Virus record (IMG/VR): IMGVR_UViG_3300045988_132604
DNA from: a virus
DNA: 41,286 bases
Reading direction: 5' to 3' (one strand)
Shown: in pieces, positions 1 through 41,286 of the stretch
Layout of the letters: each line of letters starts with the position of its first letter
Position numbering within the stretch: position 1 is the stretch's first letter
Notes under the pieces: generated by a model
Seen by the model: only the letters and a program-made list of their open reading frames with translations
Database searches by the model: none
What the model was told of the DNA's origin: nothing
Translations under genes and position numbers: made by a program

Positions 1-119
1 GCAACTTTTTATTGCGCGTCCGTGCTAACGGCTGTTTGTGAAAATGCCTAAATATCTATGGTTTGTGGTACAATTACGTACTTTTGTGGGCAAAAAATCC
101 AAGTAGCTGCCGGATACCA
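1..119. repeat. 119-bp exact direct terminal repeat, copy 1 (identical to 41168..41286)
   Basis: Read directly. Bases 1-119 (gcaactttttattgcgcg...gctgccggatacca) recur exactly as the last 119 bases. The window begins and ends exactly on the repeat, as expected for a circular genome or contig overlap, or a short terminal redundancy. Confidence 0.9.
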
Positions 120-125
120 AAGAAG

Positions 126-158
126 AAAAGCATCCATGAAAATGGGTGCTTTTTCTTA
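126..158. terminator. Bidirectional intrinsic terminator between int (minus) and the last plus-strand gene across the circular junction
   Basis: 9-bp stem agcatccat / atgggtgct (one G:U) with a gaaa loop. A-rich 5' flank (agaagaaaa) and T-run 3' flank (ttttctt). Confidence 0.6.
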
Positions 159-174
159 GTATTTTAGGCGTTTT

Positions 175-1317
175 TTAATCGCCGCCGTTGCCGTGCGCTT
201 TGGGGCTGGCAACTTTACGGCAACTTTTTTCAAACGCGCCCTGTAACTGCTCTGCACTGTATTTTTCCTTCTGCGCCGAAAGGTGTGAATAAATTTCAAG
301 CGTAATTTTTGCATTGGCGTGGCCTAAATATCTTTGGGCGGAAAGCACGTCTACGCCCGCATTATATAGTACACTGGCGTAATTGTGCCGAAGGTAATGC
401 GGGGTGATAACCGATACCATCCGCCCGCCCTTTTCAATCGCGTCAATCTCCGGCGCGATATCGTACAGCCGCGCCATTAAGTCGTCCCATAGGCGGTATC
501 GCGTCGCATTGCGGTGATATGACCCTGTGGGGGATGGCACTACATACGACTGCGGCAGACCGCGCACGGGGCGCAGCTTGTCCGCCAGTTCGCGCGGCAT
601 GGGGATTGTCCGCACGGACTTATCCGTTTTGGGTGCATCTATCTCGCCCGTCTTGCCCGCCGCCTGCTGCTCAACGCGGATTGTCCCCGCCTTGAAGTCA
701 ATGTGCCGCCATTGCAGACCACACGCCTCACCGTACCGCATGCCCGTGTAGTACAGCAGGGCAAGCATTAGCGTGCCGTCCTCGTCTATCAGGCGCAGCA
801 CCGCATCCGTCTCCGCGTCCGTCAACGCCCTGCGCGTCTCCTTTGGCTTTGACGGGATTGTAAGCCCGACAGTGATGTCACGCGGGATAAGCCCCTGACT
901 ATATGCCCGCTGAAATACCCCACGCAGGATTGTAGATATGTTACCTATTATGGCCGCGCACGTGTCGGCCTTGGCGTTCAGCAGCCGTTGCAAGTCCTCC
1001 GTGGTGATTGCCGTAAGCCGCCGCCCCGCCAACGCGGGGAAGATATGCTTATATAACGCGGTGCGGTATGACATCTGCGCGGATACGCCTATATGCGGCT
1101 GCTTGTACACCTCGTACCATGTCAGTGCGTATCGGTCAAAAAGTACCCCCTCGGGCACCGCGTTTGCGCCCGTGACGTACTTTTCACGCGCCGCCGCCTT
1201 AGCCGCTTCAAGCTCTTTTTTCGTGCGGCCTGATACATACTTGACTATGCTTTTCCCGCTTGCGTCCGTGCCGACTGTGATTTTTGCACGGTAGCGCCCA
1301 TCTTTTTGCTTCGCCAT
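175..1317 (-). CDS. int: Tyrosine recombinase (phage integrase)
   Basis: 380-aa ORF. N-terminal SAM-like region. Catalytic-domain motifs RYGEACGLQWRHID, HYLRHNYAS and LGHANAKITLEIYSH (R..HxxR..Y signature). Sits at the genome end next to the attP-like non-coding region. Confidence 0.95.
   Translation of the reverse strand: MAKQKDGRYRAKITVGTDASGKSIVKYVSGRTKKELEAAKAAAREKYVTGANAVPEGVLFDRYALTWYEVYKQPHIGVSAQMSYRTALYKHIFPALAGRRLTAITTEDLQRLLNAKADTCAAIIGNISTILRGVFQRAYSQGLIPRDITVGLTIPSKPKETRRALTDAETDAVLRLIDEDGTLMLALLYYTGMRYGEACGLQWRHIDFKAGTIRVEQQAAGKTGEIDAPKTDKSVRTIPMPRELADKLRPVRGLPQSYVVPSPTGSYHRNATRYRLWDDLMARLYDIAPEIDAIEKGGRMVSVITPHYLRHNYASVLYNAGVDVLSAQRYLGHANAKITLEIYSHLSAQKEKYSAEQLQGAFEKSCRKVASPKAHGNGGD
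208..227. repeat. Tandem GGCAACTTT x2 (11-bp phase) inside the int 3' end; a matching pair lies at 41156..41175
   Basis: ggcaactttacggcaacttt here versus ggcaactttgcggcaacttt at 41156-41175 (1 mismatch). The pairs are about 220 bp apart on the circular map and flank the non-coding attP region. Candidate arm-type recombinase or RDF binding sites. Confidence 0.45.
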
Positions 1318-1395
1318 TTCATTGCCCCTTCCTTCTTTTTATGATATAATAGGGGCGAGCGTAGTTCGGCTATATCTCGCTCCCTTTCCTTTGTA

Positions 1396-1427
1396 CCGTG
1401 CGGCTGCAATCCGCACGGAATTTTTTT
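1396..1427 (+). terminator. Plus-oriented hairpin with T-run between int and the exonuclease gene
   Basis: 8-bp stem ccgtgcgg / ccgcacgg, 7-nt loop, then aattttttt. Only the plus orientation has a U-tract, although both flanking genes are on the minus strand. Confidence 0.35.
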
Positions 1428-2361
1428 ACAAGTTCATCAAATCGTAAAAGACATTTTCGGATATTATCTGCAAGTCTGCGCCTTTGGCGATCAGGCTTTC
1501 GGCCCGTTTCAGCTTGCTGCTTTTGCCGTCCTTGATCTTGCTGTAGTCGCTCGCACCCAAAATCAAAAAATTAGTGTCCTTATTTACCCCGTTGTCGCAC
1601 AACCCGCCGACATTTACCACGGCCTGCGCCGCGTCTAAGCGCACCATTTTGGCGAGTGTGCCCGTAAAAACACAATGCTTGCCATACAGCGGGTGCAGCT
1701 CGTCCACCTCCGTGCCGTCTGCCGCAAGCTTGCGCAAGTCTGTCCTTTGTGTGCCGTGGCGGCTTACTTCCGTAATGTACGCCTCTCGTCCCGCGCCCGC
1801 ATCGATACGCGCCAGCAATGCATTATAGCAGTCAATCGTAGCATGGCAATCACCCGTGGCGCGGTGAGCCTGCGCGTGGTCAACGCCAAGCGCATTTACG
1901 ATATCTTTAAGCCTGTGGTGCTTCAGGTCGGGCAGCACTTGCCGCGATATGCGCATGGTATCTATATAGCCGTTGCTTACGGGCGTTAAACCCTGACGTT
2001 CGCAATTATCATAAATAAAATTGATATCAAAATTGATATTATGGCCTAAAATGATATCGTCGCCCAGAAATTCACGGGCGGCGGGAAGCACCTCCGGCAG
2101 CGCCGGGGCGGCTGCAAGCATATCGTTTGTGATGCCCGTCAGCTCCGTCACAAATTCGTCTATCTCCACGCCTGGGTTTACCAGCGTGCTATACTCCGCC
2201 GCTACTTCGCCGTGGCGGACGCGCACCATGCCTATTTCTATGATGCTATCCCATTCCGGGTCAAGCCCTGTCGTCTCCAAGTCCAGCGCAACAAAATCCT
2301 CCGGCAGCGCATTTACGGCCTTGCCCTTGTTTTCGCGGACTTTTGCAAGCTTTTTTTTCAT
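1426..2361 (-). CDS. DnaQ-like DEDDh 3'-5' exonuclease fused to a C-terminal BRCT domain
   Basis: Start taken at MKKKLAKV (ATG at 2361, AGGAGG 7 nt upstream) rather than the longer track ORF. Exo motifs LDLETTGLDP, GHNINFDINF and HRATGDCHAT. C-terminal GKHCVFTGTL...DAAQAVVNVGG...NFLILG resembles the LigA-type BRCT domain. Confidence 0.8.
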   Translation of the reverse strand: MKKKLAKVRENKGKAVNALPEDFVALDLETTGLDPEWDSIIEIGMVRVRHGEVAAEYSTLVNPGVEIDEFVTELTGITNDMLAAAPALPEVLPAAREFLGDDIILGHNINFDINFIYDNCERQGLTPVSNGYIDTMRISRQVLPDLKHHRLKDIVNALGVDHAQAHRATGDCHATIDCYNALLARIDAGAGREAYITEVSRHGTQRTDLRKLAADGTEVDELHPLYGKHCVFTGTLAKMVRLDAAQAVVNVGGLCDNGVNKDTNFLILGASDYSKIKDGKSSKLKRAESLIAKGADLQIISENVFYDLMNL

Positions 2362-2387
2362 GTCGTTTCCTCCTGTCTTTTTACAAA

Positions 2388-2858
2388 TTACAAAATTGAG
2401 CCTTTCATGCCCTGCGCGGCTTCTGCGTGCCGCCTGAGCCATCCCACGGCGGGGTTTAACACATCGCACAAAAACAGCCCTATCAATATTCCGGTTACGC
2501 TTACGCTGTACACCACCGCCCACCGAAGCCATTTGCCAAGATGCTGTATGCGCCTATCCTTTTCCGCAAGCAGCAGCCTGACTGCGTTGGTGTACCTCTG
2601 TGTAGGCTCTTCGGCCTCCTGCGGCACGGCTCCGTAAATCTCGTCCACAAATTCATGCATTGTCGCGCCTAATCCCTTAGTAACGAGAATTTCATACGTC
2701 GCCATGGGTGTTCCGGTTGTGCCTTGCAGCGTGCGGGTAAGCGTAGAGGCGGCTATGCCGCTACGCTTTGACACGTCCTGCAAGGAGATCCCTCGCTTTT
2801 CACGCATTCGCGTAAACGCATCTGCGTATTTCCGATTATTGTCCTCAAAAATGCCCAT
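2388..2858 (-). CDS. XRE-family HTH protein with a C-terminal transmembrane anchor
   Basis: Start at MGIFEDN (GGGGAGAG RBS); alternative ATG at 2876. HTH segment ISLQDVSKRSGIAASTLTRTLQG. C-terminal hydrophobic helix WAVVYSVSVTGILIGLFLCDVL. 26 nt upstream of the exonuclease gene, so probably co-transcribed. Confidence 0.7.
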   Translation of the reverse strand: MGIFEDNNRKYADAFTRMREKRGISLQDVSKRSGIAASTLTRTLQGTTGTPMATYEILVTKGLGATMHEFVDEIYGAVPQEAEEPTQRYTNAVRLLLAEKDRRIQHLGKWLRWAVVYSVSVTGILIGLFLCDVLNPAVGWLRRHAEAAQGMKGSIL

Positions 2859-3002
2859 TTCTCTCCCCTTTTCCATTTTCGGTGTTGCCTTTTTCCATTT
2901 TTGGATGCGCCAATTCCGTTTCTGGCGCGCTTTTCCGTTTTTGGCCATATCCATTTTGCTATGTGTGTAGTAATCTGTACTTGCGCATAGGGGCGCACCC
3001 AC

Positions 3003-3041
3003 GGGGGCGGCGCAACCTTACCTTGCTTCTCCGCCGCCCCC
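3003..3041. promoter_or_regulatory. GC-rich hairpin between the repressor gene and the membrane XRE gene
   Basis: Perfect 10-bp stem gggggcggcg / cgccgccccc with a 19-nt loop. No U-tract on either strand. Confidence 0.3.
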
Positions 3042-3124
3042 GACCACCATCATACGGCTTTTGCCGTGTGGTGTCGGTGATATAGTATCATATATCAAAA
3101 TCTTTTTTCACGGAGGAAAAACAA

Positions 3125-3262
3125 ATGACATCGAAAGAAACTTTGCTTGCCCTGCTTAACAGCCTTACCCCCGAAGATATCACTTTGATGCTTTCGCTGC
3201 ACGAAACGCGGCGAGAAGAAGCGCAGCCTGTTCCTCCGTCATGTTCTCAATCTCTGCTTTGA
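3125..3262 (+). CDS. Small hypothetical ORF (45 aa) antisense to the repressor 3' end
   Basis: ATG preceded by GGAGG (8-nt spacer) and a TGnTATAGT extended -10-like element. Overlaps 3180-3262 of the repressor gene on the other strand. Coding status uncertain. Confidence 0.25.
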   Translation: MTSKETLLALLNSLTPEDITLMLSLHETRREEAQPVPPSCSQSLL

Positions 3263-3494
3263 GCAAAGCCTTATTGGAAGTATAGTCCTTATCATCTTCC
3301 CACCCCATGAGGTATGCAGGGGTGGTAGATAAAGCTTGCGCGAGTTCATCAATACGTGACAATGGCAAATTGGTCACGATGCCTTGCTCATATTTGCCTA
3401 TAGTTTGCTTGGTGGTGCGGAGTTTGTCTGCGAGTTCTTGCTGCGTCATGCCCCGCGCCTTGCGCAAGTTGCGTATTCTCTCCCCTAATGTCAT
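3180..3494 (-). CDS. CI-like XRE-family repressor
   Basis: MTLGERIRNLRKARGMTQQELADKLRTTKQTIGKYEQG is a classic XRE helix-turn-helix. Start taken at the ATG with a GAGGTG RBS (the track ORF extends to 3503). Divergent from a consensus early promoter. Confidence 0.85.
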   Translation of the reverse strand: MTLGERIRNLRKARGMTQQELADKLRTTKQTIGKYEQGIVTNLPLSRIDELAQALSTTPAYLMGWEDDKDYTSNKALLKAEIENMTEEQAALLLAAFRAAKASK

Positions 3495-3560
3495 TTCCAT
3501 CACCTCGAACCTATTTTAACATGGCACTTGCAAATATACAATAATTTTTTTGAAAAACAC

Positions 3561-3589
3561 TTGACAAGTTACATATAAGCGAATATAAT
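3561..3589 (+). promoter_or_regulatory. Early rightward promoter (perfect sigma-A consensus)
   Basis: TTGACA (3561-3566), 17-nt spacer, TATAAT (3584-3589). The -35 is embedded in the 11-bp palindrome ACTTGACAAGT. AAGTCACT motifs lie at 3591 and 3822. Confidence 0.75.
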
Positions 3590-3628
3590 AAAGTCACTCA
3601 ATAAGTTACCGGAAGGGAGGGAGCAAAG

Positions 3629-3823
3629 ATTAACAAGAATCTATACAGGGCGGCCTTAGCCAAATGTGGGATATCGCAGCAAGACTTGGCCAAAAAGCTT
3701 GGAATTGCGGAATCTACACTGATATCGAGGGTGAAAAAAGGCACATTAACTGTTGATGATGCTAACAAAATGATTGCCTTGCTCGATATCGATAATCCGG
3801 CAGAGATTTTTTTTACACATTAA
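3629..3823 (+). CDS. Cro-like HTH protein with an apparent ATT start codon
   Basis: 64-codon frame INKNLYRAALAKCGISQQDLAKKLGIAESTLISRVKKGTLTVDDANKMIALLDI..., which is an HTH. An in-frame stop lies at 3602. The only start-like codon at correct spacing (6 nt) after the strong SD GGAAGGGAGGGAG is ATT at 3629. No ATG, GTG or TTG occurs until far downstream. Confidence 0.6.
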   Translation: MNKNLYRAALAKCGISQQDLAKKLGIAESTLISRVKKGTLTVDDANKMIALLDIDNPAEIFFTH

Positions 3824-3887
3824 GTCACTTGAAAAGTGACCGAAGAAAAGAAAGAGAGCGCATAAAGAAGGAGGAAAGAGCACAATA

Positions 3888-4166
3888 ATGTTTGCAATTC
3901 AAAATCGGCGGACAGGTAAGTTCTTGTTTGGCACGGACTACCGCTACAATCCTCCCCGGCAGCGAACGAGCTTCGACGAAATGCGTACCTACCCCGATTT
4001 GAGCTACGCTGTGGCTGACTACAACAACCGCAGGTGTGGAGAAGATTATCGCATTGTAGTCCTCAAATCGGTAGAGGTCGAGCGAGTTATCGACTATGCG
4101 GAGCACTTGGACTACGATATGCGGCCTACAACAACCGCAGGTGTGGAGAAGATCGTCGCATTGTAG
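3888..4166 (+). CDS. Hypothetical protein; 3' end runs into a frame-shifted 50-bp repeat
   Basis: 92-aa ORF with an AAGGAGG RBS. The C-terminal PTTTAGVEKIVAL is the out-of-frame reading of repeat copy 2. Confidence 0.6.
   Translation: MFAIQNRRTGKFLFGTDYRYNPPRQRTSFDEMRTYPDLSYAVADYNNRRCGEDYRIVVLKSVEVERVIDYAEHLDYDMRPTTTAGVEKIVAL
4019..4068. repeat. 50-bp direct repeat, copy 1
   Basis: ctacaacaaccgcaggtgtggagaagattatcgcattgtagtcctcaaat. Copy 2 at 4126-4175 differs at 2 positions. The offset is 107 bp, which is not a multiple of 3. Confidence 0.9.
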
Positions 4167-4175
4167 TCCTCAAAT
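4126..4175. repeat. 50-bp direct repeat, copy 2
   Basis: ctacaacaaccgcaggtgtggagaagatcgtcgcattgtagtcctcaaat. 48/50 identical to 4019-4068. Confidence 0.9.
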
Positions 4176-4209
4176 ATGCATGGATAAGCGCCGCCGAGGT
4201 TATGTGCGC

Positions 4210-4281
4210 ATGAAAGTTGAAGATTTTATAGACATGATGATGGCAGAGACGAAAGCGGCAATCAAGGAAATGGAGGCATAA
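4210..4281 (+). CDS. Very small hypothetical protein (23 aa)
   Basis: MKVEDFIDMMMAETKAAIKEMEA with GAGG 10 nt upstream. Its ATG forms an ATGA overlap with the stop of the alternative frame of the upstream gene. An alternative ATG lies at 4180. Confidence 0.3.
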   Translation: MKVEDFIDMMMAETKAAIKEMEA

Positions 4282-4283
4282 AA

Positions 4284-4592
4284 ATGAGGACATGCCCAGA
4301 CTGTGGCGCGAATCTTGACAGCGGGGAGCGCTGCGATTGCGAAATGGAAGGAAAGGAGAAGCAAAATGGAGTTGGAGAAGATGCTGCGCGAGATGATACA
4401 GCAGGCCGTGGACGAGCGCATACACACCATTGCAGCGGTAGAAGAGCGCATGGTACGGGCGCATGGGGAGTATGTCCCCACCGCACAGGCCGCCGAGCTG
4501 CTGAATGTCAGCCCCGTCACCGTGCGGCGGATGCTGGCCGACGGGCGGCTTACGGGCACAGGCGGGGAAAAGCCGCTGGTGATGGTGCGTAG
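4284..4592 (+). CDS. Zinc-ribbon mini-protein start (MRTCPDCGANLDSGERCDCE...); 3' extent doubtful
   Basis: GGAGG RBS 8 nt upstream. The N-terminal CxxC...CxC looks genuine. After about 28 codons the frame turns into Arg/Gly/Ala-rich off-frame sequence overlapping the next gene. Confidence 0.25.
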   Translation: MRTCPDCGANLDSGERCDCEMEGKEKQNGVGEDAARDDTAGRGRAHTHHCSGRRAHGTGAWGVCPHRTGRRAAECQPRHRAADAGRRAAYGHRRGKAAGDGA

Positions 4593-4665
4593 CATGGCGC
4601 ACATGGCAGAGACGGGCAGGACGAGGAAGCAGAAATACCCCGATTTTGCCATTATAGGGAGGTAA
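4366..4665 (+). CDS. HTH DNA-binding protein (excisionase/MerR-like HTH_17 type)
   Basis: Start at MELEKML (AAGGAG RBS). The segment VPTAQAAELLNVSPVTVRRMLADGRL is typical of excisionase-family HTH domains. Confidence 0.7.
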   Translation: MELEKMLREMIQQAVDERIHTIAAVEERMVRAHGEYVPTAQAAELLNVSPVTVRRMLADGRLTGTGGEKPLVMVRSMAHMAETGRTRKQKYPDFAIIGR

Positions 4666-4668
4666 GCT

Positions 4669-4803
4669 ATGGCGAAGCTGACAAGGGCTGAATTTATCGC
4701 CCGCGCCGTGGCGGACAGAAGGAAGGACAAGCTGCGCGGGCAAAAAGAAGCGTATTGGGTGCGGTCGGCACACATAGACGCAGAAAGGCGGAAGAAAAGA
4801 TGA
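4669..4803 (+). CDS. Small basic hypothetical protein (44 aa)
   Basis: GGGAGG RBS 7 nt upstream. The stop overlaps the next start (ATGA). Below the 60-aa cut-off of the ORF track. Confidence 0.5.
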   Translation: MAKLTRAEFIARAVADRRKDKLRGQKEAYWVRSAHIDAERRKKR

Positions 4804-4907
4804 ACGTATGGCATATCGCATTATGGGTGTACATGGTAGCTGGCGAGGCTATACTGCTGGCGATTGCTTTTAGCATCTGCCGCAAGGACGCGAAGAAAGG
4901 GAAGTAA
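4800..4907 (+). CDS. Small membrane protein (35 aa, one TM helix)
   Basis: MNVWHIALWVYMVAGEAILLAIAFSICRKDAKKGK. ATGA overlap with the upstream ORF. Confidence 0.45.
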   Translation: MNVWHIALWVYMVAGEAILLAIAFSICRKDAKKGK

Positions 4908-4912
4908 AAATC

Positions 4913-5449
4913 ATGGAAGCAAAAGAAAAGCCCGTCGGGGGAGTTAGAACACCGACAGGCACCGATAAAGCAGGGGAAACCCCCTCTGCTGAAAGTATAT
5001 CATATCGTCTGCCTTTTGGTCAAGCCGTGCCCTTTGTTGCCTACGAAAAAGTTGCGGGCGGAGCGAAGGGCCTGGTTAGAATCGGGCGGGAGGTTTGTCC
5101 GAAGTTTGACAAAAGCAACTACTCAAAGGCCAAGAAGCCGGACGAGACGGGCGTGACGCTGTATAAACCCATCATCAAGGCATGGCAAGGCGCATACCCC
5201 GAAATAGCCGCCAAACAGCCCCGCAGGCATGAGCCGCATGACAGGCCGCACAAAATCACGCTGAGGGTATCAAAAGACCTGTACAGGCAGTTGCAACAAG
5301 CTCAGAAGGGGCGCACGATGCAGAACACAATCATGGGAATGATTATGGACTGCGTGATGAATCCAGGCAAGACGCGGATGGAGCTTTGGGCAGAGAATGC
5401 AGTCTTAAAAGCACAGATAATCAAACTAAAGGAGGAAACGGAGAAATGA
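4913..5449 (+). CDS. Hypothetical protein with a ribbon-helix-helix-like C-terminal segment
   Basis: 178-aa ORF. ITLRVSKDLYRQLQQAQKGRTMQNTIMGMIMD resembles a CopG/Arc RHH motif. Confidence 0.65.
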   Translation: MEAKEKPVGGVRTPTGTDKAGETPSAESISYRLPFGQAVPFVAYEKVAGGAKGLVRIGREVCPKFDKSNYSKAKKPDETGVTLYKPIIKAWQGAYPEIAAKQPRRHEPHDRPHKITLRVSKDLYRQLQQAQKGRTMQNTIMGMIMDCVMNPGKTRMELWAENAVLKAQIIKLKEETEK

Positions 5450-5922
5450 CACTGTATGAAATCGATAAGGAAATCCAAGCCCTTATCACCGAGGATGGCG
5501 AGATTGAGGACATTGAGCGCTTTGACGCGCTGGCAATGGAGCGCGACAAGAAGATTGAAAATGTGGGCTGCTGGGTGAAGAACCTTGATGCAGAAGCAGC
5601 GGCCATGCGCGAGGAAGAAAAGACCCTTGCCGAAAGGCGGCACAGGCTTGAAAACAAGGCCGAAAGGCTCAAAGCATACCTTGACCACGCACTTGACGGC
5701 GCGAAATTTGAAAGCCCCCGTGTGGCTATCAGCTATCGCAAGTCTAAAGCCGTGGAGATACAGGACGAGGCGGTATTTAAGGCATGGGCTAAGGATTATG
5801 CGCCCGCCCTGCTTAAAGTGGCCTACACCATAGATAAGACGGACGTAAAAAATTACATAGCAAGCGGCGCGGAATGCCCGTGCGCGGAGATTGCGGAAAG
5901 AAAGTCAATGCAGGTGAAGTGA
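5446..5922 (+). CDS. Siphovirus Gp157-family protein
   Basis: Start at MTLYEIDKEI (AAGGAGG RBS, ATGA overlap). Coiled-coil pattern ...IENVGCWVKNLDAEAAAMREEEKTLAERRHRLENKAERLKAYL is typical of the family. Sits upstream of the annealase and SSB. Confidence 0.75.
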   Translation: MTLYEIDKEIQALITEDGEIEDIERFDALAMERDKKIENVGCWVKNLDAEAAAMREEEKTLAERRHRLENKAERLKAYLDHALDGAKFESPRVAISYRKSKAVEIQDEAVFKAWAKDYAPALLKVAYTIDKTDVKNYIASGAECPCAEIAERKSMQVK

Positions 5923-6009
5923 CATGGAATGGTGGTTAATGCAGGAGGGCGAATGCCCCGAGTACCCCACGGGAACACCTGTTGAGAATTGGGAAGGAGA
6001 CAAAAAGTG

Positions 6010-6555
6010 ATGGAAGCAAGGAAATTTAACCCGAATGACCACTTGATACAGCTCAAAGGCAAGGATTATCTGCAAGTCATGTGGCGGCTGGTTTGGTTTA
6101 GGGAGGATAAGCCACTGTGGGCAATCACCACGCAGATGATAGCCCACGACACCGAGGCAAAGCATTGTATTTTTAAGGCTGAAATCCTTGATGAAAACGG
6201 CCTTGTGAAGTCAACCGGAACGGGCAGCGAAAGCATAAAGGACTTCGGCGATTACATCGAAAAGGCCGAAACGAAGGCGGTAGGCCGCGCCCTGGCTATG
6301 CTGGGATACGGCACGCAGTTTGCGCCGGAGCTGGACGAAGGCGACAGGATAGTCGATAGCCCCATCCCCGCCAAGCCTGATCCTGAGCGGGCGCAGTACC
6401 TAAAGGCCATAGCCGCAAGCAGGGTTGATGCACGGCTGATAGATGCATCGTGTATTAAGCGGTACAAAAAACCCCTTGAAAAGCTGACCACAGAGCAGCT
6501 TGCCGAAGTCGCCGTGCTGATGGCGCAGAGCGGAGCAGACAATGCGGGCGCGTAA
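6010..6555 (+). CDS. Rad52/Sak-like single-strand annealing protein
   Basis: EKAETKAVGRALAMLGYG parallels the conserved Rad52 helix-hairpin region. Lies in a recombination module. GGAAGGAGA RBS. An in-frame GTG at 6007 is an alternative start. Confidence 0.7.
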   Translation: MEARKFNPNDHLIQLKGKDYLQVMWRLVWFREDKPLWAITTQMIAHDTEAKHCIFKAEILDENGLVKSTGTGSESIKDFGDYIEKAETKAVGRALAMLGYGTQFAPELDEGDRIVDSPIPAKPDPERAQYLKAIAASRVDARLIDASCIKRYKKPLEKLTTEQLAEVAVLMAQSGADNAGA

Positions 6556-7072
6556 TTGCAAGATATCACGTGATTTTACCACGGGGCAATGGTCGGTGTC
6601 GTTTGACATCGACCGCCCCGAAGATATCCCGCAGGGTGAGCTTGACTTGACCATAAAGCCCTATAAGCCCAAGCGGAGCCTATCGGCAAACGCCTATATG
6701 TGGGTGCTGGTGGGCAAACTGGCGGACGCGACAGGGATTAGCAGCACCGATATATACCGCAACACGGTCAAGCAGTTGGGCGTATCACAGCTAATCGTAA
6801 TCAATGCAGCCGCCGCCCCCACCTTCAAACGGATTTGGGAACAGCATGGGTTAGGCTGGTTTGTGGACGATGTGGACGAGGATACGGGCGGCAGCGTGAT
6901 ACTCCGCGCGTACTACGGCAGCAGCACATACAACCGCAAGCAGATGGCGGCCTTGATAGACCTTGTGGTGCAGGATTGCAAGCAACTGGGCATAGACACT
7001 CTAACTCCTGCCGAATTGGCGGGGCTGGTGGACAGATGGGAAGCAGACGCAGGGCACAAGCAGAAAGGATAA
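6542..7072 (+). CDS. NinB/Orf-like recombination mediator
   Basis: KRSLSANAYMWVLVGKLADATG and STYNRKQMAALIDLVVQDCKQLGID resemble lambda NinB segments RSLDQNRKLWACLGDVS and STSRMRVGEFAELLELIQAFG, as recalled from memory. Confidence 0.55.
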   Translation: MRARNCKISRDFTTGQWSVSFDIDRPEDIPQGELDLTIKPYKPKRSLSANAYMWVLVGKLADATGISSTDIYRNTVKQLGVSQLIVINAAAAPTFKRIWEQHGLGWFVDDVDEDTGGSVILRAYYGSSTYNRKQMAALIDLVVQDCKQLGIDTLTPAELAGLVDRWEADAGHKQKG

Positions 7073-7076
7073 AAGC

Positions 7077-7457
7077 ATGAATTACGTGAGCATGATAGGG
7101 CGATTAACCAAAATCCCCGACATAAGACAGACCAACACCGGCAAAAACGTATGCACCTTTACGCTGGCAGTAGACCGCCGCTACAAAGGCGCAGACGGCA
7201 AGACAACAGCAGACTTCTTCAGCGTACAGGCGTGGGAAAAGCTGGCTGAACTGTGCGTCCGGTATCTGGACAAGGGCAGCAAGGTTTTTGTATTGGGTGA
7301 GCTGCGTAACCGGAGCTACGAGGCAAAGGACGGCAGCAAGCGGACTGTTACCGAGATAATCGCAGGCGAAGTGGAATTCTTATCGCCCAAGGCCGAACCC
7401 GCAACCGCGCCCGTGGAGGAATGGGAGCAGGTAGAAGACAGCGATTTGCCGTTTTAA
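7077..7457 (+). CDS. ssb: Single-stranded DNA-binding protein
   Basis: OB-fold N-terminus MNYVSMIGRLTKIPDIRQTNTGKNVCTFTLAVDR and the acidic C-terminal tail DSDLPF. Confidence 0.95.
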   Translation: MNYVSMIGRLTKIPDIRQTNTGKNVCTFTLAVDRRYKGADGKTTADFFSVQAWEKLAELCVRYLDKGSKVFVLGELRNRSYEAKDGSKRTVTEIIAGEVEFLSPKAEPATAPVEEWEQVEDSDLPF

Positions 7458-7472
7458 GGAGCAGCACACGCC

Positions 7473-8192
7473 ATGAAGTATATCAACCAGATTAACGCCT
7501 TTTGGAACTGGGTAAAACTAAACGACCTGCCTTCCAGAGCCGGATATTTGTACTTTGCAATTCTCGATTGTGCAAATACGGCAGGCTGGAAAGGGGAGTT
7601 TAACGCGCCCAATTCAACGCTTCAAGCGATGGCGGGGCTTGATAAAAACGGGCTTGTGCGCTGCCGTAACGCCTTAGTGCAAGCGGGGCTTATAAAGTAT
7701 CAGCAAGGTAAGCGGGGAGCATCAGGCATATACAGTATCATTCCCTTATATGATACCAATAATGATACCAATAATGATACCAATAGCGAACCAGTAGCGA
7801 TACCAATAGCGAACCAATCAGGGTACCAAAATAGGGTACATACTAAGAGTAAGAGTAAGAGTAAGAGTATTATTACCCCCCTATCCCCTAACGGGGATAT
7901 CCCCCCTGAGGGGGAACGCCCCCGCAAACACAAATACGGGGAGTATAAAAACGTTTTGCTCGCGGATGACGAGATTGAAAAGCTAAAGGCGGAGTATACG
8001 GACTATCTCGACCGCATAGAGCGGCTATCATCCTATATCGCAAGCACGGGCAAGGCGTACAAGTCGCATTATGCGACAATCAGAAATTGGGCGAGGGCAG
8101 ATGCGGAGAAAGGACGGAGCAATGGAGCAAAACAAGGAAGCAGCCCGCAGCGAAATGCGGAAGAAACTCCTCGATACGGTACTTGGTTGTAA
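7473..8192 (+). CDS. Replisome organizer / DnaD-like replication initiation protein
   Basis: The N-terminal winged-helix-like region (YLYFAILDCANTAGW...LVRCRNALVQAGLI) and C-terminal YKSHYATIRNW are typical of phage DnaD-like organizers. Lies directly upstream of the DnaC-like loader. Carries internal iterons. Confidence 0.7.
   Translation: MKYINQINAFWNWVKLNDLPSRAGYLYFAILDCANTAGWKGEFNAPNSTLQAMAGLDKNGLVRCRNALVQAGLIKYQQGKRGASGIYSIIPLYDTNNDTNNDTNSEPVAIPIANQSGYQNRVHTKSKSKSKSIITPLSPNGDIPPEGERPRKHKYGEYKNVLLADDEIEKLKAEYTDYLDRIERLSSYIASTGKAYKSHYATIRNWARADAEKGRSNGAKQGSSPQRNAEETPRYGTWL
7752..7868. repeat. Iteron cluster inside the organizer gene (candidate replication origin)
   Basis: GATACCAATA at 7752, 7764, 7776 and 7799. 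GATACCAATAGCGAACCA x2. GGTACCAAAATA at 7822. AAGAGT x4 at 7844-7868. The palindrome GGGGATATCCCC follows at 7893-7904. Confidence 0.6.
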
Positions 8193-9006
8193 GGCACAGC
8201 ACAAGCCCTTGTCGGAAATGACGGCAGAAGAAAAGCTTGCACGGGCGCAGAAAATGGCCGACAGGGTAAATGCGCAGGAGGGCAGACTTACGGGCTATGA
8301 CTGTCCAGCCTGTCGCAACAAGGGTTTTGTCGAGTACGTCATAGACACTACCGAGCAGCTGGGGTATCCAAGCTACACCACGGGGTCACGCGAATGCGTA
8401 TGCATGGCGATTAGGCGGTCGAAGTGGCTGCTCAAAGCATCAGGACTGGCAGACTTGGCAGAGCGTTGCACCTTTGACAGCTACCAAGCCAAGGAGGCGT
8501 GGCAGATGTACATCAAAGACCGCGCCGTAACATTCGTCGAATCCGGCGGCAAAGTGTTTTTTATCGGCGGGCAGAGCGGCGCAGGGAAAACGCACATATG
8601 CACGGCGTTGGCAACAAGCCTTATCAATCGCGGCAAAAGCACCCGCTATATGCTGTGGACAAGCGAGGCCGCAAAGCTTAAAGCCTGTGTTAATGACATA
8701 GACTATGAAAACCTAATATGGCCGCTGAAATCGGTCGATGTGCTATACATAGACGACCTTTTCAAGCCCACGGGAGCGAATAGTCAGCCTACATCGGCAG
8801 ACATACGACTGGCGTATGAAATCATCAACTGCCGCTACAACGCGGGCGACAAGGTGACAATCATATCCAGCGAGCGGACGGTCAGCGAAATATGCGATAT
8901 TGACGAGGCCGCGGGCGGCAGAATCATGGAGCAAGCGGGCGAATATTGCCTTAACGTCAGCCGCGACAAGGCCAAAAATTGGAGGGCAAACCATGCCGAC
9001 ACTTGA
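8122..9006 (+). CDS. DnaC/IstB-like AAA+ helicase loader
   Basis: Walker A GGQSGAGKTH and Walker B VLYIDDL. The N-terminal CPACRNKG...CVC is zinc-binding-like. The start is uncertain: 8122 has an RBS-like GGAGAAAGGA; alternatives are 8155 and 8218. Confidence 0.85.
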   Translation: MEQNKEAARSEMRKKLLDTVLGCKAQHKPLSEMTAEEKLARAQKMADRVNAQEGRLTGYDCPACRNKGFVEYVIDTTEQLGYPSYTTGSRECVCMAIRRSKWLLKASGLADLAERCTFDSYQAKEAWQMYIKDRAVTFVESGGKVFFIGGQSGAGKTHICTALATSLINRGKSTRYMLWTSEAAKLKACVNDIDYENLIWPLKSVDVLYIDDLFKPTGANSQPTSADIRLAYEIINCRYNAGDKVTIISSERTVSEICDIDEAAGGRIMEQAGEYCLNVSRDKAKNWRANHADT

Positions 9007-9205
9007 AATTATCCAGATAAACAGCGGCGCAACGAAGGTTTTGCGCACGGCGAAAAGTTACCCCGAGCTTTACAAGGCGTATCGGCGCATGCAAGCCGAA
9101 GGCGCATTTGTCCGGATGCGGATAGACGGCGAGGTGTTGCCGATTTATCAGGCGGACAGCCGCGCGTCGAATGTCGACCGGTCTGCGGCATGGAGGAATT
9201 TATGA
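8993..9205 (+). CDS. Hypothetical protein (70 aa)
   Basis: Start at MPTLEII with a GGAGGG RBS 6 nt upstream. ATGA overlap with the next gene. Confidence 0.6.
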   Translation: MPTLEIIQINSGATKVLRTAKSYPELYKAYRRMQAEGAFVRMRIDGEVLPIYQADSRASNVDRSAAWRNL

Positions 9206-9603
9206 AGCGCACATACACCCCACCAACCGTGCCGCTTGAGGACGCAGAGCAGCGAATTATTTTTCAATGGGCGGCCATGGAGACCGGCGCCCGCCCCGAG
9301 CTGGGGCTGCTGTACGCCATACCCAACGGCGGTAAGCGGGCAATCAAGACCGCAATCGCGTTAAAGGCGCAGGGCGTTAAGTCAGGCGTGCCGGATATGT
9401 GCTTGCCCGTGAGCCGTGGCGGATATCACGGCCTGTACATCGAGCTAAAGCGGCAAAAGGGCGGCACGGTGAGCGAGACGCAAAAAAGCTGGATAACCGC
9501 GCTCGCGGAGCAAGGCTATAAGGCCGTTGTTTGCAAAGGCGCGGACGAGGCGATAGGAACGATAAAGGAGTATCTATGGGAGCATACATCAACAAGGACT
9601 TGA
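9202..9603 (+). CDS. VRR-NUC domain nuclease
   Basis: PD-(D/E)xK pattern GVPDMCL...LYIELK. GGAGG RBS 5 nt upstream of the ATG at 9202; the track ORF starts at 9190. Confidence 0.8.
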   Translation: MKRTYTPPTVPLEDAEQRIIFQWAAMETGARPELGLLYAIPNGGKRAIKTAIALKAQGVKSGVPDMCLPVSRGGYHGLYIELKRQKGGTVSETQKSWITALAEQGYKAVVCKGADEAIGTIKEYLWEHTSTRT

Positions 9604-10016
9604 AGGAGCTTATCATCACCCTTGCTTCCGTAATCGGCTTTGGCGACGTGCTGGTCAAGACCGGCCGGCTACACCAAGAGGACGAGGACGCAGCAAAATT
9701 GATGATGGGCGCAGCCACCACGATTTCACAGCACCTCTTGCAGGGGCGGGACGCGGAGCAAGTGACGGCCTTGCAGCGTCAGGCGGGATTTTACGAGATT
9801 ATCGCCGTACCTAAGACCTCGGCGCGGATAGACAAGGAGTTTTATATCTGCCCGCGCGAGGACTTTGAATCACTGGTGATAGACGATTTTTCAAACCCTT
9901 GCCCGTTCTGTGAATTGGAGGGCAAGGAGGTGCGCAAATGCGGCCGCCGCAGGGCACTGATACGGTGCGGCGTGGTCGGGAATACGGAAGGCGAATGCCC
10001 GTATAAGGGAATATAA
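9576..10016 (+). CDS. Hypothetical protein with the shared Cys-rich C-terminal module
   Basis: AAGGAG RBS. C-terminal EDFESLVIDDFSNPCPFCELEGKEVRKCGRRRALIRCGVVGNTEGECPYKGI is 51/52 identical to the C-terminus of the next gene. Confidence 0.65.
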   Translation: MGAYINKDLKELIITLASVIGFGDVLVKTGRLHQEDEDAAKLMMGAATTISQHLLQGRDAEQVTALQRQAGFYEIIAVPKTSARIDKEFYICPREDFESLVIDDFSNPCPFCELEGKEVRKCGRRRALIRCGVVGNTEGECPYKGI

Positions 10017-10034
10017 AAATAACGGCGAGAAAAA
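9858..10034. repeat. 177-bp duplicated module, copy 1 (3' end of the 9576 gene plus 18 nt past its stop)
   Basis: Aligns without gaps to 10383-10559 with about 14 substitutions, by eye. All but one are synonymous. Confidence 0.9.
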
Positions 10035-10058
10035 TACATAAAAAGGAGGTAATGAGGA

Positions 10059-10541
10059 ATGACACGCGAAGAAGCAGCAAAAATACTTGAAAAGCAGTTT
10101 GATGAATCATGTGGGGATTACAGATATCAAAATAAAGACAAACTGAATTATGAAGATGCATTATGGCTTGCAATCGCCGCCCTCCGCGAGCAAAGGGAGG
10201 GAAAAATGGAATGGATAAGCGTGAGGGATAGGCTACCTGAAGACCAAGTGGAAGTGCTGGTGGCTACCAGAAGTAAAAATGGCGTGCGGAATATCGACAA
10301 AGGATATCTGGCAATCGACCACTTTATCCATCGTGGACGCGCCGAGGTTACTCACTGGATGCCCATGCCAGAATTTCCGAAGGAGGATTTTGAATCGCTG
10401 GTGATAGACGATTTTTCAAATCCTTGCCCCTTCTGCGAGCTGGAGGGCAAGGAGGTGCGCAAATGTGGCCGCCGCAGGGCATTGATACGGTGCGGCGTGG
10501 TCGGGAACACAGAGGGCGAATGCCCGTATAAGGGAGTATAA
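10059..10541 (+). CDS. DUF551-like protein with the shared Cys-rich C-terminal module
   Basis: The central MEWISVRDRLPE...THWMPMPEFPKE is the DUF551 signature. The C-terminal 52 aa duplicate those of the previous gene. Confidence 0.7.
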   Translation: MTREEAAKILEKQFDESCGDYRYQNKDKLNYEDALWLAIAALREQREGKMEWISVRDRLPEDQVEVLVATRSKNGVRNIDKGYLAIDHFIHRGRAEVTHWMPMPEFPKEDFESLVIDDFSNPCPFCELEGKEVRKCGRRRALIRCGVVGNTEGECPYKGV

Positions 10542-10559
10542 AAATAACGGCGAGAAAAA
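10383..10559. repeat. 177-bp duplicated module, copy 2
   Basis: See 9858-10034. The identity extends 18 nt past the stop codon (aaataacggcgagaaaaa). Confidence 0.9.
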
Positions 10560-10583
10560 ATGCGTAGAAAGGGAGGATTAAAA

Positions 10584-10847
10584 ATGGCTGAATTTCAGCG
10601 GGGAGATATAGTGTGCAATAGGTATGCGGGGGAAAGAAATTCGCATCGATATTTACTGTATTTAGGCAAAAGCACTATCACGCAGGGGAGGTATCGAAGC
10701 AGGGGATACACCTGCTTAACCCACGATGCGGAAAAAATCCAGCTTTTTCGCGATAATGACCCGTTATACCGAGTAGGACACATGGCAGAATATGACAGCT
10801 TTATGAAGGCGTTAGCAGTACTGAAAGATTTCAAGGAGGAAAAATGA
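10584..10847 (+). CDS. Hypothetical protein (87 aa)
   Basis: Start at MAEFQRGD with a GGGAGG RBS. Lower GC than its neighbours. Confidence 0.6.
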   Translation: MAEFQRGDIVCNRYAGERNSHRYLLYLGKSTITQGRYRSRGYTCLTHDAEKIQLFRDNDPLYRVGHMAEYDSFMKALAVLKDFKEEK

Positions 10848-11059
10848 TTAAAGTTAAGTATTCGGCGCTTATCGAGCTTGAGTGCGAAGCGAGTGAGCAA
10901 ACTCCCGGAGTTATGACGTTTGAAAAGATAGCAAAGAGATTTGATGGTGGCAGATTTATGGACGATGCTGTGCGGCGGTTTATTGCTGATGGTTTTGGCG
11001 ATAAGGGCTGGACTGTAAAGGTAACACGACAAAACGCCGAGCTATGGAGGGAGAATTAA
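10844..11059 (+). CDS. Hypothetical protein (71 aa)
   Basis: AAGGAGG RBS and ATGA overlap with the upstream gene. Confidence 0.65.
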   Translation: MIKVKYSALIELECEASEQTPGVMTFEKIAKRFDGGRFMDDAVRRFIADGFGDKGWTVKVTRQNAELWREN

Positions 11060-11062
11060 AAA

Positions 11063-11320
11063 ATGGATTGGATAAGCGTTAAGGAACGGCTGCCTGAAGA
11101 AAAAGAGCCCGTAATCATACTGCTACGGGACGGGCAGGTATTTAGGGGCGAAATACGTGAAAGGATTCTGCTGCCGGAGTGGTGGTACTACTATGATGCG
11201 GGTGACACGGACATGGACATTCTGGGACATATATACTCTACTGGCGACGGAATGTGGATACACGATAACCCTGTAATTGCGTGGATGCCCCTGCCCGAGC
11301 CGCCGAAGGAGGACACATGA
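11063..11320 (+). CDS. DUF551 domain protein
   Basis: MDWISVKERLPE...VIAWMPLPEPPKE. Confidence 0.75.
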   Translation: MDWISVKERLPEEKEPVIILLRDGQVFRGEIRERILLPEWWYYYDAGDTDMDILGHIYSTGDGMWIHDNPVIAWMPLPEPPKEDT

Positions 11321-11703
11321 GCACATATATACGCGCTGTTGTTGCAGCCAAGGCTATAGCAGATAAGTACGGCATACCGCTTGGCGATTTGGTAGACACA
11401 TTCAGCGATATTCCCGCCGCCGATGTTGCCCCGGTGCGGCGCGGACGGTGGATCGAAGAGGATGGCATACAGATTTGCTCAGAATGCGGCGAAGAACATG
11501 AATGGGAAGATTACAGAGCGCCGTACTGCGATACCTGCGGAGCAAAGATGAACAATGAAGGAGCTTGCCCGTATGAAGACATAAGAGATTTTATTATTGC
11601 CGATGATGCATGTAGGGATTGCGTATATGCTCGGCCTATAAAAAAACTAAAGTACCAGCATTCTTGCCAATATCGGAACGGGCCTAATTGTAATCTAAAT
11701 TAG
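11317..11703 (+). CDS. Cys-rich hypothetical protein (zinc-ribbon-like)
   Basis: Start at MSTYIRAV (AAGGAGG RBS, ATGA overlap). Contains ICSECGEEHEW..YCDTCGAKM and EGACPYED. Confidence 0.65.
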   Translation: MSTYIRAVVAAKAIADKYGIPLGDLVDTFSDIPAADVAPVRRGRWIEEDGIQICSECGEEHEWEDYRAPYCDTCGAKMNNEGACPYEDIRDFIIADDACRDCVYARPIKKLKYQHSCQYRNGPNCNLN

Positions 11704-11735
11704 TTTTGTAATGAGGGTAAAACAAAGGAGGATGC

Positions 11736-11822
11736 ATGAAAATCAACATCAACACAGGGAAAATGTGGACGCCCTTTGCCAAGGTTGAAAAAGGAGAGGT
11801 TTTTGGCATTGGCGGGGCTTAA
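11736..11822 (+). pseudogene. Truncated tandem paralog (28 aa) of the next gene
   Basis: MKININTGKMWTPFAKVEKGEVFGIGGA* versus MKIDIKKTGAIFREVGKGEVFMMGSAVY... The RBS and start region are duplicated (aaggaggatgcatgaaaatc / aaggaggacgcatgaaaatc). Confidence 0.4.
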
Positions 11823-11840
11823 GGATTTTAAGGAGGACGC

Positions 11841-12053
11841 ATGAAAATCGATATAAAGAAAACGGGAGCAATTTTCCGCGAGGTTGGCAAGGGAGAAGTT
11901 TTTATGATGGGGAGCGCCGTATATATGCGGACGACAGCCAAAGAGGATGAACACTTTAACGCTTGGAGCTTTACTCTCAATGATATAGCCCACATTGGGT
12001 TAGACGCAAACGTTATAATCCTGCAAAAGGCAACGCTGGAGGTAACGATATGA
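11841..12053 (+). CDS. Hypothetical protein (70 aa)
   Basis: AAGGAGG RBS. Full-length copy of the duplicated unit. Confidence 0.6.
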   Translation: MKIDIKKTGAIFREVGKGEVFMMGSAVYMRTTAKEDEHFNAWSFTLNDIAHIGLDANVIILQKATLEVTI

Positions 12054-12142
12054 CACAGTACGCGGACGAGACGCGGCTATACAGCGTCAAGCCGACGCAA
12101 TCGTACCATGTGCGGCAATGCCCAGAATTTGTGCGGGGATAG
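12050..12142 (+). CDS. Small hypothetical ORF (30 aa)
   Basis: ATGA overlap with the upstream gene and a GGAGGT RBS 7 nt upstream. Confidence 0.3.
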   Translation: MTQYADETRLYSVKPTQSYHVRQCPEFVRG

Positions 12143-12261
12143 ACGATGATGCCGCGGCGGGAGGGGGTATCAAAATCCCTACGCCGAGGCGGCCCGTACC
12201 GCGGGCCCCTCAACGGAACAAAAAATTTTCGATTTTTGTGAAAAATCTGGAAGGTAGTAGG

Positions 12262-12756
12262 ATGGATATAAGCGCTAACGAAAAGAGACAAAACGACCGC
12301 GCGGCAGTAAGGCGGCTCCTGATGTACTGGGGCAATGCAGAACGCACGCGCACGGACAAAGAGCGGCAGCTTGTGACGGTGGACGAAGAGATTGAAAGCC
12401 AGTACGACCTTCACCCGCAGCGCCTTACGGGTATGCCACACGGCTGCGAGGTATCTGATGCCACATACAACGCGGCGTTGAAAGCCACCCGCGAAATAAA
12501 GAGGCTCGAACGCAAAAAACGGCGCATTGAAGCCGAGCTGCAAGAGCTGAATTATCACGCGAGCATGATAGAGTTCGAGGTGATGTGCCTGCCGCCGCTG
12601 GAGTGCGAGGTGATAAAGCTTAGGTATGTGGAGTACGGCGTGGCTAAAAGCGGGTACTGGGAAAAGGTGGCACAGCGGATGCACGTGTCGCAGGATTGGG
12701 CAAAGGCTTTAGAACGGCACGGCGTGGAACGGCTGATAAATCGCATTGCCCCATAA
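12262..12756 (+). CDS. Sigma-70 region-4-like transcriptional regulator (ArpU/RinA-type late activator candidate)
   Basis: Start at MDISANEK. LPPLECEVIKLRYVEYG...WEKVAQRMHVSQDWAKALERHGVERL resembles a sigma region 4 HTH. Confidence 0.6.
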   Translation: MDISANEKRQNDRAAVRRLLMYWGNAERTRTDKERQLVTVDEEIESQYDLHPQRLTGMPHGCEVSDATYNAALKATREIKRLERKKRRIEAELQELNYHASMIEFEVMCLPPLECEVIKLRYVEYGVAKSGYWEKVAQRMHVSQDWAKALERHGVERLINRIAP

Positions 12757-12804
12757 AAGTCAACACGATAAAACACGATTTATATGCTATACTGATATCA
12801 TCAG

Positions 12805-12832
12805 AAAAGGGCTTCCGCAGGGGAGCCTTTTT
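12805..12832 (+). terminator. Intrinsic terminator after the regulator gene
   Basis: aaaa ggcttcc gcag gggagcc ttttt. 7-bp stem (one G:U), 4-nt loop and a T5 run. Confidence 0.6.
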
Positions 12833-12847
12833 GCATAGGGGGAAGGA

Positions 12848-13693
12848 ATGGACAGCTTTAAGGAGAAAATGGCGCTTGGCGACCAGATGGAAATGACGGG
12901 CGAATATGCCGCATTCGTTGAAAAATTCAAGCCGAAGAAAACAACGGACGATTGCTACACGCCCGATAATGTATATGCCGCCGTTCATGATTGGGCGGTT
13001 AAAGAATACGGCTTGGAGGGAGCGCGGATTATACGCCCGTTTTACCCCCGCGGGGATTACAAGGAAGAGGATTACAGCGGGAATTGTGCGGTGATAGACA
13101 ACCCGCCCTTTTCGATTTTGGCCGAGATTTGCCGCTGGTATAATCAGCGCGGAATACGCTTTTTTCTTTTTGGGCCCGCCAAAACGATTTTTGCAGGCAG
13201 CGGCTTGGACGGTATAAAATATGTCATATGCGGGCTATCGATAATGTACGATAACGGCGCGAGCGTAGATACAAGCTTTGTTACAAACATGGGGCAATAT
13301 AAAATTACGGTTGCTTCTGACCTATATGAAGCAATAAAAGCGGCCGATGATGAAAACCGCAAGGAGGTTACAAAGTCGTTGCCGAAATACGATTACCCCG
13401 ACCACGTTCTGACGGCGGCGAGGATCCAGCGCATTGCAAAATACGGGCAGTCATTAAGGATACGCGCCGAGGATTGCGCCTTTGTCCGCGCGCTGGACAG
13501 CCAAAGGGGCGTAGGGAAGGCGATTTTCGGCGGCGGTTTTCTTTTGTCGGAGAAAGCAGCGGCAGAGAAAGCAGCAGCAGAGAAAGCAGCAGCGGAGAAA
13601 GCAGCGGCAGAGAAAGCAGCAGCGGAGAAAGCAGGGGCAAAGACATGGGAGCTATCGGAGAGGGAAAAGGAAATAATAAGGCGACTTGGGTGA
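12848..13693 (+). CDS. Orphan N6-adenine DNA methyltransferase with a C-terminal (AEKAA)n helical repeat
   Basis: KKTTDDCYTPDNVY and the catalytic-type motif VIDNPPFS (NPPF). No restriction partner is visible. The C-terminus is EKAAAEKAAAEKAAAEKAAAEKAAAEKAGAK. Confidence 0.8.
   Translation: MDSFKEKMALGDQMEMTGEYAAFVEKFKPKKTTDDCYTPDNVYAAVHDWAVKEYGLEGARIIRPFYPRGDYKEEDYSGNCAVIDNPPFSILAEICRWYNQRGIRFFLFGPAKTIFAGSGLDGIKYVICGLSIMYDNGASVDTSFVTNMGQYKITVASDLYEAIKAADDENRKEVTKSLPKYDYPDHVLTAARIQRIAKYGQSLRIRAEDCAFVRALDSQRGVGKAIFGGGFLLSEKAAAEKAAAEKAAAEKAAAEKAAAEKAGAKTWELSEREKEIIRRLG
13550..13639. repeat. 6 x 15-bp in-frame tandem repeat (gagaaagcagcRgcR)
   Basis: Units start at 13550, 13565, 13580, 13595, 13610 and 13625. 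They differ only at third codon positions, except the last unit. Confidence 0.95.
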
Positions 13694-13800
13694 CGTGGAT
13701 ACACACACCCGCCACATGCAAAGAGTGCAAGCACTATGACAAGGGCAAAAGGCGGTGCGGAGTGAAGGAATGCCCGTATCCGGCACGGAGGGGCGGTTAA
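13690..13800 (+). CDS. Small Cys-rich ORF (36 aa, GTG start)
   Basis: VTWIHTPATCKECKHYDKGKRRCGVKECPYPARRGG. GTGA overlap with the methyltransferase stop. Shares the ECPY motif with three upstream proteins. Confidence 0.35.
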   Translation: MTWIHTPATCKECKHYDKGKRRCGVKECPYPARRGG

Positions 13801-14144
13801 GCCCCTACCATTTCGTCCCCACGTGCGCCGAAAGTCTGTGAGCCGTACTTGTTGCGGATTTCTGCCATGGACGAGCGACCGCGATACCGTCTGCGACTGT
13901 CTTCGGCGTGATGCCAATACCAAAGGGCTTTCTGCTTGCTCCATCGGCATCCGAGGGCCTTTAAGGTGTCCTTGTGCGCGCGCGTGTCGCCACCAATCCA
14001 CAACCAAGAGCCGCACAGCTCTATGCGCAAACCGGACAGGCGCAAAAGGGCGGATATAATATCGATAAATTCGGCGGCGGTCTCGGTCGTCTTGTGGTAA
14101 TCGTCAGCGGCAGCATTGTGCGCTTCTTTTAGCGCATCATGCAT
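13797..14144 (-). CDS. C-terminal portion of a J-domain protein (ELCGSWLWIGGDT...ALWYWH domain)
   Basis: 115-aa ORF with no RBS of its own. It lies one frame off the J-domain ORF immediately upstream and overlaps it by 16 nt. Confidence 0.7.
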   Translation of the reverse strand: MHDALKEAHNAAADDYHKTTETAAEFIDIISALLRLSGLRIELCGSWLWIGGDTRAHKDTLKALGCRWSKQKALWYWHHAEDSRRRYRGRSSMAEIRNKYGSQTFGARGDEMVGA

Positions 14145-14272
14145 TTTGGATATTCGGCATTTATGCGCTGCATGGTCTCTGTATCACCGCCCATATCTGG
14201 GTGATGCTGCATAGCGAGCTTGCGGTAAGCGGCCTTTAGGTCGTCAAGGGTGTGTATAGCGTCAAAAAACAT
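14129..14272 (-). CDS. J-domain (DnaJ-like) N-terminal fragment, 47 aa
   Basis: MFFDAIHTLDDLKAAYRKLAMQHHPDMGGDTETMQRINAEYPK... carries the diagnostic HPD motif. AGGAGG RBS 7 nt upstream. The frame ends just after the A4 run where the downstream ORF begins. Confidence 0.7.
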   Translation of the reverse strand: MFFDAIHTLDDLKAAYRKLAMQHHPDMGGDTETMQRINAEYPKCMMR

Positions 14273-14310
14273 AATGTAACCTCCTGAACAAGTGTAACCT
14301 TATGCTTTAT

Positions 14311-14338
14311 ATTATACACAAATATTTTATAATGTCAA
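14311..14338 (-). promoter_or_regulatory. Consensus promoter for the J-domain unit
   Basis: On the minus strand: TTGACA (14338-14333), 16-nt spacer, TATAAT (14316-14311). Confidence 0.7.
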
Positions 14339-14365
14339 TACTAAAAATAAAAAAGTAAAAATAGG

Positions 14366-14393
14366 TTGACAATATAAAAAATTGCGGTATAAT
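14366..14393 (+). promoter_or_regulatory. Consensus promoter for the 14414 HTH gene and downstream packaging region
   Basis: TTGACA (14366-14371), 16-nt spacer, TATAAT (14388-14393). Back-to-back with the minus-strand promoter, in an AT-rich gap. Confidence 0.75.
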
Positions 14394-14413
14394 GGATGCA
14401 TGGAGGTGAGGCC

Positions 14414-14623
14414 ATGAATACAAGGCAAAAAATCGAAATGGCCTTGGGATATGTACATATGTCAAAGGCCGAGCTTGCAAGGCGCATAGGGTGGACACCG
14501 CAAATGCTGCATGCAAGACTTGCAAGTGGGAAACTGTCTGCCGAGGACTGGCAGAGGATAGGGGAGGCTATAGGCGCGGACATAGATACCGTGATAAGCT
14601 TTCCCGATGGCACAAAAATCTGA
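14414..14623 (+). CDS. Small HTH DNA-binding protein
   Basis: Start at MNTRQKIE (GGAGGTGAGG RBS). MSKAELARRIGWTPQMLHARLASGKLS is an HTH. Confidence 0.75.
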   Translation: MNTRQKIEMALGYVHMSKAELARRIGWTPQMLHARLASGKLSAEDWQRIGEAIGADIDTVISFPDGTKI

Positions 14624-14638
14624 GGGGAGGGAACGAGA

Positions 14639-15373
14639 ATGTATGAAAGATTGAGCTATACCACAAGCGCGGAGCTGTGCGAGCAGATGGCGCATGAGTG
14701 CGATACTGCCATACTGGCGTTCAGCTGCGGCAAAGACAGCATAGCGGCCTGGCTGCAAATGCGCAAATATTTCAAGCGCATCGTGCCGTATTACTGCTAC
14801 ATAGTGCCGGAACTGGAATTTGTCGAAAAGAGCCTGAAATACTATGAAGATTTTTTCGGCTGCCGCATATACCGCTTGCCGCATAGGTCACTATATAGGT
14901 TTTTGCGCGGAATGGTTTTTCAGTCGCCGCCCCATGTCACAAAAATCGAAGCCCTTAGCATACCGGGTGATGAATATGACGATTATATGATAGGCGAGAT
15001 AGTCAGGCAGAGCGCGAGCCTTCCGGCAGGGGCATATGTTGGGACAGGCGTGAGGATGGCCGACAGCCCAATGAGAAGAATTGGGATAAAGACGCACGGC
15101 GCGATAAACCACAATCAGAAGAAGTTTTTCCCCGTGTATGACTGGCTAAAGGCCGACCTTATCGCGGCTATCGATGATGCACAGGTTAAACTACCAGTGG
15201 ATTATAAGCTGTTTGGGCGCACATTCGACGGCATAGACTATCGCTTTTTGAAACCAATTAAAGAGCATTTCCCGCGAGATTATGAGCGGATTATCACATG
15301 GTATCCGCTTGCCGAGCTTGAGCTATACAGGAGAGGAGAAAGAGATGGGCTACTGGGACAAAAAGAGGCATGA
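14639..15373 (+). CDS. PAPS reductase / ATP-pyrophosphatase (PP-loop) family protein
   Basis: The PP-loop motif AFSCGKDS (SGGKDS-like) lies near the N-terminus. 244 aa. Sits upstream of the terminase genes. Confidence 0.85.
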   Translation: MYERLSYTTSAELCEQMAHECDTAILAFSCGKDSIAAWLQMRKYFKRIVPYYCYIVPELEFVEKSLKYYEDFFGCRIYRLPHRSLYRFLRGMVFQSPPHVTKIEALSIPGDEYDDYMIGEIVRQSASLPAGAYVGTGVRMADSPMRRIGIKTHGAINHNQKKFFPVYDWLKADLIAAIDDAQVKLPVDYKLFGRTFDGIDYRFLKPIKEHFPRDYERIITWYPLAELELYRRGERDGLLGQKEA

Positions 15374-15719
15374 AAAGAAGCCGGAAGTGGAAGATTCCGC
15401 AACCGACACTATGGAGGAGCTTGAAAAAAGCACCATTGCGGAATTGAACGAAGTCGAGAAAGGATTCCGCGAGCGCATGAAGCAGGAAAACAGCCGTTTT
15501 CGGGACATGTGCGACACCGAGTATTGGTTCTGCGTGTGCTTTACCAGCAGGGAGCAGCGGGAGGAATTTATGAGAAAGGCGGGGTTGCCAACCGATGAAA
15601 AGTACATAGATGGGCGCGAAATGGCTAAAGCATTTAGAAAATCGATTAAAACCCCTGACATAGAATTTGCACAAATACAGGCATTTGGGAAAGAATATGT
15701 AGACCGAGCCATGGATTAA
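15345..15719 (+). CDS. Hypothetical acidic protein (124 aa)
   Basis: Start at MGYWDKK with a GGAGAGGAGAAAGAG RBS. Overlaps the upstream gene by 29 nt. Confidence 0.6.
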   Translation: MGYWDKKRHEKKPEVEDSATDTMEELEKSTIAELNEVEKGFRERMKQENSRFRDMCDTEYWFCVCFTSREQREEFMRKAGLPTDEKYIDGREMAKAFRKSIKTPDIEFAQIQAFGKEYVDRAMD

Positions 15720-15733
15720 AACAACACCGCACG

Positions 15734-15758
15734 AAAACCGCCTTTCGGGCGGTTTTTT
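15734..15758 (+). terminator. Strong intrinsic terminator
   Basis: aaaaccgcc tttcg ggcggtttttt. Confidence 0.8.
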
Positions 15759-15787
15759 AATGCCCTTTTGAAAGGGGGTGAATATAA

Positions 15788-15904
15788 ATGACGGGAATAC
15801 AGCGTCTAATCAATCGCGTTACTGGCGTATCCGGTAGAGGCGGCAGGGCAACTGCCAGCAGGCGGATACAGAGCGCAATGCGAGCCCGAGCGAGCGCAAC
15901 CTAA
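15788..15904 (+). CDS. Small Arg-rich ORF (38 aa), doubtful
   Basis: GGGGGTG RBS 7 nt upstream. Lies in the region upstream of terS, which could instead hold a pac or cos site. Confidence 0.2.
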   Translation: MTGIQRLINRVTGVSGRGGRATASRRIQSAMRARASAT

Positions 15905-15929
15905 GCCGCGAAGGGCAGGGAGGTAGAGG

Positions 15930-16271
15930 GTGGAAGAAAAGAAAAGAAAACCTGGAAGGCCAAAAATAGAGGTTGACCTTGATGATGTCCGCGAGCTTGC
16001 AGCAGAGGGCAACACGTGTGCGCATATAGCGGCAGTTTTGGGGTTTAGCAAGGCAACGCTTTTTGCGAGGAAAGATGTACGTGCGGCCTATGATGCGGGC
16101 CGCGCTGAGCTGTGTGTAAATCTTAGGCACTGGCAGCTTGAAGCGGCGAAATCAGGGAATACACAGATGCTTATATGGCTTGGCAAGCAGTACCTTGGGC
16201 AAAGCGACATAATCCAGAAAGACGATAATGACATAGAAGATCTTACGCCGCTGGCGAATATGCTGAAATAG
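15930..16271 (+). CDS. terS: Terminase small subunit
   Basis: GTG start with a GGAGG RBS. HTH segment CAHIAAVLGFSKATLF and MLIWLGKQYLGQ are typical of small terminases. Immediately upstream of terL. Confidence 0.75.
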   Translation: MEEKKRKPGRPKIEVDLDDVRELAAEGNTCAHIAAVLGFSKATLFARKDVRAAYDAGRAELCVNLRHWQLEAAKSGNTQMLIWLGKQYLGQSDIIQKDDNDIEDLTPLANMLK

Positions 16272-16285
16272 GGGGGGCGGGACGC

Positions 16286-17608
16286 ATGAAAAAGACCGCC
16301 ACCATACCGTGGCAGCCGTTGAGCGAGAAGCATAAGGCATACATTCTACGCGGCATTAACGCCAGAATGTGCGTAGCTGAGGGCGCAATCAGAAGCGGAA
16401 AGACCATCGACCATTGCATAATGGCGGCGGCATATTTAGAAACGTGTCCCGACAAGATACATTTAGCGTCAGGCAGCACCATAGCCAACGCGAAGCTTAA
16501 TATTGGGGTGTGCAACGGGTTTGGCCTTGAAAACCTTTTCCGTGGGCGTTGCCGCTGGGGGAAGTACAAGGAGAATCAAGCGCTTTTCCTTGCCACTCAG
16601 ACAGGGGAAAAGATTGTCGTTTTCACGGGCGGGAAGAACTCAGACAGCTATAAGCGGATTCTGGGTAACTCCTACGGCCTGTGGATAGCCACGGAAATAA
16701 ACGAACATTACGATAGTGACGATAGCCGCGAAAGCTTTGTAAAAGTGGCTAATGGCCGTCAGCTTGCAGCCGTGCGGCCTTATACGCTATGGGACATGAA
16801 CCCTTGCAGCCCGCGCCACCCGATATACACGGAGTACATAGACAAGTACCGCGACAACGGCATGAAAGGCTATGTATACGAGCATTTCACCATACGGGAT
16901 AACCTATCGATAAGCGAGGAGCGGCAAGCGGAAATAACCGCGCAGTATGACCCTAAAACCGTATGGTATAGGCGCGACATACTGGGCGAAAGATGCACGG
17001 CGGAGGGGCTTGTGTACCCGAGCTTTGCGGACACGCCCGAAAGGTATATAATCGATGCGCCGCCTGCTATCCAGTATGCCAATATCGGCGTGGACTTTGG
17101 CGGGACTAAATCCGGCCACGCCTTCACGCTAACGGGCTTCACGCACGGTTATAAAGAAATTGTGGTTCTGGACGAATATTACCATGATAACGCTAAGGAT
17201 GGCCGCTTTAACCCTGACCAGCTTAACGCGGCTTTTATAGACTTTGTGCGGAGGGCACAGCAGAAATACAGGGTTGCAATTGCCCGATGCGACAGCGCGG
17301 AGCAGACGCTAATTGAGGGCTTACGCTCAGCCGCAAGCAAGGCGGGCGTGCCGATAGGCATTGAAAACGCAATCAAGGGCGCAATAAACGACCGCATAGC
17401 CTTTTACAACTCGTTGATGGCGCAGGAGCGGTTTAAGATTATGAGCCATTGCAAAGCGACAATAGAGGCGTTGCAAACGGCCATATATGATGCAGATAAG
17501 ATAGACGATGAACGCCTCGACAACGGCACAACAAACATAGACAGCCTTGACAGTATGGAATACTCGACAGAGGTTGAGCAATCGTCAATCATGTACATAA
17601 GGAGATAG
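16286..17608 (+). CDS. terL: Terminase large subunit
   Basis: 440 aa. Walker A-like GAIRSGKT. C-terminal RNase H-like nuclease region with conserved acidic residues. Canonical position. Confidence 0.95.
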   Translation: MKKTATIPWQPLSEKHKAYILRGINARMCVAEGAIRSGKTIDHCIMAAAYLETCPDKIHLASGSTIANAKLNIGVCNGFGLENLFRGRCRWGKYKENQALFLATQTGEKIVVFTGGKNSDSYKRILGNSYGLWIATEINEHYDSDDSRESFVKVANGRQLAAVRPYTLWDMNPCSPRHPIYTEYIDKYRDNGMKGYVYEHFTIRDNLSISEERQAEITAQYDPKTVWYRRDILGERCTAEGLVYPSFADTPERYIIDAPPAIQYANIGVDFGGTKSGHAFTLTGFTHGYKEIVVLDEYYHDNAKDGRFNPDQLNAAFIDFVRRAQQKYRVAIARCDSAEQTLIEGLRSAASKAGVPIGIENAIKGAINDRIAFYNSLMAQERFKIMSHCKATIEALQTAIYDADKIDDERLDNGTTNIDSLDSMEYSTEVEQSSIMYIRR

Positions 17609-17609
17609 C

Positions 17610-18962
17610 ATGCAAGCAATAACCGAATATTTGACGCGCAACGGGTATACGGCGGTTGACGATGCCTATTATGCGCAAATCGCTTTGTGGCAGTCGTGGT
17701 ATCAGGGCAAGGTAAACAGCTTCCACACTTACACGCAGTACAACGGACAACGCAAGGTCACGCGGCAGCGCAAGACAATGGGAATGGCGAAACGGTTCTG
17801 CGAGGATTGGGCGGCATTGCTGCTCAATGAAAAGGTGCGCATAAGCGTGGGGAATGAAACGGCACAGGCGGCAATGGACGAGATACTAAAGCACAACCGT
17901 TTCAGCGTGAGGGCTAACCAGCTTGTGGAGCTGGCGTTCGCCCTTGGCACGGGCGCATTCGTTGAGTATCTGGACGGCGGCGAGGTAGTGATAGACTATG
18001 TGCGCGGGAGCATGGTATACCCGCTGGCATGGGATAACGGCATCATTACGGAGTGTGCCTTTGCGTCAGAGCGCAAGCAGGGCGCAGAGAAGTATATATA
18101 CCTGAATATCCACCGCAAGGATGGGCAAGGGCGATACGTTGTCGAAAACAAAATGTTCCGCCGTAACGGCGATACCATAACCCCCGCCGACCTTCCCGAA
18201 GGTGTAGCCGATGAAGTAATGACGGGCTCGGAAGTCCCATACTTCCAAATAGTCACGCCAAACATTGTCAACAACGCGGATTTATCATCCCCGATGGGCA
18301 TATCGGTATACGCCAACGCGATAGACAACCTCCAAAACATAGACCTTGTTTTCGATGCGTATGATAACGAGTTCCGGCTCGGGAAAAAGCGTGTGCTTGT
18401 CCCGCTTACACTGACACAGACCACAATGGCCGACAGCGGGGTAACAAAGCCCGTTTTCGATGATAATGACGTTGAATTTTATGTGATTGATACCGGAGAG
18501 CAGAATACACAGAAAATTGAGGAAATGAACGGTGCGCTGCGGTATGACGCTTTTGAGGCAGGCATAAAGACCGCTATAAACCTTGCGGCCTATAAATGCG
18601 GCTTTGGCGAAAATCGATACCGCTTTGAGGGCGGCACGGCTATGACTGCAACGCAGGTGATATCGCAGGACAGCGACCTTTTCCGCAATCTGAAAAAACA
18701 CGAGCTTATACTCGATGCGGCCTTGCAGGGGCTTATAAGGGCTATCGCGCAGATGGCGGGCATAGGCATAGGCGAAATAACCATAGAATTTGACGATAGC
18801 ATCATCGAGGACGAGGACAAGGAGCGGCAACGCTTCATGCAGGAGATTCGGGAGGGCTTACGGCAGCCGTGGGAATACCGCGTCAAATACTTTGGCGAGG
18901 CCGAAGAACAGGCGAAGGCAATGACGGCTATACAGACTATCGCGGAAGGGTTTGAGGCATAA
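17610..18962 (+). CDS. Portal protein
   Basis: 450 aa, directly after terL. The N-terminal pattern YYAQIALWQSWYQGKV...FH is typical of portals of A118-like siphoviruses, as recalled. Confidence 0.85.
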   Translation: MQAITEYLTRNGYTAVDDAYYAQIALWQSWYQGKVNSFHTYTQYNGQRKVTRQRKTMGMAKRFCEDWAALLLNEKVRISVGNETAQAAMDEILKHNRFSVRANQLVELAFALGTGAFVEYLDGGEVVIDYVRGSMVYPLAWDNGIITECAFASERKQGAEKYIYLNIHRKDGQGRYVVENKMFRRNGDTITPADLPEGVADEVMTGSEVPYFQIVTPNIVNNADLSSPMGISVYANAIDNLQNIDLVFDAYDNEFRLGKKRVLVPLTLTQTTMADSGVTKPVFDDNDVEFYVIDTGEQNTQKIEEMNGALRYDAFEAGIKTAINLAAYKCGFGENRYRFEGGTAMTATQVISQDSDLFRNLKKHELILDAALQGLIRAIAQMAGIGIGEITIEFDDSIIEDEDKERQRFMQEIREGLRQPWEYRVKYFGEAEEQAKAMTAIQTIAEGFEA

Positions 18963-20074
18963 TGCTTACCCCCGAATACATTGACCGTGCGCCTGATGAG
19001 CTTGTGGAGCTGTACCGTCAAGCCGAAGATGATATCCTGCGGGATATGGCGAAGCGCATAAGCAGCGCTGATTTGTATATATCCTCCACGCAGTGGCAGG
19101 AGCGGAAACTACAGGCCATGGGCATGACGCACAAAGAGATTGTGCGGCGGCTGGCGGCACTCACCCGAAAGACCAACGCGGAGATAGAAGCAATCATAAG
19201 TGATGCAGGGGCGCAGGCTTTGAGCCTTGATGCGGACGTTATGCAGACCTATAAGGGCATATCGTCTGCACCGTGGGTAAAAACCCTAATTGCAACAGGC
19301 ATAACGCGCACACAAGGGACATTTAAGAATCTTACCCTTACCACGGCAAAGACCGCCACGGGGCAGTTTGAGCGGGTTTTAGACCGTGCATATATGCAGG
19401 TAAGCACGGGCGCATTTGCGCAGGACAAGGCCATACTGATGGCGGTTAAAGACCTGTGTACAAGAGGTATCGAGGCTATCACATACCCCACGGGGCATAG
19501 GGATTACATTGATGTAGCCGTGCGGCGGGCGGTCATTACGGGCTTGAACCAGACTGCGGGGGAAGTATCCGACAGGCTTGCAAAGGAACTGGACTATGAC
19601 CTTGTAGAAGTATCAGCCCACGCTGGCGCAAGGCCGTCACATGCGGAATGGCAGGGCAAGGTATACAGCCGGAAGGGCAAGACAGAGAAGTATGAGGACT
19701 TCTATACCGCCACGGGATACGGCACGGGAGCGGGGCTGTGCGGATGGAATTGCCGCCACTCTTTCAGCGCGTATCAGGAGGGACAGGCGCGGGCGTACAC
19801 CCCCGAAATGCTGGCCAAGTTCGAGACGAAGGATTACAGCTATAACGGCAAGGCTATGACGGAGTATGAGGCCACGCAGAAGCAGCGATACATTGAGCGA
19901 CAGATAAGGCGGTATAAGCGTGAAACAATGGCCACAAGGGACATAGGGCAGGACGCGGAAGCGGCTGAGGCAAAGGTATATGAATGGCAGCGGCGGCTGA
20001 CCGACTTTTGCCGACAGACAGGACTTAAAAAGAGTTTCCCCCGCGCGGTTGTGCCGGGGTATGGGCGCGATTAA
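18962..20074 (+). CDS. Minor capsid / head morphogenesis protein (SPP1 gp7 / Mu F-like)
   Basis: 370 aa following the portal (TAATG overlap). Motifs ARPSHAEWQGKVYS and GLCGWNCRHSF. Confidence 0.75.
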   Translation: MLTPEYIDRAPDELVELYRQAEDDILRDMAKRISSADLYISSTQWQERKLQAMGMTHKEIVRRLAALTRKTNAEIEAIISDAGAQALSLDADVMQTYKGISSAPWVKTLIATGITRTQGTFKNLTLTTAKTATGQFERVLDRAYMQVSTGAFAQDKAILMAVKDLCTRGIEAITYPTGHRDYIDVAVRRAVITGLNQTAGEVSDRLAKELDYDLVEVSAHAGARPSHAEWQGKVYSRKGKTEKYEDFYTATGYGTGAGLCGWNCRHSFSAYQEGQARAYTPEMLAKFETKDYSYNGKAMTEYEATQKQRYIERQIRRYKRETMATRDIGQDAEAAEAKVYEWQRRLTDFCRQTGLKKSFPRAVVPGYGRD

Positions 20075-20197
20075 CACCGCGCTTTTTCTATGCACAAAAT
20101 CCCGCAAGGGTTTTGGATATATCACGCGCAAGCGGGCTGACGAGCATTATACGGATTATAGAGCCGACGGGCTGAAAACGGAAAAAGGAGAAAAACA

Positions 20198-20746
20198 ATG
20201 GCAGAAGAAAACACCCAGAAACAGCAGCAGAACCAGCAGCAGAACCAGCCGAGCGCGGAGCAGATAGCAAATAGCATTGTGGCCGCGATAGAGGCAAGGA
20301 GCAAGCGGACGGAAAACGGCATAGTGAAAAGCTATGCGGAGCAGTACGGCATGACGGAAACCGAAATTGCGCAGATTCTTGACAGCGCAAAGAAGCAGAA
20401 GGCGGCACAGCCTACACCGGAGCAGCAAGCCGCAATGGACAAGCGGCTTGATATGGCGAATGGGCGTTTGATATCTGCCGAGATAAAGGCCGTCGGCGGC
20501 AACCTTGGGCTTTTGGACGCGGACGCGGCAAGCGCGTTAATGGACAAATCTAAAGTAAAGGTTAAAGACGATGGCACGGTCGAGGGCGTGAAAGAAGCCC
20601 TTGAAGCATTGAAGAAGAATAAGCCTTACCTTTTCAATGCCGCGCCCCAAAGGACGGGAATGCGGCAAAACGGAACGGAGGGCAAAGAACCCCCGCACGC
20701 GGCAGCCAACGCGGCTTTGCGTGCTTTGTTTACGAAAGGAGAATAA
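20198..20746 (+). CDS. Scaffolding protein
   Basis: 182 aa with a Q-rich N-terminus and alpha-helical, charged composition. Lies immediately upstream of the major capsid gene. Confidence 0.6.
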   Translation: MAEENTQKQQQNQQQNQPSAEQIANSIVAAIEARSKRTENGIVKSYAEQYGMTETEIAQILDSAKKQKAAQPTPEQQAAMDKRLDMANGRLISAEIKAVGGNLGLLDADAASALMDKSKVKVKDDGTVEGVKEALEALKKNKPYLFNAAPQRTGMRQNGTEGKEPPHAAANAALRALFTKGE

Positions 20747-20752
20747 AAACAC

Positions 20753-21928
20753 ATGGCAATAATTGACAGAAGCGCGGCAGAAGCCCTTATACAGGAGCAG
20801 ATTGTAGCGGAAATTTTTCAGAAGCCCGTAGAGGATTCGACCTTCCTGCGGCTTGCCCGCCGTATGCCCGACATGACTTCCAACCAGACCCGCATAAGAG
20901 TACTTGATACCCTGCCCATGGCCTACTGGGTATCGGGCGACACGGGCTTTAAGCAGACCGCCGAACAGGCGTGGGACAACGTATACATCAACGCGGAGGA
21001 GCTGGCGGTCATAGTCCCCATCCCCGAAGCTGTGCTGGCCGATGCGTCCATAGATATCATGGCGCAGGTAACGCCGCGTGTGCGTGAGCAGTTTGGCCGC
21101 ATGGTTGACCTTGCGACCATTTTCGGTATAAATAAGCCCGCGTCTTGGCGTGCCGACATAATTACGACCGCGCGACAGGCGGGCAACAACGTGACTGGCG
21201 GCACTCTGACTTATGATAACCTTCTGGGCGAGGGCGGCCTCTTTGAGAAGGTTGAAGTCGGCGGCAACGCCATTAACGGTGTAGTGGCTGCCCTTGCCGC
21301 CCGCGCGAAGCTGCGCGGCATAAAGACCACGGACGGCCTCCCCATCTTCAAGGCGGATTCCATGCAGGGCGTGACCAATTACGCCCTTGACGGTGCGCCC
21401 GTATACTTCCCCACCAACGGTGGCTTTGACCCCTCCGTTGCGCTTATGGTAGCGGGTGACTGGAATCAGGCGGTATACGCTATCCGTCAGGACGTGACCG
21501 TCAAGATACTCGACCAGGCAATCATACAAGACCCGTCCAGCAAGGCTATTGTCTATAACCTTGCCCAGCAGGACATGATTGCCCTGCGCGTGGTTTTCCG
21601 TATGGGCTGGGCGCTGCCTAATCCCGTATCCGCGATAGACGCTGGCCGCACCATGTGCCCGTTTGCCTATATCGAGCCTACCACCGCCGTTACCACGCAG
21701 AAAGTAACCTTTACCGTTACCGATGGCGCGACCTCACCCGCCGCGATAGCTGGCGCGAAGGTTGAGGTTGACGGGGTGCGCAAGATTACCGGAGCAGACG
21801 GCAAGGCCGAATTTAATCTGCGCAAGGGAACCTATGCCTACAAGGTAAGCAAGAAGGACGCGACCACCGTGACCGGCTCCGTGACCGTTGCGGCGGCTGC
21901 CGTCAACGAGGCCGTTACCCTGAAATAA
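20753..21928 (+). CDS. Major capsid protein with a C-terminal Ig-like / carboxypeptidase-regulatory-like domain
   Basis: 391 aa in the canonical position. The C-terminal KVTFTVTDGATSPAAIAGAKVEVDGV..GKAEFNLRKGTYAYKVSKKD is a beta-sandwich decoration-type domain. Confidence 0.8.
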   Translation: MAIIDRSAAEALIQEQIVAEIFQKPVEDSTFLRLARRMPDMTSNQTRIRVLDTLPMAYWVSGDTGFKQTAEQAWDNVYINAEELAVIVPIPEAVLADASIDIMAQVTPRVREQFGRMVDLATIFGINKPASWRADIITTARQAGNNVTGGTLTYDNLLGEGGLFEKVEVGGNAINGVVAALAARAKLRGIKTTDGLPIFKADSMQGVTNYALDGAPVYFPTNGGFDPSVALMVAGDWNQAVYAIRQDVTVKILDQAIIQDPSSKAIVYNLAQQDMIALRVVFRMGWALPNPVSAIDAGRTMCPFAYIEPTTAVTTQKVTFTVTDGATSPAAIAGAKVEVDGVRKITGADGKAEFNLRKGTYAYKVSKKDATTVTGSVTVAAAAVNEAVTLK

Positions 21929-21938
21929 TCTGTGAATG

Positions 21939-21960
21939 CGGCGGGGCAAAAACCCCGCCG
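21939..21960 (+). promoter_or_regulatory. Stable hairpin just after the capsid gene (no U-tract)
   Basis: cggcgggg caaaaa ccccgccg, an 8-bp GC stem. May act as a partial terminator or RNA stabiliser. Confidence 0.5.
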
Positions 21961-21976
21961 AGTTAAGGAGGCAAGA

Positions 21977-22375
21977 ATGTGCCCGAATATGTATTTGAAC
22001 CTACAAGAGTATATCCGCTTTGGCGGCGATATATCTATACACGCGGAAGAATACAGCCGCATTGAATACGCCGCCCGCAGAAGGATTGACTTGTACACCT
22101 TCGGGCGCGTAAAGCACATGCGGGAAGTGCCCGAGGCCGTGAAGCGGCTCATGTTTGAGATGATACGCCCGCAAGCCCTGAGCGCAACCGCCGCAAACAG
22201 CACCGCGCCCGTTGCGTCTTTCAGCACGGACGGATATAGCGAAACCTATGTAAACACGCATACCTCCGAATATCTCAGGTATAGCGGTCAGAAAGAGAAA
22301 GCGCTCATATACGAGTATTTGGCGGGTGTGACCGATGATAACGGCGTTGCCCTGCTATATAGCGGAGGTGCGTGA
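21977..22375 (+). CDS. Head-tail connector protein (putative)
   Basis: Start at MCPNMY with an AAGGAGG RBS. Assigned from its position after the capsid gene. Confidence 0.45.
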   Translation: MCPNMYLNLQEYIRFGGDISIHAEEYSRIEYAARRRIDLYTFGRVKHMREVPEAVKRLMFEMIRPQALSATAANSTAPVASFSTDGYSETYVNTHTSEYLRYSGQKEKALIYEYLAGVTDDNGVALLYSGGA

Positions 22376-22376
22376 A

Positions 22377-22727
22377 ATGCAGCTGTGCAATGATACCGCA
22401 AGCCTTTTCAATAAGCTGCCCGATGGTCAGCGCGGGTACACATGGCGAAAGACCCTGCTACGGGGCGTATCATGGTACGCCAAGGACATATCCAGCGTGA
22501 CCAATGACGGCTTACAGACCGCGCGGCAATTCATAGTCCGCATACCCGATACAATGGGATACGGGGACAAATGGACGCTACACACGGGTGATTACATGGT
22601 AAAGGGGGACGTGGAATACACCTCCGCAATGGCCGAGGCATACGCGCCCGACGTTATGACCGTGACTGCCGTTATTGATAATCGCCGCGCCCCTAATTCT
22701 CCACATATAAAGGTACTTGGCGCATGA
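22377..22727 (+). CDS. Head closure / head-tail adaptor protein (putative)
   Basis: Start at MQLCNDT with a GGAGGTG RBS. Assigned by synteny only. Confidence 0.35.
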   Translation: MQLCNDTASLFNKLPDGQRGYTWRKTLLRGVSWYAKDISSVTNDGLQTARQFIVRIPDTMGYGDKWTLHTGDYMVKGDVEYTSAMAEAYAPDVMTVTAVIDNRRAPNSPHIKVLGA

Positions 22728-23164
22728 TTATAAAGGCTGAATTTAAGTGGAACAAAAGCGTTGAACAGCTTTTGCGCGACCGTAACCTTGAAAGCGGCGG
22801 CAAGGTACAGGCGGCGATTGATAATGCCGTTTTACGGTACATAGACCCCTATGTGCCAATGGAAACGGGCGTTTTCAAGAACAAGGCGCGGCAGGATTCA
22901 AGCCCCGGCAAAATCGTGTATAATGACCCACGGGCGCGGTACTTGTACTACGGCGAGGTATACGGCCCCAATATCCCGCGATTTGAGGGCGGGGAGCTTG
23001 TGGGCTTTTTCTCACCCAAGGGACAGCCGAAGCACCCGACAGGGCGCGAGCTGCACTATCGCGGAGAACCGATGCGCGGGGCGTTTTGGTTTGAGCGCAT
23101 GAAGGCCGACCACGGCAAGGATATTTTGAAGGAGGCGCAGGATGCCGCAAATAAACAATATTAG
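22724..23164 (+). CDS. HK97 gp10-like neck/tail component (putative)
   Basis: ATGA overlap. The N-terminal pattern ...AIDNAVLRYIDPYVPMETG resembles the gp10 family. Confidence 0.45.
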   Translation: MIIKAEFKWNKSVEQLLRDRNLESGGKVQAAIDNAVLRYIDPYVPMETGVFKNKARQDSSPGKIVYNDPRARYLYYGEVYGPNIPRFEGGELVGFFSPKGQPKHPTGRELHYRGEPMRGAFWFERMKADHGKDILKEAQDAANKQY

Positions 23165-23579
23165 TCAGTTGCGGAGCTGGCTTTTCGGTTGCCCCGCCAT
23201 ACCTCAAAACGCGGCCATATCCATTGATTACATGGACGGGAGCGCGGCTGAGTACGCGATATATTCTGTGCCATCAAGTATAAGATATCGCGAGAACGTC
23301 CTTGGCGAATATGTACCCGATGATATACAGTCCGTGGACTATATCCTATGCTCAAGCGAGAATTACGGCGCGGACATAGAGCGGAACGCGGATAACCTTG
23401 GGATATATCAGAAAATTGTGAGCTGGATTATAGCGCAGAACGCGGCGCGCAAATTTCCTAAATGGGCGGACGGGACTATACAAAGCCTTGTCCCGACACT
23501 CACGGCAAACCCGACACAGGCGGGCGCGAATGTTGCCCGCTATCAGATAAACATTAAAGTCACTTACAGGAGGCTATAA
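23142..23579 (+). CDS. Tail completion / terminator protein (putative)
   Basis: GGAGG RBS. Lies upstream of the major tail gene. Confidence 0.35.
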   Translation: MPQINNISQLRSWLFGCPAIPQNAAISIDYMDGSAAEYAIYSVPSSIRYRENVLGEYVPDDIQSVDYILCSSENYGADIERNADNLGIYQKIVSWIIAQNAARKFPKWADGTIQSLVPTLTANPTQAGANVARYQINIKVTYRRL

Positions 23580-24107
23580 ATGGCAAAGAAACCCAGAAAA
23601 GCATTTTTACAGGCCGTAGCATACAGCACGGACGCAACCGTTTCCGTAGAGAAACTTTCGGCGGCGCAGTGGAGCGTGCTCGGCCACGATACGGACGATT
23701 TGTCCCATGAGATGAACCCCGACACAAGCACCAGCAAGAATGTCCTCGGCGAATCGCGCTTTGTGCATAACGGCTATGAACCGGAAGTATCCGTTGACAC
23801 TTTCTACGCCGATGCGGATGAGGCTATCTATGAAACTCTGGTCAAGAACGCCATGACCGAGGATTTCAGCGAGGCAAACAACACGGGCTATTACGCCAAG
23901 TGCGAACTCAACACCTTCACCGAAGGAACCACCACGGCCACGGGCACGGCATATGTACAGCGTTGCTGGATAATCCCGCAGTCCATGGGCGGCGATACTT
24001 CCGGCTTCCAGATTCCCTTCAACGTCAATCCGTTCGGCGCGGTGCAAAAGTTTAACGTGTCCTATAACTGGACTACCTACGCCGTGACATTCACAGCGGT
24101 TTCCTAA
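23580..24107 (+). CDS. Major tail protein (putative)
   Basis: 175 aa, Thr/Ser-rich with a beta-rich composition. Lies upstream of the chaperone and tape-measure genes. Confidence 0.55.
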   Translation: MAKKPRKAFLQAVAYSTDATVSVEKLSAAQWSVLGHDTDDLSHEMNPDTSTSKNVLGESRFVHNGYEPEVSVDTFYADADEAIYETLVKNAMTEDFSEANNTGYYAKCELNTFTEGTTTATGTAYVQRCWIIPQSMGGDTSGFQIPFNVNPFGAVQKFNVSYNWTTYAVTFTAVS

Positions 24108-24163
24108 GGCGTTGCAACGGGGCTGTGCGGCGTTTATCCTCCCGCCGCAATATAAATCCCCGC

Positions 24164-24193
24164 TTGACAACATACCCCCGCAGGGGCGATAAT
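24164..24193 (+). promoter_or_regulatory. Promoter of the tail-module moron
   Basis: TTGACA (24164-24169), 18-nt spacer, GATAAT (24188-24193). Confidence 0.55.
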
Positions 24194-24223
24194 AGAGCAT
24201 CAATTCTGTGGGGGTATTAAATC

Positions 24224-24838
24224 GTGAGAATAGTTGAATTGAAGTGCCCAAATTGCAATGGCGACATTACAATAAACACGGATAGGAACTTTGCTTTCTG
24301 CCCATACTGTGGGACACGATTAAAAGTTGAGGAGGCGCAGCAAATCCCCGATACAATTAAGGTTAATCGTGAATGGGAAGCTAACAACTATGTTCTTCGG
24401 GCGCAGGAATATGAGCGTGCTGGTGATACAGATAACGCAGAAATCTACTATAACCGTGCGCTTGACGCTGACGTTAATAATGATAGGGCGCGCGATGGCT
24501 ATAATCGTATGCAACGGCTTATAACCGAGCACAACGTATCAATACAGTATATCCAATCGAGTTCCGACCCGCTTGTAAGGCTGATTGTCAAAGAGGCGGG
24601 GAAGACCTTGTGCAAGATAAGACGCGGCGAAGGGATTAACCTTTTGCTGCCTATCGGCGAACACCCGCTTTTGTTTTATCAGGGAGGCAGCCCTAAAGCG
24701 TATGTGCGAGTGACAATTAAGACACGCCACGACCGCGCCAAAATATACACTCAGACGAGTATGTTTTGGAATAAGACCTCTGCGGAAGGCGCGGCCGAGG
24801 TAATGACCAAAAAAGCAATGTACAAGACAGGAAACTAA
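24224..24838 (+). CDS. Moron: zinc-ribbon plus TPR-like plus unknown C-terminal domain protein
   Basis: GTG start with a GGGGGT RBS. N-terminal CPNCNG...FCPYCG zinc ribbon. AQEYERAGDTDNAEIYYNRALDAD is a TPR-like helix pair. Clearly lower GC than the flanking tail genes. Confidence 0.7.
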   Translation: MRIVELKCPNCNGDITINTDRNFAFCPYCGTRLKVEEAQQIPDTIKVNREWEANNYVLRAQEYERAGDTDNAEIYYNRALDADVNNDRARDGYNRMQRLITEHNVSIQYIQSSSDPLVRLIVKEAGKTLCKIRRGEGINLLLPIGEHPLLFYQGGSPKAYVRVTIKTRHDRAKIYTQTSMFWNKTSAEGAAEVMTKKAMYKTGN

Positions 24839-24847
24839 GGAGATAAC

Positions 24848-25276
24848 ATGGCAACACTATCTTTTGAAACTGGCATAAAAACATTCGACATAAACGGCGA
24901 CCCGAACAGGGTCGTTTCTTTTAACCCTTCTGACTTGAACTTCATACACAGACTGTATGACGGCTACCTGAAGCTTGACGCTTTGCAGCGCAAGTATAGC
25001 CTGCAAGCCGATAAAGCACCGGAAGCAGCTAAAATGATGGCCATAGCACACGAGGCAGACCTTGAAATACGTAAGATTATAGACGGCATTTTTGCTACGC
25101 CCGTATCGGAAATAGTTTTTGAGGGGCAAGCCACAAATGCAATCACCGGTGACGGCTGCCCGCTATGGCTTGGATTCTTGGTTGCAATAATGGCAAACTG
25201 TGATGAAACCGTAACGGAGCGCGAGAACGCGAAAAACCCCAAACTGGAAGCCCTCATTGCCAAATACAATAAATGA
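24848..25276 (+). CDS. Tail assembly chaperone
   Basis: 142 aa, acidic, lying before the tape measure. The N-terminal TFDINGDPNRVVSFNPSDLNF pattern is typical of this family. Confidence 0.65.
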   Translation: MATLSFETGIKTFDINGDPNRVVSFNPSDLNFIHRLYDGYLKLDALQRKYSLQADKAPEAAKMMAIAHEADLEIRKIIDGIFATPVSEIVFEGQATNAITGDGCPLWLGFLVAIMANCDETVTERENAKNPKLEALIAKYNK

Positions 25277-25836
25277 ACTACACGCTTCCGACGAGCGTAA
25301 ATATTGACGGAATTGAACATCCCATCAGGTCAGATTATCGCGTCATATTGGATATAATATCCGCCTTGAACGATGATGATTTTACCGACAGAGAAAAGGC
25401 CATCGCCATGATGCGCCTTTTTTTTGTTGACGCTTACGCGGTGACGGACTGGGAGAAGGGGCTAAAGGCGGCAGCGGAGTTTATAGCGTGTGGGCGGGAC
25501 GAGGGCAACACAAAACGCCCGCGCGTTATTGACTGGGACAAGGATTTCCCCTATATGGTATCGGCTATAAACAAAGTTGCAGGGCGGGAAATACGCGCCG
25601 ATGAATATTGCCACTGGTGGACATTTATCGGCTATTTTGACGCCATAGACGGCGAAAGCACCTTTGCCAACATCGTCAATATACGCAATAAAAAAGCCAA
25701 AGGCAAGAAGCTTGAGAAATGGGAACAAGAGTTTTATAACGCGAACCGTGACTTGTGCGACATAAAGAGTAAACAGCACGGGACGAGCAAGGAAAGCCTT
25801 GCAGCATTATGTGAAGCCTTTGCAGCAGAGGAGTAA
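25273..25836 (+). CDS. Phage Gp15-family protein (A118 gp15-like)
   Basis: LPTSVNIDGIEHPIRSDYRVILDIISALNDDDFTDREK matches the recalled Gp15 family pattern. ATGA overlap with the chaperone gene. Confidence 0.65.
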   Translation: MNYTLPTSVNIDGIEHPIRSDYRVILDIISALNDDDFTDREKAIAMMRLFFVDAYAVTDWEKGLKAAAEFIACGRDEGNTKRPRVIDWDKDFPYMVSAINKVAGREIRADEYCHWWTFIGYFDAIDGESTFANIVNIRNKKAKGKKLEKWEQEFYNANRDLCDIKSKQHGTSKESLAALCEAFAAEE

Positions 25837-25842
25837 AACAAA

Positions 25843-28110
25843 ATGGCAGACGGTAGCATAATTTTTGATACCGCATTGGACACAAGCGGCTTTGAAAAAG
25901 GAGTGCAGCAACTCGACAAAACCAATAAAGCTGCTGCAAATAGTGTGAATGAAACGTCGCGGGCGATAGAAGCACAAGTAAAAAAGGTAGAACGGCTAAA
26001 ACAAGAATTACTGCTTGCGCAAGATGTATATAAAGAGGCGGGGTTCCGAGGATTCAACACCGAACAAGCCGCCGTTGGTGTATATAATGCGCAGCAAGCG
26101 TTGTCCAAGGCTACGGCAGAACTGCGGACGATGCAAAAAGCCGCAGATGATGTAGCCGTAGCTACAGATAAACTCCCATCCAGCGCAGAAAAAGCGGCAG
26201 AAGCCGCGAAGAAGGCAGCCAAGGAAACCGAAGGAATAGGCAAGGCGGCGAAAAAGTCTGAAAAACAGATGGGCGGGCTTGAGAAACGGCTTGTTAGGCT
26301 TGCCCAGCGAGTTTTGGTGTTTAATGTTATCCTGAAAGCCTTAAACGCATTCCGCGACTACTTGGGCAAAGCCCTGAAAACGTCAAAGAAGTTTACGGCG
26401 GCATGGAATAACCTTCGCGGGGCGCTCCTTACGGCATTTCAACCGATATGGGAGACCATATTACCGTGGCTGACAAAATTTGTAAATGTGCTTGCCAAGG
26501 TTATAACGTGGGTTGCGGCGTTTTTTTCGTGGCTCACTGGCAAGAGCCTTGCGGCAAGCTCAAAAAATGCGAAAAACCTATACAAAGAAGCTAACGCGAT
26601 AGAAGCCACTGGCAAGGCGGCAGACAAGGCCAAACTATCCCTTGCGGCGTTTGACGAGATAAATAACCTATCATCCAACAAGGATACTGGCAGCGGGGGC
26701 GGGAGCAGCGGTGTTACAACGCCCACGTTCGAGGTTGATACAAGCTATCTCGAAAAAGTTGAGGGTATAATGAAGAAAATCGGCGGATGGGTGCTTGCCA
26801 TAGCCGCAGGACTTGGTGCGTGGAAGATAGCAAGCGCATTTGGCGCTGACCTAAAGAAGTGCATAGGATGGTTTATGACAATATCCGGCCTTGTGCTTGG
26901 CGTTACCGGCTTTTTAGACGCATGGAATGAAGGACTTAATTGGGATAATTTAATCCAGATACTCACGGGGGCGGCCTTGTTTGCTGGCGGCCTTGCTGTG
27001 CTGTTTGGCAAGGTTGGCGGCGCTATCGGGCTTATAATTGACGGCATTGCACTTATTGTAATAGGCATTAAGGAATGGGTTGAACAGGGCGAGCTAACAG
27101 ACCAAGCATTTGTAGCAATAGAGGCGGGAATAATCGCAATAGGCGCGGCACTTGCATTGCTGATTAGCCCGTGGGCGTTGGTTGTCGCTGCGATCGCCGG
27201 TGTTGCGCTTGCCGTATACAAATACTGGGACGAAATATCCGCATTTTTCCAGGGTGTTTGGGAGAAAATAAGCGCCTTTTTTGTCGGCATATGGGAGAAA
27301 GTCAAAGAGATTTTTGCGCCCGTGGTGCAATGGTTTGACGATAATATAATAACTCCCCTTGTCGAATTTTTCAGAGGTTGGGCAGAGAGGACGGCAGCGG
27401 TATTTGAAGGCTGCTGGATTATTATTCAAGCCGTCTGGAAAATCGTTTCGGAGTGGTTTGACCAAAACGTTATCCAGCCCGTTGTGGCTTTTTTCAAGAA
27501 GCTTGGCGAGGACATTTCCCGCATATTCAAGGAGGCGTGGGAGGTAATAAAGCCAATATGGAACGCCGTGGCGGGGTGGTTTAACCAGCACGTAATACAA
27601 CCAATAGTTAAGTTTTTTACCTCCGCGTGGGACAAAATCAAAAATGCGTTCGTTACTGCTTTTGAAGCTATTTCGACATTTGCAAAGAGCATTTTTAACG
27701 GCGTTATATCCATGGTGGAGGGTATTGTGAACCGCGTTATTAAAGCTATAAACGGCATAATTGGCGGGTTTAATAAGGTCGTAACGTGGGCGGCTGGGGT
27801 TATCGGCAAGGATTGGGGAGGAGTTGCGCTCCTGCCGGAAGTGCATTTGCCGAGACTGGCAGAGGGCACGGTTGTACCCGCAAACCGCGAGTTTTTAGCC
27901 ATGCTGGGCGATAACAAACGCGAAACCGAAATTGTATCGCCGTTATCAACCATGAAACAAGCGCTGAAAGAGGCGTTAAAGGAGAGCGGCATGGGCGGCA
28001 ACATGAACGTTCAAGTTTTCCTTGACGGTCAAAAAGTATATGACAGCGTGGTTGACTACTCAAAGCGCGACATACGCCGCACGGGGCGATATCCGATTTT
28101 AGGAGAGTGA
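25843..28110 (+). CDS. Tape measure protein
   Basis: 755 aa. Coiled-coil N-terminus, a central block of hydrophobic helices and repeated W/F-x motifs (WFDQNVIQP, WFNQHVIQP). Confidence 0.85.
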   Translation: MADGSIIFDTALDTSGFEKGVQQLDKTNKAAANSVNETSRAIEAQVKKVERLKQELLLAQDVYKEAGFRGFNTEQAAVGVYNAQQALSKATAELRTMQKAADDVAVATDKLPSSAEKAAEAAKKAAKETEGIGKAAKKSEKQMGGLEKRLVRLAQRVLVFNVILKALNAFRDYLGKALKTSKKFTAAWNNLRGALLTAFQPIWETILPWLTKFVNVLAKVITWVAAFFSWLTGKSLAASSKNAKNLYKEANAIEATGKAADKAKLSLAAFDEINNLSSNKDTGSGGGSSGVTTPTFEVDTSYLEKVEGIMKKIGGWVLAIAAGLGAWKIASAFGADLKKCIGWFMTISGLVLGVTGFLDAWNEGLNWDNLIQILTGAALFAGGLAVLFGKVGGAIGLIIDGIALIVIGIKEWVEQGELTDQAFVAIEAGIIAIGAALALLISPWALVVAAIAGVALAVYKYWDEISAFFQGVWEKISAFFVGIWEKVKEIFAPVVQWFDDNIITPLVEFFRGWAERTAAVFEGCWIIIQAVWKIVSEWFDQNVIQPVVAFFKKLGEDISRIFKEAWEVIKPIWNAVAGWFNQHVIQPIVKFFTSAWDKIKNAFVTAFEAISTFAKSIFNGVISMVEGIVNRVIKAINGIIGGFNKVVTWAAGVIGKDWGGVALLPEVHLPRLAEGTVVPANREFLAMLGDNKRETEIVSPLSTMKQALKEALKESGMGGNMNVQVFLDGQKVYDSVVDYSKRDIRRTGRYPILGE

Positions 28111-28114
28111 AGCA

Positions 28115-28522
28115 ATGGCATTTGAAGGATTCTTGATGAAAGCGTTTGAGACAACGTTCCCGCATAAGTATATACAGATATCGACATATCAGACCACGCC
28201 GAGCCAACGGCAAGACCTCGACAGCTATCAGGACAGCAAAGGCAATTTGCACCGAACCGTCGTTCCGCATGACCGCTCAAAGATAGTCTTTAAGACGATT
28301 GACGACCTAAAGCTTGCTGAAAAGCAGGAAATACAGGCGTTCTTTAATGGGGCAATGACCAACGCGCGGGAACGCAAGGTAACCCTGACGTACTGGAATG
28401 ACGAGGATAACATATATAAGACGGGATCCTTTTATATTCCCGATGTTACCTACCCCATAAAGCGGATTATGGGGAACGATATCGTATATGATTCGGTTGA
28501 GTATCACCTAATCGAATACTAA
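28115..28522 (+). CDS. Small distal-tail-like protein (putative)
   Basis: 135 aa immediately after the tape measure. Assigned by synteny only. Confidence 0.35.
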   Translation: MAFEGFLMKAFETTFPHKYIQISTYQTTPSQRQDLDSYQDSKGNLHRTVVPHDRSKIVFKTIDDLKLAEKQEIQAFFNGAMTNARERKVTLTYWNDEDNIYKTGSFYIPDVTYPIKRIMGNDIVYDSVEYHLIEY

Positions 28523-28531
28523 GGAGGGCGC

Positions 28532-30961
28532 ATGAAAAGCTGGACTGATACAGCAAAAGCGAAATGGCGGGATAGCGACTCACGCCAAATTAAGGCAGAA
28601 ATTGAACTTGGGCATTATACATGGGTGCCGCCCCCGCCCGAACCTGACGAACCGGACGTACCCGAACCCGAACCGGGGGAAGTTAAAATAGCTTACAGAA
28701 TAGAGCCTGGCGAGATTGTAGGGAACTCCGCCAAGATAGACGAGGCCATATCCGATGCGGAAACCATCAAATATGGCACGGTACAGCCCGCAGCACTTGA
28801 AATACAGATTGTCGAAGATAGCGAGGAAGTAAGTGAGGTAGAGCGGTATAGCCAACATCTGGACGGATACGTTAAAGGGCGTATCTGGGATTATGCGATA
28901 GGCCACAAGATAACGGTATATCTATGGGATACAAGTAATGTGTTTGAAATGGGGTCTCCTTATGTCGCTGAATTTTACATTGCCGGGGTTAAAGGCGAGG
29001 GTACGACCAAGTTTAAGACTATTACGGCATATGACGCGCTGAGCCTTTTCGACAAAGACGTTTCCGACTGGTACAACGGCCTTGACTTCAACGGGCTTAC
29101 CCTTAAAGCGTTCCGTGAGAGCCTATGCACATATTGCGGCGTGGAATTTGAGAGCGTAACACTGCCCAACGACAGCATGACCATAAGCCGCACAATGTCC
29201 GCAACGTCCATATCGGGGCGCGATATCCTTTCCGCGTGCTGCGAGCTCAACGGCTGCTGGCCTAAGATAGAGCTATGGGCAGCCGTACCGCCGGATTGGG
29301 ATATCTCATTCATGGGAACGATAAATAAGCTCCGCTGGGTGACGCTTGGCAGCACCGCGTGCGAAACGTTTGATTACAGCCAATACGATTACACCTTCCG
29401 TCCCGACAGCACCCGCGAGGAATACGACTGCAAGGGCATTAATGCCGTTATCATACGGGCAACCGATGATGATGTGGGCGGGCACTACCCCGCAACCGTG
29501 CAGGATAACCCGTATATAATTCAGGGCAATTTCTTATGCTTTGGCAAGGCCACGGCGGAGCTTACCACCATAGCGCAAAATGTATACAACGCGATAGCCA
29601 ACAAGCCGTACAGGCCGCACAAAACGGTTATAGCGGGGCGGCCATACCTTGAACCGGGTGACAAGGTGACGGTGAAATTCGCCGAGGGCAACGGCGGGAC
29701 ATTTGACACCTATATACTCAAGCGCACAATGACGGGCGAGGCCGCCCTGCTGGATACCTATGAAGCCAAGGGGCAAAAGGAGCATCGGGAGCAGTACGGC
29801 ATTTCCCAACAGATACAGCAGATACAGGGCAGGACAAACGAACTGACCCGAACGGTTGACGAAACCGTAAACACCATTACCCGCATCGAGTACCTCACCC
29901 CCGTTTTGTCGAAAACCGACCCGTCAACGGACTGGACGGACGATGAAAAGGCGGCAAAAGAGGGCTACCAATGGTTTGACGGTACTGACTTGCGCATATG
30001 GGACGGGGCGGCATGGAAGCTGACCATATACCCCGACTACAACCAAAGCACACAGCCCAACAACGCCAAGGAAGGGGAATACTGGTATAACCCCACAACG
30101 GGCGAGATAAAGAAGCTTGTCGGGGACACATGGACTGCCGATAGCACGGTATGCATACCCACAACATGGACGCAGACCATGCAGACACAGCTAAAAATTA
30201 CCGCCGAGGGCGTACAAAGCACCGTCACAAAGGACAACATCATATCCACCATAAATCAGAGCGCGGAGAGCGTGAGCATAAACGCGAGCAAAATTGACTT
30301 GACGGGCTATGTCACCATAAACTCCCTGAAAGCGGGGGGAACAACGCAGATTGACGGCGGGCGCATAACCACGGGAAAAGTAGCGGCAGCGCGTATCGAT
30401 GTTGATGCTCTGTACGTTAAGCACCTGAGCGCGGCTGATGGGACGTTTACCGGAACGCTGCAAGCCGCGAGTGGTACCTTTTCATCCCTTGACGCTGCGG
30501 GTGGGTATGTCCATTTTGGGTATGATTATATATCCGTTTACGGGGTCGAAATAGGGTGGATACCAAGAATAGCATCACAGATATGTATAGTGCCATCCGG
30601 CGCAGGCGTTGGCAACGTTGGCATAGGCGATTATTATTGGGACCAAGTTAAAGCTAACCGCCACCCAACTGCATCATCGAGACGATACAAAAAGAACATA
30701 CTCGCTGCAACTGAAACGGACTTTAGCGATATAAGCAAAGTCCGCATTGTGACATTTAACAATAAAACCGGCAGCGACGCAGGGCGGCAGATAGGCGTTA
30801 TCGCGGAAGAACTGTATAAAGTATTCCCCTATGCTGTGTGCCTAAATGATGCCGGCGAGCCTGACGGCGTGGAATATGGCAAGTTGTCACTGCTTGCCAT
30901 TGAAGCAATACAAAAACTTGAAAAGCGTGTGAAAAACTTGGAAGAAAGGAGACTTATATGA
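28532..30961 (+). CDS. Tail-associated / fibre protein with a C-terminal peptidase S74 intramolecular chaperone domain
   Basis: 809 aa. C-terminal SSRRYKKNI...IGVIAEELYKVFPYAV...EYGKLSLLAIEAIQKLEKRV is the auto-cleaving chaperone signature. Confidence 0.75.
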   Translation: MKSWTDTAKAKWRDSDSRQIKAEIELGHYTWVPPPPEPDEPDVPEPEPGEVKIAYRIEPGEIVGNSAKIDEAISDAETIKYGTVQPAALEIQIVEDSEEVSEVERYSQHLDGYVKGRIWDYAIGHKITVYLWDTSNVFEMGSPYVAEFYIAGVKGEGTTKFKTITAYDALSLFDKDVSDWYNGLDFNGLTLKAFRESLCTYCGVEFESVTLPNDSMTISRTMSATSISGRDILSACCELNGCWPKIELWAAVPPDWDISFMGTINKLRWVTLGSTACETFDYSQYDYTFRPDSTREEYDCKGINAVIIRATDDDVGGHYPATVQDNPYIIQGNFLCFGKATAELTTIAQNVYNAIANKPYRPHKTVIAGRPYLEPGDKVTVKFAEGNGGTFDTYILKRTMTGEAALLDTYEAKGQKEHREQYGISQQIQQIQGRTNELTRTVDETVNTITRIEYLTPVLSKTDPSTDWTDDEKAAKEGYQWFDGTDLRIWDGAAWKLTIYPDYNQSTQPNNAKEGEYWYNPTTGEIKKLVGDTWTADSTVCIPTTWTQTMQTQLKITAEGVQSTVTKDNIISTINQSAESVSINASKIDLTGYVTINSLKAGGTTQIDGGRITTGKVAAARIDVDALYVKHLSAADGTFTGTLQAASGTFSSLDAAGGYVHFGYDYISVYGVEIGWIPRIASQICIVPSGAGVGNVGIGDYYWDQVKANRHPTASSRRYKKNILAATETDFSDISKVRIVTFNNKTGSDAGRQIGVIAEELYKVFPYAVCLNDAGEPDGVEYGKLSLLAIEAIQKLEKRVKNLEERRLI

Positions 30962-31128
30962 ACAAGGCCGAAAAACAGGTTATCGAGAGCATATACGCCA
31001 CTTTGGAGCAGACCATGCCCGTAATATCATATCGGGACGTTGAAGCTAAATGCGGCGTGTTGCAATCGCTCAAACGGCTATATAACGGAGAGTTTGAGGA
31101 CAAAGCGGAAAAGGAGAACGAAGCATGA
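30958..31128 (+). CDS. Small hypothetical protein (56 aa)
   Basis: ATGA overlaps at both ends and a GGAGA RBS. Below the ORF-track cut-off. Confidence 0.55.
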   Translation: MNKAEKQVIESIYATLEQTMPVISYRDVEAKCGVLQSLKRLYNGEFEDKAEKENEA

Positions 31129-31763
31129 CCTGCAACATTACCCTAACCGCTAACCACCAATCTCTGACCGCCGACTATCTACCCCTTGCCGCCGAATCCG
31201 TACAGTACCTTACCGCGAAGGTAAACTGCGAGACGGAGGACTGGACGGGGCGCGAGATAAAGGCAATGTTTGGGCAGGGCTGCACGGTCCATGAAGTGCC
31301 CGTGACAGGCGGGGAGATAACCGCTAAGCAGCAGCTTAACCTCAGTGCGGGCGACTGGTGCGTATGGCTTGTGGGCAACTCCGCGCGGGACGGTGAAGTA
31401 ATCCCACGCATTACCACAAACGTAGTGCATATCAGCGTAGCCCCGACAGGCGGTACGGAGGGTAATCCCTTCCCTGCAATTCCGCCCACGGTCGAGGAGC
31501 AGCTGCGGGCAGACATGGGTAATCTTGCCGACCTGACCACAGAGGACAAGAGCAGCCTTGTGGCGGCAATAAATGAAGTTAGGCAAACGGGCGGCGGCGG
31601 TACGGCATACACCATAGGACACGGACTGAAACTCGATGCTAAGACAAATACCCTGTCCGTTGATACGGCGGATAAAATGGAGCAGGATAACACGCTGCCT
31701 ATAACCTCGGCGGCGGTATATGTGGAAGTGGGCAACATAAATGCGCTATTAAAGACTATATAA
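31125..31763 (+). CDS. Tail fibre-associated protein
   Basis: 212 aa. GNLADLTTEDKSSLVAAINEV and LPITSAAVYVEVGNINALL are motifs common in fibre or receptor-binding proteins. Confidence 0.5.
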   Translation: MTCNITLTANHQSLTADYLPLAAESVQYLTAKVNCETEDWTGREIKAMFGQGCTVHEVPVTGGEITAKQQLNLSAGDWCVWLVGNSARDGEVIPRITTNVVHISVAPTGGTEGNPFPAIPPTVEEQLRADMGNLADLTTEDKSSLVAAINEVRQTGGGGTAYTIGHGLKLDAKTNTLSVDTADKMEQDNTLPITSAAVYVEVGNINALLKTI

Positions 31764-31774
31764 GGGAGGCATAA

Positions 31775-32671
31775 ATGAGCACACAACTTGAACTTACAAG
31801 ATTGCAGACGGCGCGAAACAAAATACGCACATGGCTGGTTGCAGTAGGACTTGCGACCAGCACTGACAAATTAGATGTATTGGCTACGGCTATAGACGGC
31901 ATAACCAATCAGGGCGCGGTAGACGCGAACGTGAAGGAGGGAGAAACGTACACCATACCGAAAGGGTATCATAACGGTTCCGGCACGGTAAAGGGCGTTG
32001 CCGGCGGCGGCAGCTATAATCTTCAGAGCAAAACCGTAACGCCGACCAAATCGCAGCAGAATGTTGCTCCCGACCAGGGCTACTATGGATTATCAGCGGT
32101 TACGGTAAACGCTATTCCCGAAGCGTATCAGGATACCTCCAGTGTAACGGCAGGGGCGGGTGACGTAAGAGCCAATAAAATAATAGTTACAGCCGAGGGC
32201 GAGCAGGTAGCCGGTACGCTGGCCGACAATGGCAGCGTGAATAAAACGCTTGACGCCGCCACAGGCAATCAGGAATACACCGTCCCCTCCGGCATACACA
32301 GCGGCAGCGGCAAGGTAAAGATTGTGCTGGAGGAAAAGGCGGCCACTCCTGCGGCGGAAGCGCAGGATATAACGCCGTCCACCGGCAAGGTGCTTGGCAA
32401 GGTGGCCGTGGCGGCTATTCCGGAGAAATATGCCGACACCTCTGACAGCACCGGCACGGCGGCAGACGTACTTGACGGCAAGATAGTATATGGTTATGAC
32501 AGCACCGGCAAGAAGGCTAAAAAGCTTACCGGCACGATGGCGAATAACGGAGCGATAGCAGCGACAATCGATGGGCTTACCGTCACGTCATACGAAGTGC
32601 CGGCGGGTTATACATCAGGCGGTACGGTATCGCTGACCGATGATATAGAAACGGCGCTGGCCGCTATATGA
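31775..32671 (+). CDS. Tail fibre-like protein with three internal Y-x-[IV]P-x-G-[YI]-x-[SN]G repeats
   Basis: ETYTIPKGYHNGSGTVKGV, QEYTVPSGIHSGSGKVKIV and TSYEVPAGYTSGGTVSL. The N-terminus is homologous to that of the next gene. Confidence 0.55.
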   Translation: MSTQLELTRLQTARNKIRTWLVAVGLATSTDKLDVLATAIDGITNQGAVDANVKEGETYTIPKGYHNGSGTVKGVAGGGSYNLQSKTVTPTKSQQNVAPDQGYYGLSAVTVNAIPEAYQDTSSVTAGAGDVRANKIIVTAEGEQVAGTLADNGSVNKTLDAATGNQEYTVPSGIHSGSGKVKIVLEEKAATPAAEAQDITPSTGKVLGKVAVAAIPEKYADTSDSTGTAADVLDGKIVYGYDSTGKKAKKLTGTMANNGAIAATIDGLTVTSYEVPAGYTSGGTVSLTDDIETALAAI

Positions 32672-32675
32672 GCCT

Positions 32676-32954
32676 ATGGGTGTACAAACGGAACTTACCC
32701 GCATAAGCGGGGCTAAAACAGACCTTAAGGCCGCCATACAGGGCAAAGGCGTTGCCGTGGCCGAATCAGCGAGGATTGACGCATATCCCGCGCTTGTACA
32801 GGCTATAACACAGGGCGTTGTTGACGTTGCTACTGCCGATGAGCTCAGCGCAAAGGCTGTGGAGGCCAACCTTGGCCGGTGCTATTGTTTTACCGGCGTT
32901 ACGGACGGAACATATACTACAAACAACATATATGTGGTGGAGAGTCGGGCATGA
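32676..32954 (+). CDS. Short paralog sharing the fibre N-terminal module
   Basis: MGVQTELTRISGAKTDLKAAIQGKGVAV...AITQGVVD aligns with MSTQLELTRLQTARNKIRTWLVAVGLAT...GITNQGAVD. Confidence 0.55.
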   Translation: MGVQTELTRISGAKTDLKAAIQGKGVAVAESARIDAYPALVQAITQGVVDVATADELSAKAVEANLGRCYCFTGVTDGTYTTNNIYVVESRA

Positions 32955-33808
32955 GCATACAGTTAATTCCGTACAAGCCCGCTGGCACGATAGGCAGCGG
33001 GCCTTATGTTTTGCGCGAGTATAAGCCTGATACGGGCATCGACATCTCCGCCCTCTCCATCACCTACACCGGCGCTCACACTGATTACGGCATGGTAACG
33101 ATGTCAGACGGCGCACGATACCGCCTTTTGGCGTTTACATCCAGCGGCACATTAAGCATAGAGCAGCCTGTCAACTGCGAGGTGTGCGTTGTAGGTGGTG
33201 GCGCGAATGGAACTGCTGGTGATAAGGGTTATACGTATACTGGTGGTGGTGCGGGTGCGTACATGAAAAATCAAGTCATAGAAGCATTTGAGGGCGGAGC
33301 AGTCGTTGTCGGAGCAGCTCAGGGTGCTTCGTCTATTGGGGACGTAAGTGTTAGCGCCGTGTCTGGTAAAAATGGTGGCACTGGTGGTGGTAACAAAGGC
33401 ACAGGTGATGGTCTATCTAAATACCCCTTTGGCGATACAACTTACTCATTGTGGGCCGATAAGCCGCATTGTGGTGGTGGTGGTGCCGGTGGAGCCTCTT
33501 ATAGATCAGGTCCAGATTCTTGGGATTCTTATTCGTATGGCAACGGTGGTTCTAATGGTAGTAATGGTGCTGCACAGACTGTCAGGGAGCGCCATGGAAT
33601 AGAACATGCTCCGGGTGGTTCTGGCGGTTTATATGGTGGTGGTAATGGTGGAAATGCCACATATGGTCAGTATAATGGTGCGAATGCAACTTATTATGGT
33701 TCTGGTGGTGGCAAAGGTGCCTACTATTCTTATTATGATGCCGATATCGGCAATGGAGGTTCTGGTTATCAAGGTATAGTGTATTTACGCATACCTGTAG
33801 AACAGTAA
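32951..33808 (+). CDS. Glycine-rich domain protein (tail-tip / fibre-associated)
   Basis: Start at MSIQLIPY (ATGA overlap). VCVVGGGANGTAG..GGGAGAY followed by many GG(S/N/T)G repeats. Gly is encoded almost exclusively by GGT. Confidence 0.7.
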   Translation: MSIQLIPYKPAGTIGSGPYVLREYKPDTGIDISALSITYTGAHTDYGMVTMSDGARYRLLAFTSSGTLSIEQPVNCEVCVVGGGANGTAGDKGYTYTGGGAGAYMKNQVIEAFEGGAVVVGAAQGASSIGDVSVSAVSGKNGGTGGGNKGTGDGLSKYPFGDTTYSLWADKPHCGGGGAGGASYRSGPDSWDSYSYGNGGSNGSNGAAQTVRERHGIEHAPGGSGGLYGGGNGGNATYGQYNGANATYYGSGGGKGAYYSYYDADIGNGGSGYQGIVYLRIPVEQ

Positions 33809-33818
33809 GGAGTGAAAT

Positions 33819-34094
33819 ATGAAATACGCAGTAGTAAAGGAAAATTTTGTGACAAATGTACTGGTCGCTGATGTGGCGCAGAAGGACGAACTTGAAGCTT
33901 CGTTAAATGCCGAACTGGTTGATGCTTCTCAATTCGGTCTACAAGTAGGCGATATGCGCGTAGGCACTAACTGGACGCGGAATCAGGACGGGGAACAAAT
34001 AACCCTGACCGAAAACGCGACATATGACGAGTTGGTGGCATACATAGCCACGCTTGAAGCAGCACTCAAAGGTACGGAGGTGACGGAAGAATGA
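33819..34094 (+). CDS. Hypothetical protein (91 aa)
   Basis: AGGAG RBS and ATGA overlap downstream. Confidence 0.6.
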   Translation: MKYAVVKENFVTNVLVADVAQKDELEASLNAELVDASQFGLQVGDMRVGTNWTRNQDGEQITLTENATYDELVAYIATLEAALKGTEVTEE

Positions 34095-34561
34095 TAGCAA
34101 GAGACACGTTGCAGGACAGGCTTACGGCGGCGAGAGCTTGGCGTGCAAACGAAGATAGGCGGGAAGCGGAGTACATAGCCGCAGGAGCCGCACAGGCGCA
34201 GGCAGCTAAGGCCGCTCCCGTTGCAACGGTGGGTATGTTTATAGATGGATTTGCGCCATGGGAAGCGGGAAAGGCATACAAACAGTATGACCTTTTTATG
34301 TATGATGGGAAAGTTGGCTTTTGCCGGCAGGCCGTTACGGCGGCGGCACACCAGCCGCCGTTCAGCACGGGCATGGAAGCGATTTACGGCGTTCGCCCCG
34401 CGCCCGATGATAACGGCGTGTATCCGTATGTGTACAACATGGCGGCAAGCGTGGGCATGAGAGTGCGCGAAGGCGATAACGTGTACGTCTGTACCCGCGA
34501 TATAGACCCGCTGCTATACCCGCCCTCACAGGTGGCAGCACATTTTACCAAGGAAGAATAA
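34091..34561 (+). CDS. Protein with a CBM5/12-like carbohydrate-binding motif (putative)
   Basis: WEAGKAYKQYDLFMYDGKVGFCRQAVTAAAHQPP resembles the W..G..Y..GD.V.Y.G..Y.C...H pattern of chitin-binding type 3 modules. Confidence 0.45.
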   Translation: MIARDTLQDRLTAARAWRANEDRREAEYIAAGAAQAQAAKAAPVATVGMFIDGFAPWEAGKAYKQYDLFMYDGKVGFCRQAVTAAAHQPPFSTGMEAIYGVRPAPDDNGVYPYVYNMAASVGMRVREGDNVYVCTRDIDPLLYPPSQVAAHFTKEE

Positions 34562-34576
34562 AGTAAAGGAGAACGT

Positions 34577-36100
34577 ATGAAAAAACCCTATTTAGGCTGT
34601 ATCCCGTCCCTCGCTGACCCGAGGGACTATTCATTATCCGTAGTTGCGGACGTGGAATACCCTGCAAAGTTTAATGTAGCCGACGTGCCTATATACGACC
34701 AGGGCAATATAGGGCGGTGCGTAATGGAGGCGCTTAGGAGCGCACCCCACGCCGCTACGGGCGTAGAGCCGGGCGCAACGTTTGGATATGGCTACTGGCG
34801 CAGCCATTCCAGAACGGGCATGATTATAGACGAGGCGTGTAACGGCTTTGTCCGTGACGGTATACCGCCCCGCAGCGTTGACAGCGCAGACCTTGAAATG
34901 CCTGAAGCTAAATACTATGCCGAAAATCATAAAGAACGCCTGCTTAAAGCCGCAGAGCCGTATAAGGGCTGGCAGTGGGCGCGTACCAACAGCATAAACG
35001 AAATCAAGGCCGTGCTGTGGAATAGCCGGAACAATCCCGGCTCGCGCTGTATCGTTGGCCTGCCGTATGTCAGGATACATAACGGCAGATGGAGGGTGGA
35101 CGGCCCAGCAGGCGGCCATCATGCTATGGCCATTGTTGGCTGGGACGATGAAATGAGAAGCATGGACGGTGCAAAGGGCGGCTTTATTCTGCGCAACTCT
35201 TGGGGTACTAAGGGAGGCTTTGGCATACCCGAGGGCGGCTATCTCTGGTGCGCATATGACGATATCCTGTGCGAGCGCTCTGTCTATGCCTTGATTCCTC
35301 CGGCTAAAGCAGAGCCAAAGCCCGAGCCTGCTCCCACTCCCGAGCCTGCGCCCGCACCCAAGGATGACGATGTGGTAGTTGTGCGTACGCTTCGCCTTAC
35401 AAGCCCGTACATGCGCGGTGATGATGTTAAGCACGCGCAGGAAAGGCTTATTGCACACGGGTACAATATCGCCGCTGACGGAGTTTTCGGCTCTGCCACA
35501 TATAAGGCCGTGCGCGAGTTTCAGGCGGCGAAGAAGCTGACGATTGACGGTATAGTGGGTAAAAACACCTTGGCCGAATTGGACAGGGAGCCCACTGTTA
35601 TTCCTCCCGCACCTGATGTGGATAAGGAACTGCGAGCCGACTTTATAGCGTACCTGTATGCACAGCTTGGCAGCATCTACTGCTGGGGCGGCAACGGAGA
35701 AGGCGCAAGCGACTCCCTGATAGACATTATGGAGAACAGCAGCGGCAATAAGCGCAGGGCCAAGGCGTTTCTGTCTAAACAGAAGAAGGCTGGCGTACAG
35801 AACGTCAAAATGTACGACTGCTCCGGCTTAATATCCCGTTGGCTACAGGATCATGGGCTTGCCAAGGCCAAGCGCAACTGTGACCATCTTTGGGCGATGT
35901 GCAAGGCAATAGCCAAGTCTGAGCTTCAGCCCTGCGACCTGCTGTTCCGTGGTACAGGCGACAAAAAAACGCATGTCGGCGTATATATGGGCAACGGCAT
36001 GGTCATCGAGGCAAGAGGCAGAGATTATGGCGTGGTGATCAGGCCCATAGATGCAACGAAGGGTTATTGGCAGTATTTCGGGCGGCTAAAAATGAACTAA
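34577..36100 (+). CDS. Three-domain endolysin: papain-like C1 peptidase, PG_binding_1, NlpC/P60
   Basis: C1 triad context QGNIGRCV, HHAMAIVGWDD and LRNSWG. PG-binding repeat GDDVKHAQERLIAHGY..DGVFGSATYKAVREFQ. NlpC/P60 YDCSGLISRW and HVGVYMGNG. Confidence 0.85.
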   Translation: MKKPYLGCIPSLADPRDYSLSVVADVEYPAKFNVADVPIYDQGNIGRCVMEALRSAPHAATGVEPGATFGYGYWRSHSRTGMIIDEACNGFVRDGIPPRSVDSADLEMPEAKYYAENHKERLLKAAEPYKGWQWARTNSINEIKAVLWNSRNNPGSRCIVGLPYVRIHNGRWRVDGPAGGHHAMAIVGWDDEMRSMDGAKGGFILRNSWGTKGGFGIPEGGYLWCAYDDILCERSVYALIPPAKAEPKPEPAPTPEPAPAPKDDDVVVVRTLRLTSPYMRGDDVKHAQERLIAHGYNIAADGVFGSATYKAVREFQAAKKLTIDGIVGKNTLAELDREPTVIPPAPDVDKELRADFIAYLYAQLGSIYCWGGNGEGASDSLIDIMENSSGNKRRAKAFLSKQKKAGVQNVKMYDCSGLISRWLQDHGLAKAKRNCDHLWAMCKAIAKSELQPCDLLFRGTGDKKTHVGVYMGNGMVIEARGRDYGVVIRPIDATKGYWQYFGRLKMN

Positions 36101-36114
36101 AGAAAGGTGTTTGT

Positions 36115-36429
36115 ATGGAATGGTGGGGATGGTGTGCGTCAATACTGGGCGCAGTTGTCCTTATCGCGCAAGGCATCAAGGCGATAAGGGAAATAATAGC
36201 CCCGGCATTATCTATGCGGGAGAAGCTGGAGAAGGTGCTTGAGCATGATTCAAACGATTTGAAGCGGTTTGAGGAAATCAACACAAAATTTGAGCAGCAG
36301 GAAGCCACAAACCAAGCTATTATAACCGGCTTTGTGGCCCTGATAAACCACGAGATAGACGGAAACGGAATTGACGGGCTGAAAAATGCCCGCACAGAGC
36401 TTTTACAGCACATAATCGAAAGGAGATAA
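36115..36429 (+). CDS. N-terminally anchored coiled-coil protein of the lysis cassette
   Basis: Start at MEWWGWCASILGAVVLIAQGI (a TM helix), followed by a charged helical region. Confidence 0.5.
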   Translation: MEWWGWCASILGAVVLIAQGIKAIREIIAPALSMREKLEKVLEHDSNDLKRFEEINTKFEQQEATNQAIITGFVALINHEIDGNGIDGLKNARTELLQHIIERR

Positions 36430-36430
36430 A

Positions 36431-36715
36431 ATGACAATGACTAACGAATTTTTTACTTGGGCGGTGCTTTTGACCTATGCGGGAGCGACCCTTGCAACCA
36501 GCCTTGTAACCCAGCTTATCAAGGGTGCAGGCTTTATCGACAAAATTCCCACGCGCCTGACCAGCTACATAATCGCGCTTGTGGTGCTTATAGCCGCCAC
36601 CTTTTTCACCGGCGGCCTGACCCTTGAGGCGGGTGCGCTGTGCGTGATAAATGCCGTGGTTGTGTCCCTTGCCGCCAATGGCGCGTATGATGCCATAGCC
36701 CGCGACCGGAAGTAA
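36431..36715 (+). CDS. Holin (three predicted TM helices)
   Basis: 94 aa. Hydrophobic segments FFTWAVLLTYAGATLATSLV, YIIALVVLIAATFFTGGL and GALCVINAVVVSLAANGAY, with a charged C-terminus. Confidence 0.65.
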   Translation: MTMTNEFFTWAVLLTYAGATLATSLVTQLIKGAGFIDKIPTRLTSYIIALVVLIAATFFTGGLTLEAGALCVINAVVVSLAANGAYDAIARDRK

Positions 36716-36782
36716 GCTTGCCGCCGCCCCTCTGCGACACTAAAAATGTCGGAGGTGATAGGCCGATGAGAAGCCGGCCTGT

Positions 36783-37022
36783 GTGGTGGACAAAAATATT
36801 TTGCAGACCCTATCCCGTGCGGAGTGGGAAGGGATAATCTATCAGCGGATTTTCTGTGAGCGCGACCGCTGGCTTGTGGCGCGTCACCTGCTGGATGGTG
36901 TGCCGTATGACCGCTTGACGGCGGAGTATCAGGCGCGGTACACCGATGCGCCGCTGGAGTATGACCAAATCCGCCGCCGATACAAGGCAGCGGAGAGAAC
37001 CCTTATAAAATATGCCCCCTGA
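36783..37022 (+). CDS. Small HTH-like protein (sigma region-4-like); start unresolved
   Basis: GTG start with no RBS. RWLVARHLLDGVPYDRLTAEY is region-4-like. An ATG at 36766 with a good GGAGGTGA RBS lies one frame off, joined across the A5 run at 36792-36796. Confidence 0.45.
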   Translation: MVDKNILQTLSRAEWEGIIYQRIFCERDRWLVARHLLDGVPYDRLTAEYQARYTDAPLEYDQIRRRYKAAERTLIKYAP

Positions 37023-37041
37023 TGGGGGCTTTTTGTTTTTT
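37014..37041 (+). terminator. Intrinsic terminator ending the late/lysis transcript
   Basis: gccccc tgat gggggc followed by tttttgtttttt. The stop codon lies in the loop. Confidence 0.8.
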
Positions 37042-37047
37042 GGGGGC

Positions 37048-37076
37048 TTGACATATGCTTGATGTTGTGGTATTTT
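37048..37076 (+). promoter_or_regulatory. Promoter of the repeat-mimic RNA cassette
   Basis: TTGACA (37048-37053), 17-nt spacer ending in TGg, TATTTT (37071-37076). The predicted start lies about at the first base of repeat unit R1. Confidence 0.6.
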
Positions 37077-37082
37077 AATAAT

Positions 37083-37173
37083 GTCATCCGGCAACGGATG
37101 AGGATTGAAATATTTAATTTTTCGTTTTTGCGTCTGGGACGCATGCCACCCGCTTGCGGGTGTGGATTGAAAC
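37083..37173 (+). CRISPR. Mini-array-like unit: two diverged type I-C-like CRISPR repeat mimics flanking a 33-nt spacer-like segment
   Basis: R1 37083-37111 gtcatccggcaacggatgaggattgaaat. R2 37145-37173 gccacccgcttgcgggtgtggattgaaac. Each has a 6-bp stem and tetraloop, then exactly 11 nt ending GGATTGAAAY. 20/29 identical, with a compensatory stem change. The spacer-like segment is atttaatttttcgtttttgcgtctgggacgcat. No cas genes in the window. Confidence 0.55.
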
Positions 37174-37182
37174 ATTATTTAT

Positions 37183-37206
37183 CTTTGGTGGGGTTTCAAA
37201 CCAAAG
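37183..37206 (+). ncRNA. Hairpin in the 3' part of the cassette RNA
   Basis: ctttggt / accaaag 7-bp stem. The loop ggggtttcaa contains GTTTCAA, which is complementary to the TTGAAAC of the R2 handle. Confidence 0.4.
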
Positions 37207-37238
37207 AAAAAGATGCACCGCAGTGTATCTTTTTTTTC
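37207..37238. terminator. Bidirectional intrinsic terminator shared by the cassette (+) and the 37341 gene (-)
   Basis: aaaa agatgcac cgca gtgtatct tttttttt. 8-bp stem (one G:U), with an A-run 5' and a T-run 3'. Confidence 0.8.
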
Positions 37239-37340
37239 TTTCCCCCGGTTATTTCACCCAACCCCAAAGATTTATCCAGTTTTTGGGACAAATTATCCGG
37301 TACATATAGGGCGGTATTGCCGCCCCTTGTCCTCTGCGCC

Positions 37341-37625
37341 TTAGCGGTTCAGCGTCTCGGCAGCGTGCTTGGCTACTGCCGCGTCATAGGCGGATTCGCA
37401 ATCCTCGTAGCTGTCAAAGTCTATATTCAGCTCATAGCACAGCGCCTCGACAAGATTCGGCTCCCACTCGGCATCGTCGTCTATGGCCGCTATAAGCTCA
37501 TCTGCCGTAGCCGTGCGGACTTCGCTGCGGGGGAAGTCTTTTTCCGCTACCCGCCACATGGGGATAAAATCTTCGCCATACTGCTCGCGGGTCTCGGTGC
37601 CTTCAATCGCTTTGTAAACCTTCAT
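37341..37625 (-). CDS. Small highly acidic protein (94 aa)
   Basis: GGAG RBS. About 24 D/E versus 9 K/R by my count. Driven by its own copy of the duplicated operator-bearing promoter. Confidence 0.75.
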   Translation of the reverse strand: MKVYKAIEGTETREQYGEDFIPMWRVAEKDFPRSEVRTATADELIAAIDDDAEWEPNLVEALCYELNIDFDSYEDCESAYDAAVAKHAAETLNR

Positions 37626-37626
37626 T

Positions 37627-37723
37627 TTTTTAACTCCCTTCGGGGCTTTGGCCCCTTGCTTTATCGTGGCTTTATTATACCATAGGTATATACCTACGTC
37701 AAGGGGTTTTTGCAGATTTTTTG
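37627..37723 (-). promoter_or_regulatory. Duplicated promoter-operator-leader element, copy A
   Basis: On the minus strand: TTGACG (37702-37697), a 17-nt spacer containing the perfect palindrome TAGGTATATACCTA (37683-37696), TATAAT (37679-37674), a leader hairpin ggggc-caaa-gcccc and the RBS. Nearly identical to 38972-39066. Confidence 0.8.
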
Positions 37724-37888
37724 ATTTTTTATGTCGGCGCGTATCAGGCCCTTGATATATCCTTGCGTGCTGGGCACATCGGCAAGACGGGCGAGGATGT
37801 CGCCATCTGTGCCGATGTTAAGCTTAAGGTATATGCCCTTGGTGCTTTTTTTGTCGTAGCGGGCTTGCCGCTCAAATTTTTTTTTCAT
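37694..37888 (-). CDS. Ribbon-helix-helix (Arc/CopG-like) protein, candidate operon autoregulator
   Basis: Start at MKKKFERQARYDKKSTKGIYLKLNIGTDGDILARLADVPSTQGYIKGLIRADI (beta-strand then two helices). ATGA overlap with the upstream gene. The last about 10 codons run into promoter copy A. Confidence 0.6.
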   Translation of the reverse strand: MKKKFERQARYDKKSTKGIYLKLNIGTDGDILARLADVPSTQGYIKGLIRADIKNQKICKNPLT

Positions 37889-38529
37889 TTTTTCATCCAC
37901 TCCACAAGCTTGCTGTACGATGGCCAGGGCTCCCACTCTGCTGCCATGTCCCTGATAGCCTCGGCATAGTCCTCGCTGCGCAAAATCTTTTCCATCGCCC
38001 TGCGTCCTGCGGCGCATTTATCTATATCGACACCCCGCGTAAATTCTTCCGCAGTAAAAAATGCAGCTGCTCGGGGATATTTAGATTCTATCTCTGCCAT
38101 TTTCACGGTAGGCTCTTTCGGCTTTTCACACCCGCAATGGTCTACAAATAGCCAATGCCTGATTGCGGCCTTGTAGTCGTCCCATGCTTTCCCTGCCGCA
38201 CGCACCTCGCTCATGCCCTCTATAGCCGCGCTCGATACCTTTAACGCGGCTATTTCGGCTTTTTCCCGTAGCAAATCATTATGTACATTGACTACTATGG
38301 TATCGGTCTCGCTGTCATAGCTATCGGGCTTGGCTCTGCATGACCAGTAATCAGCGTCGCGCTCTGCGCAGCTCATGCGCACCGGCACAAAATCTCCGCT
38401 TGCGCACATCCTACCCCAGCAATCGGGGCAGAATGTGCGGCCTATCAATTCGCGCATGTGGTCGCGGTCGTCCATCGTGCAATCCACCGTAGTGGTATGC
38501 CCACAGGCATATTCCATTTCGTATTTCAT
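37885..38529 (-). CDS. Hypothetical protein with an N-terminal CGH...CPDC zinc-ribbon-like motif
   Basis: Start at MKYEMEYACGHTTTVD (AAGGAG RBS). The N-terminus is paralogous to that of the upstream gene. Confidence 0.7.
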   Translation of the reverse strand: MKYEMEYACGHTTTVDCTMDDRDHMRELIGRTFCPDCWGRMCASGDFVPVRMSCAERDADYWSCRAKPDSYDSETDTIVVNVHNDLLREKAEIAALKVSSAAIEGMSEVRAAGKAWDDYKAAIRHWLFVDHCGCEKPKEPTVKMAEIESKYPRAAAFFTAEEFTRGVDIDKCAAGRRAMEKILRSEDYAEAIRDMAAEWEPWPSYSKLVEWMKK

Positions 38530-38548
38530 GGCGTTCTCCTTTTCTTTT

Positions 38549-38968
38549 TTATTTTGTTGCATTATAAGTGTTGATTACCTCGCGGCCCCACTCGCCGCGC
38601 AATGACCTGTCACGATTATCTATCCAAAATTTTGCCGTGGTATAGGTCTGTATAATCCATGCGATGCAGCGCATTGCATCCTCGTTGGGGCCAAGAGCCA
38701 TTATATCGTCTATTTTTTCTTTGCGGATTGCGTTTGCCCATGCGACCTGCTTCGGGGTTCCGTTCAGCTCGGGCCACTGCTTTTCCTTGCTTTCCTGCGC
38801 CGCCCGCGCGTCAATCGCCTCGCGCTCTGCCTGCTTGCGAGCCTTGTAGCATTCGGGGCATTCGCCGTGCGTCTCATACCAGCTGATTTTGCGCTCGCGC
38901 TCTTTGCTGGATCCAAACAGCTCTATCGTTGCAGAGTGTCCGCAGGAAAATGTTACATCGTACTTCAT
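38549..38968 (-). CDS. Hypothetical protein with an N-terminal CGH...CPEC zinc-ribbon-like motif
   Basis: Start at MKYDVTFSCGHSATIELFG...CPECY (ATG at 38968, GGAG RBS inside duplicated leader copy B). The track ORF is over-extended to 39085. Confidence 0.7.
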   Translation of the reverse strand: MKYDVTFSCGHSATIELFGSSKERERKISWYETHGECPECYKARKQAEREAIDARAAQESKEKQWPELNGTPKQVAWANAIRKEKIDDIMALGPNEDAMRCIAWIIQTYTTAKFWIDNRDRSLRGEWGREVINTYNATK

Positions 38969-38971
38969 AAT

Positions 38972-39066
38972 TTTTAACTCCCTTCGGGCTTGTTGCCCTT
39001 GCTTTATCGTGGCTTTATTATACCATAGGTATATACCTACGTCAAGGGGTTTTTGCAGATTTTTTG
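38972..39066 (-). promoter_or_regulatory. Duplicated promoter-operator-leader element, copy B
   Basis: TTGACG (39045-39040), the palindrome TAGGTATATACCTA (39026-39039), TATAAT (39022-39017) and the leader hairpin gggc-aacaa-gccc. Confidence 0.8.
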
Positions 39067-39106
39067 AAAAAATATTTTTGCCCATTAAATGCCCTATAAA
39101 TTCCCT

Positions 39107-39135
39107 CCCCGCGCCCTGATCGCGGGGCTTTTTTT
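39107..39135 (+). terminator. Plus-oriented intrinsic terminator insulating the downstream cargo cluster
   Basis: ccccgcg ccctgat cgcgggg c ttttttt. Confidence 0.65.
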
Positions 39136-39168
39136 ATGCGAAAATCAAGGCATAAGGAGGCGAAAAAA

Positions 39169-39600
39169 ATGTGGAATCCCAACCCCTTTTTTGGCGGCTA
39201 TCAGCAGCCCCAGCAGTACCAGCAGCGCACCGAAATTGCCCAAGTCAATGGCGAGGGCGGAGCGAAGGCGTACAGCCTTGCGCCCAATAGCAGCATCCTG
39301 CTGCTGGATACCACCGCGCCCATAGTCTGGCACAAGTGTACCGACAGCGCGGGGTATCCTACACTAACCCCGTACACCATCACACCGTATCAGCCTGCAC
39401 CGCCCGTGGACATAAATGACCTTGCGGCGAGAATATCAAAATTGGAGGATAAATTAAATGACGAATCCCATACTGCAAGCAATGAAGGCTGGAGGCCAGC
39501 AGACCCCGCAAATATCCCCACAGCTAATCGCCCAGGCGAAAAGCATGATGGGAATGCCCGCGCAAATGCAGCAGGTAATGCGGATGCTCGGCGGGCGTGA
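39169..39600 (+). CDS. Hypothetical protein with a Q-rich N-terminus; 3' end doubtful
   Basis: Start at MWNPNPFFGGYQQPQQYQQ (AAGGAGG RBS). The last about 45 codons overlap the next gene and look like off-frame Ala/Arg/Gly-rich sequence. Confidence 0.55.
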   Translation: MWNPNPFFGGYQQPQQYQQRTEIAQVNGEGGAKAYSLAPNSSILLLDTTAPIVWHKCTDSAGYPTLTPYTITPYQPAPPVDINDLAARISKLEDKLNDESHTASNEGWRPADPANIPTANRPGEKHDGNARANAAGNADARRA

Positions 39601-39676
39601 CCCCCGGCAGATGTTTTACAGCGTGTGCCAGCAAAAAGGCATAGACCCTGAAAGCATCTTGTCCCAAATCCGATAA
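39458..39676 (+). CDS. Small Q/M-rich hypothetical protein (72 aa)
   Basis: GGAGG RBS 9 nt upstream. Confidence 0.6.
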   Translation: MTNPILQAMKAGGQQTPQISPQLIAQAKSMMGMPAQMQQVMRMLGGRDPRQMFYSVCQQKGIDPESILSQIR

Positions 39677-39722
39677 ATCACGCGCGATTTATATACCAAA
39701 AAAATATGAAGGAGAAAAGACA

Positions 39723-40346
39723 ATGGATAATGTACCCTCTTTGGCGGATATCGCCGCCGTAACGGACAAAAACGACGGCCTTGGCGGCAGCATGGGCGGA
39801 GGTTTTTGGATTTTTGCGTTGATTATACTTTTTGCCATGATGGGCAACGGCTTTGGCGGCTGGGGCAATCGCGGCAACGGTGACTACGGCCAGTACGCGA
39901 CCGCAGCGACGCAGCAGGAAATCCTTTTCGGCCAGCATTTTGGCCAGCTTAATGACCGCTTGACCAACATCGGCAACGGCATATGCAGCCTTGGCTACGA
40001 TATGCAGGGCAATATCGGCCAGCTTGGGAAAGAAATGGCGCTGGCACAGAATGGCACGAATATGATCGTTATGCAGTCCGCGAACGGCATACAGTCCCAG
40101 ATGGCGGACTGCTGCTGCGCCGTGCAGCGCGGCATGGATGCCATCAACGCCAATATCGACGCAAAATTTGCGGCACTCGAAAAGGCGCAGCTTGAGCAGC
40201 GCATAGCCCAGCTTGAGCAGGCTAATAACCAGCTTTTTGTCCGCGAGCAGCTGACGGGCGTGGTACGCTACCCCAACGGCTACACCTATAACGCCGGAAA
40301 TAGCCCGTTTTGCGGCAACGGCTGTGGCAGCCCCTGCTGCTGCTAA
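39723..40346 (+). CDS. Membrane protein with Gly-rich flanks, a coiled coil and a Cys-rich C-terminus
   Basis: TM helix GGGFWIFALIILFAMMGNGFGGWGNRGNG. Also ADCCCAVQRG, LEQRIAQLEQANNQL and the C-terminal CGNGCGSPCCC. Confidence 0.65.
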   Translation: MDNVPSLADIAAVTDKNDGLGGSMGGGFWIFALIILFAMMGNGFGGWGNRGNGDYGQYATAATQQEILFGQHFGQLNDRLTNIGNGICSLGYDMQGNIGQLGKEMALAQNGTNMIVMQSANGIQSQMADCCCAVQRGMDAINANIDAKFAALEKAQLEQRIAQLEQANNQLFVREQLTGVVRYPNGYTYNAGNSPFCGNGCGSPCCC

Positions 40347-40379
40347 CGCACGACACCATCCGGCATTGCCGTGACTATC

Positions 40380-40398
40380 GGGGCGGCTTGACCGCCCC
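40380..40398 (+). promoter_or_regulatory. Hairpin between cargo genes
   Basis: ggggcgg cttga ccgcccc followed by ttgatt, a weak U-tract. Confidence 0.35.
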
Positions 40399-40420
40399 TT
40401 GATTATGAAAGGAGAAAATT

Positions 40421-40831
40421 ATGGCTTGTAAAAACATATGCCAGCTTTGCCCCCGCCTGATTATATCCCAGTCCGTGACATTTGTGGCGGGTACTGGGCT
40501 TATCATCAATCTGCCCGCAGGAGTATACGCCAACGGCGAAAAATATTGCATCGTAGTGGCGCAGAGCATACCGGACACTACCACCATATCCGCGCCCGTA
40601 TATATCACCATCGGCACAGGCACGGCACAGTATCCCCTGATAAACCGCTGCTGCGCACAGGTGACCGCGTGCAGCATGCGCAAGCGCACCAAATACAGCA
40701 CCGTGGTATCCACCACCCCCACGGGCGGGACTTTTAAGCTGCTCGGCAACCCGCCTTGTGCACCCAATAACGACCTTACGGGGCTGACCGGCGGCACGGT
40801 TGCCACCGTGGCGGAGGCGGCTAAAAAATGA
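40421..40831 (+). CDS. Cys-rich, beta-rich small protein (136 aa)
   Basis: AAAGGAG RBS. N-terminal CKNICQLC, internal CC..C, and Thr/Gly/Val-rich stretches. Confidence 0.65.
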   Translation: MACKNICQLCPRLIISQSVTFVAGTGLIINLPAGVYANGEKYCIVVAQSIPDTTTISAPVYITIGTGTAQYPLINRCCAQVTACSMRKRTKYSTVVSTTPTGGTFKLLGNPPCAPNNDLTGLTGGTVATVAEAAKK

Positions 40832-41136
40832 AGCTAATTAATGACCTGTCCGACCAGATTTGCGAAGAAATCGCAGACGCTGAAAAGTATGCTAAGTGGG
40901 CGCTTGCGGTCAAGGACGATATGCCGACCGTAGCGCAGACCCTGTACACCATATCGGGGCAGGAGCTGACCCACGCATCCATGCTGCACGACCTTGTAGC
41001 CCGCGCTATATCGGACTACAAGGCGAAGCATGGCGACCCTCCCGCCGATATGCTGACGCTGTACAAATATTTGCACGGCAAGCAGATAGACAAGACGGAA
41101 CGTGTAAAAAGGTATCAGGAAATGTACAAGGCGTAA
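40828..41136 (+). CDS. Four-helix-bundle (ferritin-like / Coat F-like) protein
   Basis: ATGA overlap. EEIADAEKYAKWA....GQELTHASMLHDLV pattern (E..DA..Y...E..H). Confidence 0.5.
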   Translation: MKLINDLSDQICEEIADAEKYAKWALAVKDDMPTVAQTLYTISGQELTHASMLHDLVARAISDYKAKHGDPPADMLTLYKYLHGKQIDKTERVKRYQEMYKA

Positions 41137-41155
41137 TCTATTTACGCCAACCCCC

Positions 41156-41175
41156 GGCAACTTTGCGGCAACTTT
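41156..41175. repeat. Tandem GGCAACTTT x2, partner of 208..227
   Basis: ggcaactttgcggcaacttt straddles the start of the terminal repeat. Confidence 0.45.
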
Positions 41176-41286
41176 TTATTGCGCGTCCGTGCTAACGGCT
41201 GTTTGTGAAAATGCCTAAATATCTATGGTTTGTGGTACAATTACGTACTTTTGTGGGCAAAAAATCCAAGTAGCTGCCGGATACCA
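41168..41286. repeat. 119-bp exact direct terminal repeat, copy 2
   Basis: Identical to bases 1-119. Confidence 0.9.

Follow-up and report, generated by a model that had tools for sequence, protein, structure and literature searches.

A 41,286-nt stretch of temperate gut phage DNA, referred to here as the window, carries two 29-nt mimics of type I-C CRISPR repeats that lie 62 nt apart and are bracketed by a strong promoter and a terminator hairpin, raising the question of what such a cassette would do for its phage. A preliminary description of the DNA had offered two answers, a mini-array loading the host effector with a phage-chosen guide, for example against competing phages, or a repeat decoy titrating host Cas proteins.

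The cassette and its phage context

The window codes for an integrase, an exonuclease, an SPP1-type portal, and an endolysin, and a tblastn search of it with six Cas proteins returned no cas genes, confirming the cassette as phage-borne and unaccompanied by cas genes. The closest named relative of the portal was Acutalibacter phage Fontainebleau (39%), a similarity from which the phage host is probably a member of the Oscillospirales. Exact protein look-ups placed the integrase and the 440-aa ORF beside the portal gene only on phage-sized contigs of at most 50 kb. The operon upstream of the cassette ends, after the lysis genes, with a 79-aa ORF and an intrinsic terminator that forms the left boundary outside the cassette and is kept in relatives including the cassette-less MT835524.1. 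An anti-defense role suggested earlier for the adjacent small acidic proteins was unsupported by any test; the neighboring 94-aa acidic protein fell into neither a Pfam nor a PHROG family, and its one PDB match was marginal. An Rfam search of the whole window yielded zero families at gathering thresholds.

Sequence, promoter scan, and fold placed the cassette parts where the preliminary description had located them, with the promoter and terminator making the unit self-contained (Table 1). Transcription would start at approximately 37083, the first base of R1, and the predicted 159-nt transcript adopts the expected hairpins (z = -5.0 versus shuffles). The terminator hairpin was absent from the output of a simple terminator scan, probably because its T-run belongs to the extended stem. 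By analogy with host creR it would also close guide RNA 2 with a 3′ hairpin, and R2 would give guide RNA 1 its 3′ hairpin and guide RNA 2 its 5′ handle.

Table 1. Features of the cassette and its flanks (window coordinates).
Feature	Coordinates	Strand	Sequence, basis, or remark
Upstream intrinsic terminator	37014..37029	+	GCCCCCTGATGGGGGC then TTTTTGTTTT (terminator scan); closes the preceding plus-strand operon
Sigma-70-type promoter, TTGACA-17-TATTTT, extended -10 TG	37048..37076	+	Promoter scan 10/12, TG present
Left ACATAT direct-repeat copy	37051..37056	+	Flanks a ~250-bp presence/absence polymorphism
R1 (psiR1), repeat-like unit 1	37083..37111	+	GTCATCCGGCAACGGATGAGGATTGAAAT; fold, alignment of 13 unit variants, pair counts
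Guide 1 (psiS1), 33-nt spacer-like segment	37112..37144	+	ATTTAATTTTTCGTTTTTGCGTCTGGGACGCAT; internal hairpin 37129-37143
R2 (psiR2), repeat-like unit 2	37145..37173	+	GCCACCCGCTTGCGGGTGTGGATTGAAAC; sequence and fold
Guide 2 (psiS2, "b" type)	37174..37206	+	ATTATTTATCTTTGGTGGGGTTTCAAACCAAAG; contains anti-handle 37193-37203
Terminator hairpin, 15 bp, loop CGCA, ends in T-run	37204..37237	+	Inverted repeat and fold
Conserved tail of the inserted segment	37238..37301		Alignment of relatives
Right ACATAT direct-repeat copy	37302..37307	+	Flanks of relatives diverge just past ACATATAGGGCGG

Both units possess the properties of type I-C repeats, namely a GC-rich hairpin and an 11-nt 3′ tail ending GGATTGAAAC/T that matches the handle of Cas5c/Cas5d products. 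The R1 stem (37085-37090/37095-37100) carries a GCAA (GNRA) tetraloop and precedes the handle AGGATTGAAAT (37101-37111), and the R2 stem (37147-37152/37157-37162) carries a CTTG tetraloop and precedes the handle TGGATTGAAAC (37163-37173). These tetraloops fall into two extra-stable classes (GNRA and CUUG), with GNRA also retained in the variants L133 and L199. The 6-bp hairpins are followed by (A/T)GGATTGAAA(T/C), compared to GCGTGGATTGAAAC/T at the end of the host repeat and (A/G)GGATTGAAAC/T at the end of the host creR unit, and the GGATTGAAAY handle of the phage units recurs without change in both the I-C repeat and the creR repeat-like unit of the host. Their identification as I-C repeat mimics was correct. 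R2 also has CTTGCGGG and TGGATTGAAA in common with GTCGCTCCCCCTTGCGGGGAGCGTGGATTGAAAT, a variant of the host repeat. The 41-kb window contains just two copies of GGATTGAAAY, which lie on one strand and within the cassette, against a mean of 0.23 in shuffled windows (two matches reached in 0/100 shuffles), and the repeat mimics are therefore unlikely to have arisen by chance.

The units are shorter than the repeats of the real I-C arrays used for comparison (29 versus 32-34 nt, with stems of 6 versus 7 bp), and recognition by Cas5c is assumed since the host repeats compared here have 33-34 nt and 7-bp stems. R1 and R2 are identical at 20/29 positions and 74% identical over the true repeated unit of 34 nt (ATG..GGATTGAAAYATT). 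Their stems differ at one pair, and this change from U:A to C:G is compensatory as first described; covariation support was nevertheless weak, this being the only covarying pair and not significant by itself. The complementarity noticed between GTTTCAA and the handle was also real, the arms 37163-37173 and 37193-37203 being 91% complementary, and in the predicted fold the anti-handle of guide 2 can sequester the R2 handle.

Close phage relatives were polymorphic for cassette presence. Among GenBank phages, MT835524.1 (L001) was the sole relative and lacks the cassette, reading GGCTTGACATATGC followed by GGGGCGG at the empty site, and the contigs L136 and L141 carry the cassette in a different genomic context without the conserved tail. 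The repeat-like units were conserved among 13 cassette haplotypes, in which the promoter was near-invariant (pi = 0.05), R2 was the least variable segment (pi = 0.02), and the guide 2 region was the most variable (pi = 0.25-0.37). The seed of guide 1 (positions 1-12) varied and its positions 13-33 were conserved, so that variation was concentrated in the seeds and the repeats, promoter, and terminator were maintained. The two guides within one cassette always had different seeds, the same seed variants recurred at either position, and the post-handle sequences were homologous among relatives. Single-unit cassettes with the same promoter and terminator occupied the same locus in L131, L140, L142, and L135, and one single-unit version was found on the unrelated phage contig L133. 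Single-unit and decayed variants included L131, L135, L143, L132, and L199, with the handle or stem mutated in the decayed copies L132, L199, L093, and L138.

Host type I-C loci and guide targets

A complete type I-C locus (L189) containing cas3, cas5c, cas8c, cas7, cas4, and cas1 was found together with an array whose 82 repeats end in GGATTGAAAC/T. This supplied the I-C system with GGATTGAAAY-ending repeats that had been looked for, as well as the predicted host with two repeat variants (...GAAAC and ...GAAAT). Matches to the phage group were identified for 43/82 spacers, including 24 that matched the window at protospacers with the PAM TTC in 11 and TTT in 5; before this locus, comparison of the spacers of approximately 1,700 I-C array units from fetched loci with the phage group gave nothing convincing. 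L189 was retrieved with a phage-seed-based pattern and carries that ascertainment bias, whereas L190-L195 were retrieved via Cas5c homology independently of the seed. A scan of GTDB representative genomes with GWGGATTGAAAYATYTRNYTTT gave 44 matches, mostly ordinary array spacers or chance, and zero prophage copies, the pattern being too strict in that it left out the GGGGATTGAAAY handles later found in L190-L195. Its useful match was L169, a gammaproteobacterial I-C creR. A further lead (L163) was rejected as GGATTGAAAT there is part of an ordinary promoter, and the host promoter motif had 0 matches in IMG/VR.

The cas3-cas5c intergenic region of L189-L195 holds a creR element comprising a promoter, a repeat-like hairpin with GGATTGAAAY, a spacer-like segment, and a terminator hairpin, with the promoter directly adjoining the repeat-like hairpin as in the phage cassette. 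The target T1 begins 2 nt from the -35 of a TTGACA-17-TAATAT promoter reading into cas5c and part of its alleles are flanked by TTT and not TTC. The majority host allele (Cas5c P0121, L200-L209) is without the entire creR/target module, which is missing from many close relatives of the host locus.

Positions 1-19 of guide 1 (37112-37130) are complementary to T1. Matches were scored over the 16 pairing positions within this stretch, positions 6, 12, and 18 being bases that Cascade flips out. Guide 1 agreed with T1 of L194/L195 (TTC followed by ATTTATTTTTATGTTTTAG) at 15 of the 16 pairing positions, the mismatched bases being 6, 11, 12, and 18, and its PAM-proximal matches covered positions 1-5 and 7-10. 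Of the 162,607 sites with a TTY flank in the 1.74 Mb of DNA retrieved, this T1 was the best for guide 1, and all sites scoring at least 15/16 (9/9) were cas3-cas5c intergenic targets. With pairing position 11 mismatched in the best allele, no perfect allele occurred among the recovered host loci; it would read ATTTA.TTTTT. The phage guide types h, f, and i, which occupy the guide 2 position in relatives, matched T1 of L189 (16/16), T1 of L190-L193 (16/16), and T2 of L189 (15/16), respectively, and type i is still borne by single-unit relatives. Mismatches fell nearly always at positions 6, 12, and 18 and complementarity ended at approximately position 19 in host CreR and phage guides alike, which fits binding without cleavage.

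Guide 2 of the window ("b" type) had weak matches only among the host sites compared. A candidate target in the cas5c 5′ UTR of L189 was rejected, its 11-nt identity being offset by 3 nt with a mismatched seed, and so was a site in the -35/spacer region of the cas3 promoter, where a 9-nt seed identity adjoined an AAC/AGC PAM. A target allele for this guide would read TTC+ATTATTTATC.

Proposed function and rival explanations

The cassette is best read neither as a mini-array for use between phages nor as a simple decoy. Judging from the sequence comparisons, it is likely to be a type I-C "Cracr array", that is, a phage two-guide array of crRNA-like RNAs mimicking host CreR, and at least one guide appears to steer the host I-C machinery onto the cas promoter and thereby shut it down. 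The anti-CRISPR role raised in the preliminary description is, in our judgment, probably correct. The available text of a preprint on viral Cracr arrays includes nine predicted two-spacer I-C arrays and describes experiments covering types V-A, I-E, and I-F but not I-C (bioRxiv 10.1101/2024.10.29.618823). As in the arrays presented there, the cassette lies in a Caudoviricetes genome outside any CRISPR-cas locus, R1 and R2 retain the hairpin and 5′ handle nucleotides of the cognate repeat, guide 1 has at least nine PAM-proximal matches to the host CreR target at the cas promoter, and two different guides share one transcription unit in which the last guide is closed by a rho-independent terminator. 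It differs from the arrays in that text by mimics cut down to 29 nt, with 6-bp stems and stable tetraloops, that are strongly unlike each other, and by a second guide that is only weakly matched to the host sites compared.

We infer transcription, Cas5c processing, Cascade loading, repression of the cas operon, and a benefit to the phage as follows. The constitutive promoter would start at R1 and produce an RNA of approximately 155 nt consisting of R1, guide 1, R2, guide 2, and the terminator. Host Cas5c would cleave at the 3′ base of each hairpin to generate 11-nt handles of the form (A/U)GGAUUGAAA(U/C), and the predicted Cas5c-dependent species would begin with AGGAUUGAAAU and UGGAUUGAAAC. 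Host Cascade would assemble around these RNAs and guide 1, through its first 19 nt only, would pair with the TTC-flanked site adjoining the -35 box of the cas5c-cas8c-cas7 promoter, the same site that host CreR uses in autorepression. Because pairing is only partial, Cascade would bind without recruiting Cas3, and the effector operon would be repressed more tightly. The temperate phage, heavily targeted by the host array, would in this way gain protection, and the benefit would have to come from dosage since the host has its own CreR with that specificity.

The host I-C CreR elements (L189-L195, L169, and L198) share with the cassette the GGATTGAAAY handle, a promoter adjoining the hairpin, a guide matching T1 over approximately 18-19 nt, and a terminator hairpin as the 3′ end. 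In contrast to the two phage units with strong hairpins, the host carries only one unit, placed antisense between cas3 and cas5c and bearing a weak hairpin (5 bp and a 6-nt loop). Phage and host guides diverge at positions 12 and 18, which do not pair. In the accessible parts of the study of type I-F1 prophage regulatory mini-arrays, viral copies of autoregulatory arrays target cas promoters, their regulatory guides are mismatched at positions 6 and 12, and host populations are polymorphic for their own mini-array, the last two features being found, and the first proposed, here as well (Shmakov et al., 2023; PMC10120712). The subtype differs, as do the hosts given there (Pseudomonas, Acinetobacter, and Moraxella) and the position of those arrays inside Acr loci.

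An alternative that we regard as unlikely is a pure decoy, in which the mimics would do no more than draw Cas5c and Cas7 into aberrant complexes, with the post-handle sequence playing no part in targeting. The experimentally validated RacrIC1 of a Bifidobacterium prophage, a solitary phage-borne I-C repeat mimic whose anti-CRISPR action comes from engaging Cas proteins, is a precedent (Camara-Wilpert et al., 2023; PMC10651486), and the cassette shows the traits by which Racrs were selected there, namely a promoter of its own within 250 bp and similarity to the host repeat in sequence and structure. The single-unit versions at the same locus and on an unrelated contig are also in keeping with a decoy, which would be the sole possible effect in hosts of the majority allele as these lack the target module. 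However, Racrs as portrayed in the sections of that paper compared are solitary repeat units acting by sequestration without a target-matching spacer, and RacrIC1 is co-transcribed with acrIC5, whereas the cassette has its own promoter, two units, post-handle sequences matching PAM-flanked promoter sites, and no recognizable acr partner. Sequestration may contribute and is already included in the Cracr model, but alone it leaves unexplained the 15-16/16 matches with their period-6 mismatches (6, 12, and 18), the concentration of variation in the seeds against a conserved 3′ part of guide 1, and the target-matching guide in even the single-unit variants.

That the cassette is a non-functional relic, a fragment of host CRISPR or creR DNA acquired by the phage and since in decay, appears very improbable. 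The differing presence of the cassette among close relatives and the copies with mutated handles or stems would suit such an origin, but the promoter, hairpins, handles, and terminator are conserved over 13 haplotypes and two genomic contexts, and the extra-stable loop classes persist, including GNRA in diverged variants. The lack of similarity of the phage promoter, stems, and terminator to host creR likewise argues against a recent raw capture. Viral mini-CRISPR arrays attributed to Faure et al. and Medvedeva et al. in 2019 reportedly serve inter-viral conflict with spacers fully matching related viruses. A mini-array of this kind against competing phages or plasmids (superinfection exclusion), by which host Cascade-Cas3 would cut a fully matching protospacer, is extremely unlikely here even though the cassette has a repeat-spacer-repeat arrangement with a 33-nt spacer of typical I-C length, resides on a virus without cas genes, and would need the host Cas proteins. 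Many IMG/VR contigs have two-repeat I-C mini-arrays and such arrays are described in literature cited in the I-F1 study (PMC10120712, as far as its accessible parts go). Against it, the repeats are only 20/29 identical and not near-identical, the guide pairs over part of its length with a site at the cas promoter of the host, and the protospacers expected in phages for the 33-nt segment or the stretch after R2 were not found: the region had no other GenBank phage match, and exact-pattern searches of IMG/VR with 23 nt of guide 1 and 20 nt of guide 2, which mismatched protospacers escape, gave matches inside cassettes alone. Homology links the 33-nt segment both to the sequence after R2 and to the spacers of host CreR, and it was therefore not acquired from a mobile element. 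The idea of a mini-array with a phage-chosen guide was accordingly right in outline for the mechanism but wrong for the target, which is the host cas5c-cas8c-cas7 promoter site and not other phages.

A possible arms race and implications

The cassette and its relatives may record an allele-for-allele arms race, a picture that we put forward tentatively and as a whole. According to it, guide seeds would diversify against and track the promoter and target alleles of the I-C locus of one gut host clade, hosts would escape by dropping the whole creR/target/promoter module, the deleted form now being the commonest allele, and the phage would streamline its repeat mimic to minimal hairpins with stable tetraloops. 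Guide 2 might be a further innovation, either a self-masked unit or a cas3-promoter guide, considering its 6-nt insertion, handle-masking anti-handle, 9-nt seed identity to the cas3 promoter, and non-TTC PAM.

On the favored reading, the cassette would exemplify a viral strategy that has been described only lately and would not define a new type of element. If confirmed, it would provide a firmly anchored case from nature of an RNA anti-CRISPR directing type I-C Cascade to its own promoter; for I-C, the portions of the literature compared contain predictions only. The phage, the host locus, the anti-phage spacers, the regulatory target, and several matched guide/target allele pairs were identified together, making the system directly testable with synthetic DNA. 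The hypervariable phage seeds and the presence or absence of the creR module in the host offer a view of the population genetics of counter-defense, and hairpin and handle, at 29 nt together, form a compact scaffold of possible use in I-C CRISPR-interference tools. Gut phages with such cassettes may infect or lysogenize hosts despite many matching spacers, which matters for spacer-based host prediction and for the design of phage therapy.

Cassette anatomy, genomic context, and variation

Integrase, DEDDh exonuclease, SPP1-type portal, and NlpC/P60 endolysin genes are present in the window, a temperate siphovirus-like genome. No cas genes were found in it, as the preliminary description had stated. 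The window matched no Rfam family. Each proposed part of the cassette was located on reading 36700-37800 (see table).

Features of the repeat-mimic cassette (plus strand)
Feature	Coordinates	Evidence
Promoter TTGACA-17-TATTTT, upstream TG	37048-37076	promoter scan score 10/12
R1 GTCATCCGGCAACGGATGAGGATTGAAAT	37083-37111	sequence
Segment between R1 and R2, 33 nt	37112-37144	sequence
R2 GCCACCCGCTTGCGGGTGTGGATTGAAAC	37145-37173	sequence
15-bp hairpin into T-tract	37204-37237	inverted repeat and fold

The handle motif GGATTGAAAY occurred exactly twice in the whole window, both times within the cassette (mean of 0.23 in shuffled windows; two copies in 0/100). Folding of the predicted 159-nt transcript gave the expected hairpins (z = -5.0). 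The described compensatory stem change between R1 and R2 was real, but it was the sole covarying pair. The R2 handle (37163-37173) was complementary over 11 nt (91%) to an anti-handle in guide 2, the post-R2 segment (37193-37203), and in the fold of the host regulator creR (L189 11344-11367) the handle likewise paired with positions 11-19 of its own guide; such pairing may mask the handle or be a mere by-product of the target sequence.

The sole GenBank relative, MT835524.1 from human faeces (~91% identity in the flanks), lacked the cassette at a ~250-bp indel with ACATAT on both sides. IMG/VR and assembly look-ups revealed the cassette in ~30 related contigs, including 13 distinct two-unit haplotypes, single-unit forms at the same locus (L131, L140, and L142), an R1/R2 recombinant (L135), a truncation (L143), decayed copies (L132 and L199), and a second genomic context (L136/L141). 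The 64-nt tail 3' of the terminator (37238-37301) was kept with the cassette in most relatives and was missing in this second context. A scan of GTDB representative genomes with the handle plus a degenerate seed gave no prophage copy of the cassette. Variation was concentrated in the seed, the first ~10 nt 3' of each handle: the repeats, promoter, and 3' two-thirds of the first segment were nearly invariant (nucleotide diversity 0.02-0.05), and the two seeds reached 0.13 and 0.37. The post-R1 and post-R2 sequences were homologous (ATTTGATTTTtcGTTTT vs. ATTTGATTTTagGTTTT) and, together with the concentration of variation in the seeds, this disfavors an ordinary acquired spacer. Two-unit cassettes each carried two different seeds and identical seed types reappeared at either position, in agreement with the description of Cracr arrays in a preprint (bioRxiv 10.1101/2024.10.29.618823).

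Downstream, a convergent gene for a 94-aa acidic protein (37341-37625, minus strand) yielded no family assignment, and in most relatives an extra 89-aa gene separated it from the cassette. The anti-defense role attributed to the adjacent acidic proteins found no support, an anti-CRISPR function being possible. A 36-nt element (TAACTCCCTTCGGGGCTTTGGCCCCTTGCTTTATCG) at 37631-37666, with partial copies near 38975-39009 and up to three copies in MT835524.1, lay upstream of small minus-strand genes, contained a hairpin, spanned the ribosome-binding region, and was a perfect protospacer for spacer 72 of host locus L189. The unrelated viral contig L133 (IMGVR_UViG_3300045988_156273, minus strand ~5163) carried what is probably a further I-C Racr or Cracr: a similar solitary unit (CACCCG-GGAA-CGGGTG-TGGATTGAAAT) that had a separate promoter (TTGACT-17-TAGACT), a separate terminator, and a differing post-handle sequence (AATAACTAAAACAGCG...).

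Host type I-C loci and guide-target matching

The GTDB scan did yield one informative locus, L169 (CBDBDW010000002.1, a Gammaproteobacteria MAG). In its I-C operon, the cas3-cas5c interval held one repeat-like unit, then a spacer-like segment and terminator hairpin, with a TTC-flanked target 70 nt upstream and a guide (ATTTGATTTTATGTCTTAGC) similar to the gut-host and phage guides. A creR-like antisense unit with an unrelated guide was also seen between cas3 and cas5c in L198, and an antisense handle upstream of cas5c in L068, so type I-C loci may commonly carry a CreR.

When metagenome contigs were searched with the L169 architecture as a strict pattern, one match was obtained, L189, a complete I-C locus with an array of 82 repeats. 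Forty-three of its spacers matched the phage group (≥90% over ≥28 nt, partial group sequences), 24 matched the window itself, and 22 matched some group member perfectly over ≥33 nt. The organism carrying L189 is therefore a host for this lineage of phages, with an I-C system heavily aimed at the phage. Half of the window protospacers (12/24) clustered in the first 2.6 kb (298-2526) over the integrase and exonuclease genes, and the others lay at 9866, 12124, 15636, 17413, 18837, 20951, 22877, 23012, 23919, 36708, 37631, and 40862. PAMs were TTC (11), TTT (5), and TTG (3), and the TTT or TTG in place of TTC may reflect PAM escape. The L189 array (minus strand) changed repeat variant midway, from 47 copies ending CTCGTGGGGAGCGTGGATTGAAAC to 35 ending CTTGCGGGGAGCGTGGATTGAAAT, a switch that parallels the C-ending handle of R2 and the T-ending handle of R1.

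The L189 cas3-cas5c intergenic region contained a promoter directed into cas5c (TTGACA-17-TAATAT with TG) and, on the opposite strand, creR, composed of a TTGTAT-17-TATACT promoter, a hairpin with GGATTGAAAC, a spacer-like segment (ATCTATTTTTATGTTTTAGC...), and a hairpin terminator. Of two TTC-flanked sites in this region, T1 started 2 nt from the cas5c promoter -35 and matched creR over 18 nt, and T2 overlapped the creR -35. Further host alleles were fetched by Cas5c homology alone, against ascertainment bias. L190-L195 shared the module with differing T1, T2, and creR alleles. The commonest allele (Cas5c P0121, 876 index blocks; L200-L209) lacked the ~208-nt creR/target/cas5c-promoter module, with the cas3 stop 21 nt from the cas5c start and flanks 96-97% identical to L190. 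This parallels the presence/absence polymorphism reported for I-F1 regulatory mini-arrays (PMC10120712), and the loss may represent host escape.

Pairing was scored over positions 1-19 except 6, 12, and 18, the bases that are flipped out in type I Cascade. Full scores (16/16) were obtained for guide h (L093/L121 unit 2) at L189 T1 and guide f (L025 unit 2) at T1 of L190-L193, and 15/16 for guide i (L131/L138/L140/L142) at L189 T2 and for window guide 1 (type a, the post-R1 segment) at the TTC-flanked T1 of L194/L195. Mismatches followed this period of six: every guide was mismatched at 12 and 18, position 6 was frequently mismatched too, and complementarity stopped near position 19 in host and phage guides alike. 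Among 162,607 TTY-flanked sites in 1.74 Mb of fetched DNA, only nine scored at least 15/16, all of them these cas3-cas5c intergenic targets. Window guide 2 (ATTATTTATCTTTGG...) had a 6-nt insertion compared to the unit-2 guides of other relatives and no acceptable target was found for it; the two leads, neither of them accepted, were the L189 cas5c 5' UTR (11-nt identity, offset) and the cas3 promoter (9-nt seed identity, non-TTC PAM).

Readings of the cassette and related elements

Viral mini-arrays, which act against other viruses, are along with Racrs and Cracrs one of three known classes compatible with the cassette anatomy. Racrs are solitary repeat decoys, with RacrIC1 validated for type I-C (PMC10651486). 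In the preprint, Cracrs are virus-encoded imitations of the crRNA-like host regulators CreR and CreA; at least nine PAM-proximal nucleotides of their spacer-like part match a cas or creT promoter, they are often stacked in arrays with members against variants of one CRISPR type, and nine two-spacer I-C arrays are predicted (bioRxiv 10.1101/2024.10.29.618823). Earlier work had already reported CreR elements in hosts and regulatory mini-arrays in viruses (10.1101/2023.03.10.532045; PMC10120712), with guides mismatched at positions 6 and 12 (PMC10120712).

We consider the cassette likely to be a type I-C Cracr array, the best-supported reading. Its RNA would be constitutively transcribed, and cleavage by the host's Cas5c would yield two crRNA-like RNAs that would load into host Cascade; the first at least would send Cascade to the site adjoining the cas5c promoter, where binding without cleavage would tighten repression, alongside competition with antiviral crRNAs, to the benefit of the phage. 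The repeat-decoy effect of the preliminary description may contribute, and in hosts lacking the creR/target module only Cas-protein competition could act; a pure decoy is unlikely and fits the data less well than a Cracr array. A relic and a mini-array against competing phages also fit less well, and both are very improbable.

Two-repeat I-C-like mini-arrays, with the upstream repeat degenerate save for the handle and the downstream repeat canonical, were seen in many IMG/VR contigs (L002, L005, L021, L045, L060, L061, L072, L085, L088, and others), and some may be regulatory (Cracr-type) instead of inter-viral. Long I-C-like arrays of 72-nt period in L017, L027, and L050 (IMG/VR, 111-188 kb), with a Cas5c homologue (31-37% identity) in L017 and L050, may belong to phage-encoded I-C-like CRISPR-Cas systems; the L017/L027 repeat stem CATCC...GGATG was similar to R1.

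Cracr arrays, viral regulatory mini-arrays, and Racrs are already known in kind, and the cassette is a new member, or at least one not verifiably listed earlier; for subtype I-C, the literature sections covered held predictions only. It would not surprise a specialist, yet it is directly testable. Its repeat mimics are streamlined (29 nt, GNRA and CUUG tetraloops), phage seeds and host targets clearly correspond allele by allele, and the host-phage pairing is unusually complete.

Follow-up and report, generated by a model that had tools for sequence, protein, structure and literature searches.

A candidate anti-CRISPR-type locus with an acr-aca layout beside type I-C repeat mimics in a temperate gut phage

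Introduction

The immI region of phage P22 has the arrangement Pant-arc-ant and encodes the ribbon-helix-helix (RHH) repressors Arc and Mnt. Few inhibitors of type I-C CRISPR systems are known and, to our knowledge, none has been characterised from the phage group studied here. An AcrIC5 homologue from a gut bacterium experimentally inhibits type I-C (PMC10651486), and AcrIE7, which binds R-loop ssDNA, shielded the displaced strand from Cas3 cleavage in a type I-C Cascade assay, two of its residues, K6 and R49, being needed both to bind ssDNA and to protect against Cas3 (PMC12002350). AcrIF23 inhibits the Cas2/3 nuclease, and its Cas2/3-binding loop comprises residues 17-28. RHH Aca regulators and distant AcrIF23 homologues are already known from a 2026 preprint, in which the RHH regulator Aca14, most often found with AcrIF23, represses its own and a neighbouring operon (bioRxiv 10.64898/2026.07.27.740549).

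Here we compare with these systems a locus of four genes (A to D) in a viral sequence of 41,286 nucleotides, the whole stretch of DNA that was analysed and that we call the window.

Results

Organization of the locus

The locus lies in the accessory region directly after the lysis genes of a siphovirus-like gut phage, which is temperate and carries an integrase and an HTH repressor-like gene. The four minus-strand genes of the original prediction were all recovered as ORFs at their predicted coordinates, and two further features lie past D:

38968-38549, minus strand: gene A, 139 aa, candidate anti-CRISPR
38529-37885, minus strand: gene B, 214 aa
37888-37694, minus strand: gene C, 64 aa, proposed Aca-like autorepressor
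37625-37341, minus strand: gene D, 94 aa, candidate anti-defence protein by association
37309..37329, minus strand: G+C-rich hairpin without a clear T-run, directly past the stop codon of D
37252..37314, minus strand: gene remnant, 21 codons from the 3' end of an 89-aa gene, with 90% identity to residues 69-89 of the gene in phage L008 (tblastn)

For A, B and C, the program-made ORF list holds longer versions, and we preferred the predicted starts, before which a ribosome-binding site (GGGAG or AAGGAG) stands, unlike the longer versions; the starts of A, B and D also coincide with those of their homologues. The ATGA overlap proposed for B and C is seen in the sequence, C being translationally coupled to B. 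The 89-aa gene follows D in sibling phages and is mostly deleted in this window.

The description of the products as small acidic proteins fits D alone (pI 4.15), whereas A is neutral (pI 7.6), B mildly acidic (pI 5.2) and C basic (pI 10.0). Similarly, A and B had been taken for paralogs with a common N-terminus, and their N-terminal ~41 residues are indeed alike (27% identity, pairwise E 1e-5), a similarity bridged by a third protein encoded in a sibling phage, but the likeness is confined to this part. Direct family assignment of the four proteins with Pfam, NCBIfam and PADLOC gave nothing, and PHROGs returned function-unknown families only.

Duplicated promoters with a palindromic spacer

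In agreement with the near-consensus promoters of the original prediction, two TTGACG-17-TATAAT sites match 11 of 12 consensus positions and have a TG-extended -10 box. The promoter features are the following:

39107..39127, plus strand: G+C-rich hairpin followed by a T-run, terminator-like, just upstream of promoter P1
39045-39017, minus strand: promoter P1, with the -35 box TTGACG at 39045-39040, the palindrome TAGGTATATACCTA at 39039-39026 filling the spacer, and the extended -10 box TGGTATAAT ending at 39017
38969..39016, minus strand: conserved 5' leader after P1, with a small GGGC/GCCC hairpin and a GGGAG ribosome-binding site
37702-37674, minus strand: promoter P2, a copy of P1, with the -35 box at 37702-37697, the palindrome at 37696-37683 and the -10 box at 37679-37674
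37673-37626, minus strand: conserved leader after P2

The perfect 14-bp palindrome claimed for the spacer is present in exactly 2 copies in the 41 kb (39026-39039 and 37683-37696), against a chance expectation of 0.06 obtained from shuffles, and the promoter-plus-leader regions of P1 and P2 constitute a 144-nt direct repeat. The second promoter overlaps the end of the preceding gene: its -35 box is encoded within the last codons of C, and the P2 palindrome begins with the TAG stop codon of C. The leader hardly varies across all 10 aligned cassettes, regardless of the regulator. We considered its hairpin as a possible strong RNA structure and dismissed this, the folding energy being ordinary (z = -0.4 to -0.6). 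At the upstream border, the hairpin at 39107..39127 separates the locus from a divergent plus-strand gene beginning at 39136 and probably insulates the one from the other; its sequence also occurs upstream of P1 in phages L006, L014 and L001.

The promoter palindrome changes together with the regulator

Protein C is encoded by the last gene of the A-B-C operon. Its proposed RHH nature agrees with a strand-helix-helix residue pattern but was confirmed by neither Pfam, NCBIfam, PDB sequence profiles nor hhalign: Pfam assigned no RHH family to C or to 62 relatives, two PDB profile searches with C returned no RHH proteins among their results, and the hhalign matches were weak (E 0.015 against RHH59, an RHH protein that is a positional analogue of C, and E 0.16 against CopG). 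The positional analogues of C in L004/L118 and L005 gave near-threshold RHH matches. What points to C as an RHH protein, probably a dimer, is this residue pattern together with its place in the operon. The C family comprises 860 representative clusters; the neighbours of distant C homologues include DarA_C, methylase and lysis genes and no further known Acr family.

Comparison across loci indicated a tight pairing between regulator and palindrome. The exact TAGGTATATACCTA sequence occurs in all 11 loci with a C of at least 90% identity and is absent from all other loci. A different, 59-aa RHH protein pairs with ATACTG-N4-CAGTAT, the arms of which are constant around a centre of GGTG, GACA or GAGC; a 61-aa RHH-like protein pairs with ACTAT-N6-ATAGT; and a 159-aa HTH protein pairs with TTTGTCA-N10-TGACAAA, which overlies the -35 box. 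The inverted repeat of the promoter therefore changes with the last-gene regulator in four regulator/operator pairs, while the -35 box, the -10 box and the leader are constant in all four. Such a joint exchange is as expected for an Aca-like autorepressor, and the locus would thus contain the small DNA-binding regulator and the inverted-repeat operator that are looked for in an acr-aca locus.

Protein A carries a module shared with AcrIF23 and AcrIE7

The original prediction had found no recognisable function for any of the four proteins, which we revise for A, as its C-terminal module is homologous to the solved anti-CRISPRs AcrIF23 and AcrIE7. Protein A begins with a zinc ribbon (ligand residues C9, H11, C37 and C40), followed by a helical module with the motifs G-T-x-K-Q-V-x-W-A-x-x-I-R ... 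W-I-D-N-R. In profile searches of 177,635 PDB sequences its best two matches are AcrIF23 and AcrIE7, both with a close-family profile (AcrIF23, 7fia, E 1.1e-6; AcrIE7, E 7.7e-4) and with a profile built from many phyla (AcrIF23, E 6.9e-9; AcrIE7 next, E 6.8e-3). K6 and R49 of AcrIE7 align with K73 and R119 of A, and within the A family K73 is nearly invariant and R119 invariant. The homology to validated Acr proteins spans this one module and not the whole of A, and BLASTP found no alignment between the AcrIF23 and AcrIE7 fragments, their link running through the profile only. Through one module of A, the locus encodes at least one protein homologous to a validated Acr. A also matches PHROG 16123, a family of unknown function, at E 1.1e-27.

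The A-type module is widespread, with 106 loci across many phyla, and it also occurs on plasmids. Longer A homologues (362-389 aa) head operons with SNF2 helicase, PAPS reductase/DUF3440 and ParB genes in Clostridia and Selenomonas prophages and in phage phiCs5676-1. Because of this wide distribution and of the operons in which the longer relatives reside, the module may be a general DNA-binding or protein-binding one instead of being specific to anti-CRISPRs. We also considered A and B as the two halves of the 362-389-aa homologues and discarded this idea, as BLASTP found the A-like part only and no B-like domain. A search for the host by a GTDB scan gave only distant homologues (at most 57% identity) in many phyla and no near-identical prophage.

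Proteins B and D

Protein B combines an N-terminal zinc ribbon of the type of A with a beta-rich middle and a helical C-terminal domain (motif KYPRAAAF...GEDY..AI), and it partners A in every A-bearing locus seen. Our searches gave no homologue of known function for B, and its AF2 model (pLDDT 76.2) no fold match in Foldseek against the PDB.

The strong acidity attributed to D was confirmed exactly, with 24 D/E against 9 K/R, corresponding to a net charge of -15. The proposed resemblance to a DNA mimic fared differently: the structural check detected no likeness to a known DNA mimic or to any other solved fold, the AF2 model (pLDDT 76.6, moderate confidence) giving nothing better than E = 2 in Foldseek against the PDB and, in BFVD, matches to its own orthologue and one uncharacterised protein only. 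What argues for D as a DNA mimic is therefore its charge alone. Sequence searches of Pfam, PHROGs and the PDB gave no substantial match for D, and no homologue of known function was obtained; a match to PDB 8pjs (5.7e-4) was set aside, since no stretch of it passed alone and it looks like a composition artefact.

AcrIC5 takes the place of A and B in sibling phages

The promoter, palindrome and leader of this locus recur in two sibling phages (L006 and L007), in which they drive an AcrIC5 homologue, a 99-aa gene and a 64-aa regulator. The AcrIC5 homologue fills the slot held here by A and B, with P2 and D coming after, and the regulator is 91% identical to C (tblastn) and keeps the ATGA overlap. 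The assignment of the homologue to AcrIC5 is firm, as it matches Pfam PF22147 (7.9e-22) and 7yhr, a solved structure of AcrIC5 (7.7e-8). In another relative (L005/P0024), D itself is joined in frame to AcrIC5 (D::AcrIC5). In related elements, a validated Acr family thereby occupies the same slot under the same regulator (L006 and L007) or is fused to D (L005). The gene content between the conserved flanks varies from phage to phage.

A convergent type I-C repeat-mimic cassette adjoins the locus

Outside the coordinates of the locus and linked to it, the window contains a separate unit on the opposite strand:

37048..37237, plus strand: type I-C CRISPR-repeat mimic cassette, convergent to the locus
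37048-37076, plus strand: promoter of the cassette
37083-37111, plus strand: repeat 1, followed by a conserved 'spacer'
37145-37173, plus strand: repeat 2
~37212-37237, plus strand: terminator

Other phages conserve the cassette as a whole, along with its spacer, and it was seen beside A-B loci only, in two unrelated phage lineages.

Discussion

We consider it fairly likely that this is an anti-CRISPR-type counter-defence locus of acr-aca layout, a computational candidate for which the anti-defence reading originally drawn from the layout gains support from the homology of A, the exchange of its slot with AcrIC5, the fusion of D, the covariation of operator and regulator, and the linkage to the repeat mimics. 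In the mechanism that we propose, P1 and P2 would be strong sigma-70 promoters sharing the 14-bp palindrome as operator, P1 transcribing A-B-C and P2 transcribing D, which would also receive read-through from P1 because no terminator lies between C and P2. As C accumulates, it would bind the spacer palindromes of P1 and P2 and switch both promoters off, so that a burst of early expression would be followed by repression, as with Aca proteins. Protein A would most likely act against type I interference, here of type I-C, at the Cas3 step, and B and D would be further inhibitor candidates. The strong acidity of D and its fusion to AcrIC5, an acidic Cascade inhibitor, make it probable that D targets the same I-C complex.

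A more far-reaching joint reading is possible but rather doubtful. According to it, A, B and D would represent three new anti-CRISPR families, and they and the repeat-mimic RNA would make up one island that counters type I-C in several ways; A would be the first protein studied from a zinc-ribbon superfamily of many phyla that includes AcrIF23 and AcrIE7 and blocks the Cas3 step through a K/R ssDNA-binding module, an ancient broad-spectrum type I scaffold carried by phages and plasmids; and the promoter-leader unit with its exchangeable operator and regulator would be a general plug-in counter-defence cassette of gut phages.

The same genes could instead be read as an accessory helper module for DNA metabolism or modification, in which A and B, as zinc-ribbon proteins binding DNA or ssDNA, aid DNA transactions of the phage or give DNA general protection, against nucleases or restriction enzymes for instance, with C as a local repressor. 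The long A homologues directly upstream of SNF2 helicase, PAPS reductase/DUF3440 and ParB genes agree with this, as do the spread of the A family over many phyla and plasmids, the occurrence of a homologue of the B C-terminal domain in the same position in another phage, and the generic nature of ssDNA binding, the activity of the conserved AcrIE7 residues. However, the short A-B form never adjoins helicase or PAPS-reductase genes, its slot is interchangeable with AcrIC5, and it accompanies I-C repeat mimics, and we regard this explanation as unlikely. Moreover, the preprint on Aca regulators puts helicase/PAPS-reductase operons under Aca control as putative anti-defence operons (bioRxiv 10.64898/2026.07.27.740549), and the helper module therefore overlaps with anti-defence in the broad sense.

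Quite improbable in our view is an antirepressor module like immI, with A and B inactivating the CI-type repressor of their own or a competing prophage and C acting like Arc. A strong promoter, an operator palindrome and a small RHH-like autoregulator combined in one operon would suit it, the phage is temperate with an integrase and an HTH repressor-like gene, and the A homologue of RcapMu adjoins repressor genes; against this, Pfam, PHROGs and NCBIfam gave A, B and D no similarity to Ant, KilA, Bro or other antirepressor families, the homology that was found points to anti-CRISPRs, and neither the exchange and fusion with AcrIC5 nor the linkage to CRISPR-repeat mimics would be expected of such a module. 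Hardly probable at all is prophage cargo for defence, superinfection exclusion or toxin-antitoxin activity, in which A, B or D would be the effectors that protect the lysogen and C would serve as an antitoxin or regulator of the RHH type: the prophage end after the lysis genes is a typical accessory 'moron' site, and RHH proteins are commonly antitoxins, but none of the four proteins matches a PADLOC defence model, Pfam detects no toxin domain, the RHH-like gene is the last and not the first of its operon, D is acidic and under its own promoter, and sibling phages hold a verified anti-CRISPR family in the same slot.

If the locus is of the anti-CRISPR type that we favour, it supplies three compact candidate type I-C inhibitors (139, 214 and 94 aa) and a regulator/operator pair. 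It ties AcrIF23 and AcrIE7, two anti-CRISPRs described as having novel folds, to one widespread module that conserves the residues essential in AcrIE7, giving a testable hypothesis for the action of a large protein family, so far uncharacterised, from phages and plasmids. Additionally, the promoter-leader unit, which stays the same while operators and regulators are exchanged, offers a way to mine gut viromes for more counter-defence genes.

Among known systems, the Aca14 operons resemble this locus in layout, with a small RHH-type regulator as the last gene (here C, its fold being predicted), an inverted repeat within the promoters of the own and the neighbouring operon, and an association with AcrIF23-type genes. 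They differ in that the definition of Aca14 (WP_005725436.1) came from Proteobacteria (Pasteurella), in that the Aca14 operator overlaps the -10 box whereas the palindrome here fills the spacer and abuts the -35 box, and in that profiles do not detect the RHH fold of C. AcrIF23 (7fia) shares with A a collinear helical module (A ~48-123 with AcrIF23 48-116, the alignments reaching at most to about residue 121 of AcrIF23) and the motifs G-T-x-x-Q-x-x-W-A-x-x-I-R and A-K-F-W-I-x-N-R; its loop 17-28 lies outside the aligned part, where A has the Cys/His zinc ribbon, and it acts on type I-F whereas the context here points to type I-C. With AcrIE7 (9n3x, 9la6) the correspondence covers its N-terminal half, residues 2-52 aligning with A 68-121 and the essential K6 and R49 corresponding to the conserved K73 and R119, but the match is weaker than that to AcrIF23 (E 7.7e-4 to 6.8e-3), similarity to A over the full length fails with half of AcrIE7 aligned, and AcrIE7 is a free-standing seven-helix bundle (106 aa) without a zinc ribbon.

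The locus is like P22 immI in that a palindromic operator lies at a strong promoter, the operon itself encodes an RHH autorepressor (C, by its predicted fold) and the carrier is a temperate phage, but it differs in lacking similarity to Ant, in having the regulator last instead of first, and in cargo genes related to anti-CRISPRs. In the AcrIC5-RacrIC1 locus of a Bifidobacterium pseudocatenulatum prophage, the mimic follows acrIC5 at a distance of 11 nt and shares its transcript (PMC10651486), whereas the mimic here stands apart as a convergent unit that has a promoter of its own and two diverged repeats, and the window holds no AcrIC5 gene. Both nevertheless share a setting in gut phages, a Gram-positive prophage in the case of AcrIC5-RacrIC1, and in both a type I-C repeat mimic adjoins the (here candidate) anti-CRISPR genes, with AcrIC5-family genes holding the A-B slot in the sibling phages of this one.

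Organization of the locus

The window comprises the nearly complete genome of a temperate, siphovirus-like phage. Besides the features tabulated below, it encodes an RNase_T exonuclease, a repressor-like HTH protein, a portal of the SPP1 type and a capsid of the HK97 type. Its sole relative in the phage collection was the unannotated human-faecal phage MT835524 (L001). The locus lies in an accessory region downstream of the lysis genes, with the following features:

175-1317, minus: tyrosine integrase
34577-36100: NlpC/P60 endolysin
36783-37022: conserved 79-aa ORF, one flank of the locus
37048-37237, plus: convergent repeat-mimic cassette: separate promoter, two I-C-type repeats that have diverged
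37252-37314, minus: remnant of an 89-aa gene (its final 21 codons), abutting the repeat cassette
37341-37625, minus: D, 94 aa
37626-37673, minus: 5' leader before D
37674-37702, minus: P2, promoter of D
37694-37888, minus: C, 64 aa
37885-38529, minus: B, 214 aa
38549-38968, minus: A, 139 aa
38969-39016, minus: 5' leader before A
39017-39045, minus: P1, promoter of A-B-C
39136-41136, plus: conserved divergent cargo cluster, other flank of the locus; genes of 154, 72, 207, 136 and 102 aa

The coordinates originally proposed for the four minus-strand genes were confirmed, as were the ATGA overlap of B and C and the start codons, which are preceded by ribosome-binding sites and, for A, B and D, coincide with the starts of homologues. 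Also as predicted, two near-consensus promoters (TTGACG-17-TATAAT, 11 of 12 consensus positions, with a TG extension; 39045-39017 and 37702-37674) carry in their spacers the palindrome TAGGTATATACCTA, present twice in 41 kb against 0.06 copies expected. P1 and P2, each with its leader, make up a direct repeat of 144 nt. The final codons of C double as the -35 box of P2, the palindrome of P2 begins with the TAG stop of C, and no terminator is present between C and P2. The nearly invariant leader with its small hairpin (GATAAAGCAAGGGGCnAAAGCCCCGAAGGGAGTTAAAAATG), of unremarkable folding energy, precedes every cassette whatever its regulator and operator (L001, L004-L007, L014 and L116-L118 among the loci from other phages and genomes compared here) and could act in mRNA stability or translation, or as a joint for recombination in cassette exchange.

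The description of the products as small acidic proteins applies to D, with exactly the predicted 24 D/E versus 9 K/R (pI 4.15), but not to A, which is neutral, B, which is mildly acidic, or C, which is basic (pI 10.0). Likewise, the proposed paralogy of A and B holds only for their N-terminal zinc-ribbon region, some 41 residues long (E 1e-5), where a 202-aa protein of the sibling phage L001 links the two.

The cargo cluster is also found with the locus in phages of unrelated backbone (L004, L006), so both may move jointly. Its 207-aa product is Gly-/Cys-rich and apparently membrane-associated, with weak ZorA-like coiled-coil matches, and its 102-aa product has a weak rubrerythrin likeness.

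Protein A resembles AcrIF23 and AcrIE7

Searches of Pfam, NCBIfam and PADLOC with A returned no match, and PHROG 16123, which it matched at 1.1e-27, is of unknown function. Against all PDB sequences, A alone gave AcrIF23 (7fia) as the best match and AcrIE7 as the next, weak one, which, for A, corrects the original statement that none of the four proteins matches a recognizable function.

Best PDB matches of A by query
A alone: AcrIF23, 7.5e-5; AcrIE7, weak
Profile of close homologues: AcrIF23, 1.1e-6; AcrIE7, 7.7e-4; then ribosomal protein L33, 0.32
Profile of 34 homologues from many phyla: AcrIF23, 6.9e-9; AcrIE7, 6.8e-3; then release factor 2, 0.02

A, AcrIF23 and AcrIE7 have in common a helical module some 55-75 residues long (L-x-G-[ST]-x-K-Q-x-x-W-A-x-x-I-R ... 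A-K-[FYW]-W-I-D-N-R), collinear between A (residues 48-123) and AcrIF23 (48-116). The Cas2/3-binding loop of AcrIF23 (residues 17-28) falls outside it, whereas A has a C-x-H...C-x-x-C zinc ribbon there. In AcrIE7, K6 and R49 are required for binding ssDNA and shielding the R-loop strand from Cas3 (PMC12002350); they align with K73 (nearly invariant in the family) and R119 (invariant) of A. Direct BLASTP of AcrIF23 and AcrIE7 fragments gave no alignment; AcrIF23 and AcrIE7 (9n3x/9la6), each published as a novel fold, match the same module of about 55 residues in the A family.

A scan of GTDB representative genomes found the two-domain architecture of A in 106 loci, distributed over Sphingomonas, Streptomyces, Leucobacter, Desulfobacterales, Clostridia, Segatella, Pseudomonas and others. 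Further members, always annotated as hypothetical, are carried by the cultured phages RcapMu, BigBern1, phiCs5676-1 and Gilgamesh and by plasmids. Longer versions (362-389 aa) lie directly past the endolysin, first in operons with an SNF2 helicase, PAPS reductase/DUF3440 and ParB, a position held in another phage by a homologue of the C-terminal domain of B. We rejected the idea that the long proteins are A and B joined, since they have no B-like domain. This post-endolysin module recurs in several Clostridia and Selenomonas phages and prophages (L041, L043, L067, L119 (phiCs5676-1), L122, L123). A long A-like or B-C-terminal-domain protein leads it, and after the SNF2 helicase come PAPS reductase/DUF3440, in a single gene or two, and ParB; its lead proteins end in an acidic L-I-D-D-type tail. 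Apparently Aca-regulated PAPS reductases have been reported in the same operon set (bioRxiv 10.64898/2026.07.27.740549).

Regulators covary with their operators

The exact palindrome TAGGTATATACCTA occurs in 2-3 copies in 11/11 loci encoding the 64-aa protein at at least 90% identity, and in none of the other loci retrieved by that stage. Across all four regulator/operator pairs the -35 box, -10 box and 5' leader are unchanged.

Last gene of the operon, loci, operator and its position
64-aa C; window, L006-L015; TAGGTATATACCTA; spacer
59-aa RHH; L002-L004, L116-L118; ATACTG-N4-CAGTAT (arms constant; centre GGTG, GACA or GAGC); spacer
61-aa RHH-like; L005; ACTAT-N6-ATAGT; spacer
159-aa HTH; L001; TTTGTCA-N10-TGACAAA; over the -35 box

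Of the evidence at hand, this covariation argues most strongly that the product of each operon's last gene would bind the repeat in its own and the neighbouring promoter, as described for Aca proteins, notably the RHH-type Aca14 (bioRxiv 10.64898/2026.07.27.740549).

The C family comprises 860 representative clusters, with no Pfam family and only a PHROG family without known function. C had been called a 64-aa ribbon-helix-helix protein: its length stands, and its residue pattern (strand I-Y-L-K-L-N, helices D-G-D-I-L-A-R-L and Q-G-Y-I-K-G-L-I-R-A-D-I) would fit that fold, but Pfam and PDB profile searches returned no RHH protein. Alignment to its positional analogue by hhalign was weak; the 59-aa regulator gave ParG/RHH_1 matches slightly below threshold.

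Cassettes in the slot appear to be exchanged

L001 has the same flanks and D, with different genes between (227-aa gene, 202-aa zinc-ribbon gene, 159-aa protein whose C-terminal part is an HTH, matching HTH_3 of Pfam at 1.9e-7) and three promoter copies. In L006 and L007, the promoter, palindrome and leader of the window precede a 60-aa AcrIC5 homologue, a 99-aa gene and a 64-aa regulator (91% identical to C in tblastn and likewise showing the ATGA overlap), after which come P2 and D. At the sequence level the identification as AcrIC5 is firm (PF22147 at 7.9e-22, score 77.6 against a 27-bit cut-off; full-length match to the solved AcrIC5 7yhr, 7.7e-8), and type I-C inhibition has been shown experimentally for a gut-bacterium AcrIC5 homologue and an adjacent repeat-mimic RNA (PMC10651486). 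In L005, D is fused in frame to AcrIC5, followed by the 61-aa RHH-like gene. A-B-C recurs at 89-100% identity in eight IMG/VR contigs, in which P2 is followed by D or by a 61-aa acidic, 89-aa, 83-aa or 120-154-aa HTH-like gene. The picture suggested is of an accessory hot spot whose cassettes phages exchange. The 89-aa gene, mostly deleted in the window, follows D in the sibling phages L008, L009, L010, L012 and L015.

B and D belong to narrow families, and their AF2 models (pLDDT 76, moderate) had no structural match, so that the proposed DNA-mimic likeness of D found no counterpart. Both are anti-defence candidates by association only, because they share operator-controlled promoters, B is always paired with A and D occurs fused to AcrIC5. 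A 218-aa protein of L006 (6325-6981, plus) contains in its C-terminal half a D paralogue (about 43% identity) and in its N-terminal part resembles the 89-aa gene, indicating that D is a reusable domain and not stand-alone only. The N-terminus of D (E-Q-Y-G-E-D-F-I-P-M-W; 37572-37604, minus) resembles the C-terminal motif of the AcrIC5 homologues (E-K-Y-G-E-D-F-V-V-M; L006 5340-5384), a short likeness that may be coincidence.

A possible link between A-B and the type I-C repeat mimic

Each mimic repeat contains a stem of 6-7 bp with a tetraloop, after which comes GGAUUGAAA, and the stem of repeat 2 differs compensatorily from that of repeat 1. Promoter, repeat 1, 33-nt "spacer", repeat 2 and terminator are kept as a whole unit across phage lineages (L009, L012, L116); the "spacer" is itself conserved and thus not an ordinary acquired one. 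Single-repeat forms in L008 and L004 look like repeat-to-repeat deletions. Among the loci examined, the cassette occurs only beside A-B, both in the lineage of the window (L008, L009, L012) and in an unrelated P22-portal-type lineage (L002-L004, L116, L117); variants carrying AcrIC5 or an HTH gene lack it, as do some of the A-B loci. The loci do not count as independent samples, which makes the association suggestive but not a statistical one.

Interpretation and relation to known systems

Taken together, we consider this probably an acr-aca-type counter-defence locus against type I (probably I-C) CRISPR-Cas, and we keep our confidence moderate mainly because the A family is broad and its module thus also occurs outside verified anti-CRISPRs. 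A reading of the same genes as a general module of DNA metabolism or protection is unlikely; an immI-like antirepressor module seems improbable, and defence or toxin-antitoxin cargo very improbable. As a counter-defence locus, it yields three candidate inhibitors, a family of regulators not represented in Pfam and an operator code that is clear. Its architecture, Aca regulators of the RHH type and distant homologues of AcrIF23 have all been described previously.
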